Positions 1-44,578 of a DNA stretch of 44,578 nt are shown in pieces. The stretch's first letter is position 1. Each line of letters starts with the position of its first letter. Below the pieces are notes generated by a model that worked only from the letters and a program-made list of their open reading frames with translations, did no database searches and was not told the origin of the DNA. This DNA is from an uncultured Candidatus Saccharibacteria bacterium (lineage in GTDB: Bacteria > Patescibacteriota > Minisyncoccia > UBA6257 > GWB1-50-10), in NCBI GenBank assembly GCA_964476325.1, contig CAYYYM010000001.1:1-44578 (forward strand), written 5' to 3'. The position numbers and the translations under genes are program-made.

Positions 1-19
1 AATGTTATGAGTCGTTTCT

Positions 20-430
20 TCAGCATTCCAGTTGGCTCCATGGACCCCTGGCTCCCGACAAGAGCCAAATGAGCGTATTTACGATTACCCAGGCCATCAG
101 GGCAATCACTATCCCTATTATAGCATTTACGATGAAGTTCTTCCCCGTCTTGAACCTGTTTTCGTTTCCCGCCGATATGAGCATCATGCCGGCGCCGAGC
201 GCCGCCATGAGGACGGCGACAATGAACGTGAGGTCACGCAACATACCCGCCGCATTCGCCGCGACTTTCACCATGTCGCAGAAGTCGCACGGCGTGTCCT
301 CCACGTTGCAGGTCACCTTGTTTCCCCCGCCGAGTGCTCCCGTCCGGTCCCATATGGAAAATACGGCGGCATCCGTGAGGAGCGGCGCGGCGAGCGCGAG
401 GAGTGCGGCGAAGAGGACAACGAATTTCAT
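20..430 (-). CDS. small secreted two-helix protein, T4SS_pilin / TrbC-VirB2-like pilin of the CPR type
   Basis: 136-aa ORF with a signal-like MKFVVLFAALLALAAP and a CDFCD cysteine motif. Two hydrophobic helices flank SAGNENRFKTGKN. The layout is recalled from the T4SS_pilin family common in Patescibacteria. The start lies 3 nt after the stop of the upstream SBP gene. Confidence 0.55.
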   Translation of the reverse strand: MKFVVLFAALLALAAPLLTDAAVFSIWDRTGALGGGNKVTCNVEDTPCDFCDMVKVAANAAGMLRDLTFIVAVLMAALGAGMMLISAGNENRFKTGKNFIVNAIIGIVIALMAWVIVNTLIWLLSGARGPWSQLEC

Positions 431-433
431 GGG

Positions 434-1720
434 CTAAAAGCGCGCCGTCATAAGATTCGTGACCTTTGCCGCACCGTCTCTCAAGACCGTGAGGAGCGAC
501 TGCGCCGTTTTGCCGCTTTGTATCATATCCGCGAAGATGCCCGTCGTCTGGTTCCCGTCCGGGTCCTGCCAGGCCCGGCCGATGAGCGCTTGGCGCGCGA
601 AGACGCCCCGTTCGCCGTCTCCCGCGTACTTCGCGATGAGCACCCGCAGCGCCGGCGGGCGTCCGCTCCGCGAGAGATAGTTCTCGGCGTAGCTCCGGTT
701 CGTCGCCATCGTCCGTATGAATTCCCACGCGAGGTTCGGATAGCCGCTCTGCCGCGCCACCGTCCATCCCCAGTACCGCGCATACGTCGCCTTCGCGGCG
801 CCATCAAGTTGCGGCAGCTCGGCGACGTCCAGGTCCACGAACGGCGCCCGCGCCGCCACAAGGTCTTTCCCCTCGTCGTAATCGACGAGCATCGCCAGCT
901 TCCCCGCGGCGAACAGGTCCCGTGCGGCGGGGAGCGTCTCGTTCCACGCGTACACCGCCGAGGAGGGGTGTGCGAACTGGAGATAGAAGTCGAACGGACT
1001 CACCGCGCTCTCCGTCCCGAATACGGCTTTCGTGTACCCCTCGTCAACCACGCTCACGCCGTTCTGGTACCAGAGCGCGCTCACGATGTCCTTCGCGTTC
1101 GGAATGTTTGCCGCGCCGCCGAGCGCGATGGCCGACTGCGCAATCGCGTCGCCGTCGTACTTCGTGAGCGCCGGCGCGATTTCCTGCACTGTTTCCCACG
1201 TCTCCGGCGGGAACGCGATGCCTGCCTCGTTCAACAGCTCGCGGTTATAGATGAGGGCGAGCGTGTCCACGTAGAGCGGAAGGGCGTACACCGAACCGCT
1301 GTACGAGAAGTCGCGTACGACGGTGTCGGGGAAATCGGCGCGCAGCTGCGCCACGGTGTACGCACTCGGGGGGAGCGGGAAAATCTTGTCCCGCTTCCGC
1401 CGCGCGTCGCCGTTTGAGACCCCGAATATATCGGGTCCCTTGCCGGCGGCCAGCGCGTCAATGAGCGTCTTGTCGTAGACGTCGGGGTCCGTAAAGGCGC
1501 GGTAGGTAATCGTCACGTTCGGGTACTCCTCCCTGAACGCCGCGATGATGTCGCTGTAGTTGCTCCCCTTATCGAGTCCCCACATCGAGAGCGTCGCCTT
1601 CACGTTGTGCGGGTCGTTCCGCTTCCCGCCCGCGACAAAGCCGTAGACAAGGAGCGCGCCCAGGAGCCCGACGGCAGCGAGCGTCGCGATGATGATGGCG
1701 GTTGTTTTCTTGTTTTTCAT
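434..1720 (-). CDS. ABC-transporter substrate-binding protein (family 1, sugar type), membrane anchored
   Basis: 428-aa ORF with N-terminal anchor MKNKKTTAIIIATLAAVGLLGALLV. The body looks like SBP_bac_1 (MWGLDKG, GKGPDIF, YALPLYVDTLALIYN, YWGWTVA). No permease or ATPase gene is adjacent. Confidence 0.8.
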   Translation of the reverse strand: MKNKKTTAIIIATLAAVGLLGALLVYGFVAGGKRNDPHNVKATLSMWGLDKGSNYSDIIAAFREEYPNVTITYRAFTDPDVYDKTLIDALAAGKGPDIFGVSNGDARRKRDKIFPLPPSAYTVAQLRADFPDTVVRDFSYSGSVYALPLYVDTLALIYNRELLNEAGIAFPPETWETVQEIAPALTKYDGDAIAQSAIALGGAANIPNAKDIVSALWYQNGVSVVDEGYTKAVFGTESAVSPFDFYLQFAHPSSAVYAWNETLPAARDLFAAGKLAMLVDYDEGKDLVAARAPFVDLDVAELPQLDGAAKATYARYWGWTVARQSGYPNLAWEFIRTMATNRSYAENYLSRSGRPPALRVLIAKYAGDGERGVFARQALIGRAWQDPDGNQTTGIFADMIQSGKTAQSLLTVLRDGAAKVTNLMTARF

Positions 1721-1807
1721 GGTTAGAGGTAATCCTTCGACTTCGCTCAGGATGACGATGTTCTTACTGTTCTTCCTCGGCGATGCTCGGAATCGCGGAG
1801 AACATCG

Positions 1808-4270
1808 TCAAAATGATGCGACGTCGACGACGTGGTCACCGGAATCCAGGCGCATCAGGCGCACGCCCTGCGTATCCCTGCCCGCCGTCTTGATTTTCTT
1901 CGGGTCAAGCTGGATGACGTTCCCCTTCGCCGAAAACGCGATGACGCCCTCCGTCTCGGGCCGGATGAGCTCCGCCGAGGCGATGGGACCCGTTTTCGCC
2001 GTCACCTTCGCCGTCTTCACTCCCCCGCCGCCGCGCCGCTGCACCTTGTAGTAGCGCAGCTCGGTCTGCTTACCGTAGCCGTTCTCGGTCACGATGAGGA
2101 GCTTCAGCTTGCTCGCCCCGCCACTTTTTATTATACCAACTCCGGCAACCGTGTCGTCACCCTTCAGCTTCAGCGCCACGACGCCGGCGGCCGTCCGCCC
2201 CATCTCCCGCACGTCGCTCTCCTTGAACCGGATAGCCTGCCCCTTGCGCGTCACGCAGACGACTTCCCCGCCGCCGTCAGACGTCTCAACCCACCGGAGG
2301 AGGTCGCCGCTCTTGAGCGAAATCGCCGCGATGCCGCCCCGGCGCACGTTCCGGAACTGTTCCAAGCCGGTCCGCTTCACGATGCCGCGGCTCGTCACCA
2401 TCGTGAGGTACGTCTTGCTCACGTCCGTGTCGTGCGGAAACGCGATGAGGGCAGTGATTGACTCATTTTCCGGTATCTCCAGGAAGGATTGCACGAGCTT
2501 CCCCTTCGAGGTGCGGCTTGAGGCGGGCACTTCGTACGCCCGCGTCCGGTACACCTTGCCGCCCTGCGAGAAGAAGAGGAGGTCGTCGTGCGTGTTCGCG
2601 ACGAAGAGCTGCGCGACGGCGTCCTTGTCCTTCAGCGCGGAGGCGCGCAGGCCCCTGCCGCCCCGCCCCTGGGTCTTGAAGCTCTCGGGCGGCATCCGCT
2701 TGATGTATCCGTCCTTCGTGAGGAGTATCACGACGTCCCGCTTCTCCACGAAATCCTCGTCATTGAATTCCCCGACGCCGCCCCGCTCGATGCGCGTCCG
2801 GCGCGCGTCCGCGTACTTCCCCTTGATTTCTTTCAGCTCTTCCACGAGCACCTCCCGGATGCGCTCCTTACTCTTCAGGATCGCCTCCAGCTCCTTGATG
2901 AGTTTCTTCTTTTCCTTCAGCTCGTCTTCGATTTTCTTGCGCTCCAGGGACGCCAGCGTCTGCAGACGCATCTCAAGGATGGCATCCGCCTGCACCGGCG
3001 TCAGCTTGAACTTCTTCACCAAGTTCGCGTGGGCGTCGGCGCGGTCCTCCGATTTCTTGATGGTCGCGATGACCGCGTCGATGTCGTCCAACGCCTTCAC
3101 GAGCCCCTCCAGGATGTGCGCCCGCTCCTTTGCCTTACCGAGGTCGAACTCGGTGCGGCGGCGGACGACGTTCTCGCGGTGCGCGAGAAACGCTGCGAGG
3201 ATGTCTTTCAGCGACACGACGCTCGGCTGGATGCCGTCCTTCAGCGCCACCATGTTGAAATAGAATTTCTTCTGGAGCTCCGTGTGCCGGAAGAGATAGT
3301 TCACGATGCGCTGGGGTATCGTCGCGGACTTCAGGTCTATCACGATGCGCATCCCCTCGCGGTCCGACTCGTCCCGAATGTCTTTGATACCTTCCAGCTT
3401 CTTGTCCTGCACGAGTTCCGCGATTTTCGTAATCAGGTTCGCCTTCACGACCTGGTACGGTATTTCGGTAATGACGATGCGCGGCGCCCCCTTCACCTCT
3501 TCCACGTCCACAAGCGCCCGCACGGTCACGCTCCCTCGCCCCGTCGCGTACGCCCGCTCGACGTCCCCCTCGTCGTGAATCGTGCAGCCGGTCGGGAAAT
3601 CGGGCCCGGGGAGCTTCTTCATCAGCTCCTTCACGCTCGCGTCGCCGTGCTCCGCGAGGTACTGGAGCGTGTCAATCGTCTCGCCGAGGTTGTGCGGCGG
3701 GATGGAAGTCGCCATGCCGACCGCGATGCCGAGTGTCCCGTTCACGAGGAGATTCGGGAACGCGGAGGGGAGATACACCGGTTCTTTCCGCGTGTTGTCA
3801 TAGTTGTACGTCCAGTCAATCGTCTCTTTCTCGATGTCGCGGAGCATCTCCTCGCCGATGGCGGTGAGGCGCGCTTCCGTGTACCGCATCGCCGCGGGCG
3901 GGTCGCCGTCGACCGAGCCCCAGTTTCCCTGCCCCTGTATGAGCGGATTCCTAAGGGAGAAGTCCTGCGCCATGCGCGCGAGGGCATCGTACACCGCACT
4001 GTCGCCGTGCGGGTGATACCGCCCCAGGACGGCGCCCACGACGTTCGCCGATTTGCGGAACCGGGCGTTGTGTGTCAGGCCGTCGTCCCACATCGCCCAG
4101 AGGATGCGGCGCTGGACCGGCTTCAAGCCGTCCCGGATGTCAGGCAGCGCGCGCGCGACGATGACGGACATCGCATAGTCAAGATACGATTCCTCGAGTT
4201 CTTCGGTGATTTCGCGCGCTTCCGGCTCCCGCTTCACCTCCACTACCTCGTTGTCTTCTTTCTTCGCCAT
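1808..4270 (-). CDS. gyrA: DNA gyrase subunit A
   Basis: 820 aa; [40 protein letters not shown], and a long C-terminal repeat (beta-pinwheel-like) region. Confidence 0.97.
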
Positions 4271-4271
4271 A

Positions 4272-4643
4272 TTAAAACGTATACTCGTACTGTTTCCCTT
4301 CCACCAGCTTCCGCACGCCGTCTATCGCGCGACTCACCCCCGAACCGACCCAGCGCGCGATCCGCTCCACGCCCCGCGTAAACGTCTCAATCACGCCGCC
4401 TTCCGGCTCTCCGGCAGCCGGCTCGGCGGGCGGGCTGACCAGTTCAACGGTACTCTCCTGCCCCGCCGCGCGGCCGACGAGCGGCGCGACTTCCGAGTTC
4501 ATATACCCGATCCACGCCGTGACGAGCACCACGGCGGCAATCGCCGTCGCCGCGACGAGCCACCGGCGTTTCCTCCCCTCATCCGCCTTCCGGAGGATGC
4601 GTAAGCCGCGCTTTAGGCGGTCCATTAGATTCAGGTAAGACAT
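4272..4643 (-). CDS. hypothetical single-pass membrane protein
   Basis: 123-aa ORF with a basic N-terminus then the TM helix [20 protein letters not shown]. Its stop is 1 nt before the gyrA start, and its start overlaps the upstream gene by 13 nt. No recognisable motif. Confidence 0.45.
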
Positions 4644-5194
4644 CGCAGCTGCATACTTCCCTTTTCCAGGTCGCTCTTCTTGAAAACGAACTTATCCTCC
4701 GCGGGGCAGGCGTCCGCGCCGAACTCCTTAAGGAATGGCTTCACGTCCTCCGTGTAGAGCGGGATGATGACGGACGGCGTGAGCTGCCGGAGCATGCCCG
4801 CCACCTCCGCCGCCGTTTCCTTGCCGCCGGGAACTGCCGCTACATCCATGTCCTGCAGGTATTCCTGCATCTCTTCCTTCGGCAGGACGGGCGTGTCCCC
4901 GAAGAGGGCGAACCGGATATCGTCGAAGCGGACGGTGTAGATGGTCCGTTCTTCGTCTCCTTCCGAGGGCACCTGCAGGCCCCGCACCCGTATGCCCCCC
5001 ACCTCGTATTCCCCGGCGTGGCGGATGACGAAAATCTGGCTCTCCTCCTTGAGGCCCGTCGGCTCGCCGCCGTCTCTCGTGAAGAGCGCAAGCTGCGCCC
5101 CCTTGAACGACCGCTCGTCCGTGGGGTCCACGAGCACCGTCGTCTTTCCCGACTGCAGTTTCAGGTATCCTGCTCCCTGGCGCGTGATAACCAT
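4631..5194 (-). CDS. MBL-fold-like protein lacking the HxHxDH metal motif
   Basis: The ORF track gives 4631..5236; I prefer the internal ATG at 5194 (MVITRQGAGYLKL). KTTVLVDP ... HAGEY ... resembles Lactamase_B_3/UPF0173 proteins, but the expected HxHxDH position reads FTRDGGEP. Confidence 0.45.
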   Translation of the reverse strand: MVITRQGAGYLKLQSGKTTVLVDPTDERSFKGAQLALFTRDGGEPTGLKEESQIFVIRHAGEYEVGGIRVRGLQVPSEGDEERTIYTVRFDDIRFALFGDTPVLPKEEMQEYLQDMDVAAVPGGKETAAEVAGMLRQLTPSVIIPLYTEDVKPFLKEFGADACPAEDKFVFKKSDLEKGSMQLRCLT

Positions 5195-5328
5195 GCTCCT
5201 TCTTATTGTACGTCCCGAAGCGCCAAATCTCAACATACCGCCCGCCCTTTCGCTCCCGCCGTTGTCTTGACTTCTTATACTATATATGTTATTCTTTTCT
5301 CAGAATCTTCGAATGTAAGGAGTACCGA

Positions 5329-5796
5329 ATGAAAACGAGGCTCATTGCGATTTGTTCCCTTTTTGCCGCGGCCGGTATCTTGCTTTTCGCGGGATGCTCG
5401 AACCCCGTGACTGGCCCCGCAGCGGGCGGCAATCCGGCCGCTCAGGCGCCGACGGCACGCTTCACGGACATGAACGGCGCCGACGTCGCGTACGATGCCG
5501 TATATGATTTCGGCACGGTGACCGCGGGCAAGAGTAAGGCCCTTACCTTCTCGATAGAGAACGGAGGAGACAAGGACCTGCTCATCACCGGTTCGACGCT
5601 TCCTCCTGCTATCTTCGAGGCGGAAGGCTTCGAAACGGGAGTCATCCCACCGGGACAAAAGAGGACCTGTACGGTAACATTCACACCCGTCGGGAATGGG
5701 GACTACGCGTGGAAGGCGGGGCTCGCCTTCGAAACGAACGACTCGGACAACCCCGGCTATCGAGTCTGGTTTACGGGAGAAAGCGTTTCTTCCTGA
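5329..5796 (+). CDS. lipoprotein with a choice-of-anchor-D / ASH-like beta-sandwich domain
   Basis: ATG at 5329 lies 6 nt after AAGGAG (5317..5322). Lipobox LLFAGC; DFGTVTAGKSKALTFSIENGGDKDLLITG is typical of that domain. The ORF-track start at 5206 is an upstream extension. Confidence 0.65.
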   Translation: MKTRLIAICSLFAAAGILLFAGCSNPVTGPAAGGNPAAQAPTARFTDMNGADVAYDAVYDFGTVTAGKSKALTFSIENGGDKDLLITGSTLPPAIFEAEGFETGVIPPGQKRTCTVTFTPVGNGDYAWKAGLAFETNDSDNPGYRVWFTGESVSS

Positions 5797-5809
5797 CGGG
5801 ACTCGACAA

Positions 5810-5839
5810 CCCTCGCGCATACGCGCGAGGGCATTTTTA
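5810..5839 (+). terminator. intrinsic terminator after the lipoprotein gene
   Basis: CCCTCGCGC (5810..5818), 4-nt loop, GCGCGAGGG (5823..5831), followed by CATTTTTA. Confidence 0.6.
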
Positions 5840-5894
5840 TGGAAACGGCGGCAGGGCTTTACACACCCCCTTTCTTTGGGTATTCTTGTCCCGT

Positions 5895-6977
5895 ATGGCA
5901 CGATTGAAACAAAGCGCCTTCGCGCGCTTCGTGAAGGACAACGGTGACCTCTTCGCGTTCGTCAAAGCCGGCGACCTCGTGAAGGGCACCATCATCGACC
6001 GAAACCCCCGGGAAGTCGTCATCGACCTCGGCAAATTCGGCACCGGCATCGTCTACCGCGGGGAACTCGCGCACGCACGGGAACTGGTGCATGACCTGAA
6101 GCCGGGAGACGAGATACAGGCGAAGGTCGTGGAAGTCGACAACGACGACGGACTCATCGAGCTCTCGCTCGCCGCGGCGCAGCGCCAACAGAGCTGGTCC
6201 GAGATCGAGGACCTCTTCGGCAAGGAAGAAACGTTCCCTGTGAAGCCGCTCTCCGCGAACAAGGGCGGGCTCCTCGTGGACGTCAAGGGTATCAAGGCGT
6301 TCCTGCCCGCTTCCCAGCTCGCGCCCGAGCACTACCCGACCGTCGAGGACAACGACAAGATGAAGATTCAGGACAAGCTGAACGAGCTCGTCGGCACGGA
6401 GCTCTCAGTGAAAATCATCGACTGCAATCCGCGGAGCGACAAACTGATTCTCTCCGAGCGCGCGGTGCAGGAAACGAACTCACAGGAGCTCATTAAAGAT
6501 TACGCCGTGGGGCAGGTCGTGGACGGCATCGTCTCGGGCATCGCCGATTTCGGCGTCTTCATCAAATTTGCCGACAATCCGGACGTGGAAGGGCTTATCC
6601 ACATCTCCGAACTGTCCTACGCACCCGTTTCAAACCCCAAGGACCTCGTCGGCGTCGGCGACACGCTGCAGGCCAAAATTATCGACATCCGGGGCGGGCG
6701 CATCTCCCTCTCGCTCAAGGCGCTCCAGGAAAACCCGTGGGAGCACGTGACGGAGCGGTACCACAAAGGTGACGCTGTCACGGGGACGGTGTACGAACTC
6801 ACACCCTTCGGCGCGCTCATTACGCTCGATAAGACGTACCAAGGGCAGGTGCACATCACCGACTTCGGCGGCGTGAATGAAATGAAACAGCGCCTCACGA
6901 AAGGCGAGGCGTATCAGTTCGTCATCAAGGACGTGAAACCCGACGACGAGCGCATCACGCTGTCACTCAAGTCCTAG
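5895..6977 (+). CDS. rpsA: 30S ribosomal protein S1 (four S1 domains)
   Basis: Start chosen at MARLKQSAFARFVKDNGDLF. Four S1 repeats are present (GDLVKGTIID, GGLLVDVKGIKAFLPASQL, GQVVDGIVSGIADFGVFIKF, GDAVTGTVYELTPFGALITL). The ORF-track start at 5709 overlaps the previous gene and terminator. Confidence 0.85.
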   Translation: MARLKQSAFARFVKDNGDLFAFVKAGDLVKGTIIDRNPREVVIDLGKFGTGIVYRGELAHARELVHDLKPGDEIQAKVVEVDNDDGLIELSLAAAQRQQSWSEIEDLFGKEETFPVKPLSANKGGLLVDVKGIKAFLPASQLAPEHYPTVEDNDKMKIQDKLNELVGTELSVKIIDCNPRSDKLILSERAVQETNSQELIKDYAVGQVVDGIVSGIADFGVFIKFADNPDVEGLIHISELSYAPVSNPKDLVGVGDTLQAKIIDIRGGRISLSLKALQENPWEHVTERYHKGDAVTGTVYELTPFGALITLDKTYQGQVHITDFGGVNEMKQRLTKGEAYQFVIKDVKPDDERITLSLKS

Positions 6978-7937
6978 TTTTTCTTTCACTTCCGCCAGTT
7001 TCGCGTCCGCTCTTTGGCGGGCGTTTTCGTTGCCCGCGGCAGCCATGCGTTCCAGCTCTTCTTCGGCGTACTTCGCTTCCCGGAACGATTCGAGTTTTTG
7101 TATGAGAAGCTCCGCGAGCGCCGTTTTGAATTCCTGATATCCTTTTCCGTCGAACGAACGTTCGACGTCCTTGACGGACTCTCCCGCAAAGGCGGCATAG
7201 ATGCGGATAAGGTTGCTCACTCCCTGCTTCCGTTTCTCGTCGTAGACGACGCGGGCTTCCGAATCGGTCGTCGCCGCGGCGATTTTCTCCCGTATCGCTT
7301 CCGGCGCGTCGTCCAAGAAGAGACATCCCTTCGGCCTCGACTTTGACATCTTCTCGCCGGGCTCGTCGAGCGCCATGAGGCGCGGTATGTCGGTCATGAG
7401 GGGCTTCGGCTCCGTGAACGTCTTGCCGAACCGCTTGTTGAACTTCCGGGCGAGCATGCGGGCGAACTCCAGGTGCTGGAGCTGGTCCTCGCCCACGGGT
7501 ACGATTGCCGCGTCGTAGAGCAGGATGTCCGCCGCCATCAGGATGGGATACGTGAGCAGTCCCGCATTCACGTTCTTCGGCTCGTGCGCGCTCTTGTCCT
7601 TGAACTGCGTCATGCGCGCAAGGTCGCCATAGGGTGTCACGGTCGCGAGGTACCACATGAGTTCCGTGTGCGCCGGAACGGCCGACTGGACGAAGAGCGT
7701 ACTCTGCTCCGGCGACAGGCCGGCGGCACGGTACGCTTTCAGCAGTTCCGTCACTTCCTTTCGTTTTTCCTTCGGAGCGAACGGTTCGGTCAGGGAATGC
7801 AAGTCGGCGGCGAAGAATAGGCACTCGTACTTCCCTGTTTCCTGCAGCTCCACGAAGTGTTTCAAGGCGCCGAGGTAGTTGCCGATATGCAAGCGGCCCG
7901 AGGGCTGGATGCCGGATATTAAGACGGGTTTTCCCAT
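6963..7937 (-). CDS. trpS: tryptophan--tRNA ligase
   Basis: GIQPSGRLHIGNYLG (HIGH-type) and KMSKS. Start is ATG at 7937 (TGATG overlap with the rnj stop) or GTG at 7940. The 3' end overlaps convergent rpsA by 15 nt. Confidence 0.93.
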   Translation of the reverse strand: MGKPVLISGIQPSGRLHIGNYLGALKHFVELQETGKYECLFFAADLHSLTEPFAPKEKRKEVTELLKAYRAAGLSPEQSTLFVQSAVPAHTELMWYLATVTPYGDLARMTQFKDKSAHEPKNVNAGLLTYPILMAADILLYDAAIVPVGEDQLQHLEFARMLARKFNKRFGKTFTEPKPLMTDIPRLMALDEPGEKMSKSRPKGCLFLDDAPEAIREKIAAATTDSEARVVYDEKRKQGVSNLIRIYAAFAGESVKDVERSFDGKGYQEFKTALAELLIQKLESFREAKYAEEELERMAAAGNENARQRADAKLAEVKEKLGLE

Positions 7938-9721
7938 CACACTTCAATTATAACAGGCAGGACCATCGGCCGGCGGTGGGTTTTCTTGAAGAGGAATTCG
8001 CCGATCTGGTCGCGGATGAGGCCGCGGACGTAGTCCATGTCCAGGGAACCGTGCTGCGGGATACGCCCCACGATGCCGCGAATCTTCCGACGGATGTCGT
8101 TCAAGAGTTCCTGGCTCTCCCGCAGATAGATGAAGCCGCGCGAGATGATATCGGGGTTCTTCATCACCTTGCCGCTGCGCCGCCCGATGACCGTGATAAT
8201 CACGATCATACCGTCTTTCGCGAGCGCGCGGCGGTCGCGGATCACTACTTCCCCGATGTCGCCGACGCCGAGCCCATCCACGAAGACGTACGAAGCCGGC
8301 ACTTCTTTGTCCGTCACTTTCACCGCCTCCTTCCGCAACTCGACGACTTTCCCGTTGTCCGTGAGCGCGATGTGGTCGCGCGACATTCCCAGATCCATCG
8401 CCAGCTGGGCGTTCTGCCGCCGCATAAAGAACCATCCGTGGATGGGGATGAAGAATTCGGGATTCACGAGCTGCATCACCTTCTTTAGCTCCTCCTGCGG
8501 CGCGTGACCGGAGGAGTGAATGTCAAGCATCTTGTAGTCGAAGATGGCGGGACCCTGCCGCGCGATGTTGTCCTTCAGATTCTGCACGCTCATCTCGTTC
8601 CCCGGCACGACGGACGAGGAGAGAATCACCGTGTCCGTTTCCTTCAGGTGGATGTGCCTATGCTCGCCGTTCGCGATGCGCATCAGTCCCGCATTCTTCT
8701 CCCCCTGCGCACCGGTCGCGATGATGACCACCTTGTTGTCCGGATATTTCCTCACGTCCTCGACGGGGATGAGCGCCTGCTCGCTCACCTTCACGTGCCC
8801 GAGGCGCTTCGCAATCTCGAAGTTGCTCTTCAGCGAGTAGCCGGCGAGTGCGATGACCTTGCCGAGCCGCTCGGCAATTTTCACGATTTCCGCAATGCGG
8901 TCGATGAGCGAGGCGAAGCTCGAGATGATGACTCGTCCCCCTGCGCCCTTCAGGAGCTTCTCTATCTCCTTTTCCACGACGCGTTCCGACACTGACCATC
9001 CCTGCACACCCGCGTTCGTGCTGTCGAGCATCAGCGTGTGCACGCCGCGCTTTCCCAGTTTCTCCCACATATCCACGTCCCGCGGCTTGCCGTCTTCGTC
9101 ATAATCGAATTTGAACTCGCCGGGGTGGAGAATCTTGCCGATCGGCGTCTCGAAGAGAATGCCGACGCCGTCGGGTATGTTATGCGTCACGCCGATGAAT
9201 TCCGCCGTGAAGTGCGGGGAGAGCTCCCGCCGCTCGCCGGCTTTCACCACCTGGAAGATGGGTTTCGGCGCGTGCGGAAAGTCCTCCTGCCGTTTGCGGA
9301 TGACTTCTTTCGTGAACTCCGTCGTGAAAATCGGCGGATTGCCGATCCGGTCCATGATGTACGGAATCGCCCCGATGTGGTCGTAGTGGCCGTGCGTGAT
9401 GATGAGCGCTTTGATGTTTTCCTTCCGTTCCTCGAGGTATGTCGTGTTCGGGATGATGAAGTCGACACCCGGCGTTTCTTCTTCCGGGAACTGGAGCCCC
9501 GCGTCGACGACGATGATCTCGTCCCGATACTCGAGGAGCATCATGTTGCGGCCGACCTCTTCCAATCCGCCGAGCGGAATGAGCCGCACCACGCCGTCGC
9601 TCTGCGCGTGCGCGGACTTTGTCGTGCGATGCGCCGCGCTCTCTTTCGGTTTCGCGACGTGCCGGGTCGCGCTCCGCGGCGCCCGGGCTTTTCTCACCTG
9701 TTTTTTCGTTTTTTCTTCCAT
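7937..9721 (-). CDS. rnj: ribonuclease J
   Basis: 594 aa; beta-lactamase/beta-CASP pattern (RLIPLGGLEEVGRNMM, ITHGHYDHIG, HSSGHA) with a basic N-terminal extension of about 45 aa. Confidence 0.92.
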   Translation of the reverse strand: MEEKTKKQVRKARAPRSATRHVAKPKESAAHRTTKSAHAQSDGVVRLIPLGGLEEVGRNMMLLEYRDEIIVVDAGLQFPEEETPGVDFIIPNTTYLEERKENIKALIITHGHYDHIGAIPYIMDRIGNPPIFTTEFTKEVIRKRQEDFPHAPKPIFQVVKAGERRELSPHFTAEFIGVTHNIPDGVGILFETPIGKILHPGEFKFDYDEDGKPRDVDMWEKLGKRGVHTLMLDSTNAGVQGWSVSERVVEKEIEKLLKGAGGRVIISSFASLIDRIAEIVKIAERLGKVIALAGYSLKSNFEIAKRLGHVKVSEQALIPVEDVRKYPDNKVVIIATGAQGEKNAGLMRIANGEHRHIHLKETDTVILSSSVVPGNEMSVQNLKDNIARQGPAIFDYKMLDIHSSGHAPQEELKKVMQLVNPEFFIPIHGWFFMRRQNAQLAMDLGMSRDHIALTDNGKVVELRKEAVKVTDKEVPASYVFVDGLGVGDIGEVVIRDRRALAKDGMIVIITVIGRRSGKVMKNPDIISRGFIYLRESQELLNDIRRKIRGIVGRIPQHGSLDMDYVRGLIRDQIGEFLFKKTHRRPMVLPVIIEV

Positions 9722-9805
9722 AATTTTTTATTGGCTTTTTATTGTAGTCCCGCCTCAGCGGGACAAAGAATCTGTTATCTCGCTTCGCTTCGGACAAATC
9801 CTTTG

Positions 9806-9888
9806 TGGGGATGGGGAGATTTGAACTCCCACGACCTTGCGGTCACTAGCCCCTGAAGCTAGCGCGTCTGCCGTTCCGCCACATCCCC
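9806..9888 (-). tRNA. tRNA-Leu (anticodon CAG), class II with long variable arm
   Basis: Folded by hand. Acceptor GGGGATG/CATCCCC, 3-bp D stem GCG/CGC, anticodon stem CTAGC/GCTAG with loop TTCAGGG. Variable arm GACC-GCAA-GGTC, T arm GGGAG-TTCAAAT-CTCCC, discriminator A. CCA is not encoded. Confidence 0.9.
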
Positions 9889-11478
9889 GTCCGTTTCCAG
9901 CACCCGCACTTTCCTCACGTACCATGCCGCCACGTTGTCGAAACGGTCAGCCGGCGTCGTCAGCCGCTTCTCCGGACCGAATCCTCCCAGCCGCTCGTCG
10001 TGCACGTACGCGTACGGCACGGTGTACAGGAACACCGCCGGCGAGTCCGCCACGATGTCCGCCACGGCCTCTTCAAACATCTTTTTCCGTTCCACCTCGT
10101 CGGTTTCCTGCCGGATGTCCTCCAGGAGCGTGTCCACGCGCTTGTCCGAGAAGAGCGCGAGGTTCAGGCCGGGGTAGAAACGCTCCGAGGAGTGCCAGAA
10201 CGGGAAGAGGTCATAGGGGTGCTCCAGGACGTTCCCGAAGAGCACCGCTTCGTAGTTGCGCTCCCTCACGACGCGATTCATGAACGTCTCTTCGTCGAGG
10301 GGCACGAGGCGCACCGTACTCACTCCCGCCCGCTCCCACGCGCCCTTTACGAACGCCGCGGTCCGTGCGAGGAAGCCGACGTCCGGATACGCGAGCTCGA
10401 TCTGCAACGGCCCCTCCGTTTCCGCGAGCGCGCGGATGGTCGACGAGGCGCGCTCCGGGTCGGCCGCCTCCGTCCCCGCGTCGTACGGGTCCGGACCGTC
10501 GACCGGCACCGCTCCCGACTGGAACACCGTCTTTACCAGTTCGTCCTTGTCCACCGCCTGGCGCAGCGCTTCGCGGAACGCTTCATTCCCCAGCACCGTC
10601 TTCGCCCGCGGATTGAGAAACACCGCATAGTAGCTTGCCGTATCCACGTCGTCAACCGCTCCCCGCAGGGGGCGCTCCGTCTCAGGCAGAGAAAACGCGC
10701 CGAAGCCGTCGATCGCCCGCCGCCGGTACGCGTCCGTGAGCTCCTTCTCGTTTTCGTAAAACCGGATGACGAACTTCTTGATGAAGGGAGCGGTCCCCTC
10801 GTAGGCATCGTTGCGCACCAGGCGGTACTCGGTGATGAAGCCGTCGCGGCGCTTCACGAACCCCTCCACCCGGTACGGACCGCTCGCGAGCGGTTCGAGG
10901 TTGTAGGCGGAGAGCCGCAGGTTCGCCGGCGGCAGATGACCGAATATGTGGCGCGGGACGAGCCGCAAGTCCCGCAGCGTGTCTCCGAAGAAAACGTACG
11001 GCGAGGGGAGCGTGAATGTCACCCGCAGCTCGCTCACGCGTTCCGCGATGACGCCCTCGAAACTCTGATACCGCGGCGACTGCGTCTCGGGACTCTGAAT
11101 CATGCTCACCGTGAAGATGAGGTCGTCGCTCGTCAGCGGCATGCCGTCCTCCCACGTGAGCCCTTCCTTCAGCTTCACCGTGTACACCCGCCCGTCCTTC
11201 ACGCTCACGTCTTCCGTGAAATCGCCCAGTGTGCCGTAGACGAGGGCGACGAGGGATTCGTCGACGGAATTCGCCGCGATGACGGGGTTCAACGCCGTCG
11301 GCTGACCGATCATACCCTCCGTATACGTGCCGCCCGGCGCCGCGACGACGATGCTTTTCTCGTCTATGACGAGCGAGGCCTTCGCCACGCTCGCGACGAG
11401 GAAGACGCCGAGTGCGACAAGCGCCGCCACGCGTTCCCTGTGTGAAAAGGTTCTGACCAAGCGTCGGATGATGTGCAT
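9859..11478 (-). CDS. ABC-transporter substrate-binding protein, family 5 (peptide/nickel type)
   Basis: 539 aa; N-terminal anchor VAALVALGVFLVASVA, then GGTYTEGMIGQPTALNPV and the general SBP_bac_5 look. The last 10 codons and the TAG stop lie inside tRNA-Leu. No permease or ATPase is nearby. Confidence 0.8.
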   Translation of the reverse strand: MHIIRRLVRTFSHRERVAALVALGVFLVASVAKASLVIDEKSIVVAAPGGTYTEGMIGQPTALNPVIAANSVDESLVALVYGTLGDFTEDVSVKDGRVYTVKLKEGLTWEDGMPLTSDDLIFTVSMIQSPETQSPRYQSFEGVIAERVSELRVTFTLPSPYVFFGDTLRDLRLVPRHIFGHLPPANLRLSAYNLEPLASGPYRVEGFVKRRDGFITEYRLVRNDAYEGTAPFIKKFVIRFYENEKELTDAYRRRAIDGFGAFSLPETERPLRGAVDDVDTASYYAVFLNPRAKTVLGNEAFREALRQAVDKDELVKTVFQSGAVPVDGPDPYDAGTEAADPERASSTIRALAETEGPLQIELAYPDVGFLARTAAFVKGAWERAGVSTVRLVPLDEETFMNRVVRERNYEAVLFGNVLEHPYDLFPFWHSSERFYPGLNLALFSDKRVDTLLEDIRQETDEVERKKMFEEAVADIVADSPAVFLYTVPYAYVHDERLGGFGPEKRLTTPADRFDNVAAWYVRKVRVLETDGDVAERQTR

Positions 11479-11484
11479 ACCTTT

Positions 11485-11694
11485 TTAATGCGCCAGATTC
11501 AGCACGGAGAACACCGCAAAGAGCATCGCGACGACGATCGTCGCCCAGAACATAACTTTGCCGATGCCGCGCTTCGTTTGATACGGCGCAGCCGCGCCGC
11601 CGCCGCCGAGCGCCCCCAGGCCGCTCCCCCGCTCCTGCAAGAGTACCAGGACGGTGAGGATGACGGCGCTTATGACCTGCAATACGGTTATCAT
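11485..11694 (-). CDS. secG: preprotein translocase subunit SecG
   Basis: 69 aa with two TM helices and the LLQERGSGLGALGGGG motif typical of SecG. Confidence 0.8.
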   Translation of the reverse strand: MITVLQVISAVILTVLVLLQERGSGLGALGGGGAAAPYQTKRGIGKVMFWATIVVAMLFAVFSVLNLAH

Positions 11695-11701
11695 GTTCCG
11701 G

Positions 11702-12718
11702 TTACGCTTTCAGTTTGTCTCTCACAGCGTTCTCTATGTCCTTCAGGAGTTTCTTGTTTTCGGCGAGCGTTTCAATCGCCTTGTCGAATCCCGCTCCGAG
11801 TTTCTCTTCGCCGAAACGATAACTTGCACCCGAACGGGTGATGATGCCGTGCTTCAGCCCCGCATTCAAGACGTCTCCTTCATAGGAAATACCCTTTCCG
11901 TATATGATGTCAAACTCCGCGGCGCGGAACGGCGGCGCCACCTTGTTTTTCACCACCTTCACGACCACCCGGTTTCCCACCACCTCGTCGCCGCGCTTGA
12001 TTTGCGCTTTCCGCCGTATCTCGAGGCGCACCGAGGCGTAGAATTTGAGCGCCCGGCCGCCCGGCGTCGTTTCCGGATTGCCGAACATGACGCCGATTTT
12101 CATCCTGATCTGGTTTATGAAAATGATGATGGTGCCCGTCTTCGCCGCCGCGGCGGTGATTTTGCGGAGCGCCTGGCTCATGAGACGCGCCTGTAAGCCG
12201 ATGTGCTTGTCTCCCATCTCCCCCTCGAGCTCCTCGCGGGGCGTGAGCGCCGCCACCGAGTCAACCACTACGATGTCGATGACGCCGGATTTCACCATGT
12301 CTTCCATGATATTCAGTGCCTCTTCGCCGCTCCCCGGCTGGGAGATAAGGATGTCCTTGACCCGCACGCCGATGCGCCGCGCGTACTCCGGGTCGAGCGC
12401 GTGCTCCACGTCGATGAAGGCCACGCCGCCGCCCCGCTTCTGCGCTTCGGCGACCGCATGCAGCGCCAAGGTCGTCTTGCCCGACGACTCGGGACCGTAA
12501 ATCTCAATGACCCGGCCGCGCGGCAAGCCGCCGACGCCGAGCGCCAGGTCGAGCGAGAAGGACCCCGACGGTATCGTTTCAACCTGCACCCGGTCCCAGC
12601 TGCCGAGGCGCATGACCGCTCCTTCCCCGAAGCGCGACTGGAGGGCGTTTACCAGCTCTTCGAGCCGGTCCGTTTCCTCTTTATTCTCCCTGTCCTCTTT
12701 CTTGGGGGATTGTTTCAT
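11702..12718 (-). CDS. recA: recombinase RecA
   Basis: [19 protein letters not shown] Walker [11 protein letters not shown], and high overall similarity to RecA. Confidence 0.97.
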
Positions 12719-13397
12719 GATTTACATCCGCGCTCGTACTCGTGCCGGTCGCCGGCGCGTTCCGGAAGAATACGTAGCGCGTGGTTTGGCTTACCCTGCC
12801 CAGCATTCCCTGCAGTTCAAACACAATCGCGTTCATGCCCGGAGAGAGATTGACGTCTTTGGTAAACGATCCGTTCTTGTCAGGGTACACCTCGGCGCCG
12901 TTGATTGTCAACGTCACGTTTTCACCGATGCTTCCCTTGACCGGCAGCGTGGAGGTCGTGACCACGATTGTCTCGTCGCCCAGGTTGTCTATGCGCAGCG
13001 CCTTCGCGATGTCCGCGGAGCGGTACGCGCTCAGTAGAAAATATCCCGCGACGCCGACGAGTAGGACGACGGCAACAATCGCCGGCAGGTGCACCCGCTT
13101 CAGCACGAAGCGGTTCGGAGGCAGTTTGTCGCGCTCGCCCGATTTCTTGATATCCTTCTTTTCCTTGAAATACGCCTGCCACAGCCCCTCGCCGTCCATG
13201 TCCAGGATTTTCCCGATGCGCACGACGTAGCCGTGGAGGTACGGCGATGGCGGCAGTTCGTCGTACCGCTCTTCGAGCATCAGCGAGATGAAGCGGTCGG
13301 AAATGCCGGTCTCTTTGGCGAGCCGTTCCACCGAATACCCGCGGGCGCGCATCGTGTCCCGCAAGAGCGTCGTAAACGTTTCCGGTTCCTCATTCAT
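12681..13397 (-). CDS. helix-turn-helix membrane protein, RodZ-like
   Basis: N-terminal XRE-type HTH ([19 protein letters not shown]), central TM helix [19 protein letters not shown], and a C-terminal beta-rich domain. It overlaps the recA start by 38 nt and the ftsK stop by 8 nt. Confidence 0.6.
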
Positions 13398-15504
13398 ACA
13401 CTTCTCTCGGTTTCGATCCTTCCTGGGGGCCGACGATACCCCGTTCTTCCATCATATCAAGCAGGCGCGCGGCGCGGGAGTAGCCGACGCGCAGCCGCCG
13501 CTGCAGGAGCGACGCCGACGCCTTCTTCGCCTCACGCACCACTTCCACCGCCTGCGCGTACAGTTCATCCTCTTCATCTTCCTCCCCGAACGACGCGAAA
13601 TCAACGTCTTCCAGGCGGGCGGCCTCCCCGTCCCCCTCGAGCGTGAATTCACCTTCCGGCGGGGGCGCCGCTTCGTTGTTTTTCTTTATGTACCCGACGA
13701 CGTTCCGCACCTCGCTCTCTTCCACGAAGGCACCCTGGACCCGCTCCCGTTTGTTCCCGTCAGCTGGCGCATAGAGCATGTCCCCGTTTCCCAGGAGCTT
13801 CTCCGCTCCGGCGGCATCGAGAATGGTCCGGGAGTCGATCTGGCTCGCCACCTGCAGCGCGATGCGTGAGGTGATGTTCGCTTTAATGAGGCCGGTAATC
13901 ACTTCCACCGACGGGCGCTGCGTAGAAACGACGAGGTGGATGCCGACGGCGCGCGACATCTGCGCGAGGCGGACGATGGCGCCCTCGACTTCCCTGCCGT
14001 ACGAAGCCATCAGGTCGGCGAGCTCATCGATGACGATGACGATATAGGGCATATCGTCCTTGCCGTACTTTTTGTGAAACGTTTCGATGTCGCGCACACC
14101 GCGGGCGAGGAGTACGTCATAGCGTTTTTCCATCTCGCTGATGGCCCACTTCAGGGCGCCCACCGCTTTCTTGTTTTCGGTGATGACCGGCGAGACGAGA
14201 TGCGGGAGCCCTTCATATATAGAAAGCTCGACCCGCTTCGGGTCCACGAGGATGAGCCGCACCTCCCCGGGGCCGTTCTTGTACAGGAGCGAGAGGAGTA
14301 TGGCGTGAATCGTGATGCTCTTGCCGCTCCCCGTCGCGCCCGCCACGAGGAGGTGCGGCATCTTCGCGATATTGCCGAAGACGGCTTCGCCGTTCACGCC
14401 GCGGCCGAGCGCGAAACTCAGTGCCGGCGCATTCGCGAAGCGCGACGACTTCAGGAGACTCCCCAGGTGCACGAGCGCCGCCGATTTGTTCGGTACCTCG
14501 ATGCCTACGAGCGACTGTCCCGGTATCGGCGCCTCGATGCGCACCGGGTGCGCCGCCAAGGCGAGTGCCAGGTCCTGACCGAGCGCCGTGATGCGCGAGA
14601 GTCGCACTCCTTCCGCCGGCTTCAGCGTGTAGCGGGTTACCGTCGGTCCCACCTCAATTTCTCCCATCTCAACCGGTATGTCGAAGCTCGTGAGCGTCCG
14701 CCTAATGATGTTCGCGTTCGCCTTCAGGTCGCCCGTCGTCGGCTTCCCCACCGAGGACGTCAGGAGCTTCAGAGGCGGGGCGTTGTACGCGCCACTCTGT
14801 CGTTTCATGCCTCCCGCGAGCGTGCCGTCAAATTCTTCCTCCGGCACCGGTTCCCGCACCGACACTTCCGGCGCGTCCCGCTTTTCTTTTTTTCCGATGC
14901 CGATGTTCCGCGCCGGCTTTTCCGTCTCTTCTTCCGCTTCCTCTTCCTCCGCCTCGCCGGTCGCTATCACGACGTCCCGTTCCTCTTCTCCCCGTTCTTC
15001 GCGCTTCCGCTCGCGGCGTTCCTTGAGCGCCGTCATAAGTCCCAGGGGCTTGTTTACCATCACGAGTCCCGAGACGATGATGAAGGCGCCCGTCAGGACG
15101 ATGGCTGCCGGTTTACCGAACGGCACCTCGAGCGTTCCCATCAATTCTCCCGTGAGTCCGCCGCGCGCCGGCGAGACGATGTCGAGCAACCCGAGGCCCG
15201 AGAGGACGAAGAGCGTCGCGCCGATGATCGTCGTCGACGCGAACACCCGCTCACTGCCGATGAAGGAGATGGCGAGGACGAAGAGCGTCAGGGGGAGGAG
15301 ATAGTAGCCCCAGCCGAACGCGTACGTGAAGGCGCGGTATATGCCTGCGCCGACCGGTCCGGCCTGACCCGCCGCCGAGAGGACGAGGAGTAGTGCTGCC
15401 GCAACGCATGCAACGATCCAAATGTGCTTCTTGATTTCAGGATGAAGTTTCAGTTTCCGTTCTTCCTTCTCCTTCTTCCCCTTCTTACTTTTCTTCGCAG
15501 CCAT
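13390..15504 (-). CDS. ftsK: DNA translocase FtsK
   Basis: N-terminal TM helices, an acidic linker, motor domain with LLVAGATGSGKS, and a C-terminal gamma winged helix (SLLQRRLRVGYSRAARLLDMMEERGIVGP). Confidence 0.93.
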   Translation of the reverse strand: MAAKKSKKGKKEKEERKLKLHPEIKKHIWIVACVAAALLLVLSAAGQAGPVGAGIYRAFTYAFGWGYYLLPLTLFVLAISFIGSERVFASTTIIGATLFVLSGLGLLDIVSPARGGLTGELMGTLEVPFGKPAAIVLTGAFIIVSGLVMVNKPLGLMTALKERRERKREERGEEERDVVIATGEAEEEEAEEETEKPARNIGIGKKEKRDAPEVSVREPVPEEEFDGTLAGGMKRQSGAYNAPPLKLLTSSVGKPTTGDLKANANIIRRTLTSFDIPVEMGEIEVGPTVTRYTLKPAEGVRLSRITALGQDLALALAAHPVRIEAPIPGQSLVGIEVPNKSAALVHLGSLLKSSRFANAPALSFALGRGVNGEAVFGNIAKMPHLLVAGATGSGKSITIHAILLSLLYKNGPGEVRLILVDPKRVELSIYEGLPHLVSPVITENKKAVGALKWAISEMEKRYDVLLARGVRDIETFHKKYGKDDMPYIVIVIDELADLMASYGREVEGAIVRLAQMSRAVGIHLVVSTQRPSVEVITGLIKANITSRIALQVASQIDSRTILDAAGAEKLLGNGDMLYAPADGNKRERVQGAFVEESEVRNVVGYIKKNNEAAPPPEGEFTLEGDGEAARLEDVDFASFGEEDEEDELYAQAVEVVREAKKASASLLQRRLRVGYSRAARLLDMMEERGIVGPQEGSKPREVYE

Positions 15505-15530
15505 TTTCCTTATTAAAGCCCAAGTGGGGG

Positions 15531-15562
15531 AAAAATAAAAGCCCTGACTTTTCAGTCAGGGC
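15531..15562 (-). terminator. intrinsic terminator after the adenosyltransferase gene
   Basis: On the minus strand: GCCCTGAC, 6-nt loop, GTCAGGGC, then TTTTATTTTT (plus-strand A tract 15531..15540). Confidence 0.55.
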
Positions 15563-15593
15563 ACGCTCTCCGTTACATTTCTCCCTCTCTCTG

Positions 15594-16139
15594 TCAAGCG
15601 TCGTACTGCGGCGCTTCTTCCTTCTTCCCCTCCCGATATGCGGCACTGCGCGCGAGGACGTAGAGAAACGACGAGAGCCTGTTCAGGTACGCTGGGAGGT
15701 CTCCTTCGCAAAACCCCGGCTTCTGCACGATGCAGAGTTTCACGAAACTCCGCTCAGCCCGCCGCGCCACCGTCCGAGCCACGTCGCAGAGCGCGCTCAG
15801 CTCACTTGCCCCCGGGACGATGAACGACTGCGGGAGCCGCACCTCCCGCTCAATCTGCTCGATGAGAAACTCGAGGCGCTCCAGGTGACCCCGCTTGACC
15901 CGCTTGTCCGCACCGGCAATCTGCGCCTGGGCGGTAAACAGCACCTCCTGAACTTCGCGCACCATGTCGTGCGTGTCGTCGTATCCCCCGCTTCTCATCT
16001 TCGCCCGGCAGAGTCCCATCACCGAGTTCAGCTCGTCAATATCCCCCAAGACCATCGTCGTCGGGGAATCCTTCGTCACTTCCCGGCTGCAGTTCCTTAT
16101 TCTCGTCTTTCCCCCGTCACCCTTCCTCGTATAATGCAT
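15594..16139 (-). CDS. PduO-type ATP:cob(I)alamin adenosyltransferase
   Basis: YTRKGDGGKT, LGDIDELNSVMG, FIVPGASELSALCDVARTVARRAER, YLNRLSSFLYVLAR. Confidence 0.8.
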   Translation of the reverse strand: MHYTRKGDGGKTRIRNCSREVTKDSPTTMVLGDIDELNSVMGLCRAKMRSGGYDDTHDMVREVQEVLFTAQAQIAGADKRVKRGHLERLEFLIEQIEREVRLPQSFIVPGASELSALCDVARTVARRAERSFVKLCIVQKPGFCEGDLPAYLNRLSSFLYVLARSAAYREGKKEEAPQYDA

Positions 16140-16257
16140 ACGTCCTCAGCATACCTCCAAATCCCCCGAATATCCACATCGACCGAGACTGTGTCTTTTA
16201 CTTGACTGTGACATTGAAACATTGTGAAACATGGTTTTTGCCCCTTTTTGCGTGTTT

Positions 16258-16280
16258 TTGATGGGAACTTAGTCCCAATT
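16258..16280. repeat. 23-nt motif copy A (TTGATGGGAACTTAGTCCCAATT)
   Basis: 20/23 identical to the reverse complement of 26221..26243 inside tsaD, and 17/23 identical to 16624..16646 inside the transposase ORF (hand alignment, no gaps). Confidence 0.6.
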
Positions 16281-16286
16281 CGTGAA

Positions 16287-16310
16287 AAAATGTTTCTGCA
16301 GAAACATTTT
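16287..16310. repeat. 24-bp perfect palindrome AAAATGTTTCTGCAGAAACATTTT
   Basis: Read directly. Stem plus flanking T/A runs give it bidirectional terminator-like character. Confidence 0.9.
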
Positions 16311-16340
16311 ATCCACAAGTTCTGACCGTTTCAGAGTGTT

Positions 16341-16380
16341 TTTTGCAGAAAATGTTTCTGCAGAAACATTTTCTGCAAAA
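16341..16380. repeat. 40-bp perfect palindrome TTTTGCAGAAAATGTTTCTG|CAGAAACATTTTCTGCAAAA
   Basis: Read directly. It shares the 20-bp core AATGTTTCTGCAGAAACATT with 16287..16310. The half-palindrome is 6/20 G+C. Confidence 0.9.
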
Positions 16381-16425
16381 TTCCTTCATAAAAGTGTCAC
16401 GACAGAAACATTTTTCCTCCATTTA

Positions 16426-16434
16426 TGATATAAT
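16426..16434 (+). promoter_or_regulatory. extended -10 box TGATATAAT, 12 nt before the transposase ATG
   Basis: Sequence match to TGnTATAAT. There is no SD between it and the ATG at 16447. Confidence 0.45.
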
Positions 16435-16446
16435 CAGACAAGAATC

Positions 16447-17103
16447 ATGAGAAACTTGAAGTTTTCGGATGGTGGCATCTACCACATCTTCAACCGGGGC
16501 GTCGACAAGCGGGAGATATTTGATAACGATGCCGATCGCCTCCGCTTCATTTATACTACATTCCTCGTGAATAATGAGAGTCCTACATCCAACCTGGGGC
16601 GTGATTTCTCCCGGTTGAACCACTTGATTGAGACTAAGTTCCAATCGGTGGTACCGGTCGTGGAGATACTCGCATTCGTGCTGATGCCCAACCATTTCCA
16701 TCTCGCCGTGCGGCAGGTGAGCGAGGGGGGTGTGAGCAAGTTTATGCAAAAGCTGGGGCTTGCGTACACGAACTATTTCAACAAGCGGAATGGGCGCTCG
16801 GGAGCACTTTTCGAAGCGACGTTTCGGGCGGTGCCGGTCACGACTGACGTGCAGCTCTACGAGCTTTTCTTCTACATCCACGCCGCGAATCCGCGGGCGC
16901 TCGTGGGAGACGCCGACCCGCTCTCGTTCGTGCGTTCGTACCGGTGGAGCAGTCTGCCTGACTATCTCGGGACCGGGAACTTTCCGCGTTTCACGGAGCG
17001 GGAGTTTTTCCACCGTGAAATCGGCGACCGGCGGAAGGTCGCCGCGGAGCTCGAGTCCTGGCTGCGCGCCAATCCGCGCCCGGTTGACATCGGACCATCC
17101 TGA
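16447..17103 (+). CDS. IS200-like / REP-associated (RAYT-type) Y1 HUH tyrosine transposase
   Basis: 218 aa; GGIYHIFNRGVDKREIF, HUH motif LMPNHFHLAV, GALFEATFRAV, catalytic-Tyr motif FFYIHAANP, and YRWSSLPDYLG. This is the pattern of the COG1943/Y1_Tnp family. No tnpB is adjacent. Confidence 0.85.
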   Translation: MRNLKFSDGGIYHIFNRGVDKREIFDNDADRLRFIYTTFLVNNESPTSNLGRDFSRLNHLIETKFQSVVPVVEILAFVLMPNHFHLAVRQVSEGGVSKFMQKLGLAYTNYFNKRNGRSGALFEATFRAVPVTTDVQLYELFFYIHAANPRALVGDADPLSFVRSYRWSSLPDYLGTGNFPRFTEREFFHREIGDRRKVAAELESWLRANPRPVDIGPS

Positions 17104-17126
17104 GCGTATACTGACGTTATTGTGTG

Positions 17127-17154
17127 AATCCGCTCTTTGAGCGGATTTGTTTTT
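17127..17154 (+). terminator. intrinsic terminator after the transposase gene
   Basis: AATCCGCTC, loop TTT, GAGCGGATT, followed by TGTTTTT. Confidence 0.65.
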
Positions 17155-17171
17155 AGGCGTAACATAATCAT

Positions 17172-18386
17172 ATGGACTTGAAATCACTTGCCGTTGCGGT
17201 CGAACAGATTGCCGCCGACCGGGGCCTCGCTCCCGAGCGGGTCATCGAGGTCATCGAATCGGCGCTCGCGAGCGCATACAAAAAAGAATACCGGAAACGC
17301 TCCGAAGTCGTGCGCGCGACGTTTGATGCGGAAACCGGCGACACGAAATTCTTTCTCGTGAAGACCGTCGTTGACCCGTCGCAGGTACGGATGGAAGCGG
17401 CGGATGAAACTGAAGAACCCGCCGTCCTCACGGAAGGGGAGTTGCCGCGGTTCAATCCGGACCGGCATATCCTCCTCGAAGAGGCACGGCAGACGAAGCC
17501 GGACGCCGTGCCGGGCGAAGACCTGCTTTTCCCGCTTGAAGACCAGCAGGACTTCGGCCGCATCGCCGCGCAGACCGCGAAGCAGGTAATTCTGCAGAAC
17601 ATCCGCGACGCGGAGCGCGAATCGGTGCGTGCCGAGTTTGCCGATAAGGAGTGGCAGATTGTGAGCGGTGTCATCCAGCAGTACGAGCGCGGGCACGTGT
17701 ATGTCGATCTCGGGCGCGCGAGCGGTGTCATGTTCCAAAACGAATGTATTCCCGGCGAGCGGTACCAACCGGGGCAGCGCATGCGGTTCCTCGTCATCGC
17801 GGTGCAGGAAGAGGAACACCGCCGGCCCGGCATCATCCTCTCGCGCGGGCATCCGCTCTTTGTGCAGAAGCTCTTCGAGCTCGAGGTGCCCGAAATCGGC
17901 GAAGGGGCGGTGGAGATAAAGAAGATTGCGCGGGAAGCCGGTTCGCGCACGAAGGTTGCCGTCGTGTCGCACGAGGAAGGCATCGACGCCGTCGGCGCCA
18001 TGGTCGGGCAGCGGGGGAGCCGCATTATGGCCGTCATCAACGAACTCGGCAACGAGAAGATTGACGTCGTCGAGTGGAGCGACGACATCGCTGCATACAT
18101 CGGCAACGCCCTGTCACCGGCGAAAGTGGCTGACGTCGAGACGCGCGAGCGGCGCGAAGCGCTTGTGCTCGTCCCCGAAGACCAGCTTTCCCTTGCCATT
18201 GGCCGGGGTGGGCAAAACGTCCGGCTGGCGGCGAAATTGACCGGCTGGAAGATCGACGTGCGCTCGGCGGCGCGTCCCGAGGAGCTGCAGGAGGGAGGCG
18301 TGGCGCATGCACCGGAAGCCGGAGTCGTGCAAGCCGAAGACGAATCGGAAGCAGAATCGGAAACAGAGTCGGAACGTGAAGATTAA
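17172..18386 (+). CDS. nusA: transcription termination/antitermination factor NusA
   Basis: N-terminal domain, S1 (GHVYVDLGRASGVMFQNECIPGERYQPGQRMRF), two KH domains (GAMVGQRGSRI; LAIGRGGQNVRLAAKLTGWKIDV), and an acidic tail. Confidence 0.93.
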   Translation: MDLKSLAVAVEQIAADRGLAPERVIEVIESALASAYKKEYRKRSEVVRATFDAETGDTKFFLVKTVVDPSQVRMEAADETEEPAVLTEGELPRFNPDRHILLEEARQTKPDAVPGEDLLFPLEDQQDFGRIAAQTAKQVILQNIRDAERESVRAEFADKEWQIVSGVIQQYERGHVYVDLGRASGVMFQNECIPGERYQPGQRMRFLVIAVQEEEHRRPGIILSRGHPLFVQKLFELEVPEIGEGAVEIKKIAREAGSRTKVAVVSHEEGIDAVGAMVGQRGSRIMAVINELGNEKIDVVEWSDDIAAYIGNALSPAKVADVETRERREALVLVPEDQLSLAIGRGGQNVRLAAKLTGWKIDVRSAARPEELQEGGVAHAPEAGVVQAEDESEAESETESERED

Positions 18387-18405
18387 CTAACCGTCACCTT
18401 AATAT

Positions 18406-20364
18406 ATGTCACTGCAAGAATTGTTCATACTCAGTGCGACGTTCGTGGGGCTTGCGTTCGGAGGCGTACTTGCCGCCGTCATCGCCCGGACCAAGGTGGT
18501 CTCCGAGGACGTGCGGAAAATATCTTCGTACATCAGCGAAGGGGCGCGGGCCTTTTTGAAGAAAGAGTACGCCGTCATTGCGCCCTTCGTCGCCGTCATC
18601 GCCGCCGTCGCCGCGTTCGTTGACTGGCGGATGGCAATCGCGTTCCTCGGCGGCGCGTTTTTCTCGGCGCTCGCGGGAAACATCGGCATGCGCATCGCCA
18701 CGTCCGCGAACGCGAAAACCGCCGCGGCCGCGAAGGAAAGTATCCAGAAGGGATTGCGCATCGCATTTTCGTCCGGCACCGTGATGGGACTCTGCGTCGT
18801 GTCACTCGGCCTCTTGGGTGTTAGCTTGCTCTATCTCGCGTTCCGCGACCCGCAGATTATTTACAGCTTCGGATTCGGCGCATCGCTCATCGCACTCTTC
18901 GCGCGCGTGGGCGGCGGTATTTACACCAAGGCGGCTGACGTCGGTGCCGACCTCGTCGGTAAGGTGGAACGGGGGATTCCTGAAGACGACCCGCGCAACC
19001 CTGCCGTCATCGCCGATAACGTCGGGGACAATGTCGGGGACGTCGCCGGCATGGGAGCCGACCTCTTCGAGAGCTACGTTGACTCCATCATCGCCGCCAT
19101 GGTTCTCGGAGCGGCACTCGTCACCGCGGGCGGCAGCGCCGTCGTCTTCCCGATGATCATCGCTGCGCTCGGCATCTTCGCGAGCATCGCGGGAAACCTC
19201 GTGAGCTCCGCGTTCAAGAACCTGAAGCCGCACCTGACGCTGAACGTCGGTATCTGGTCCGCCGGCGCGCTCGTCGTCGGCGCGGCGTTTATCGCCACCA
19301 CGCTTTTCTTCGATTCCCTGAACGTATTCTATGCGATTCTCACCGGGCTTGTCGCCGGCATCATCATCGGCTCGGTCACCGAGTATTACACCTCGGCCGA
19401 CCATAAGCCGACCCGCGAGATTTCCGAAGCGTCGAACACCGGTGCGGGGACGAACGTCATCTCGGGGCTGGCGCTCGGTATGCTCTCCGTCGGCATACCG
19501 GTCATCGTCGTTTCCGCCGCCATTATCCTCTCGTACCACCTCGCCGGGCTCTACGGCGTCGCGATGGCCGCCGTCGGCATGCTTTCGACCCTGGGCATCA
19601 CGCTCGCCGCCGACACGTACGGCCCGGTCGCTGACAACGCTGCCGGCATCGCCGAAATGGCGGGCCTGGGGCCCGAAACCCGCGCCCGCGCCGAGGAGCT
19701 CGACGCGGTCGGCAACACGACTGCTGCCATTGGCAAGGGGTTCGCCATCAGTTCGGCGGCGCTCACGGCCGTCGTCCTCGGCATCAGCTATGCGAAGGTT
19801 GCCGGTTTGGAAACGGTCAATCTCATCAATCCCACCGTGCTCGTCGGCGTCTTTATCGGCGGTCTGATGCCGTTCCTCTTTTCTGCGTTTTCCATGAAGG
19901 CGGTGGGAAAGGCGGCGTATGGCATCGTCTCGGAAGTCCGCCGGCAGTGGAAGGAAATCCCGGGGCTCATGGAGGGTACCGCCACGCCGGACTACACCCG
20001 GTGCGTATCCATCAGCACGCAGTCGGCGCTGAAGCAGATGGTCTTGCCGGGCCTCATCGCACTCGCCGCACCCGTCACCATCGGCATTCTTCTCGGCAAA
20101 GAGGCGCTCGGCGGATTCCTCGCCGGCGCGGTGGTTTCCGGTTTCATGCTCGCCATCCTCATGGCGAACTCGGGCGGCGCATGGGACAATGCCAAGAAAT
20201 ACATCGAAGCGGGCAACTACGGCGGGAAGGGGTCCGATGCGCACAAGGCGGCGGTTGTCGGAGACACCGTCGGCGACCCGTTCAAGGACACCGCTGGCCC
20301 GTCGCTCAACATTCTTATCAAGCTGCTTTCCATCATCTCGCTCATCATCGTTCCGTTTCTGTAA
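18406..20364 (+). CDS. hppA: membrane-integral ion-translocating pyrophosphatase
   Basis: 652 aa, polytopic; DNVGDNVGDVAGMGADLFES, DTVGDPFKDTAGPSLN. GNTTAAIGKG carries the Ala variant that the literature associates with K+-dependent enzymes. Confidence 0.95.
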   Translation: MSLQELFILSATFVGLAFGGVLAAVIARTKVVSEDVRKISSYISEGARAFLKKEYAVIAPFVAVIAAVAAFVDWRMAIAFLGGAFFSALAGNIGMRIATSANAKTAAAAKESIQKGLRIAFSSGTVMGLCVVSLGLLGVSLLYLAFRDPQIIYSFGFGASLIALFARVGGGIYTKAADVGADLVGKVERGIPEDDPRNPAVIADNVGDNVGDVAGMGADLFESYVDSIIAAMVLGAALVTAGGSAVVFPMIIAALGIFASIAGNLVSSAFKNLKPHLTLNVGIWSAGALVVGAAFIATTLFFDSLNVFYAILTGLVAGIIIGSVTEYYTSADHKPTREISEASNTGAGTNVISGLALGMLSVGIPVIVVSAAIILSYHLAGLYGVAMAAVGMLSTLGITLAADTYGPVADNAAGIAEMAGLGPETRARAEELDAVGNTTAAIGKGFAISSAALTAVVLGISYAKVAGLETVNLINPTVLVGVFIGGLMPFLFSAFSMKAVGKAAYGIVSEVRRQWKEIPGLMEGTATPDYTRCVSISTQSALKQMVLPGLIALAAPVTIGILLGKEALGGFLAGAVVSGFMLAILMANSGGAWDNAKKYIEAGNYGGKGSDAHKAAVVGDTVGDPFKDTAGPSLNILIKLLSIISLIIVPFL

Positions 20365-20543
20365 AGAGGGATTTTGCAGCTAAACGTGCAGCCCACTCGT
20401 CTCTGCAGCAGACCCGCGCAGGGCGAGCCCGAGCGTGAACGCGTCCCGCACGCGGGGCGGGACGACGTGTTCTGCGGAATGAGACGAAGTGGGCGGAAGG
20501 GGTCGTTGTCATTATGCCGCACCGCAGGTACACTGAACGATAT

Positions 20544-22655
20544 ATGGAAACGCGCTTCGACCACACGAGGGAACCGGAGCTGTATAATCAGTGGGAAGCG
20601 GGTGGGTATTTCTCCCCCGAGGGGTGCAGAGAGCGTGGCGTTGCGAAACCCGATGCGCTCCCTTTTTCAATCGTTCTCCCGCCGCCGAACGTGACGGGTG
20701 ATTTGCACATCGGGCATGCGGCGATGCTCGCCATCGAGGACATTATCGTCCGCTACCATCGTATGCGGGGCGACCGCACCCTCTGGGTGCCGGGCACGGA
20801 CCACGCCGCGATCGCCACGCAGGCGAAAGTGGAGCGCGAACTTTATGAAACGACCAAGACGACCCGATACGACCTCGGACGGGATGCGTTTCTGGAACGT
20901 GTCGAGCAGTTCGCCGCGGAAAGCCACGGGATAATCGTGAAACAAATCCGCGCCATGGGAGCGTCCCTCGACTGGGGGCGGGAAGCGTTCACACTCGATG
21001 ACGAGCGGAGCATCGCCGTCCGTACCGCGTTCAAGCGGCTCTACGACGACGGCCTTATCTACCGCGGGACGCGCCTCGTCAACTGGGACCCGAAAGGTGG
21101 CACCACCGTCTCCGACGAAGAGGTGACGCACGAGGAACAGAACGGAACGCTGTACTATTTCAAGTATGCCGCCGATTTCCCCATCACAATCGCGACGACG
21201 CGTCCCGAAACGAAAGTGGGCGACACTGCCGTTGCGGTGAATCCGAACGACGCGCGGTATCGGCAGTACGTCGGCAAGGAATACGATGTGGACTTCATCG
21301 GCGTACCGCTCCATCTTACGATCGTCGCCGACGATGCGGTCGACCCGGCGTTCGGCACCGGCGCGGTCGGCGTCACTCCCGCACACAGCTTCGCCGACTG
21401 GGACATGGCAGAGCGGCACCACCTTCCCGTGCTCCAGGTCATCGACGAGCGGGGGGCTCTGATGGTCGGCGACGAGCGCCTGAAGGGGCTCGACATCCAC
21501 CGCGCGCGGAAACACATCGTCGAGCGCCTCAAGGCGGCGGGGCTTTTTGGAAAGGAAGAGCCCATCACCCAGACGATCGCAAAAGCGGACCGGAGCGGCG
21601 GCATCATCGAGCCGCTCCCGAAGCTGCAGTGGTTCGTGAATGTGGTAAAGGAAGTGGATGGGAAATCGCTGAAGGACCGCATGCGCGAGGCGGTTGCGAG
21701 CGGGAATATCAAGATTCTCCCGGAACGGTTCGAAAAGGTGTATTTTCACTGGATCGACAACCTGCGCGACTGGTGCATCTCGCGGCAGATCTGGTACGGA
21801 CATCGGATACCGGTGTGGTACCGCGGCGCGGAAATGTACGTCGGCATCGAGCCGCCTGCTGGCGATGGGTGGGGACAGGATCCCGACACGCTCGACACGT
21901 GGTTTTCGTCGGGCCTCTGGACGTTCTCAACGCTCGGATGGCCCGCGGAAACGAATGATTTGAAAACATACCATCCCACCACGCTGCTCGAGACCGGCTA
22001 CGACATCCTCTTTTTCTGGGTGGCGCGGATGGTGCTCATGAGCACGTATCTCCTTCACGAAGTCCCGTTCCGGACGGTGTATCTGCACGGCATGGTACGC
22101 GATGCGAAGGGCAGGAAGATGAGCAAATCGCTCGGAAACGGCATCGACCCTCTGGATCTGGTCGGGAAATACGGCGCGGACGCGACGCGGCTCGCGCTCG
22201 TCATCGGCGTCGGCCCGGGAAGCGACATGAATCTGTCTGAGGATAAGATACGCGCCTATCGCAACTTCGGGACGAAGATCTGGAACGTCGGGAGGTTTCT
22301 TGCGATGCGGAGGCCGGAAGGTTTCACGGACGACGCGACGGCGGGGGACGCGCCCGCGTCCGTCGCCCGCGTGAGGGATGAAATCACGAAACACCTCGAC
22401 GCCTACGAGCTGCACCTCGCCGCGGAGCAGGCGTACGACTATTTCTGGAACGAGTTCGCAAACGGGATGTTGGAAGCGCTCAAGCCGGATCTGCAGAGCG
22501 GGGATGCGGCGCGGGCGCGGGCGGCGTACGCGCAGCTCCGCGTCGTTTTCCGCGCATGTCTGAAGCTCCTCCATCCCTTCATGCCATTCGTCACCGAGGC
22601 GGTGTGGCAGGAACTCGGTCTCGGAGATGGTATGCTTATAGGAGAGCGATGGTAG
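20544..22655 (+). CDS. valS: valine--tRNA ligase, short form lacking the C-terminal coiled coil
   Basis: Start at METRFDHTREPELY; PPPNVTGDLHIGHA, TTRPETKVGDTAVAV (editing domain), KMSKSLGN. It ends shortly after HPFMPFVTEAVWQEL. Confidence 0.92.
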   Translation: METRFDHTREPELYNQWEAGGYFSPEGCRERGVAKPDALPFSIVLPPPNVTGDLHIGHAAMLAIEDIIVRYHRMRGDRTLWVPGTDHAAIATQAKVERELYETTKTTRYDLGRDAFLERVEQFAAESHGIIVKQIRAMGASLDWGREAFTLDDERSIAVRTAFKRLYDDGLIYRGTRLVNWDPKGGTTVSDEEVTHEEQNGTLYYFKYAADFPITIATTRPETKVGDTAVAVNPNDARYRQYVGKEYDVDFIGVPLHLTIVADDAVDPAFGTGAVGVTPAHSFADWDMAERHHLPVLQVIDERGALMVGDERLKGLDIHRARKHIVERLKAAGLFGKEEPITQTIAKADRSGGIIEPLPKLQWFVNVVKEVDGKSLKDRMREAVASGNIKILPERFEKVYFHWIDNLRDWCISRQIWYGHRIPVWYRGAEMYVGIEPPAGDGWGQDPDTLDTWFSSGLWTFSTLGWPAETNDLKTYHPTTLLETGYDILFFWVARMVLMSTYLLHEVPFRTVYLHGMVRDAKGRKMSKSLGNGIDPLDLVGKYGADATRLALVIGVGPGSDMNLSEDKIRAYRNFGTKIWNVGRFLAMRRPEGFTDDATAGDAPASVARVRDEITKHLDAYELHLAAEQAYDYFWNEFANGMLEALKPDLQSGDAARARAAYAQLRVVFRACLKLLHPFMPFVTEAVWQELGLGDGMLIGERW

Positions 22656-23314
22656 TGCTCATATTCATCCTTGCCGTCCTTGCCGCGTTCATACCCGGTC
22701 TCTTGTGGCTTTTCTTGTTCCTGAAAGCCGACCGGCATCCCGAACCGAAATCGCTCCTCATCTACACCTTCGGCATCGGCATGGTGATGAGCATCCCCAT
22801 CGTCGCGGCGCAGATGGCGAGTGAATGGTTCACGTCCCAGTTCACCCAGGGCATCCTCATTTCCATCTTTTCGCTCGCGTTCATCGAGGAGGTGTTCAAA
22901 TGGGTCGCGGCATACCTCGCGGTGCGGAACAATCCCGCCTTTGACGAGCCGGTTGACGCCATGGTGTACCTCGTCACGGCGGCGCTCGGGCTCGCGACCA
23001 TCGAAAACTTTTTCGTGCTTTCTTACGTGCTCGGCATGGGCGGCATCGGCGCGCTCGGAGGCGTTCTTGACATCACCGTGCTCCGCTTCGTCGGCGCGAC
23101 GTTTCTGCACGCCGTCTCGAGCGGTCTCGTCGGCTACTTCTGGGCGAACGGGAGACTCGCTAAGGGACTTGTCATCGGGACGGTCGTGCACGGCGTCTTT
23201 AACTATCTCGTGCTCGTCTTCCAGACGCAAAACCTCCTTCTCGTGCCGACGCTCTTCCTCATCGGGGCGAGTTTCGTGGTATTCAAGGACTTCCAGCGGC
23301 TGGCGCTCAAGTGA
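22649..23314 (+). CDS. PrsW-family intramembrane metalloprotease
   Basis: Start at MVVLIFILAVLAAFIPG (ATGGTAG overlap with the valS stop). Motifs FIEEVFKW, DAMVYLVTAALGLATIEN and FLHAVSSG. Confidence 0.75.
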   Translation: MVVLIFILAVLAAFIPGLLWLFLFLKADRHPEPKSLLIYTFGIGMVMSIPIVAAQMASEWFTSQFTQGILISIFSLAFIEEVFKWVAAYLAVRNNPAFDEPVDAMVYLVTAALGLATIENFFVLSYVLGMGGIGALGGVLDITVLRFVGATFLHAVSSGLVGYFWANGRLAKGLVIGTVVHGVFNYLVLVFQTQNLLLVPTLFLIGASFVVFKDFQRLALK

Positions 23315-23332
23315 CCTTGCCGCGCCGGCCCG

Positions 23333-24400
23333 TTGTGCTATACTGAATCCATTAGTACATTATCCGACAACGACGTCTCCCCTATACGGGAGATTTTTCA
23401 TAGAGAGGTTATCTGGGTCGTCGGGCTGGCGCTCGTCATCGGAGGCGTAGGGCTCGGCGTTCCCGACGGCGTCCCGGCGAGCGCGTCCCTCGCGCTCGCG
23501 CTCGGCGGCCCCGCTTTCTATGACGCCCCCGCGGCGGCAACTCCTTCCTATGCGTACGCCGCCGCGCCCCGCGCCGTCGCGGAGCCGAAGAGCGAGGATA
23601 TCAAGCCGCTCTTCATCGGGGAAAGCGGCGCAGCCGTCGGCGCCGCAGAGCCGGCGAGTAACGTCATCCCCCTGCGGCACGGCTTGAAGAAATATAAGGT
23701 GCAGGACGGCGACACGCTCTCTGGCATCGCCGCGGGTTTCGGCATCTCGCTCAATACCATCACGTGGGCGAATCCGGAGACGCGCACGGCCGCTCTTCAT
23801 CCCGGTCAGGAACTCACCATACTTCCCGTGACCGGGTTTTTGTATACGCTGGAGGAGGGCGACACGCTCGAGGACCTGGCGGCGCGATACGGCGTGAGCG
23901 AAGCGCTCATCATCAAATACAACCCCACCTATCCGGCACTGCTCGCCTCGCCGGGAGAACAACTCGTCCTGCCGCACGCCGAACCGGTGAACACGTGGGC
24001 GTATCTACAGAGTGCCGCGCAACGGCTGCCGAAACTAGATGACTACTTCGCGCTGCCCGCCCGAGGATGGAACTGGGGCAAGCTTCATTACGACAACGCC
24101 GTTGACATCGCCGCCAAATGCGGCGACCCCGTCTACGCCGCCGCCGAAGGCATCGTCGAGGAAGAGTCGTCGGGCAACTATTGGAACGAGGGATACGGGA
24201 ACTACGTCGTCGTCCGCCACGCGAACGGGACGGAAACGAAATACGCCCACACGTTGAAGAACCTGGTCTCTGTCGGTGACTACGTCCTGCAGGGCGAGGA
24301 AATTGCGCTCATCGGCAACACCGGCAACGTGAGCGGGCCGACCGGCTGCCACCTCCATTTCGAAGTGCACGGGGCGCAAAATCCGTTTGCGGCGCCGTAA
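23333..24400 (+). CDS. LysM-domain M23 family peptidoglycan endopeptidase
   Basis: TM helix, two LysM repeats (YKVQDGDTLSGIA; YTLEEGDTLEDLA), and M23 motifs (GYGNYVVVRHANG, GNTGNVSGPTGCHLHFEV). The start is uncertain: there is only a TTG at 23333, and a TGCTATACT box (23336..23344) lies just inside it. Confidence 0.78.
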   Translation: MCYTESISTLSDNDVSPIREIFHREVIWVVGLALVIGGVGLGVPDGVPASASLALALGGPAFYDAPAAATPSYAYAAAPRAVAEPKSEDIKPLFIGESGAAVGAAEPASNVIPLRHGLKKYKVQDGDTLSGIAAGFGISLNTITWANPETRTAALHPGQELTILPVTGFLYTLEEGDTLEDLAARYGVSEALIIKYNPTYPALLASPGEQLVLPHAEPVNTWAYLQSAAQRLPKLDDYFALPARGWNWGKLHYDNAVDIAAKCGDPVYAAAEGIVEEESSGNYWNEGYGNYVVVRHANGTETKYAHTLKNLVSVGDYVLQGEEIALIGNTGNVSGPTGCHLHFEVHGAQNPFAAP

Positions 24401-24402
24401 CG

Positions 24403-25299
24403 TTACGTCTTTCGGCGTTTCCCGTGGAACGCCTTGTGGATTTCTTTCAACTTCTTGTTCGTGAGGTGCGTGTATACCTGCGTCGTTGAGACGTCGGCGT
24501 GACCGAGGAGCTCCTGCACGGAGCGCAGGTCGGCGCCGTTTATCAGTAAATCGGTGGCGAAGAGGTGCCGGAGCGTGTGCGGGTGGACGCTCGAGCGCGC
24601 GATGCCGGCGCGCGCCGCCGCGCGGGTCGTGAGCCGCTCAACCGCCCGCGGCGTGATGCGGCCGATGACGTTCCCTTTCCTGTCCAGGCTCACGAAGAGC
24701 GCCTCGTCGGCGTCGGTGCGGGCGTCAAGATACGCCTTGAGTGCGTCTCGGGCGTCGTCTGAGACGAAGACAACCCGCACCTTGCCGCCTTTCCCCCGCA
24801 CGGAGAACTCGCCGCGGGACAGGTCCATGAAGCGGTCCAGCGAGCACAGCTCGGACACCCGCAGTCCCGTCGAGAAGAGGAACTCAAGTACCGCCTTGTC
24901 CCGCGCCGCGCGGAGCGGCGGCTCGTCCCGGGCCGGTGTGGCAAGGAGCCGCTCGAGCTCCCGGTCGTCGGGGATTTCAATGTCGCTCCGCTCCGTCCGG
25001 GGAAGCTCTATCTTCTCGGGGGAGAGGGACGGGATGTCGCGCTTCACGAGATACCGGAGGAACGCGCGGAGCGCGATGAGGTAATAGTTTTGGGTTAGTT
25101 TTTTGAGGTCTCGGCGGGCGAGCGCGATGCGATACCGGCGCACCAGTTCCCCGTCGATGTCCGCGGGCGACGTCGCGCCGGTCGCTTTGACGAAATCGCG
25201 CAGGCGGCGCGCATAGGTGAGCCGCGTCCGCGGCGAGCGGTTTTTCTCTATCTCGAGATAGTCGAGGAATTCTTCAATTCGCCGTTGCAGCTGGGTCAT
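24403..25299 (-). CDS. xerC: tyrosine site-specific recombinase, XerC/XerD family
   Basis: Start at MTQLQRRIEEFLDYLEIE (ATGA overlap with the upstream stop); FSTGLRVSEL, HTLRHLFAT, LLGHADVSTTQVYTH. Confidence 0.88.
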   Translation of the reverse strand: MTQLQRRIEEFLDYLEIEKNRSPRTRLTYARRLRDFVKATGATSPADIDGELVRRYRIALARRDLKKLTQNYYLIALRAFLRYLVKRDIPSLSPEKIELPRTERSDIEIPDDRELERLLATPARDEPPLRAARDKAVLEFLFSTGLRVSELCSLDRFMDLSRGEFSVRGKGGKVRVVFVSDDARDALKAYLDARTDADEALFVSLDRKGNVIGRITPRAVERLTTRAAARAGIARSSVHPHTLRHLFATDLLINGADLRSVQELLGHADVSTTQVYTHLTNKKLKEIHKAFHGKRRKT

Positions 25300-25637
25300 C
25301 AATCCCGTTCGCGGCAGGAAAGACACCGGATCGCCGAAGGATTCTGCTTCAGGAAATCGAACGGAATGTCCGCGCCGCATTCCTCGCAGACGCCATAGTT
25401 CCCGGATTGGATGCGGGCAAGCGCTTCGTCGATGCGGTTCAGGTGGCCCTTCAGCGCCTGCGACACGCCGAGATAGTTCGCGTATTCTTCCGACTCGTCC
25501 GTCTCCTCGTCTCCCGAATCGACGTCGCTGCCGAAGTCCAGGCTTTTCTCATATCCCTTCAGGAGCCCGAGTATCTCCTCGCGCTTCTCTTCAAGGGCGG
25601 TTTTCAGCTCTTTGATTTGTTGCTCTCCCAGTGCCAT
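25299..25637 (-). CDS. DksA/TraR-family C4 zinc-finger protein
   Basis: 112 aa; coiled-coil N-terminus, acidic loop, and CEECGADIPFDFLKQNPSAIRCLSC. Confidence 0.75.
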   Translation of the reverse strand: MALGEQQIKELKTALEEKREEILGLLKGYEKSLDFGSDVDSGDEETDESEEYANYLGVSQALKGHLNRIDEALARIQSGNYGVCEECGADIPFDFLKQNPSAIRCLSCRERD

Positions 25638-25646
25638 ACGGATAGT

Positions 25647-25655
25647 ATTATAGCA
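25647..25655 (-). promoter_or_regulatory. extended -10 box TGCTATAAT, 9 nt before the dksA-like ATG
   Basis: The minus strand reads GGTGCTATAATACTATCCGTATG, with no SD. The same bases read TATTAT on the plus strand. Confidence 0.45.
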
Positions 25656-25661
25656 CCGATG

Positions 25662-25789
25662 CCCAGTAAAACTACACCGATATCCAAAGGATGGGCATCA
25701 TAACGCAGACATTATGGACAAACCGTATACAAGGTCAAGAACTTCTCATACCGCCCGTAGCTTTATGCTATCGGTGTAGTTTTACCGGG
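25662..25789. repeat. 128-bp inverted-repeat element (21-bp arms, 20/21 paired, 86-bp AT-richer spacer)
   Basis: CCCAGTAAAACTACACCGATA (25662..25682) pairs with TATCGGTGTAGTTTTACCGGG (25769..25789). The right arm ends 2 nt before the tsaD ATG. Confidence 0.85.
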
Positions 25790-25791
25790 CG

Positions 25792-26844
25792 ATGCGAGTA
25801 CTTGCCATAGAAACGTCCTGCGACGAGACCGCGCTCGCGCTCGTGAATTTCTCCTGTGGAGAGGAAGGGTGTGACATCGCTATCGAGGCCGAGGAGGTGG
25901 CGTCGCAGGTAGCGCTCCACCGCCCCTACGGCGGCGTCGTTCCGAACGTCGCCAAGCGCGAGCACGAGCGGAATCTGCCCGTTCTCTTCGAGCGCATTTC
26001 CGGCCGCGCCGGGTTTGACCCGAGGTCCGTCGACACGGTAGCGGTGACGGTGGGGCCGGGACTCGACCCGGCGCTCTGGGCGGGCATCACGTTTGCCGAA
26101 GAACTGCACAGGAAGCGTTTCCCACACGCGCGACTCGTCGGCGCGAACCACCTCGAGGGGCATCTGTACAGCTTTCTTTTGTCGGACTCTTTGAAGGGAA
26201 CTAAGTTGCCGCTCACCGGTGATTGGGACTTAGTTCCCTTCAAGAATGTATTCCCCGCGGTTCACCTCCTCGTCTCCGGCGGGCACACGATGCTCGTCCT
26301 CATGCGCGGCGTGAAAGAACGCACCGTGCTCGGCGAGACGCGCGACGACGCAGTCGGGGAAGCGTTCGACAAGGTGGCGCGCCTCCTGGGACTCCCGTAT
26401 CCCGGGGGACCCGAGATAGAGCGTCTTGCCTCGGCGTACCGAAAACCGCCGTCAATATCGTTCCCGGAGCCGATGGCGCACTCGGGGGACTACGATTTCA
26501 GCTACTCGGGGCTCAAAACCGCCGTCCGGTACTATCTCCGCGGACATCCGGGCGCGGACGTATCGGAGATTGCGCACGCGTTCCAGGAAGCGGCGTTCGC
26601 GCCGCTTGTCCTGAAAGCGAAGCGCGCGCTCGAGGAGTACGGCGCGGCATCACTTATGCTCTCCGGCGGCGTGGCGGCGAATCATGCGCTTCAGGAAACA
26701 TTGAAAGAACTCTGCTCCGACGAGTGTCGTTTCTTCGTCGCGCCCCTGCGGTACAATACAGACAACGCGACGATGATTACCATCGCTGCGTACGTCAACA
26801 GAATGGGGTACGAACTCCGTTCGCAGCCGAATCTCAGTTTGTAG
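25792..26844 (+). CDS. tsaD: tRNA N6-adenosine threonylcarbamoyltransferase TsaD
   Basis: MRVLAIETSCDETALAL, NHLEGHL, LLVSGGHT, GLPYPGGP, FSYSGLKT, SGGVAANH. Carries an extra segment (see repeat 26191..26243). Confidence 0.93.
   Translation: MRVLAIETSCDETALALVNFSCGEEGCDIAIEAEEVASQVALHRPYGGVVPNVAKREHERNLPVLFERISGRAGFDPRSVDTVAVTVGPGLDPALWAGITFAEELHRKRFPHARLVGANHLEGHLYSFLLSDSLKGTKLPLTGDWDLVPFKNVFPAVHLLVSGGHTMLVLMRGVKERTVLGETRDDAVGEAFDKVARLLGLPYPGGPEIERLASAYRKPPSISFPEPMAHSGDYDFSYSGLKTAVRYYLRGHPGADVSEIAHAFQEAAFAPLVLKAKRALEEYGAASLMLSGGVAANHALQETLKELCSDECRFFVAPLRYNTDNATMITIAAYVNRMGYELRSQPNLSL
26191..26243. repeat. 53-nt near-palindrome (REPIN-like doublet) inside the tsaD reading frame
   Basis: TTGAAGGGAACTAAGT (26191..26206) and ACTTAGTTCCCTTCAA (26228..26243) are perfect 16-nt inverted arms. 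The 21-nt spacer contains the palindrome TCACCGGTGA. Confidence 0.85.
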
Positions 26845-27283
26845 CGACTTTCACCTTCTTGCCCTTCTTCTTCGATTTGAGGAGCGGCATCCGAATCGTG
26901 AGAATGCCGTTTTCAAAGCTTGCCTTGGACGCGTCGGGGTCGATTTCTTCGGGGAGAATCACCATCCGCGAGAACGTGCCCCAGAAGCACTCCTGATAGT
27001 AGTAGTCCCGGTCGCTCACCGATTTCGAGCGTTCCCGTTCCCCCCGTATCTCGACGGCGTCGCGCTTGATATTCACGTCCAGGTCCGTGTCCGGGTCGAT
27101 GCCCGCGATGGCCGACTCTATCACGATGTCGTCACCGTCGCGATACACGTCGACGGTGAGCTGGCCGTCGCCCGTTATCTTGTCGTCCTCCTTCTTCTCC
27201 GCGCCATCCGCGTCCTTCGCTTTCGAGAGCTCCTTGAAAATATCTCCGCCCCGGTCCGTATGTTTTTCCTTTCTCCTCAACAT
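26834..27283 (-). CDS. Hsp20/alpha-crystallin family small heat-shock protein
   Basis: Start at MLRRKEKHTD; LTVDVYRDGDDIVIESAIAGI and ASFENGILTIRMP. The 3' end overlaps convergent tsaD by 11 nt. Confidence 0.85.
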   Translation of the reverse strand: MLRRKEKHTDRGGDIFKELSKAKDADGAEKKEDDKITGDGQLTVDVYRDGDDIVIESAIAGIDPDTDLDVNIKRDAVEIRGERERSKSVSDRDYYYQECFWGTFSRMVILPEEIDPDASKASFENGILTIRMPLLKSKKKGKKVKVATN

Positions 27284-27289
27284 ATGAAT

Positions 27290-27298
27290 AGTATACCA
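27290..27298 (-). promoter_or_regulatory. extended -10 box TGGTATACT, 6 nt before the hsp20 ATG (leaderless-type)
   Basis: The minus strand reads AGTATGGTATACTATTCATATG. Confidence 0.45.
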
Positions 27299-27375
27299 TA
27301 CTTGCCATGGCGCGGGCGCGGTGATAGGGTATCGGCAGCTCATGAGAGTTACATAAATCTGAAAAGGAGGCAGTT

Positions 27376-28332
27376 ATGACTGTAGAAAACGAAGTGCCGG
27401 TCGTACGGTACAAGCCGTATGAAAAACGGACGCCGGATGTGCAATACCGCGAGTTGCTTACGCGGCTCAAACTCCATCCTCTGATTGTCGGTAGGAGCCC
27501 CCAGGGCGTTACTACCCGGACAGTCATTGGTCACACGATGCGTTTCGACCTTGGAAACGGCTTTCCACTCATCGTCGAGCGTGATCTCGCAGGTGGGACC
27601 CGTTCCGTCTTCAGACAGGCGCTCGGGGAAATCTGCGCGTTCTTGAACGGTGCCGATACCCAGGAAAAGCTTGAACAATTCGGATGTAATTGGTGGAAAT
27701 CATGGACAACCTCGGAGTATCTGGAGCACTGTCATCTCCCGCTCAAACCGGGAGAACTCGGACCCGGTTCGTACGGTCCGGCGCTCCGTCGGTTCCCGAC
27801 CGCAGACGGCGGCACGTTTGACCAGATACAAAACTATCTTATCGAACAAATTGACGAATTGCCGTATCTGCGGACGCATCATGTCACCACATGGATCCCG
27901 CAGTACAACGTGCGAGGCGAGGGGAAACAGCGACAGGTTGCCGTTGCGCCATGTCACGGCGATGTGTACCTAACAATTGACGAACAGCGCCGCGAACTCT
28001 GGCTTACGCATGTCCAGCGAAGCGCCGACGTCCCGGTCGGGCTTGTGGCGAACCTTATTCAGTATGGAGCACTCGCCCTGATGCTCGCGCAGATTCATCG
28101 CCTTACCGCGCGCGGACTGGCATACTTCATCGTGAACGCGCATCTCTACGACGGCGAGGAGGAAAGCCAACTTCCGCAGGTGAACGAGATGCTGACGACA
28201 ACGCCGGTTCCATTACCGACCGTGATGCTCGACCCGACCGTCGACAATCTCTTTGATTTCCGGGCCGAACATTTCACCGTCGAGGATTATCATCCGCAAC
28301 TCGGGAGGACGCGCATATGGACACCCGTGTGA
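27376..28332 (+). CDS. thyA: thymidylate synthase (ThyA family), divergent and longer than usual
   Basis: SD AGGAGG lies 5 nt upstream. Motifs GHTMRFDLGNGFPL, GPGSYGPALRRF, DQIQNYL, VAPCHG (catalytic Cys), VQRSADVPVGLVANL, NAHLYD. The RR pair reads RT, and there are several insertions. Confidence 0.75.
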   Translation: MTVENEVPVVRYKPYEKRTPDVQYRELLTRLKLHPLIVGRSPQGVTTRTVIGHTMRFDLGNGFPLIVERDLAGGTRSVFRQALGEICAFLNGADTQEKLEQFGCNWWKSWTTSEYLEHCHLPLKPGELGPGSYGPALRRFPTADGGTFDQIQNYLIEQIDELPYLRTHHVTTWIPQYNVRGEGKQRQVAVAPCHGDVYLTIDEQRRELWLTHVQRSADVPVGLVANLIQYGALALMLAQIHRLTARGLAYFIVNAHLYDGEEESQLPQVNEMLTTTPVPLPTVMLDPTVDNLFDFRAEHFTVEDYHPQLGRTRIWTPV

Positions 28333-28793
28333 CGCAGGTAAATCTCGGGAACGCCCGCACAGGCGACCAGCGCGAAGCGATGGAGCGAATTCGGATGCGC
28401 AATGAGTGTCCCTTCTGCTGGGAAAATCTGCAGAAGGAGCATCGGCAGCCCATTTTGTACCAGGGACCCCATTGGCTCGTCACACCGAACCAATGGCCGT
28501 ATCCGGAAGCCGAGATGCACCTTCTCATCATCTCGCGAGAACATGTGGAGGATCCTTTCTCGCTTCCTCTGCATGCCTTTTCTGACCTCCGTTCCGTCTT
28601 GCGGTGGATGCGCCGGGAACTCGGTCTCGAGGGCGGCGGGTTATGCGTTCGCTTCGGCGACTTCTGCTACAACGGCGCGACCGTTCGCCATCTGCACTGG
28701 CATCTCCTCGTGCCGCGAAAACCGGACGAAGCAGGATATGAGCCGATACGTTTCTTTATCGGCGGACAAACAAAGAAGCCCCCACCTCCTTGA
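28317..28793 (+). CDS. HIT-family nucleotide hydrolase/transferase
   Basis: SD GGGAGGA lies 7 nt upstream. CPFC near the N-terminus and the histidine triad VRHLHWHLL. Overlaps the thyA-like 3' end by 16 nt. Confidence 0.8.
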   Translation: MDTRVTQVNLGNARTGDQREAMERIRMRNECPFCWENLQKEHRQPILYQGPHWLVTPNQWPYPEAEMHLLIISREHVEDPFSLPLHAFSDLRSVLRWMRRELGLEGGGLCVRFGDFCYNGATVRHLHWHLLVPRKPDEAGYEPIRFFIGGQTKKPPPP

Positions 28794-28812
28794 GAGGTTG
28801 GGGCTTTTCTTA
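28778..28812. terminator. bidirectional intrinsic terminator between convergent gene pairs
   Basis: GCCCCCACCTC / GAGGTTGGGGC (10 of 11 paired). The loop contains the HIT stop codon. T-rich runs follow on both strands (TTTTCTT plus; TTCTTTGTTTG minus). Confidence 0.55.
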
Positions 28813-29673
28813 TTCCACGCGGACGATTTCCATATGGGCGCTCCGAAGAACCTCAAGTGCGTCCAGTCTGCTGTATCCGGTCGTGAAATACAACCGTTTG
28901 ATGCCGCTTCGCGCGAGAAGTCGCGCGCAGGGAGGACAGGGAAACGTCGTAACGAAGAGTTCCGCTCCCTCGAGCGATGTTCCTTGTCTCGCCATCGCGG
29001 CGATGAGTGCCGCCTCCGCGTGTTCCGCTGTGCAGAGTTCGATATGCTCACCGGCATCGAAACTCGCGCGCGGGTCTCCGAAGATGTACGGCGCCTCACT
29101 GTTCGGAAAATGTTCATTGTGCGCAATGGCGAGTAACGTGCCGTCGCGCACGATAGCGGCGCCGATGTGTCGCCACCAATCCGAACTTCTTTCCGCTTCC
29201 GTTTCCGCAATGTTCATCATGCGCGCGACGAGCCCTCTTCTCGGCACGACGCGGTCGGCCGGAACATCCCGTTCCAGAACGGCGCGGCTCTTGTCCCATC
29301 TGAGAAACACCGTGTCCCGCGTGACCTCCACGCCGTACGGAACGAGATATTTCTCCGCAACGAGACGTGAGATGTCTTCGTCGGGCATCACGGCTTCCGT
29401 CAGACCGGTTTTCACGAGGTATTCCAGTGCACCGGCGTTCACGAACGAGATGTCACGCTCGGGTACTTCGCCGCGCCGGAAACAGTGTATGCCGGTAAGT
29501 GCCGCAAGTGTATCCCCCGGCGCAAGCGCCCGCAGGTCGCGCTCGAGGTGTAGCTCGCCGAACTCTTCGAGTAGTGAACGCTCCAGGATGTAGAGTGGGA
29601 CGCCCGGATACCGGTTGAGGAAGTTGAGATACCCTTGGTGCAGGGCGGGGATGTAGGCGATAATCGCTTTCAT
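28810..29673 (-). CDS. fusion: uncharacterised N-terminal domain + dCMP/CMP-type zinc deaminase
   Basis: Start at MKAIIAYIPALHQGY (SD GGAGGA 5 nt upstream, ATGA overlap with the upstream stop). The C-terminal half has CTAEHAEAALI and TFPCPPCARLL. The ORF-track start at 29973 is an extension into the upstream gene. Confidence 0.78.
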   Translation of the reverse strand: MKAIIAYIPALHQGYLNFLNRYPGVPLYILERSLLEEFGELHLERDLRALAPGDTLAALTGIHCFRRGEVPERDISFVNAGALEYLVKTGLTEAVMPDEDISRLVAEKYLVPYGVEVTRDTVFLRWDKSRAVLERDVPADRVVPRRGLVARMMNIAETEAERSSDWWRHIGAAIVRDGTLLAIAHNEHFPNSEAPYIFGDPRASFDAGEHIELCTAEHAEAALIAAMARQGTSLEGAELFVTTFPCPPCARLLARSGIKRLYFTTGYSRLDALEVLRSAHMEIVRVE

Positions 29674-30335
29674 ACCGCTCCTCCCTCCCGTTTCACGTTC
29701 TCGAAGCACATCGCGAAACCCTGGAGTTCTTGCTGCGTTTTCTCGATGAGCGGGAGGATGATTTTTATCATGTGGTCGTACCTTCTGCTCAGATCTTCCG
29801 CGACCGAGACCATCGCGAGCCGGAGTTTCGCGCTCGTCGACGTCGTTGCCTGCGATTCCATCTCGATGACGTGCCCGCAGAGTTCCTCGTACTTTTCCCG
29901 CCGCTCCGGCGGGACGTTGACCCGCTTGGAGATGATGAGCACATCGGGTCTCACCGCCTCCATCAGGTTCCATTGCGCGATTTCCTCACGCGCAAGTGTC
30001 ACGAGGTCGACGGTTTCCATGGCGCACATCATCTCGGCCCGCTCAAGCTCGGGTACGAGCGGTCTTCCTTCTCCTTTGCGCCTTTTGACTGATTCGTCGG
30101 TGTCAATGCCGACGACCATGACGACGTTCGGATTCTCGAGAAGCTCCGCGGTCCTGCGTCGCGCCTGGTCGAGGTACCGATGGTGACCGATGTGAAGCCA
30201 GTCGAACGTTCCCGATGTCAGGACGACACAATAGCCGAGTTCCCGATATGCCCGAACTTTTCGCGCGAGCGTTTCGTCGTCTTCCACGAACTTCTTCCCG
30301 AACGCGGCGCTCGTTTCCAATACTGCTTCATCCAT
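29670..30335 (-). CDS. cytidylyl/adenylyltransferase-family protein, RfaE-domain-II/HldC-like, with a C-terminal extension of about 70 aa
   Basis: LTSGTFDWLHIGHHRYL (HxGH), VVGIDTDESVKRRKGEGRPLVPELERAEMM, VRPDVLIISK. SD AAGGAG is upstream. Confidence 0.75.
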   Translation of the reverse strand: MDEAVLETSAAFGKKFVEDDETLARKVRAYRELGYCVVLTSGTFDWLHIGHHRYLDQARRRTAELLENPNVVMVVGIDTDESVKRRKGEGRPLVPELERAEMMCAMETVDLVTLAREEIAQWNLMEAVRPDVLIISKRVNVPPERREKYEELCGHVIEMESQATTSTSAKLRLAMVSVAEDLSRRYDHMIKIILPLIEKTQQELQGFAMCFENVKREGGAV

Positions 30336-30382
30336 TACCTTCTCCTTTTTCCCCGCGTCCGACAGAGGGCGTTTGGGGGATG

Positions 30383-30419
30383 AAAAAAATCTACCCCCAC
30401 TCTACTCGCGGGGTGGGGG
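30383..30419 (-). terminator. intrinsic terminator after the NYN gene
   Basis: On the minus strand: CCCCCAC, 12-nt loop, GTGGGGG, then TAGATTTTTTT. Confidence 0.6.
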
Positions 30420-30441
30420 AGGGTCAAGCATGCGGACGCGG

Positions 30442-30960
30442 TCAGGATTTCCGCTTCGGAATCGCCATGAGGAGCTTCCGCTCCTTGTCGAGGTCGGTGA
30501 AGGTGTCGGTCGCTTCGATGAGTTTCGCCGACGTGGTCTTGCCGAAGGCGCACACTTCCACTTGTTTGCCCATGCCCCAGCGGAGATACTCGACGAGCGG
30601 GACGAAATCGCCGTCGCCCGTGATGAGTATCACGACGTCGAGGAGGGGGGTCATACGAATCGCGTCAACCGCGAGACCGACATCCCAGTCCGCCTTCTTC
30701 GCGCCGCTCGCGTACACCTGCAAATCCTTCACGCGGAGTTCCATCCCCGCTTTCTGGAGGGCGTCGAAGAACGACTGCTCGCCCGGAACGACATCGCTCT
30801 TTACTACATACGCGACCGCACGGATGAGCGTGCGGTCCTTGACGACTTCCTTGATAAGTTTTTCGAAGTTAACCCGGGAGCTGTAGAGATGCTTCGCAGA
30901 ATGGTAGATATTCTGCACGTCGAAGAATATGCCGACGCGTTGTGAAGGGGTTTCTATCAT
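30442..30960 (-). CDS. NYN-domain (LabA-like, PIN-related) protein
   Basis: [40 protein letters not shown]. The ATG overlaps the rpsO stop (ATGA). Confidence 0.8.
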
Positions 30961-31181
30961 GCTGAACGCTCAAGATAGCGCTTCAAGCGGCGCCGCTTGC
31001 CGATCATAAGGAGTAGTCCCCGGCGGGAGTGGCGGTCTTTCGGGTGCAGCTTCAGGTGCTCGGCGAGCGTGTCGATGCGCTTATCCAAGAGTCCCACCTG
31101 CACCTCGACGGAACCGGTGTCCCGGTCGTGTGTGCGGCTTTCCTTGATGGCCTGTTCCTTTTCGTCTTTTGACAACGACAT
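30957..31181 (-). CDS. rpsO: 30S ribosomal protein S15, C-terminally short (74 aa)
   Basis: [44 protein letters not shown], then a stop. The usual terminal 15 or so residues are absent. Confidence 0.85.
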
Positions 31182-31210
31182 TTATATACCATACTATAGG
31201 CAGGACACTT

Positions 31211-33244
31211 ATGCAAGATTTGCACCGGAAGCTTTTTGAAACCGACATCGCGGGCGCGAAGGTCACGCTTGAGGTTTCCGACCTCGCCAAGCAGGCGAAC
31301 GGCGCCGTCCTCGGCACGTATGGGGAGACGGTCGTCCTCGCGACTGTCGTCCAGAGCCGGGAGCGGGCGGAGAAGGACTTCTTCCCGCTCACCGTCGACT
31401 ATGAAGAGCGCTTTTACGCCATCGGCAAGATTTTGGGCAGCCGGTACGTGCGGCGGGAAGGCAGGCCGTCTCCCGAGGCGACGCTCTCGGCGCGGCGCAT
31501 CGACCGGATCATCCGGCCGCTTTTCGACCAGAGTTTCCGCTATGAGGTGCACGTCGTCGTGACGGTCCTCGCCTATGACGGCGAGCACGACCCGAACACC
31601 ATCGCGCTCATCGCGACAAGCGCCGCGCTCGGCATTTCCGACATTCCATGGAACGGTCCCGTCGGCTGCTTCGAGCGCGTCTCCGCCGACGAGGGGGGAG
31701 CGGAGCGGCGCCTCTCCTTCGCCGGACCGAAGGGGCTCGTCAACATGATTGAGTTCGAGGGACGGGAGGTTCCCGAGGAAGAGCTTATCGGGTACTTCGA
31801 GGAAGCGCAGCGGGAAATCGACCGGCTCGCGACATTTCAGGAAACCATCATCGGGAAGGCGGGGAAGGAGAAGCGGACCTTCGAGCGCACGGAGCTCGAC
31901 GAAGAAACGAAGCAGATTGTCACGGACACGCTTTCTTTCATCGACGACCCCGACGCGGCCGTTCTTCACCTCATTACCGCGCTCCGGGAGAAGGAGAAGC
32001 CAGCGGAGGTTATTGACGCCGCGCTGACGGCATTTGAAGACGAAGCGGCGCACTCGCTCGCCACACTGGCGCTCACGGAGGGGAAGCGCGCTGACGGGCG
32101 GCAGATGGACGAGGTGCGGGAGCTCTACGCCGAGACGGGACTCCTCGCGCGCACGCACGGTTCCGCGGTCTTCGCGCGCGGGGATACGCACGTACTCTCC
32201 GTGACGACGCTCGCCCCGATTTCCGACGCGCTCATCACCGAAAGCATCGAGCATATCGGGAAGCAGCGGTTCCTGCTCCACTACAATTTCCCCAGTTTTT
32301 CCACAGGCGAAGTCGGGAGGGGGCGCAGCACGAGCCGACGGGAAATCGGGCATGGTAATTTGGCCTGGAGTGCACTCCATCCGCTCATCCCGGCATTCGA
32401 GGAGTTCCCCTACACCATCCGCGCCGTTGCCGAGACGCTCTCTTCGAACGGCTCTTCATCTATGGCGACAGTCTGCGCCACGTCGCTTTCCCTCATGGAT
32501 GCCGGCGTGCCGCTCCCGGAGCACGTCGCCGGCATCGCGATGGGCTTCCTCGAGGACCGGAAGAGCGGGAAGCGGGTCATTCTCACAGACATCCAGGGCC
32601 CCGAAGACCACTACGGCTTTATGGACCTGAAGGTGGCGGGCACCACGCGCGGCATCACCGCCATCCAGATGGACACGAAGGTCCCGGGTATCGACCGGGA
32701 ACTCTTCGCCGCGGCGCTCCCGCGGGCCCGCGCGGCGCGCCTCACTATCCTGGAGCTTCTCACGCGCACGCTCCCGCAGCACCGTCCCGAGCTCTCCCCC
32801 TACGCACCCATCATTATGATGACCTCCGTCCCGCAGGACCGCATCGGCGAAATCATCGGCCCCGGCGGGCGCACCATCAACCGCATCGGAGAGGAAGCCG
32901 GCAACGACACGCGGGTTGATATCGAGGAAGACGGCACCGTCTCCGTCTCCGGCATGAACCGCGCCTCGGTACAGAAAGCAATCGACACCGTCACGTCGAT
33001 GGTCCGCGAGTACCAGGTGGGAGACGTCGTCGAGGGAACCGTCGTGCGCCTCCTGGACTTCGGCGCCATCGTCGACCTCGGCGGCAACCAGTCCGGCATG
33101 ATTCACGTTTCGGAGATGGCCGATACGTACGTGGAACACGTTTCTGATATACTAAAAGAGGGGGATCATGTTCGCGCAAAAGTCATAAAGGTCGACCGCG
33201 ACAATGATAAAATAGGACTGTCACTAAAAAACGTACCGAACTAA
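31211..33244 (+). CDS. pnp: polyribonucleotide nucleotidyltransferase (PNPase)
   Basis: Start at MQDLHRKLFETDIAG. Two RNase PH domains, KH (IIGPGGRTINRI) and S1 (GDVVEGTVVRLLDFGAIVDL). Confidence 0.95.
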   Translation: MQDLHRKLFETDIAGAKVTLEVSDLAKQANGAVLGTYGETVVLATVVQSRERAEKDFFPLTVDYEERFYAIGKILGSRYVRREGRPSPEATLSARRIDRIIRPLFDQSFRYEVHVVVTVLAYDGEHDPNTIALIATSAALGISDIPWNGPVGCFERVSADEGGAERRLSFAGPKGLVNMIEFEGREVPEEELIGYFEEAQREIDRLATFQETIIGKAGKEKRTFERTELDEETKQIVTDTLSFIDDPDAAVLHLITALREKEKPAEVIDAALTAFEDEAAHSLATLALTEGKRADGRQMDEVRELYAETGLLARTHGSAVFARGDTHVLSVTTLAPISDALITESIEHIGKQRFLLHYNFPSFSTGEVGRGRSTSRREIGHGNLAWSALHPLIPAFEEFPYTIRAVAETLSSNGSSSMATVCATSLSLMDAGVPLPEHVAGIAMGFLEDRKSGKRVILTDIQGPEDHYGFMDLKVAGTTRGITAIQMDTKVPGIDRELFAAALPRARAARLTILELLTRTLPQHRPELSPYAPIIMMTSVPQDRIGEIIGPGGRTINRIGEEAGNDTRVDIEEDGTVSVSGMNRASVQKAIDTVTSMVREYQVGDVVEGTVVRLLDFGAIVDLGGNQSGMIHVSEMADTYVEHVSDILKEGDHVRAKVIKVDRDNDKIGLSLKNVPN

Positions 33245-34398
33245 TGGATGACCAGAAACTGAATGACCTTGGCGTGCGAACCATGGAGTCGGACAAGAAC
33301 TCCATCACCGAGCAGGGCGGCGGCGCGCCGAAGCCCTACACACCTTCGATGAACGCATCCCAGCCGGAACCGGAACGGACGGCGCCGGAAGGAGAGAACG
33401 TACCGGCAGACCTCGGGCGCGTCCCGTCAAGCATGCCGGTCGCCGCACCGGGACCTTCCGTCAATCCGCCGTCGGACGGGTATATGCCGCCCACGGGCGG
33501 CAGCACGCCGACTTCCCTCGGAGGCAGCCCCAAGCAGCCGGTTCCGCCGGAAGACCTGAACGGCATGCCGAAGAAGAAAAGTATGTTCCCGGTACTCGTC
33601 GGACTCATCGCCGTTCTCGTCATTGGCGCTGTCGTGTATTTCTTCATTATTCCCGCACTCTCGGGCGGCGAGACGGAAACGCCCGCCGTTTCGGAAAGCT
33701 TACCGCAGGAATCTGATACCCAGCAGCCGGGAGGTGAACCGACGATACCGGCCGGCGCATCCGACGCACTCGTCCCGCCTGCCGAAACGACCGAGGTTCC
33801 CACCTCGACCGAGCCGGAGGCCCCGGCGGAAACGCCCGCCGCGCCTTCGCACCTTTCCCTGTTTGGCACACCGCCTGACAGCACGCAGGACGTCGTCATC
33901 ACCGGCGCGGAACAGCCAGCGGGGCTCCTGCAGCGGCTCATGCTCGCTGAAACGCAGGTACCGCTCTTCCGGGAAATCGTGCTGATGGACGACAACGGGA
34001 ATTTTGTTCCGTTTGCGAGCATCGCGACGCGCTTCGCGCCGAACGTCTTTACGACCGAAGTCGGCGATTATTTCCAGCCGGACGCCACGTATTACACATA
34101 CACGGATGATAGCGGCACGTGGTTCGGCCTCGCGGCGCAGCTGAAGTCGGACGTCGACCTGCAAACCGCGAAATCGGCGGTTGCGGCGTTTGAATCGCAG
34201 CTCGCCGACATCAAGCGGTTCTTCTCCGCCGACGTCGGAGACCCCAGCGCGTGGAAGGACGGCGGCGCAGGCAGCGTCACCGGCAGGTACGTCACGTTCG
34301 GCGAAACGAACGCGGCGTTCAACTACGGCTGGTCGGGGAGGACGCTCCTCATCGCCACGTCGTACAATGCGTACAAGGGAGCGGCGAACAGGCTGTAA
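33244..34398 (+). CDS. hypothetical single-pass membrane protein, Pro-rich N-terminus, extracytoplasmic C-domain
   Basis: TAATG overlap with pnp. TM helix MFPVLVGLIAVLVIGAVVYFFIIPAL. No recognised motif. Confidence 0.6.
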   Translation: MDDQKLNDLGVRTMESDKNSITEQGGGAPKPYTPSMNASQPEPERTAPEGENVPADLGRVPSSMPVAAPGPSVNPPSDGYMPPTGGSTPTSLGGSPKQPVPPEDLNGMPKKKSMFPVLVGLIAVLVIGAVVYFFIIPALSGGETETPAVSESLPQESDTQQPGGEPTIPAGASDALVPPAETTEVPTSTEPEAPAETPAAPSHLSLFGTPPDSTQDVVITGAEQPAGLLQRLMLAETQVPLFREIVLMDDNGNFVPFASIATRFAPNVFTTEVGDYFQPDATYYTYTDDSGTWFGLAAQLKSDVDLQTAKSAVAAFESQLADIKRFFSADVGDPSAWKDGGAGSVTGRYVTFGETNAAFNYGWSGRTLLIATSYNAYKGAANRL

Positions 34399-34404
34399 CG
34401 AACC

Positions 34405-34731
34405 ATGGTGATACCGGTCTTATTCGCATTCCAGGACACGGCGCTTCTCATCGCGCGTCTTGCGCTTGCCGCCGTGTTCCTGGGGCGCCTCGAGCGGGGA
34501 AATGCGAAACGCATCGCGCTCTTCGCGGTGCGGGGACTTGTCCTCGTCCCCGTCGTCGTGGGCATCGGCGTACAGGCCGCATCGCTTTTTATCTTCGTCT
34601 GGAGCGCGGTGACGCTTATCATCCGCATCGTCAGGCGCGGCGACGGGTGGCAGGAAGCGCTCCTGCTCCTCGCGCTCGCCGGCATACTCATGACGAGCGG
34701 TGGCGGGCGCATCGCACTCGGTGAATGGTAG
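34405..34731 (+). CDS. small DoxX-like membrane protein
   Basis: 108 aa, 3-4 hydrophobic helices. LIARLALAAVFLGRLERG and the C-terminal SGGGRIALGEW resemble DoxX family signatures. Confidence 0.5.
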   Translation: MVIPVLFAFQDTALLIARLALAAVFLGRLERGNAKRIALFAVRGLVLVPVVVGIGVQAASLFIFVWSAVTLIIRIVRRGDGWQEALLLLALAGILMTSGGGRIALGEW

Positions 34732-35294
34732 AGTTCGTCACAGACGCCATTGTTCTCGGCAAGCGAATCTCGGGCGAACGGGATTCGCTTGTTTCGCTCT
34801 TCACGCCCCGCGACGGCGTCGTTCCGACGCTCGTCGCCGCCGGGACGAATATCACGTCCAAACTCACGCCGTACCTCAACACGCTCTCCTACGTCACCGC
34901 GCGCATCGTCGGGAAGAATAACTACCGGCTCGCAGGAGTCATGGAGGCGCGCGAAAGCTGCCGGACGGAGCAGCCGTCGCTTCCCGAGCTTCTCCGCGCG
35001 GCGCATCTCATGCGGGAACTGCTGCCACCCTTCGTCCCCGAGCCGGCGCTGTGGGACTTTTTCCGCGGCGCGGTTCTCGGCGGCGATTCCCGTCCGGCGA
35101 CGGACCCGACCGGCGAAGTGCTGCGGCGGCTCGGCTACGACCCGCAGTTCGCGAGCTGCTGCATCTGCGGTGCGCCGGCGAGCGTCTTTGCAGCCGACGA
35201 CGCAACGTTTTATTGTAATATACATGGCAAAACGCACGCACGCGAAACAACCTCATATCCTTTCCGTTCTGACTCGGGTCATCATCGGCCTTAG
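34725..35294 (+). CDS. recO: DNA repair protein RecO (short form)
   Basis: N-terminal OB-like DAIVLGKRISGERDSLVSLFTPRDGVV and a Cys-rich CCICGAP...FYCNIHG. The 3' end overlaps the next gene by 71 nt. Confidence 0.65.
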   Translation: MVEFVTDAIVLGKRISGERDSLVSLFTPRDGVVPTLVAAGTNITSKLTPYLNTLSYVTARIVGKNNYRLAGVMEARESCRTEQPSLPELLRAAHLMRELLPPFVPEPALWDFFRGAVLGGDSRPATDPTGEVLRRLGYDPQFASCCICGAPASVFAADDATFYCNIHGKTHARETTSYPFRSDSGHHRP

Positions 35295-36945
35295 CGCGCT
35301 CACCGTCGCGCTCGTCGCCGGTGCGGCGTACCTCGTTTTCAAAAACGCTCCCGCGCGCGACGTCACGGTCGACTTTTCGTACGATGAGCCTGCTTACGTC
35401 GGCGCTCCCTTCGACGTCATGCTCTTTATCCAAAACAACACCGGCCAGCTGCTCAAGGACGTCTCGCTGCAGGTGCCGGAGCGTAAGGACCTTTCCGTCC
35501 TGAGCGGCACGACCGAACCCGTCGGCGAAATCGGCGCGGGTGTCCTCGTGAAGCGGACCATCCGCGTCATCGCCGCCCCGCGGGAAAAAGGAGGTGCCGA
35601 GTATCGCCTCACGGCGGAACTCTCGTACCGGATCGGGGAAGGGGATTTTGAACAAACGTACTCTCACGCCCTCACCGTCGGCGCCGCCGCGCTTGACGTG
35701 AGCGTCACGGCACCTCCCCAGGTGGTGAGCGGTTCCGAGTTCGACGTCACGCTCCGTTACGAAAATGTTTCCGACATCGACATACCCGGCGTGTCCGTGG
35801 AGCTCGAGAAGCCGTCTGAATTCACGGTTACGCACACGTCGGCAGGCGGCTCCTGGGATATCGGCGACGTTCCGGCCGCGGCGGACGGCACGTTTTCCTT
35901 CAGTGGATTCTGGTACGACGCCGATTCGTCCGGCGTGCCGCCGGCGCTCACCGTCACCCTGCATTCGCATCTCGGCACGGAGGCGTATCCGCTTGCGACT
36001 CACGACATACCGCTGCAGGTGAGCGCGTCGCCGCTCTCGCTCTCTGTCGCAAGCGACGCAGGGACCGTCGCGCGGGCCGGCGACACGATTACCTACACCG
36101 TGAGCTACTACAACCAGAGCGGCATCGCGCTGCGTGACGTGACGCTCACTGCGAACCTCATCGGCGAGATGTTCCGCCTGAGCTCCGCCGTTTCAAACGG
36201 CTATTTCGATGCAGAGCAGGGGCAGTTCCGGTGGGACAAGCGGAACATTCCCGCATTCGAGCTCCTGCCGCCGGGGAGCCGCGGTGCGGTCGAGATACGG
36301 GCGCCGCTGCGCTCCGATTTTCCCATCCGCCGCCTGAGCGACAAGAACTTTGCGGCTAAGCTCGAGGCGCGCATCACGTCGCCCACGACGCCGTACTACG
36401 TCCACGCGAACGAGCTCTCGTCGGTCGTGCAGTATACGGTGCATATCACGGGCGAGGTGCGCCTCTCCGCCGCGGGCTACTACCGCGATGCCGCAAGCGG
36501 CATCGCGAACCAGGGCGTCTTTCCGCCGCGGGTCGGCGAAGCGACGCAATACACGATTCATTGGAAACTCAAGAACTATTCCACCGATGTGCGGAACGTC
36601 GTCGTACGCGCCAAGCTTCCCGACAACGCGACGTTTACCGGTACGGCGAAGCAGACGGACGGGGAAGCGCCGTCGTACGACGCCGGCACGGGCGAGGTGG
36701 TGTGGAACGTGGGGGACTTGGCCGCAACGCGGGGTGTTTTAGACGCGCCGCCTGAAGCCGTTTTCCAGGTTTCAGCGACGCCGGACGCGTCCATGCGCGG
36801 TTCGTACGAGCTGCTCCTCTACCAGACGCGCCTCACGGCCGAAGACGTCTTCACCGGCACGGCGCTCTCCGACACGGCCGATTCGCTCACGACGCGGCTT
36901 CCGAGCGATGCGACGGTATCACTCACGGAGGGGGTTGTGCAATAA
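35224..36945 (+). CDS. N-terminally anchored surface protein with DUF11/CARDB-like beta-sandwich repeats
   Basis: Start at MAKRTHAKQPHILSVLTRVIIGLSALTVALVAGAAYLVF, the only canonical start before the TM helix. Repeated motifs of the type GDTITYTVSYYNQSGIALRDVTLTANL. Confidence 0.6.
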   Translation: MAKRTHAKQPHILSVLTRVIIGLSALTVALVAGAAYLVFKNAPARDVTVDFSYDEPAYVGAPFDVMLFIQNNTGQLLKDVSLQVPERKDLSVLSGTTEPVGEIGAGVLVKRTIRVIAAPREKGGAEYRLTAELSYRIGEGDFEQTYSHALTVGAAALDVSVTAPPQVVSGSEFDVTLRYENVSDIDIPGVSVELEKPSEFTVTHTSAGGSWDIGDVPAAADGTFSFSGFWYDADSSGVPPALTVTLHSHLGTEAYPLATHDIPLQVSASPLSLSVASDAGTVARAGDTITYTVSYYNQSGIALRDVTLTANLIGEMFRLSSAVSNGYFDAEQGQFRWDKRNIPAFELLPPGSRGAVEIRAPLRSDFPIRRLSDKNFAAKLEARITSPTTPYYVHANELSSVVQYTVHITGEVRLSAAGYYRDAASGIANQGVFPPRVGEATQYTIHWKLKNYSTDVRNVVVRAKLPDNATFTGTAKQTDGEAPSYDAGTGEVVWNVGDLAATRGVLDAPPEAVFQVSATPDASMRGSYELLLYQTRLTAEDVFTGTALSDTADSLTTRLPSDATVSLTEGVVQ

Positions 36946-36985
36946 TCTTTACGTTCCGTCCGTTTCCGTCTATCATCCCTTATAT

Positions 36986-38284
36986 ATGAGTATATTGGAG
37001 AATATCACGGCGCTTGCGAAGCGCCGGGGGTTCATCTATCCCGGGAGTGAGCTCTACGGGGGTCTCGGCGGCACGTGGGACTACGGCCCCCTGGGCGTCG
37101 AGCTGAAAAACAACATCAAACAGGAGTTCTGGCGCTCCATGGTCCAGCTCCGTGACGACGTCGTCGGTCTTGACACCGCCATTTTCATGAACCCGAAGGT
37201 ATGGGAAGCGTCGGGCCACGTGGAGGCGTTCACCGACCCGCTTACCGAGTGCAAGCAGTGCAAGCGCCGGTTCCGTGCAGACCATATCAAGGACACATGC
37301 CCTGTATGCGGCGGGGAGCTGGGGGAACCGAAGCGGTTCAACCTCCTCGTCGAAGCCGGGCTCGGCGCCGTGGAAGGCGCGAAGCAGAAGGTGTTTCTCC
37401 GCGGAGAAATCACGCAAGGTGTACACGTGAATTTCAAGAACGTCCTAGACTCGTCCCGCGTGCAGATTCCATTCGGCATCGCGCAAATCGGCAAGGCGTT
37501 CCGCAACGAAATCACGCCGGGACAGCTCACGTTTCGCTCGCGCGAGTTCGAGCAGATGGAGCTCCAGTTTTACATCAAACCCGACGCGAAGGAATCCAAA
37601 AAGTGGTACGGCTACTGGAAAGTGGAACGTATGAACTGGTACTTGTCTCTGGGCTTCACAAAGCAGCATCTCCGCTTCCGGCAGCACGAAAAAGAGGAGC
37701 GGGCGCACTACGCGAGAGACGCGTGGGATATTGAATATGATTTTTCCTCCGGCGGAGACCACGAATGGAAGGAACTTGAAGGTGTACATCATCGGGGCGA
37801 CTGGGACTTAAAACGACACGAAGAATACTCGGGCGTCGATTTGCACTATACCGACCCCGAGACGGGAGAGAAATATCTCCCCTGGATCATCGAGACCTCG
37901 GGCGGCGTGGACCGGGCGGCACTCTTCTTCCTCGCCGATGCGTATACGGAAGAGAATGACCGGACGGTCCTGAAGCTGCACCCGAAACTCGCTCCCTACA
38001 AAGTCGCCGTTTTCCCGCTTCTCGCAAACAAGCCGGAACTGGTGAAAAAGGCGCATGATGTCTATGACTCCCTGAAACCGCGTTTTATGACTGCGTGGGA
38101 TGACCGGGGAAACATCGGCAAGCGATACCGCGCGCAGGACGAGGCGGGGACGCCGTTTACCGTGACCGTTGACTTTGACTCGCTTGAGCACGACGATGTG
38201 ACGGTGCGGGACCGGGACAGTATGGAGCAGGAACGGGTTGGTATATCCGAGCTGGGGAGTTATCTGGAGCAAAAACTCGCGTGA
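36986..38284 (+). CDS. glyQS: glycine--tRNA ligase (alpha2 type)
   Basis: Start at MSILENITALAKRRGFIYPGSELYGGLGGTWDYGPLG; FRNEITPG, class II motifs. Confidence 0.93.
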   Translation: MSILENITALAKRRGFIYPGSELYGGLGGTWDYGPLGVELKNNIKQEFWRSMVQLRDDVVGLDTAIFMNPKVWEASGHVEAFTDPLTECKQCKRRFRADHIKDTCPVCGGELGEPKRFNLLVEAGLGAVEGAKQKVFLRGEITQGVHVNFKNVLDSSRVQIPFGIAQIGKAFRNEITPGQLTFRSREFEQMELQFYIKPDAKESKKWYGYWKVERMNWYLSLGFTKQHLRFRQHEKEERAHYARDAWDIEYDFSSGGDHEWKELEGVHHRGDWDLKRHEEYSGVDLHYTDPETGEKYLPWIIETSGGVDRAALFFLADAYTEENDRTVLKLHPKLAPYKVAVFPLLANKPELVKKAHDVYDSLKPRFMTAWDDRGNIGKRYRAQDEAGTPFTVTVDFDSLEHDDVTVRDRDSMEQERVGISELGSYLEQKLA

Positions 38285-39552
38285 ACAATTTTGAAACCTA
38301 CAAAATGAGCAACGGCATCGAGGTCATCCTCGTGCCGATGCCGCAGAGTCCCGCAACGACGGTTATGGTGACCGTCAAGGTTGGCTCTAAATATGAGACG
38401 AAGGAGATTTCGGGTCTTTCGCATTTCCTCGAACATATGGCGTTCAAGGGGACGGTGAAACGACCGCGGCCGGGCGATATCGCGGAAGAGCTTGACGGTT
38501 TGGGCGCCCGCTACAACGCGTTCACCGCCCAAGAATCAACCGCATACTACGCGAAAGCAAGAAACGCGCTCGCTCCACGGCTCATTGAAATCGTCTCCGA
38601 CCTCTACCTCCACCCAACGTTTCCCGAAGCCGAGCTCGAGAAAGAACGCGGCGTCATCATCGAAGAAATTAACATGTATGAAGATATCCCGATGCGGAAG
38701 GTTGAGGAGTCCTTTTACCATCTCCTTTACGGCGACCAGCCGGCGGGGTGGAGTATCGCGGGGAGGAAAGAGGTCGTCGGGAGTATGAAGCGCAACGAAT
38801 TTATCGCGTACCGCACCACGCATTACGTTTCGGGAAACACCATCGTCACCGTCGCGGGTGGCTACGACCCACAGGCGATTCGCGGACTTCTCGAGGAAGC
38901 GTTCGCGGCCGTTCCCCGGGCTCCCGAGACGCCACTGCCGCCCGTCGTGGAGCAGCAGAGCGCGCCGTGTACTTCCTTCGAGAACAAATCGTCCGACCAG
39001 GCGCACCTTGTCATCGGATTCCGCGCGTTCAGCGTGCATGACGAGCGGAAATACGCCCTCATGGTGCTTGCGGATATCCTGGGCGGCGGCATGAGTTCCC
39101 GGCTCTTCACCAAACTGCGGGACGATATGGGCGTCGCTTACTATGTGCACGCCGACGATGACCTTACGACAAACAGCGGTATCATTGCGGCGGATGCCGG
39201 CGTGAGCGCGGGACGAGTCGCGGAAGCGACGGAGGCGATTATCCGCGAATTCGAGCGGTTCAAAGAAGAACCGGTTTCCGACAGTGAGCTTGCGAAGGCG
39301 AAGGAACACCTCGTCGGCAACTTTTTCCTGTCCCTCGAAACCTCCGACAGCCTGGCGAATATGTACACGGGACAGCGCGTCGACGGGCTTGCCGTCATGA
39401 CGCCCGAGCAGTTTGCGGCGAAGACCCAGGGGGTAACCGCGCGGGAGATTCAAGATGTCGCCCGAGCGCTTTTCGTGAACGAGGGACTCAACATGGCGGC
39501 CATTGGTTCCTTCAAACAGGAGGGGCTTGGTGATATAGTAAAGATGTCATGA
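38281..39552 (+). CDS. M16-family (insulinase/pitrilysin-like) zinc peptidase
   Basis: GTG start overlapping the glyQS stop (GTGA). HFLEHMAFKG (HxxEH). Confidence 0.88.
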   Translation: MNNFETYKMSNGIEVILVPMPQSPATTVMVTVKVGSKYETKEISGLSHFLEHMAFKGTVKRPRPGDIAEELDGLGARYNAFTAQESTAYYAKARNALAPRLIEIVSDLYLHPTFPEAELEKERGVIIEEINMYEDIPMRKVEESFYHLLYGDQPAGWSIAGRKEVVGSMKRNEFIAYRTTHYVSGNTIVTVAGGYDPQAIRGLLEEAFAAVPRAPETPLPPVVEQQSAPCTSFENKSSDQAHLVIGFRAFSVHDERKYALMVLADILGGGMSSRLFTKLRDDMGVAYYVHADDDLTTNSGIIAADAGVSAGRVAEATEAIIREFERFKEEPVSDSELAKAKEHLVGNFFLSLETSDSLANMYTGQRVDGLAVMTPEQFAAKTQGVTAREIQDVARALFVNEGLNMAAIGSFKQEGLGDIVKMS

Positions 39553-40559
39553 AGACGACGAAGATTGAGGTGAGTTGGGGGACGTTGTGGCAGCTGCTCC
39601 TCTTTATCGCGCTCGCCATCGTGTTCTTCAACGCCGCGGGGGTTTGGGCAGCGCTCTTCGGCGCCATCGTCATCTCGCTCGGCATCGACCCGGTCGTCGG
39701 CTTTCTCGAGAAGAAGGGGGTGCACCGGTTCTTGGGAACGCTCGCGGTCTTCATCGTCGGCATCGGCATCGTCGCGGCCGCCGTGTATTTCCTCATCCCC
39801 ACGCTCGCGGGGCAGATCGGCGCGTTTATCTCCCGATTCAACGAGATTATCGCGAAATTCTTCGGCATCGGCGTTCCCCAGTCCGTCATCGAGACGCTGA
39901 GCCAGAACATCACGCAGATATTCCAGACCGTCACGTCGGGTGACGTCGGCGGGACGATTTCCAAATTTCTGCAGAACGTCCTCTACGTCGCCGCCGCGTT
40001 CGTCATCAGCTTCTACCTTTCCATAGAGAAGGACGGACCGGAGCGGCTCATGCGCGCCATCCTGCCCGACGCGTACGAGAAAGCGGTCCTTACCGTTTTC
40101 GGCAGATTCGCGCGGAAGGTGCGCTGGTGGCTCTCCACGCAAATCGGGATGAGCCTCTTCATCGGCGTGATGGTCGCTCTCGGGATGTGGGTGCTCGGCG
40201 TGCCGTACGCGCTGACGCTCGGCGCGCTCGCCGCACTTTTTGAGCTCCTGCCGGTCATCGGCCCGGTGCTCTCCGGCGTCACCGCCTTTCTCATCGCCAT
40301 CTCGCAGTCGCCGATACTCGGACTCTACGTCGCCATTTTCTTCATCGTCCTGCAGCAGCTGGAGAACCACGTGCTTATCCCCATCGTGATGGGGAAGTCC
40401 GTCCGGGTCCACCCGGTCATCATCCTGATATCGCTTCTCGCCGGCGCGAAGGTCGCCGGCATCGCGGGCGTCGTGCTCGCCGTGCCCATGGCACTCCTCG
40501 CCCAGGAAACGTTCAGCTATTTCTCGGAGCGGAAGTCGGCACGCCGACAGCTCCTGTGA
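39549..40559 (+). CDS. AI-2E family transporter (PerM/UPF0118)
   Basis: ATGA overlap with the upstream stop. About 7-8 TM helices. LFELLPVIGPVLSGV and VHPVIILISLL are typical. Confidence 0.85.
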   Translation: MKTTKIEVSWGTLWQLLLFIALAIVFFNAAGVWAALFGAIVISLGIDPVVGFLEKKGVHRFLGTLAVFIVGIGIVAAAVYFLIPTLAGQIGAFISRFNEIIAKFFGIGVPQSVIETLSQNITQIFQTVTSGDVGGTISKFLQNVLYVAAAFVISFYLSIEKDGPERLMRAILPDAYEKAVLTVFGRFARKVRWWLSTQIGMSLFIGVMVALGMWVLGVPYALTLGALAALFELLPVIGPVLSGVTAFLIAISQSPILGLYVAIFFIVLQQLENHVLIPIVMGKSVRVHPVIILISLLAGAKVAGIAGVVLAVPMALLAQETFSYFSERKSARRQLL

Positions 40560-41395
40560 CGCCCCTTCTCGACGCACACGCGCATCCGCAGTTCCCGCAC
40601 TACGACGGGGACCGCGACGCTCTGCTCCGCCGCGCGCGGAACGCGGGCGTCGTCCGCATCGTCGCCGTCGGGACGAGCGCCGAGGACTCCCGGAAAGCCG
40701 TCGCGCTCGCGGAACGGGAACCTGACCTCGTCCGCGCGACGGTTGGGATTCACCCCGCGGAAAGGAATGAAGTTGAACTTCCTTCCATGGAAGGAAGTTC
40801 AACTTCATTCCATTGGGATTTTGTCCGCGATCTTGCGTATCACCAGCTCGTCGTCGCCATCGGCGAGTGCGGTCTGGATTACTTCCGGATAGAAGGAGGA
40901 GACGACGAAAAGTCCTACCAGCGCGAGTTGTTTTTGAAACATATCGCGCTTGCCCGGGAGGTCGGCAAGCCCTTGATGATTCATTCCCGGCCGTCGCAGG
41001 GAACGTATGACGCGTACGAGGAGATTTACGAGACACTGCGAGCGCAGCAGCCCGTACCGCGTTTCATCATGCATTTCTTCGTCTGCGATGACGTCGCGCT
41101 CGCGAACAAGTTTCTCAAGCTCGGTGCGTACTTCACCTTCGGCGGCGTGCTCACGGTCACGCACCAGTATGACGAGACGGTCCGGACGCTCCCGCTCGAG
41201 CGGCTTATGACCGAAACGGACGCACCATTCGTCACACCTCTGCAGGAGCGGGGTAAGCGCAACGAGCCCGCGTTCGTGAAATATACTTTGGAGCGCCTCG
41301 CGGAATTGAAGGAGACGGACATTGATTCCTGCGCCGCGCAGATTCTCAAAAACGCCGATTCCATATTCGAAAATTCGAAAAGGGGCTTTGATTGA
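40556..41395 (+). CDS. tatD: TatD-family metal-dependent hydrolase
   Basis: GTGA overlap with the upstream stop. LLDAHAHPQF, AIGECGLDY, PLMIHSR, IMHFF, MTETDAPF, RNEPAFV. Contains the 48-bp palindrome. Confidence 0.88.
   Translation: MTPLLDAHAHPQFPHYDGDRDALLRRARNAGVVRIVAVGTSAEDSRKAVALAEREPDLVRATVGIHPAERNEVELPSMEGSSTSFHWDFVRDLAYHQLVVAIGECGLDYFRIEGGDDEKSYQRELFLKHIALAREVGKPLMIHSRPSQGTYDAYEEIYETLRAQQPVPRFIMHFFVCDDVALANKFLKLGAYFTFGGVLTVTHQYDETVRTLPLERLMTETDAPFVTPLQERGKRNEPAFVKYTLERLAELKETDIDSCAAQILKNADSIFENSKRGFD
40764..40811. repeat. 48-bp perfect palindrome inside the tatD reading frame
   Basis: GGAATGAAGTTGAACTTCCTTCCA|TGGAAGGAAGTTCAACTTCATTCC. All 24 pairs were checked by hand; 20/48 G+C. 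The length is a multiple of three. Confidence 0.9.
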
Positions 41396-41437
41396 TTTCG
41401 GGAATCTAACAGTTGTTAGATTCCCGAAATCAATCAA
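41388..41437. repeat. hairpin with perfect 23-bp stem and 4-nt loop, overlapping the tatD stop codon
   Basis: TTGATTGATTTCGGGAATCTAAC, loop AGTT, GTTAGATTCCCGAAATCAATCAA. All pairs were checked by hand; each arm is 8/23 G+C. Confidence 0.9.
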
Positions 41438-41489
41438 GGAAAATAGAAAGCCCGCATCGGTGTATAACCGACACGGGCGATGATTGCTC

Positions 41490-42137
41490 CTAGTGGTGCT
41501 GGGCGAACAAGAAATGCTCCTTTGGTCCCCACCTCTGGTTCGCCGATTTGGTGGTAATCGTCAGGATGTAGTTCGCTTCGGACGTGAGATAGAAGACCCT
41601 GCCGCCGCTACTTGTTTTGACCGGCTCCATTGCCACTGTCACACCCTCTCTCAAGAGCGTTGAGAAAGGGTCTCTCCTATAGCTGTCATGGATTTGCAAC
41701 GCGGCCTCCGGCGGAACCAGATTGAGGCGGATGAGTCCCGCGCGATTGAGAATCTCACCCAAGGTGACCTCTTCGTCGAATCCGAGTTCCTCAACCCTGA
41801 CATCCACCAGCCCGATCACGCTTCCTAGGGAGCGTGGCGTTGTCTTCCTGCATATCTCCTTCGCGACGATGCTCACGTCGCATCGGCTGTCTTTCTCAAG
41901 TTTCCTGACGACTCTCTTGAGGAAGTCCTTTTGCGATTTATATCCGCCAGTTTCGACAACTAAGCTGTGCTCGAAACGCGGATTGTACAGCGTTTCCAGG
42001 AGTGCTTTCCTGAGCATCCGGGGAACGCTGTTCCAGTCCCGTATCAGCTCATGGTTGTTTATTGCCGACACCTCCCCGGCGACAATCGCGAGAAATTCTT
42101 CCTTCACTTCATCGACGGTTTTCGTTTCTTCCATCAT
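41490..42137 (-). CDS. hypothetical protein (no recognised domain)
   Basis: 215-aa ORF with SD GGAAGGAG 5-6 nt upstream and visibly lower G+C than its neighbours. No motif I recognise. Confidence 0.55.
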   Translation of the reverse strand: MMEETKTVDEVKEEFLAIVAGEVSAINNHELIRDWNSVPRMLRKALLETLYNPRFEHSLVVETGGYKSQKDFLKRVVRKLEKDSRCDVSIVAKEICRKTTPRSLGSVIGLVDVRVEELGFDEEVTLGEILNRAGLIRLNLVPPEAALQIHDSYRRDPFSTLLREGVTVAMEPVKTSSGGRVFYLTSEANYILTITTKSANQRWGPKEHFLFAQHH

Positions 42138-42208
42138 ACTTCTCCTTCCGCACCCCTTGGATTTGATGTTTCGCAGGCTCGTTATTCAATTGATAAAGGT
42201 GCGGTTTG

Positions 42209-42217
42209 GTTATACCA
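42209..42217 (-). promoter_or_regulatory. extended -10 box TGGTATAAC upstream of the orphan gene
   Basis: The minus strand reads AGATATGGTATAACC, about 71 nt upstream of the ATG at 42137. It shares TATGGTATA with the hsp20 and rpsO upstream regions. Confidence 0.35.
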
Positions 42218-42277
42218 TATCTCCTCGGTCTGTCAATCAACTTTACGTTTCCCACTTTTCACCGTACGCTTATCTGT

Positions 42278-44578
42278 ATGAACTATCCCCACCGGGACAT
42301 TGAGGAGAAGTGGCAGCAGGCGTGGCAGGAGAGCGGCTTGTACGAGCCTGATTTGGACGCTCCGAAGCGGAAATTCTATAACCTTATGATGTTCCCGTAC
42401 CCCTCGGCGGAGGGGCTCCACGTGGGGAACGTCTACGCCTTTACGGGAAGCGACGTGTATGGGCGGTATATGCGGATGCGGGGGTACGACGTCTTCGAGC
42501 CGATGGGACTCGACGGCTTCGGCATCCACTCCGAAAACTACGCCCTGAAGACGAATACACACCCCCTGGAACTCTCGAAGAAATCGGAAGCCCGCTTCTA
42601 CGAGCAGCTTCGGGCAACGGGAAGCGGCTTCGCGTGGAACGAGCGCCTCGAAACCTACGACCCCGCTTACTACCGCTGGACACAGTGGCTCTTCGTCCAG
42701 ATGTGGAAGCACGGCCTCGCATATCGCAAGAAGCAGTCGGTCAACTGGTGCCCGTCATGCAAGACGGTCCTCGCCGATGAGCAGGTCATCGCCGGGAAGT
42801 GCGAGCGGTGCGAGTCGGTCGTGGAGCGGCGTGACTTGGAGCAGTGGTTTTTCAAAATCACCGACTATGCCGACCGGCTCCTCGACAACATCGAGGCTAT
42901 CGACTGGAGCGAGAAGGTGAAAACGATTCAGCGGAACTGGATCGGGCGGAGTGAGGGCGCGCTCCTCGAGTTTCCGCTCAAGGATTCCGACGCGCGCATC
43001 AAGGTGTTTACGACGCGGCCGGATACCGTCATGGGTGTAACCTATATGGTCCTCGCGCCGGAGCATCCGCTCGTCGCGGAACTTCTGACGCGTGTCTCGA
43101 ACGCCGACGAGGTGCGGCGGTACGCGGAAGCGGCGAGAAATAAGGCGGAGCAGGAACGTATCGCCGAGGGGAGAGTGAAGACGGGAGTGGAGCTGAAGGG
43201 GGTGCTCGCCGTGAACCCCGCGACCGGACGGGAGCTTCCCGTCTGGGTCGCCGATTACGTCCTCGTCGGGTACGGGACGGGCGCGATTATGGCTGTGCCG
43301 TCCCACGACGAGCGGGACAAAGAGTTTGCTGAGACATTCAAGCTCCCGATTATTGAAACGAAGCTTATTGATAAAGACGAAGCCATTAAGAAGATGGGCG
43401 GCGAAAAGCATGTCCACTACCACCTCCGCGATTGGCTTGTCTCGCGCCAGCGCTACTGGGGCCCGCCGATACCGATGCTCTACTGCGAGGCGTGCGCCAA
43501 AGCGGGGAAGGGGGAGCGCAAAGATATGCTCGGCTGGTATGCCGTCCCGGAGAGCGAGTTGCCGGTGAAGCTCCCGTACGTGGAAGAATTCCGTCCGGAA
43601 GGGAAAGGCGAATCGCCACTTGCCTCGGATAAGGAGTTTTACGAGGTGCCGTGCCCGGTCTGCGGGGCGACGGCGCACCGCGAGACGGATGTTTCTGATA
43701 CCTTCCTCGACTCCGCCTGGTATTTTCTCCGCTACCCTTCGACTCGCTCCGCTCGCTCAGGGCAGGCGCCGTGGGACCCGGACATTACAAAGCGCTGGCT
43801 CCCCGTCGATAGGTACATCGGCGGTGCGGAACACTCCGTTCTACACCTCCTCTACGCGCGCTTCGTCACCATGGCGCTCCACGACTGGGGGATGCTCGAG
43901 TTCGAGGAACCGTTTACACAGTTCCGTGCGCATGGACTCATCATCAAGGAGGGCGCGAAGATGGCGAAATCGCGAGGGAATGTTATTAACCCCGACGAAT
44001 ACATTGAGCAGTACGGTGCGGATGTGCTCCGGCTGTACCTGATGTTCCTCGCGCCTTTCGAGCAGGGAGGCGACTTCCGCGACTCGGGCATCCGCGGCAT
44101 CGTGCGGTTCCTGAACCGGGTATGGGACGCTGGGCAGAAACCAGCTTCCGCAAAGCCGGATGATGAACTCGTACGCGTCATGCACGAGAGCGTGAAGAAA
44201 GTCGGTGACGATATCCAGGCGCTCAAGTACAATACGGCGATAAGCCAACTGATGATTTTCCTGACGGGCATCGAGGAATCCGGCGCGCCGAAAGAAACAT
44301 TTGAAATCTTCCTGCTCCTCCTTGCGCCGTTCGCGCCGCATATCACAGAGGAGCTGTGGCACCAGCTCGGACATACGGAGAGTATTCACACGGCTCCGTG
44401 GCCCACGTATGACGAATCGTTTCTTACGAGCGAAACCGTCACGCTCGCCGTTCAGGTGAACGGGAAGGTGCGCGCGATGATTGAGGTCGCGCCTGACGCA
44501 TCGCAAGACGACGCCGTCGCCGCGGCGCTCGCCTCAGAGCGTATCAAAACGTACGTCCCCGATGCCTCCCAGGCGAAG
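42278..44578 (+). CDS. leuS: leucine--tRNA ligase (3' end beyond the window)
   Basis: Not in the ORF track because no stop occurs before the window end. It reads MNYPHRDIEEKWQQAWQESGLYEP, MMFPYPSAEGLHVGNV, CPSCKTVLADEQV, GAKMAKSRGN. 767 in-frame codons run to the last base. Confidence 0.93.
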   Translation, partial: MNYPHRDIEEKWQQAWQESGLYEPDLDAPKRKFYNLMMFPYPSAEGLHVGNVYAFTGSDVYGRYMRMRGYDVFEPMGLDGFGIHSENYALKTNTHPLELSKKSEARFYEQLRATGSGFAWNERLETYDPAYYRWTQWLFVQMWKHGLAYRKKQSVNWCPSCKTVLADEQVIAGKCERCESVVERRDLEQWFFKITDYADRLLDNIEAIDWSEKVKTIQRNWIGRSEGALLEFPLKDSDARIKVFTTRPDTVMGVTYMVLAPEHPLVAELLTRVSNADEVRRYAEAARNKAEQERIAEGRVKTGVELKGVLAVNPATGRELPVWVADYVLVGYGTGAIMAVPSHDERDKEFAETFKLPIIETKLIDKDEAIKKMGGEKHVHYHLRDWLVSRQRYWGPPIPMLYCEACAKAGKGERKDMLGWYAVPESELPVKLPYVEEFRPEGKGESPLASDKEFYEVPCPVCGATAHRETDVSDTFLDSAWYFLRYPSTRSARSGQAPWDPDITKRWLPVDRYIGGAEHSVLHLLYARFVTMALHDWGMLEFEEPFTQFRAHGLIIKEGAKMAKSRGNVINPDEYIEQYGADVLRLYLMFLAPFEQGGDFRDSGIRGIVRFLNRVWDAGQKPASAKPDDELVRVMHESVKKVGDDIQALKYNTAISQLMIFLTGIEESGAPKETFEIFLLLLAPFAPHITEELWHQLGHTESIHTAPWPTYDESFLTSETVTLAVQVNGKVRAMIEVAPDASQDDAVAAALASERIKTYVPDASQAK

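Follow-up and report, generated by a model that had tools for sequence, protein, structure and literature searches.

The tsaD gene in the window, which is the whole 44,578-nt stretch of DNA analysed here, carries a 53-nt near-perfect palindrome in its reading frame. This element is probably a REP-derived inverted doublet (REPIN-like) of a REP/RAYT-type system of Patescibacteria, translated within a hypervariable loop of TsaD. The palindrome itself is a real feature and is beyond chance. Its left arm (26191-26206) is TTGAAGGGAACTAAGT, with 6/16 G+C, and its right arm (26228-26243) is the exact reverse complement. The 21-nt spacer between them is TGCCGCTCACCGGTGATTGGG, which contains TCACCGGTGA. 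Two perfect 16-nt inverted arms around such a spacer had been claimed in an earlier reading made from the sequence alone (the sequence-only reading), and direct reading of the sequence bears this out. When up to 3 mismatches are allowed, the 16-mer arm has 3 matches in the window, against 0.12 expected. In a scan of the entire window, local palindromes of 12 or more paired bases numbered 10, whereas shuffled sequences gave 1-2. The region of the tsaD element folds with -31.1 kcal/mol (z = -5.0), and the element also adds a strong hairpin to the tsaD mRNA and to single-stranded DNA. The hairpin of a single unit is weak in the window's genome, with a stem of 5-6 bp that is equalled in shuffles.

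The element is composed of 27 + 26 nt units placed tail to tail, and both lengths fall within the size of REPs (about 20-40 nt). The hairpins of the units follow GGGAAC-TAA-GT(T)CCC, and the inner palindrome TCACC|GGTGA is part of the whole-element symmetry. The reverse-complemented right unit is TTGAAGGGAACTAAGT-CCCAATCACC (26 nt), which has 23/26 positions in common with the left unit. No target-site duplication or conserved target was found at the tsaD element, whose flanks are GACTCT and GAATGT. A MITE, which has terminal inverted repeats and a target-site duplication, was rejected as a candidate, as these flanks contain no direct repeat. The GTAG or CGTC tag, which marks one unit end in the two large REP super-families, was not found in the tsaD units or in the REPs of relatives, and the units start with TTGA(A/T) or TGAT. 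The start TTGAT is also the target pentanucleotide of ISDra2, possibly by coincidence. The features of the window are given in Table 1.

Table 1. Positions of tsaD, its element, the transposase gene and other palindromic features in the window
Feature	Position	Strand	Basis or remark
tsaD, tRNA N6-adenosine threonylcarbamoyltransferase, 350 aa, intact	25792..26844	+	Pfam TsaD, E=3e-72
53-nt near-perfect palindrome, inverted doublet of two REP-like units	26191..26243		arm, fold and frame analyses
Left REP-like unit TTGAAGGGAACTAAGTTGCCGCTCACC, 27 nt, internal hairpin GGGAAC-TAA-GTTGCC	26191..26217	+	read from the sequence
Right REP-like unit, 26 nt, TTGAAGGGAACTAAGTCCCAATCACC on the minus strand; half that matches the RAYT-flank motif	26218..26243	-	20/22 identity
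RAYT-like Y1 (HUH) transposase, 218 aa; HUH motif MPNHFHL, catalytic-Tyr motif YIHAANP	16447..17103	+	Pfam Y1_Tnp
Single REP-like hairpin TTGATGGGAAC-TTA-GTCCCAAT, whole TTGATGGGAACTTAGTCCCAAT	16258..16279	+	about 170 nt upstream of the transposase gene
Degenerate REP-like copy in the RAYT-like ORF, TTGATTGAGAC-TAA-GTTCCAATCGG, coding LIETKFQS	16624..16648	+	similar to REPs of relatives
54-nt inverted doublet, arms REP-like hairpins GGAATGAAG-TTGAA-CTTCCTTCC	40761-40814		in frame in a TatD-family gene
50-nt palindrome over the TatD stop codon	41388-41437		agrees with the REP consensus in its outer 8 nt, TTGATTGA

TsaD of the window has every family-invariant residue and is 37-40% identical to solved bacterial TsaDs. 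The element starts at a codon boundary, and together with base 26244 it makes 18 codons (L134-K151), which encode LKGTKLPLTGDWDLVPFK. Within TsaD it is read as ..LLSDSLKGTKLPLTGDWDLVPFKN.., and the peptide that was claimed for it is indeed encoded in the ORF 25792..26844(+). Only one of the three forward frames of the element has no stop codons, and this is the tsaD frame. The GC content is 0.50 in the element and 0.63 in the rest of tsaD, and GC3 is 0.67 and 0.77, respectively. The AF2 model of the protein has a mean pLDDT of 89.8 and matches E. coli TsaD with a Foldseek TM-score of 0.83-0.88, while residues 141-150 average 63. The residues of the element are modelled with low confidence as coil between helix 120-130 and strand 156-161. 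Mapping onto a structure had been proposed as a way to distinguish a surface loop from the core, and the element falls in a low-confidence loop of an otherwise confident model. This placement is consistent with a surface-loop passenger that TsaD tolerates. GTKLPLTGDWDLVPFK is an example of a peptide that would mark translation of the element.

An assembly or sequencing artefact, such as a chimeric or fold-back palindrome of metagenome assembly, is extremely improbable. The window is a metagenome-assembled contig, and the independent Logan assembly (SRR9710702) is fragmented into short contigs. Those of the same organism carry an identical RAYT-like gene and identical DksA-XerC genes and end before tsaD. 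Look-ups of the TsaD and ThyA proteins of the window in independent assembly data gave no match. Against an artefact, the segment is internal to the 44.6-kb contig, its reading frame is kept without a stop codon, a diverged, non-identical related copy lies elsewhere on the contig, and a second element of the same architecture is present in TatD. Fold-back artefacts are usually long and located at contig ends.

The related copy is located beside a transposase gene. The RAYT-like protein of the window matches Pfam Y1_Tnp with 27.9 bits (cutoff 23). It scores 29.1 bits with REP_Tyr_transpos (NF047646), the only NCBIfam family among the matches listed, which is below the cutoff of 80. In the family alignment (A2) of RAYT-like proteins, neither MPNHFHL nor YIHxNP varies. 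When the profile of the transposase family was compared with the PDB, ISDra2 TnpA was matched with E=0.026 and E. coli TnpA(REP) with E=0.21. The minus-strand 22-mer TTGAAGGGAACTAAGTCCCAAT (26222-26243) of the tsaD element has 2 mismatches to 16258-16279, that is, 20/22 identical positions, with 0.00 such matches expected. Local alignment of the tsaD unit with this motif in the 5' flank of the RAYT-like gene gave p<0.003 against shuffles. The similarity of the right half to the motif next to the RAYT-type gene had been given as 20/23, which is the same match with one flanking mismatch counted. The copy at 16624-16648 has significant similarity to the REPs of three related loci (L001, L020 and L021). 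The 44.6-kb window holds one doublet, in tsaD, and two RAYT-linked single copies. No 3' REP was found at the RAYT locus of the window, and no second copy of the RAYT-like gene was seen in the sequence covered. The pattern GAWGGGAACTWAGTCCCAAT gave no match in the genome and metagenome contig collections, neither of which includes the genome of the window. A replication origin at 16.1-16.4 kb was considered and rejected as unconvincing, as the region offers just two DnaA-box-like sites.

Homologues of the transposase number 771, are mostly from Patescibacteria and are 220-240 aa long. At L020, where the transposase is 57% identical to that of the window, the hairpin CCCTGATTAGAGC-TAA-GCTCTAATCAGGG occurs three times: one copy is just 5' of the gene, another overlaps the stop codon of the gene, and a third is located about 350 nt farther upstream. 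At L021 (44% identical), CTGATTGAGG-TTGA-GCCTCAATCAG occurs eight times in 15.6 kb, in pairs on either side of the gene, as a cluster in intergenic DNA at a distance of 2 kb and as one further copy. At L040 (44% identical), REP copies lie in the 5' flank and at the 3' end, and also within the ORF. An internal REP is thus present in the RAYT gene of L040, and also in that of L001. The consensus of the REPs at family members is TGATTGAGnC-TnA-GnCTCAATCA, and the stems are perfect and 10-13 bp long in L020 and L021. As the hairpins that flank relatives of the transposase are perfect and share this consensus, Patescibacteria do possess a REP/RAYT-type system. The copies in the window are diverged members of that REP family.

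L001 is the sister genome of the window, and its transposase is 64% identical. At the orthologous sites, upstream of the gene and within it, the sequence is TTGATTGAGGC-TTA-GCCTCA. The stem is TGAGGC/GCCTCA in L001 and TGGGAAC/GTCCCA in the window, so the two motifs covary and form the same hairpin. The tsaD loop of L001 contains no copy of the REP motif. The tsaD copy is thus specific to the motif variant of this genome. Since the tsaD doublet is closest to the upstream variant of its own genome, it arose after the split from the sister lineage. RAYT genes characteristically occur as single copies and are inherited vertically. The gene order CobAT-RAYT-NusA is the same in the window and in L001 and differs from the surroundings in L020 and L021, and L004 has no RAYT-like gene between NusA and CobAT. 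A search of the genome collection, which includes L001, with the exact pattern returned only the two RAYT-linked copies in L001, and the other 9 matches were in unrelated taxa. The description of the element as a REPIN-like doublet is upheld by its inverted REP-like units, by the copy beside a Y1/HUH transposase and by the REP-flanked relatives. Many dispersed copies, the property that defines REPINs, do not occur in the sister genome, which has only the two RAYT-linked ones.

The origin that we favour can be described in the following steps. A unit of about 26 nt would have been copied from the hairpin motif that flanks the RAYT-like Y1/HUH transposase of the same genome. From what is known of TnpA(REP) and the IS200/IS605 enzymes, we infer that the RAYT-like enzyme mobilises the unit, recognising the hairpin on single-stranded DNA and moving it. 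One doublet would have inserted into, or substituted part of, the hypervariable TsaD surface loop that follows the HxEGH metal-binding helix. Its survival in an essential gene may be explained by its length of exactly 18 codons, by its stop-free forward frame and by a loop that tolerates almost any length or sequence. The element is most likely a neutral passenger, present in the translated protein as a disordered loop.

The length of this loop is highly variable among relatives. The segment from HxEGH to SGGHT has 19-58 residues in 119 Patescibacteria TsaD homologues, with modes at 22, 30-31 and 33. The loop of the window, which contains the 53-nt palindrome, has 37 residues, and 13 of the 119 homologues equal or exceed this length. 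Aligned with TsaD of T. maritima, the protein has 12 + 5 = 17 extra residues at the element site. The earlier claim that about 17 extra residues coincide with the element is thus correct in comparison with E. coli and T. maritima. It does not hold in comparison with Patescibacteria, as most of their TsaDs have a long loop at this place anyway and the sister loop is only 5 residues shorter. In L001, whose TsaD is 68% identical, the loop has 32 residues and is encoded by AT-rich 7-nt tandem repeats (AAATCCA x2, AATTTCA x2) without a palindrome. The loops of L006 and L007 have 32 and 31 residues, respectively, with short AT-rich tandem or direct repeats and without a long palindrome. L004 and L005 have short loops of 22 residues. 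No TsaD, full-length or fragment, is more than 68% identical to that of the window in the protein collection.

Removal of 54 nt from tsaD of the window gives YSFLLSDS-NVFPAVH, which resembles the relatives with short loops. The right flank, GTATTCCCCGC, is identical in L004. On the other hand, the loop of the closest relative is 5 residues shorter, has no palindrome and is encoded by unrelated DNA. The element may thus have taken the place of loop sequence instead of simply adding 17 residues. The data fit either history, in which the element entered a short loop or displaced an older, long one. Homology of the peptide encoded by the element to the loops of relatives was also considered and was set aside, as alignment within the loop is not meaningful.

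Palindromes are not limited to this element. At the site of the 54-nt doublet in the TatD-family gene, the protein exceeds solved TatDs by 9 residues. A 12-mer of this doublet, GAAGTTCAACTT, is common to the REP linked to the L040 transposase. The two TatD palindromes were compared with the tsaD element as possible kin, and the similarity was not significant against shuffles; they were therefore not merged into one family with it. Among 81 Patescibacteria loci, long in-frame palindromes with arms of up to 26 bp were found in the variable loops of several tsaD genes, and each is unique in its locus. They include palindromes of 66 nt in L098, 54 nt in L055, 45 nt in L097 and 41 nt in L087. L040 and L062 have in-frame tsaD palindromes in the same loop as the element of the window. 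L040, which has both a RAYT-like gene and tsaD palindromes, was rejected as an independent replicate, because these palindromes are unrelated to its RAYT-linked REP. As the tsaD palindromes are unique, and those of L040 are unlike its REP, a recognisable REP is not required for a palindrome to arise in these genes.

It can therefore be asked whether the palindrome was made in situ. In this case, template switching or snap-back would have produced an inverted duplication within the loop, possibly after the arrival of a single unit, by the same process that gave rise to the other unique palindromes of Patescibacteria. This origin is possible and on balance unlikely. It accounts for the many Patescibacteria tsaD genes whose long in-frame palindromes have no second copy in the locus, and the density of local palindromes of 14 or more paired bases is 1.46 per 10 kb across the loci fetched. 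It also agrees with the lack of dispersed REP copies in the sister genome. The differences between the left and right units of the doublet form one contiguous 6-nt block, which is not as predicted by simple decay of two identical REPs and is a further point in its favour. In many lineages, moreover, the codons at the start of the loop are the reverse complement of the preceding helix codons, which is a signature of local inverted duplication. Such pairs in many tsaD genes include YSFLL/QKKTV, ILAALL/ERGEE and LANWL/APVGK; for example, YSFLL is coded by TACAGTTTTCTTTTG and QKKTV, which follows, by CAAAAGAAAACTGTA. However, a purely local process leaves unexplained the 20/22 match to a motif beside the RAYT-like gene 10 kb off. 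It also leaves unexplained that the match is to the motif variant of this genome and not to that of its sister. This match to the genome's own variant indicates that at least one unit was copied from or to the RAYT locus.

The same paired codons allow a second alternative, in which the structure itself is selected. Patescibacteria tsaD would need a hairpin at the loop start, in mRNA or single-stranded DNA, perhaps for translation pausing, RNA processing or protein binding, and the REP doublet would replace it here. Of 71 genes, 18 have their strongest hairpin in the stretch that follows the motif (0-45 nt), where 2.8 were expected. Covariation was analysed in 24 LYSFLL-type tsaD genes that were chosen regardless of pairing. 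In these genes, a helix of 13 bp with its centre 18.5 nt downstream of the His codon of HxEGH has 71% of its cells paired, compared with 41-53% when it is slid. Changes on both sides occur in 11 of its 13 pairs, and none of 500 shuffles reaches the observed values. The loop-start hairpin is absent from tsaD of the window, where a much stronger hairpin begins 24 nt after the Tyr codon, in line with a replacement. Nevertheless, 55 of the 71 genes lack a strong hairpin at this place, and that of the sister genome is degenerate, with 8 paired bases. The covariation can equally be explained by repeated 'correction' of the palindrome through template switching, and no known RNA family matches the tsaD site. 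Selection on the structure is thus considered very unlikely. Neither this alternative nor genesis in situ accounts for the transposase-linked motif match, and both were therefore ranked below the REP-derived doublet.

A wider hypothesis combines these observations. The variable loops at the surface of conserved Patescibacteria enzymes would be routinely built or rebuilt from palindromic DNA, including REP doublets of about 54 nt (18 codons). Selection would act on the hairpin with which the tsaD loop starts and which covaries across lineages with different helix peptides, and the doublet of the window would be a functional replacement and not a passenger. As a whole, this hypothesis is quite improbable. 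In a more limited sense, the tsaD and TatD cases, together with the palindromes in other tsaD genes, suggest that variation in protein loops commonly stems from palindromic DNA in the reduced genomes of Patescibacteria. The phylum-wide occurrence in tsaD loops of palindromic DNA, including a hairpin that covaries, is of greater interest than the single element. The case shows that Patescibacteria have a REP/RAYT-type system with an untagged REP consensus and a distinct clade of Y1 transposases. Palindromes of this type can enter an essential, universally conserved enzyme without breaking it. This is relevant to the annotation, alignment and phylogeny of CPR marker proteins, as well as to the persistence of mobile DNA in streamlined genomes.

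For Proteobacteria and some further phyla, REP/REPIN-RAYT systems have been documented in detail (PMC2817692, PMC3116915, PMC5581495). A full-text literature search for Patescibacteria with RAYT-, REPIN-, IS200- or palindrome-type elements returned nothing relevant, and the RAYT surveys that were read do not mention Patescibacteria. The system in the window resembles the known ones (Nunvar 2010, PMC2817692; Bertels and Rainey 2011, PMC3116915; TnpA(REP), PMC3333891, PMC8266576) in several respects. Its short hairpins are present both as single units and as inverted doublets, a copy flanks a Y1/HUH tyrosine transposase gene, and the transposase genes of L020, L021 and L040 are bracketed by REPs. 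The REPs of L021 are also dispersed in intergenic DNA, and the transposase is syntenic with that of the sister genome. In contrast, the Patescibacteria REP has no GTAG/CGTC tag. The protein of the window falls under the NCBIfam RAYT cutoff and has a conserved C-terminal extension, YRWSSLxDYLG. The tsaD element is intragenic and not extragenic, the sister genome does not have a high copy number, and an extra REP copy lies within the transposase ORF of the window.

The transposase superfamily also includes the enzymes of IS200/IS605 elements (IS608, ISDra2), and the family profile matches ISDra2 TnpA, as noted above. These elements likewise have subterminal hairpins that are recognised on single-stranded DNA. 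Unlike them, the tsaD element carries no gene, and the transposase gene of the window stays in synteny with the sister genome. Rickettsia palindromic elements (RPEs) are inserted in frame in unrelated conserved genes at fold-compatible positions (PMC10969869). RPEs are about 100-150 bp long, belong to Rickettsia families that each have a conserved peptide, and are defined without a linked RAYT-type gene. The tsaD element, with 53 nt, is much shorter, and its likeness to RPEs is functional only, both being in-frame insertions at tolerated places of a protein.

Intragenic REP dimers are a further precedent. They are found in several phyla, in frame in housekeeping genes such as those for DNA repair and tRNA synthetases, where they encode about 20-30 aa in proteins presumed functional (PMC3733652). 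The dimers described by Di Nocera et al. 2013 (PMC3733652) consist of GTAG/CGTC REPs in Opitutus, Rickettsia, Thauera and others. The sequence-only reading had stated that in-frame palindromic insertions were known for Rickettsia and not known to have been described for CPR bacteria. The second part agrees with the literature, in which no CPR report was found, and the first part is too narrow, since such insertions are known in several phyla. The tsaD element is likewise an in-frame dimer in a housekeeping gene, and it differs in phylum, REP type and target. A single in-frame REP dimer is therefore a known type of event, and this case differs in the untagged REP, in the transposase clade below the curated RAYT cutoff, in the internal REP, and in a phylum and a target gene that are new.

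The TatD-family hydrolase ORF of the window contains a 54-nt palindrome that is translated in frame as the peptide ERNEVELPSMEGSSTSFHW. Each of its arms is a REP-like hairpin, GGAATGAAG-TTGAA-CTTCCTTCC, and at this position the protein is nine residues longer than the TatD proteins of T. maritima and S. aureus. The element has the 12-mer GAAGTTCAACTT in common with the REP that accompanies the RAYT-like gene in the Patescibacteria locus L040. The TatD element is a second REPIN-like doublet lying in frame within the window. The features are listed below.

Coordinates of palindromes, hairpins and repeats
Feature	Location	Description
TatD doublet	window 40761-40814	54-nt palindrome, 27+27, one mismatch; inside TatD-family ORF 40556..41395 (+)
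TatD stop-codon palindrome	window 41388-41437	perfect, 24+24; TTGATTGATTTCGGGAATCTAACA-GT-TGTTAGATTCCCGAAATCAATCAA
Palindrome AAAATGTTTCTGCAGAAACATTTT, x3	window 16284-16430; L001 2500-2600	AT-rich intergenic region, cobalamin adenosyltransferase gene/RAYT-like gene
REP hairpin copy of the same genome	window 16624-16648; L001 2826-2850; L040 801-825	within RAYT-like ORF
Long in-frame tsaD palindromes	L098 4785-4850; L055 4756-4809; L097 4536-4580; L087 4498-4538; L040 4201-4234 and 4388-4427; L062 4394-4432	arms 14-26 bp
Loop-start hairpin of tsaD	L023-L103, first ~36 nt past the His codon of HxEGH; corresponds to window 26164-26199	position-specific, coding region; arms 10-17 bp
tsaD loop, L001	10385-10425	~7-nt tandem repeats, AAATCCA x2, AATTTCA x2
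tsaD loop, L007		CAAATTC x2
tsaD loop, L006		direct repeat of AATTACGAAT

Long in-frame palindromes were also found in the variable loops of tsaD in six other Patescibacteria loci. Several of them precede the (F/L)PRPM motif, and two lie in the same loop as the doublet at 26191-26243 of the window. None has a second copy in its own locus. L040 and L062 carry similar paired palindromes, AGACGTCSGACGTCT and AGAAGTCAGACTTCT, which differ by compensatory changes. A further hairpin occupies a fixed position at the start of the loop, where helix codons (e.g., YSFLL) pair with the codons that follow (e.g., QKKTV). Compensatory changes occur across lineages, such as Ser AGT/Thr ACT versus Ser TCC/Gly GGA. 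Among 24 genes picked irrespective of pairing, the paired cells made up 71%, compared with 41-53% when the position was slid, and double changes were found in 11 of 13 pairs. The window lacks this hairpin, and it is degenerate in the sister genome L001.

In the closest relatives (L001, L006, and L007), the same TsaD loop consists of AT-rich repeats. These repeats point to replication slippage as a second way in which the length of the loop has come to vary.

The AAAATGTTTCTGCAGAAACATTTT copies upstream of the RAYT-like gene are kept in the sister genome, and the break of an independent Logan contig (L008) falls within them. A perfect DnaA-box 9-mer lies among the copies at 16309-16317, and a search around the array revealed no convincing DnaA-box cluster. 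The copies could form an array of operators or belong to a further family of repeats. Three family members have the REP copy inside the RAYT-like ORF, in the variable region ahead of the HUH motif; two other RAYT relatives, L020 and L021, lack it. This copy might serve as an autoregulatory binding site, or it might stem from an old insertion of a REP, in frame, into the transposase gene itself. In L004, a relative with a short loop, the interval between NusA and the cobalamin adenosyltransferase gene (8033-8705) lacks the RAYT-like gene that is present there in the window and in L001. The sole ORF in this interval is 77 aa long and has no Pfam hits, and tblastn found no RAYT remnant in it.

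The palindrome at the end of the TatD ORF has a folding energy of -39.4 kcal/mol (z = -11) and supplies the TGA stop codon (41393-41395). It is not a canonical terminator because no T-run follows it. Its outer 8 nt are the REP consensus of the RAYT relatives, and the REPs of L020 and L021 likewise overlap stop codons.

Follow-up and report, generated by a model that had tools for sequence, protein, structure and literature searches.

A 48-bp palindrome within tatD of a Patescibacteria genome resembles the hairpin doublets of a RAYT-like transposase clade

A 48-bp perfect palindrome lies in frame within the tatD gene of a 44,578-nucleotide stretch of Patescibacteria DNA, hereafter called the window. 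Our analysis indicates that it is probably one copy of a small family of dispersed REPIN-like doublets, composed of hairpins of the RAYT-associated kind and kept in a tolerant loop of the encoded protein. The element is repeated at other loci, its location coincides with a protein loop of variable length, and hairpins of its class are associated with the genes of one transposase clade.

The palindrome occupies the following positions.

40764-40811, no strand assigned: candidate REPIN-like doublet, a 48-bp perfect palindrome, identified by palindrome search, folding and copies at other loci
40764-40786: unit 1, GGAATGAAGTTGAACTTCCTTCC, followed by the spacer AT
40789-40811: unit 2, GGAAGGAAGTTCAACTTCATTCC, preceded by the spacer AT

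It consists of GGAATGAAGTTGAACTTCCTTCCA joined directly, without a spacer and around a central CCATGG, to its exact reverse complement, just as the original prediction had described it. The low G+C content pointed out there was also reproduced, at 41.7 % for the palindrome compared with 59.3 % for tatD and 60.7 % for the window. The perfect arms measure 24 nt, whereas the longest spacerless arms in 30 Markov-1 random windows reached 7-13 nt, and the chance expectation for the arm pattern in the window is 0.00 matches.

Each arm is itself quasi-palindromic, a property that the original prediction overlooked. The plus strand re-matches the arm at an offset of 25 with three mismatches, and the 48-mer can therefore be read as four alternating 11-mers (GGAAKGAAGTT), that is, as two 23-nt hairpin units joined by AT. 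The unit has the form GGAAGGAAGTT-S-AACTTCCTTCC (GGAAKGAAGTT-S-AACTTCMTTCC), with GAAGTTSAACTTC at its apex. A lone unit folds as a stem-loop (z = -3.75), the short imperfect palindrome of about 20-40 nt that characterizes a REP. The hairpin formed by the complete 48-mer is more stable (z = -10.4 as DNA and -7.5 as RNA), with an RNA free energy of -39.5 kcal/mol. Two of its three reading frames are open, and the description "stop-free in all six frames" was dropped for this reason. An Rfam scan of the window returned one tRNA and nothing else. Strong palindrome instability in E. coli begins at roughly 150-200 bp, and 48 bp is well below that range; neither SbcC nor SbcD was found among the annotated ORFs, which make up about half of the ORFs in the 44.6-kb window.

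The host gene is tatD, and the palindrome is in frame within it, as had been proposed.

40556-41395, forward strand: tatD, TatD-family hydrolase/DNase, host of the palindrome (Pfam PF01026 TatD_DNase, E 5e-68)

The palindrome encodes residues 70-85 (RNEVELPSMEGSSTSF) and the first base of H86. The reading frame is kept when all 48 nt are deleted, giving HPAENWDF, or when either arm is deleted by itself. The spacing from HP to VVAIGE is 31 residues and falls to 23 after loss of one arm, so that the frame arithmetic of the original prediction holds. Removal of all 16 codons leaves a loop shorter than that of any homolog. In the TatD structures 1j6o and 2gzx the same loop is 9 residues shorter, in agreement with the earlier count of only about 8-9 extra residues relative to solved TatDs. 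The encoded stretch forms the loop between a strand (residues 59-63) and a helix (residues 85-94). An AlphaFold model, with a mean pLDDT of 89.4, places the extra residues where the original prediction had suggested looking for them, with residues 70-84 forming a low-confidence loop and residues 76-83 scoring below 50. Based on this model, the tatD copy is predicted to encode a disordered surface loop. All catalytic motifs of TatD are intact.

The segment from HP to VVAIGECGLDY is highly variable in length among 24 homologs. The source organism belongs to the Patescibacteria (CPR), and the genes flanking tatD are syntenic in relatives. The nearest TatD is just 52-63 % identical, and consequently there is no empty tatD site for comparison. 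The long TatD loops of distant homologs (loci L092-L094) showed no underlying palindromic DNA, indicating that loop variability by itself is no sign of such elements. Older inserts may have decayed.

To locate other copies, the exact 23-mer GGAAKGAAGTTSAACTTCMTTCC was scanned against JGI metagenome contigs, 185,579 species genomes and viral contigs. The search for further arm copies that had been recommended gave none in the window at up to three mismatches (0.00 expected) and none in the tatD loci of relatives (L001-L004). The 23-mer matched four JGI metagenome contigs (L005-L008), in a scan that diverged copies escape, and had zero matches in the 185,579 species genomes and zero in the viral contigs. 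One contig, L006, is the same tatD locus assembled separately; it is 99.9 % identical to window positions 39007-40916, with two substitutions in 1,910 nt, both outside the palindrome, and the palindrome and its junctions are identical. On L005, a contig from another metagenome (Ga0307421), the identical 48-mer is intergenic, between the stop codon of a PEP-utilizing enzyme fragment and a 2-hydroxyacid dehydrogenase gene, and its last 10 nt are repeated in tandem directly after it. L007 carries the doublet GGAAGGAAGTTCAACTTCCTTC-TATAAT-GGAAGGAAGTTGAACTTCCTTCC between two genes. In L008, two units separated by AAC and followed by a 9-nt terminal duplication lie in frame in gatC and encode the peptide MEGSSTSFQRKEVELPSLPS. 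A protein search with translations of the element, which does not amount to a census of in-frame copies, gave one candidate, GatC, and a GatC with the same peptide, one residue different from that of L008, is encoded on a 42.4-kb NCBI contig. Look-ups of the exact protein sequences gave no record for TatD or for the element-bearing GatC. The tatD, gatC and L007 copies all come from one metagenome, Ga0315555, and the L005 copy from Ga0307421.

Four or more loci are thus known, two intergenic and two in frame in genes (tatD and gatC). Across the four loci the units are separated by 2, 3 or 6 nt and form a long hairpin (z about -10), and every pair combines one unit with a central G and one with a central C, in both orders, which identifies the units as inverted doublets. 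A symmetric T/A variant is common to the window, L005 and L006. Its symmetry, together with its presence in L005, suggests that the 48-mer propagates as a whole doublet. The unit family is narrow, and its copy number appears low.

Neither a common target motif nor a target duplication is visible at the four sites, and the units lack an adjoining GTAG or CGTC tag at every one of them. The 8-nt direct repeat TTGGGATT (at 40742 and 40813) was considered as a target duplication and rejected, as it encloses the conserved HP codons and its 71-nt span is not a multiple of three. A dif-like or recombinase core site, prompted by the 11-6-11 layout of L007, was likewise rejected because spacer length is not constant, at 2, 3 and 6 nt in the different loci.

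The lengths of the host proteins provide additional insight into how the element was accommodated. GatC with the element counts 20 residues in a segment that spans 13-15 in 13 relatives, and the first element codons, M-E-G, fall on the conserved VD-x-EG motif. The net gain is about 9 residues for an element of 16 in tatD and 6 for an element of 20 in gatC. This shortfall in both genes suggests that the element replaced some native codons and that no single arm is native, possibly, as we infer, through GAAGG microhomology. A net gain below the element length in both genes is at odds with simple cut-and-paste insertion.

The window also contains a RAYT-like transposase gene and a set of hairpins related to it.

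16447-17103, forward strand: RAYT-like Y1/HUH tyrosine transposase gene, 218 aa (Pfam Y1_Tnp)
16258-16278, reverse strand: CTTAG-loop hairpin unit TTGATGGGAACTTAGTCCCAA in the 5' flank of the RAYT-like gene, matching an arm of the tsaD doublet at 19/21 nt (0.00 by chance)
16287-16414, no strand assigned: AAAATGTTTCTGCAGAAACATTTT palindrome cluster 5' of the RAYT-like gene, with two perfect copies and one degenerate copy
16624-16646, forward strand: inverted copy of the flank hairpin unit within the RAYT-like coding sequence, TTGATTGAGACTAAGTTCCAATC
26191-26243, no strand assigned: in-frame inverted doublet in tsaD, a CTTAG-type unit with 16-nt perfect arms and a 21-nt spacer

The product of the gene scores 27.9 bits against Pfam Y1_Tnp (cutoff 23). 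Its sole NCBIfam match is REP_Tyr_transpos (REP-associated tyrosine transposase), at 29.1 bits, below the equivalog cutoff of 80. The HUH motif NHFHL and the tyrosine motif YIHAANP are invariant in 22 homologs. Compared with PDB structures, the clade profile matched ISDra2 TnpA best (E 0.02) and E. coli TnpA-REP (4er8) about equally well (E 0.08). A 64 %-identical ortholog is found in the same context, between a cob-adenosyltransferase gene and nusA, in L009 and L010. This shared context indicates that the gene is inherited in place, in the manner of a RAYT and unlike an insertion sequence. The clade is mostly single-copy, with most protein clusters on one contig and two copies in a few genomes.

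The L009 counterpart of the 16258-16278 hairpin carries compensatory stem changes with the CTTAG loop unchanged. The AAAATGTTTCTGCAGAAACATTTT cluster includes a spacerless 40-bp palindrome (16341-16380), and its motif is also present upstream of the ortholog in L009 and L010. The tsaD doublet amounts to an insertion of roughly 17 residues relative to the solved TsaD 6nak. The original prediction had found no convincing relation between the tatD and tsaD palindromes; the two sequences are indeed unrelated, yet both palindromes are the same kind of element, given the CTTAG-type unit beside the RAYT-like gene. The RAYT-like gene of the window is flanked by CTTAG-loop and GAAACAT-box hairpins, with no tatD-type unit, and within the part of the source genome covered, the 44.6-kb window, no transposase gene with GGAAGGAAGTT units in its flanks was found.

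For the clade as a whole, 80 loci with homologous transposase genes were taken from species genomes, most of them of Patescibacteria. In the 400 nt preceding 79 RAYT-like genes, the density of perfect hairpins of 9 bp or more is 2.28 per kb, compared with 0.31 per kb elsewhere, a 7.5-fold enrichment, and such hairpins are present in the flanks of 68 of the 79 loci. In 34 of these 79 homologous loci, the flanks have 14-mers in common with other parts of the locus. Within 300 nt upstream of the gene, 28 of 80 loci contain the palindromic core GRRGYYSRRCYYC (1.37 versus 0.047 per kb, about 29-fold). In five loci from other species (L013, L021, L025, L029 and L048), the core at this upstream position is exactly that of the tatD unit, GAAGTTSAACTTC. 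The usual layout is one species-specific hairpin that occurs upstream of the gene, in frame within it, near +150 to +195 and/or +465 to +500, and just downstream. Some of these hairpin units are also paired as inverted doublets (L021, positions 1601/1623; L056, positions 867/896). Elsewhere in the loci there are 21 dispersed copies, 7 of them deep in long ORFs; Pfam identified four of these seven ORFs, encoding MnmA, a PPDK-like protein, an SLT-domain protein and a reverse transcriptase. The apex and the layout both match, showing that the tatD palindrome has the hairpin architecture of the transposase clade.

Further palindromic insertions were observed in and near tatD. The first belongs to a different family and overlaps the end of the same gene.

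41388-41437, no strand assigned: second palindromic doublet, TTGATTGATTTCGGGAATCTAACA, with 24-nt arms and a 2-nt spacer, overlapping the final codons of tatD together with its stop codon

A 22/23 copy of this family forms an inverted doublet in the opposite arrangement at L005 (positions 1529-1578), right after the stop codon of another gene, and similar hairpins flank the RAYT-like gene of L028. In L001, the same loop of tatD is extended in frame by a 185-nt insert bounded by 24-nt inverted arms (RNA fold z = -7.8), of which the right arm includes the native S-D-W-D-F codons, and the next loop carries a doublet of the same hairpin class, GGAAGYCSGACTTCC. In the tatD gene of L002, an in-frame insert of 72 nt carries inverted repeats of 12 nt at its ends, along with a direct repeat of 6 bp, GTTGAC; this insert is missing in the relative L003, which is 85-90 % identical. 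This makes five palindromic insertions in tatD from three lineages, in loci that were selected via tatD, and the count is suggestive of tatD as an insertion hotspot.

Several other explanations were weighed against these data. The palindrome could be a cis-acting hairpin selected by the host, such as a protein-binding site, a terminator, an mRNA stabilizer or a translation pause, with the tatD copy serving as an intragenic regulator. Regulatory roles of this kind have been attributed to REPs in published work (PMC3733652). The intergenic copies directly after stop codons or between genes (L005 and L007), the similar location of the second family (41388-41437 type) at gene 3' ends and the RNA hairpin at -39.5 kcal/mol are in line with such a role. 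However, tatD and gatC have no functional tie, the copies differ in arrangement and reading frame, and the insertion sites are tolerant loops, as expected of neutral survivors. We consider a host-selected hairpin unlikely as the explanation, although it is compatible with a REPIN-like doublet and the two are not mutually exclusive.

The original prediction had left the origin of the palindrome between insertion of a palindromic element and a 24-nt inverted duplication by template switching. In the second case, one arm would be native tatD sequence and the other an in-place inverted copy made by fold-back during replication. The loop excess of only about 9 residues over solved TatDs is near the length of one arm, and the peptide of the second arm, MEGSSTSF-H, aligns to loop residues of homologs, including a conserved F. 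The 24-nt inverted arms in the same loop of L001, the right one with native S-D-W-D-F codons, point in the same direction, and the symmetric T/A variant shows that at some stage one of the two units arose as a copy of the other. In contrast, the identical 48-mer at the unrelated intergenic locus L005 contradicts a local template switch as the origin of the tatD copy. The same units also occur in the opposite arrangement in gatC and L007, the arm has 42 % G+C inside a 59 % gene, and the unit matches the hairpin class beside transposase genes of many species. A local duplication is thus very unlikely, and of the two origins the insertion of a palindromic element stands, with copies elsewhere and a RAYT-linked class.

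We find it similarly hard to credit a MITE of the classical DDE-transposase type, bounded by terminal inverted repeats, flanked by a duplicated target site and unrelated to Y1 enzymes. Exactly this signature is seen in the tatD insert of L002 (12-nt repeats and the GTTGAC direct repeat), but the 48-mer lacks flanking direct repeats at all four loci, and this absence of target duplication makes such a MITE improbable. Moreover, the element consists solely of two hairpin units, and the unit type is enriched specifically beside Y1 transposase genes. An assembly or sequencing artifact (for instance a chimera created by fold-back, or a short palindrome wrongly resolved in the de Bruijn graph) might be suspected in a window drawn from a metagenome assembly but is barely credible, given the same junctions in the separately assembled L006, the same 48-mer in a different metagenome (L005), arm-internal mismatches that keep any shared k-mer too short to misdirect the assembly, and a reading frame preserved through the palindrome.

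Under the preferred explanation, a REPIN-like doublet, a RAYT-like Y1 transposase, either that of the window or an unseen paralog, would copy or move the element as a folded single strand. This mobilization model is taken by analogy from the REP/RAYT and IS200/IS605 systems (PMC5581495, PMC3333891). The element would have landed in the hypervariable TatD loop, overwriting part of it, and it may have persisted because it is a multiple of three in length, stop-free in the frame used and structurally harmless.

A broader reading, which we put forward tentatively and would not yet favor, is that Patescibacteria possess an undescribed, phylum-wide system of hairpins and a domesticated Y1 transposase, with species-specific stems, a conserved GARGTYSRACYTC apex and in-frame writing into housekeeping genes. 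The hairpins before, after and inside the transposase gene appear to evolve in concert with it. Housekeeping genes with repeated in-frame inserts may include tatD, gatC, tsaD, mnmA and the PPDK-like gene, and tatD, a gene for a single-strand DNA exonuclease, may be hit repeatedly, with five palindromic insertions, taken as independent, in three related lineages. On this reading, the partial replacement of native loop codons would point to a copy-in process (template-switch or gene-conversion-like) and not to cut-and-paste. CPR genomes are considered poor in mobile DNA, and the palindrome becomes evidence for active REP/RAYT-type single-strand DNA elements in these ultra-small genomes, where such elements would remodel the surface loops of core enzymes. 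The constant apex, with stems co-varying between species, offers a natural series on hairpin recognition by Y1 enzymes. For annotation, low-G+C, perfectly palindromic inserts in CPR genes should be taken as real and not trimmed as artifacts.

Good descriptions of REPs, REPINs and RAYTs exist, for the most part from Proteobacteria (PMC3116915, PMC5581495), and the papers on the closest systems are Bertels & Rainey 2011 (PMC3116915), Ton-Hoang 2012 (PMC3333891) and Bertels 2017 (PMC5581495). REP/REPIN-RAYT systems are also cited to Nunvar 2010. They share with the elements described here short imperfect palindrome units, an inverted pair folding into one long hairpin and dispersed copies, as well as a single-copy Y1/HUH transposase gene at a conserved chromosomal position and flanked by hairpins. 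The present elements differ in their Patescibacteria host, in having no GTAG/CGTC tag and in their apparently low copy number. REPs and REPINs are typically extragenic and number tens to hundreds per genome, whereas half of the known copies here are inside genes and native codons were apparently replaced; in addition, hairpins here also lie in frame inside the transposase gene itself. The clade protein, at about 220-230 aa, scores under the NCBI RAYT threshold, and the tatD doublet, unlike a REPIN, has essentially no spacer (AT). Our literature searches found no paper linking RAYTs or REPINs with Patescibacteria.

Also close are intragenic REPs and the Rickettsia palindromic elements RPE-4 and RPE-6 (Di Nocera et al. 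2013, PMC3733652; Ogata et al. 2000). They are inserted with the frame kept into genes whose protein products are functional. More than half of the intragenic REPs are dimers, encoding 20-30 residues, and many are in DNA replication/repair genes (PMC3733652). The tatD element shares with them the in-frame palindromic insert, and TatD is a DNase. Its sequence family and host are different, and the inserts here seem to replace part of the native loop. The classic RPE-1 is 100-150 bp long; the tatD element is also in frame but spans 48 bp. REP dimers in genes are already known from other phyla, and it is their presence in Patescibacteria that seems to be undescribed.

With the IS200/IS605 family (IS608, ISDra2) the elements share a Y1/HUH transposase, which in that family recognizes subterminal hairpins on single strands. 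In contrast to that family, the transposase gene here keeps a syntenic position from species to species and does not occur in multiple copies, and the dispersed units carry no gene. Cyanobacterial SDRs, which Elhai and colleagues are said to have described in 2008, are reportedly mobile palindromic repeats of about 21-27 nt, nested and inside coding genes. The tatD unit resembles them as a very small palindromic repeat that also occurs in coding genes; we know of no sequence relation between SDRs and the tatD unit, and of no transposase linked to SDRs.

Several of the hairpin units have TTGAT or TTGAA directly 5', as in the hairpin upstream of the RAYT-like gene of the window, which reads TTGAT-GGGAACTTAGTCCC. 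TTGAT is the target of ISDra2.

The tatD gene looks like a recurrent target. In relatives of the window genome, it carries the following elements:

L002 (a relative's tatD locus) 10007-10078: precise in-frame 72-nt insertion at codon 3 of tatD, from comparison with the locus L003
L001 (a relative's tatD locus) 10146-10330: in-frame 185-nt insert in tatD, in the loop corresponding to that of the window tatD palindrome
L001 10429-10471: GGAAGYCSGACTTCC doublet in the next loop of the same tatD

The 72-nt insertion bears a miniature-transposon signature: its terminal inverted repeats (CCCGATAGTGAC) are 12 nt long, GTTGAC forms a 6-bp direct repeat, and L003, a relative 85-90 % identical, lacks the insertion. 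The 185-nt insert, found in the closest TatD relative, is highly structured (RNA fold z = -7.8) and is bounded by 24-nt inverted arms, the native WDF codons lying within the right arm.

Outside tatD, we examined metagenome contigs carrying the tatD-type doublet in gatC (L008) or between genes (L005):

L008 516..824: gatC with the element (alignment A3)
L005 425-434: tandem end duplication, ACTTCATTCC x2
L008 702-710: tandem end duplication, CTTCCTTCC x2

In gatC, the E-G codons mark the exact start of the element. The protein has lost the G-V-E-P part of the conserved VDxEGVEP motif, and its net gain in length is just 6 residues. Judged from the alignment, native gatC sequence appears to have been overwritten by the element. 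In both contigs, a tandem copy of the doublet's final 9-10 nt follows immediately after the element; this duplication may be the footprint of the copying mechanism or of replication slippage.

A further doublet lies in tsaD, and hairpins or other repeats occur in and around Y1 transposase genes, including the RAYT-like gene of the window:

Window 26191-26243: inverted doublet, in frame inside tsaD (25792..26844), its perfect 16-nt arms separated by a 21-nt spacer
L025 5961/6178/6494/6723 and L027 5859/5919/6466/6698: hairpin copies at two example Y1 transposase loci
Window 16204-16424 and L009 (a relative's syntenic locus) 9756-9954: 5' flank of the RAYT-like gene, where GAAACAT(TTT) boxes recur alongside AAAATGTTTCTRCAGAAACATTTT palindromes

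The tsaD doublet adds ~17 residues relative to solved TsaD, and its arm is identical at 19/21 nt to the hairpin unit at 16258-16278, next to the RAYT-like gene. At most of the homologous loci (L011-L090), one species-specific hairpin occurs upstream, downstream and in frame inside the Y1 transposase gene, here near +150 to +195 and/or +465 to +500. Because the stems match within one locus yet differ between species, they imply either concerted evolution or repeated re-insertion. The boxes and AAAATGTTTCTRCAGAAACATTTT palindromes, putative operator or recognition sites, are conserved across genomes, although the RAYT-like proteins are only 64 % identical.

Two other repeats occur at gene boundaries:

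Window 41388-41437: palindrome at the tatD 3' end, with perfect 24-nt arms and a 2-nt spacer
Window 25661-25682 and 25769-25790: two inverted copies of TATCGGTGTAGTTTTACYGGGC in the divergent dksA-like/tsaD intergenic region

The palindrome encodes the final two codons and stop codon of tatD. It belongs to a second dispersed family, with a 22/23 copy, its arm order reversed, following another gene's stop codon at L005 1529-1578. It is paralleled by a hairpin, CCCTGATTAGAGCTAAGCTCTAATCAGGG, that supplies the stop codon of another RAYT-like gene from its downstream side (L091 1786-1815). The TATCGGTGTAGTTTTACYGGGC motif is a possible promoter or leader element. Its second copy ends 1 nt upstream of the tsaD ATG, and a motif resembling it immediately precedes the leuS ATG at L001 11131-11151.
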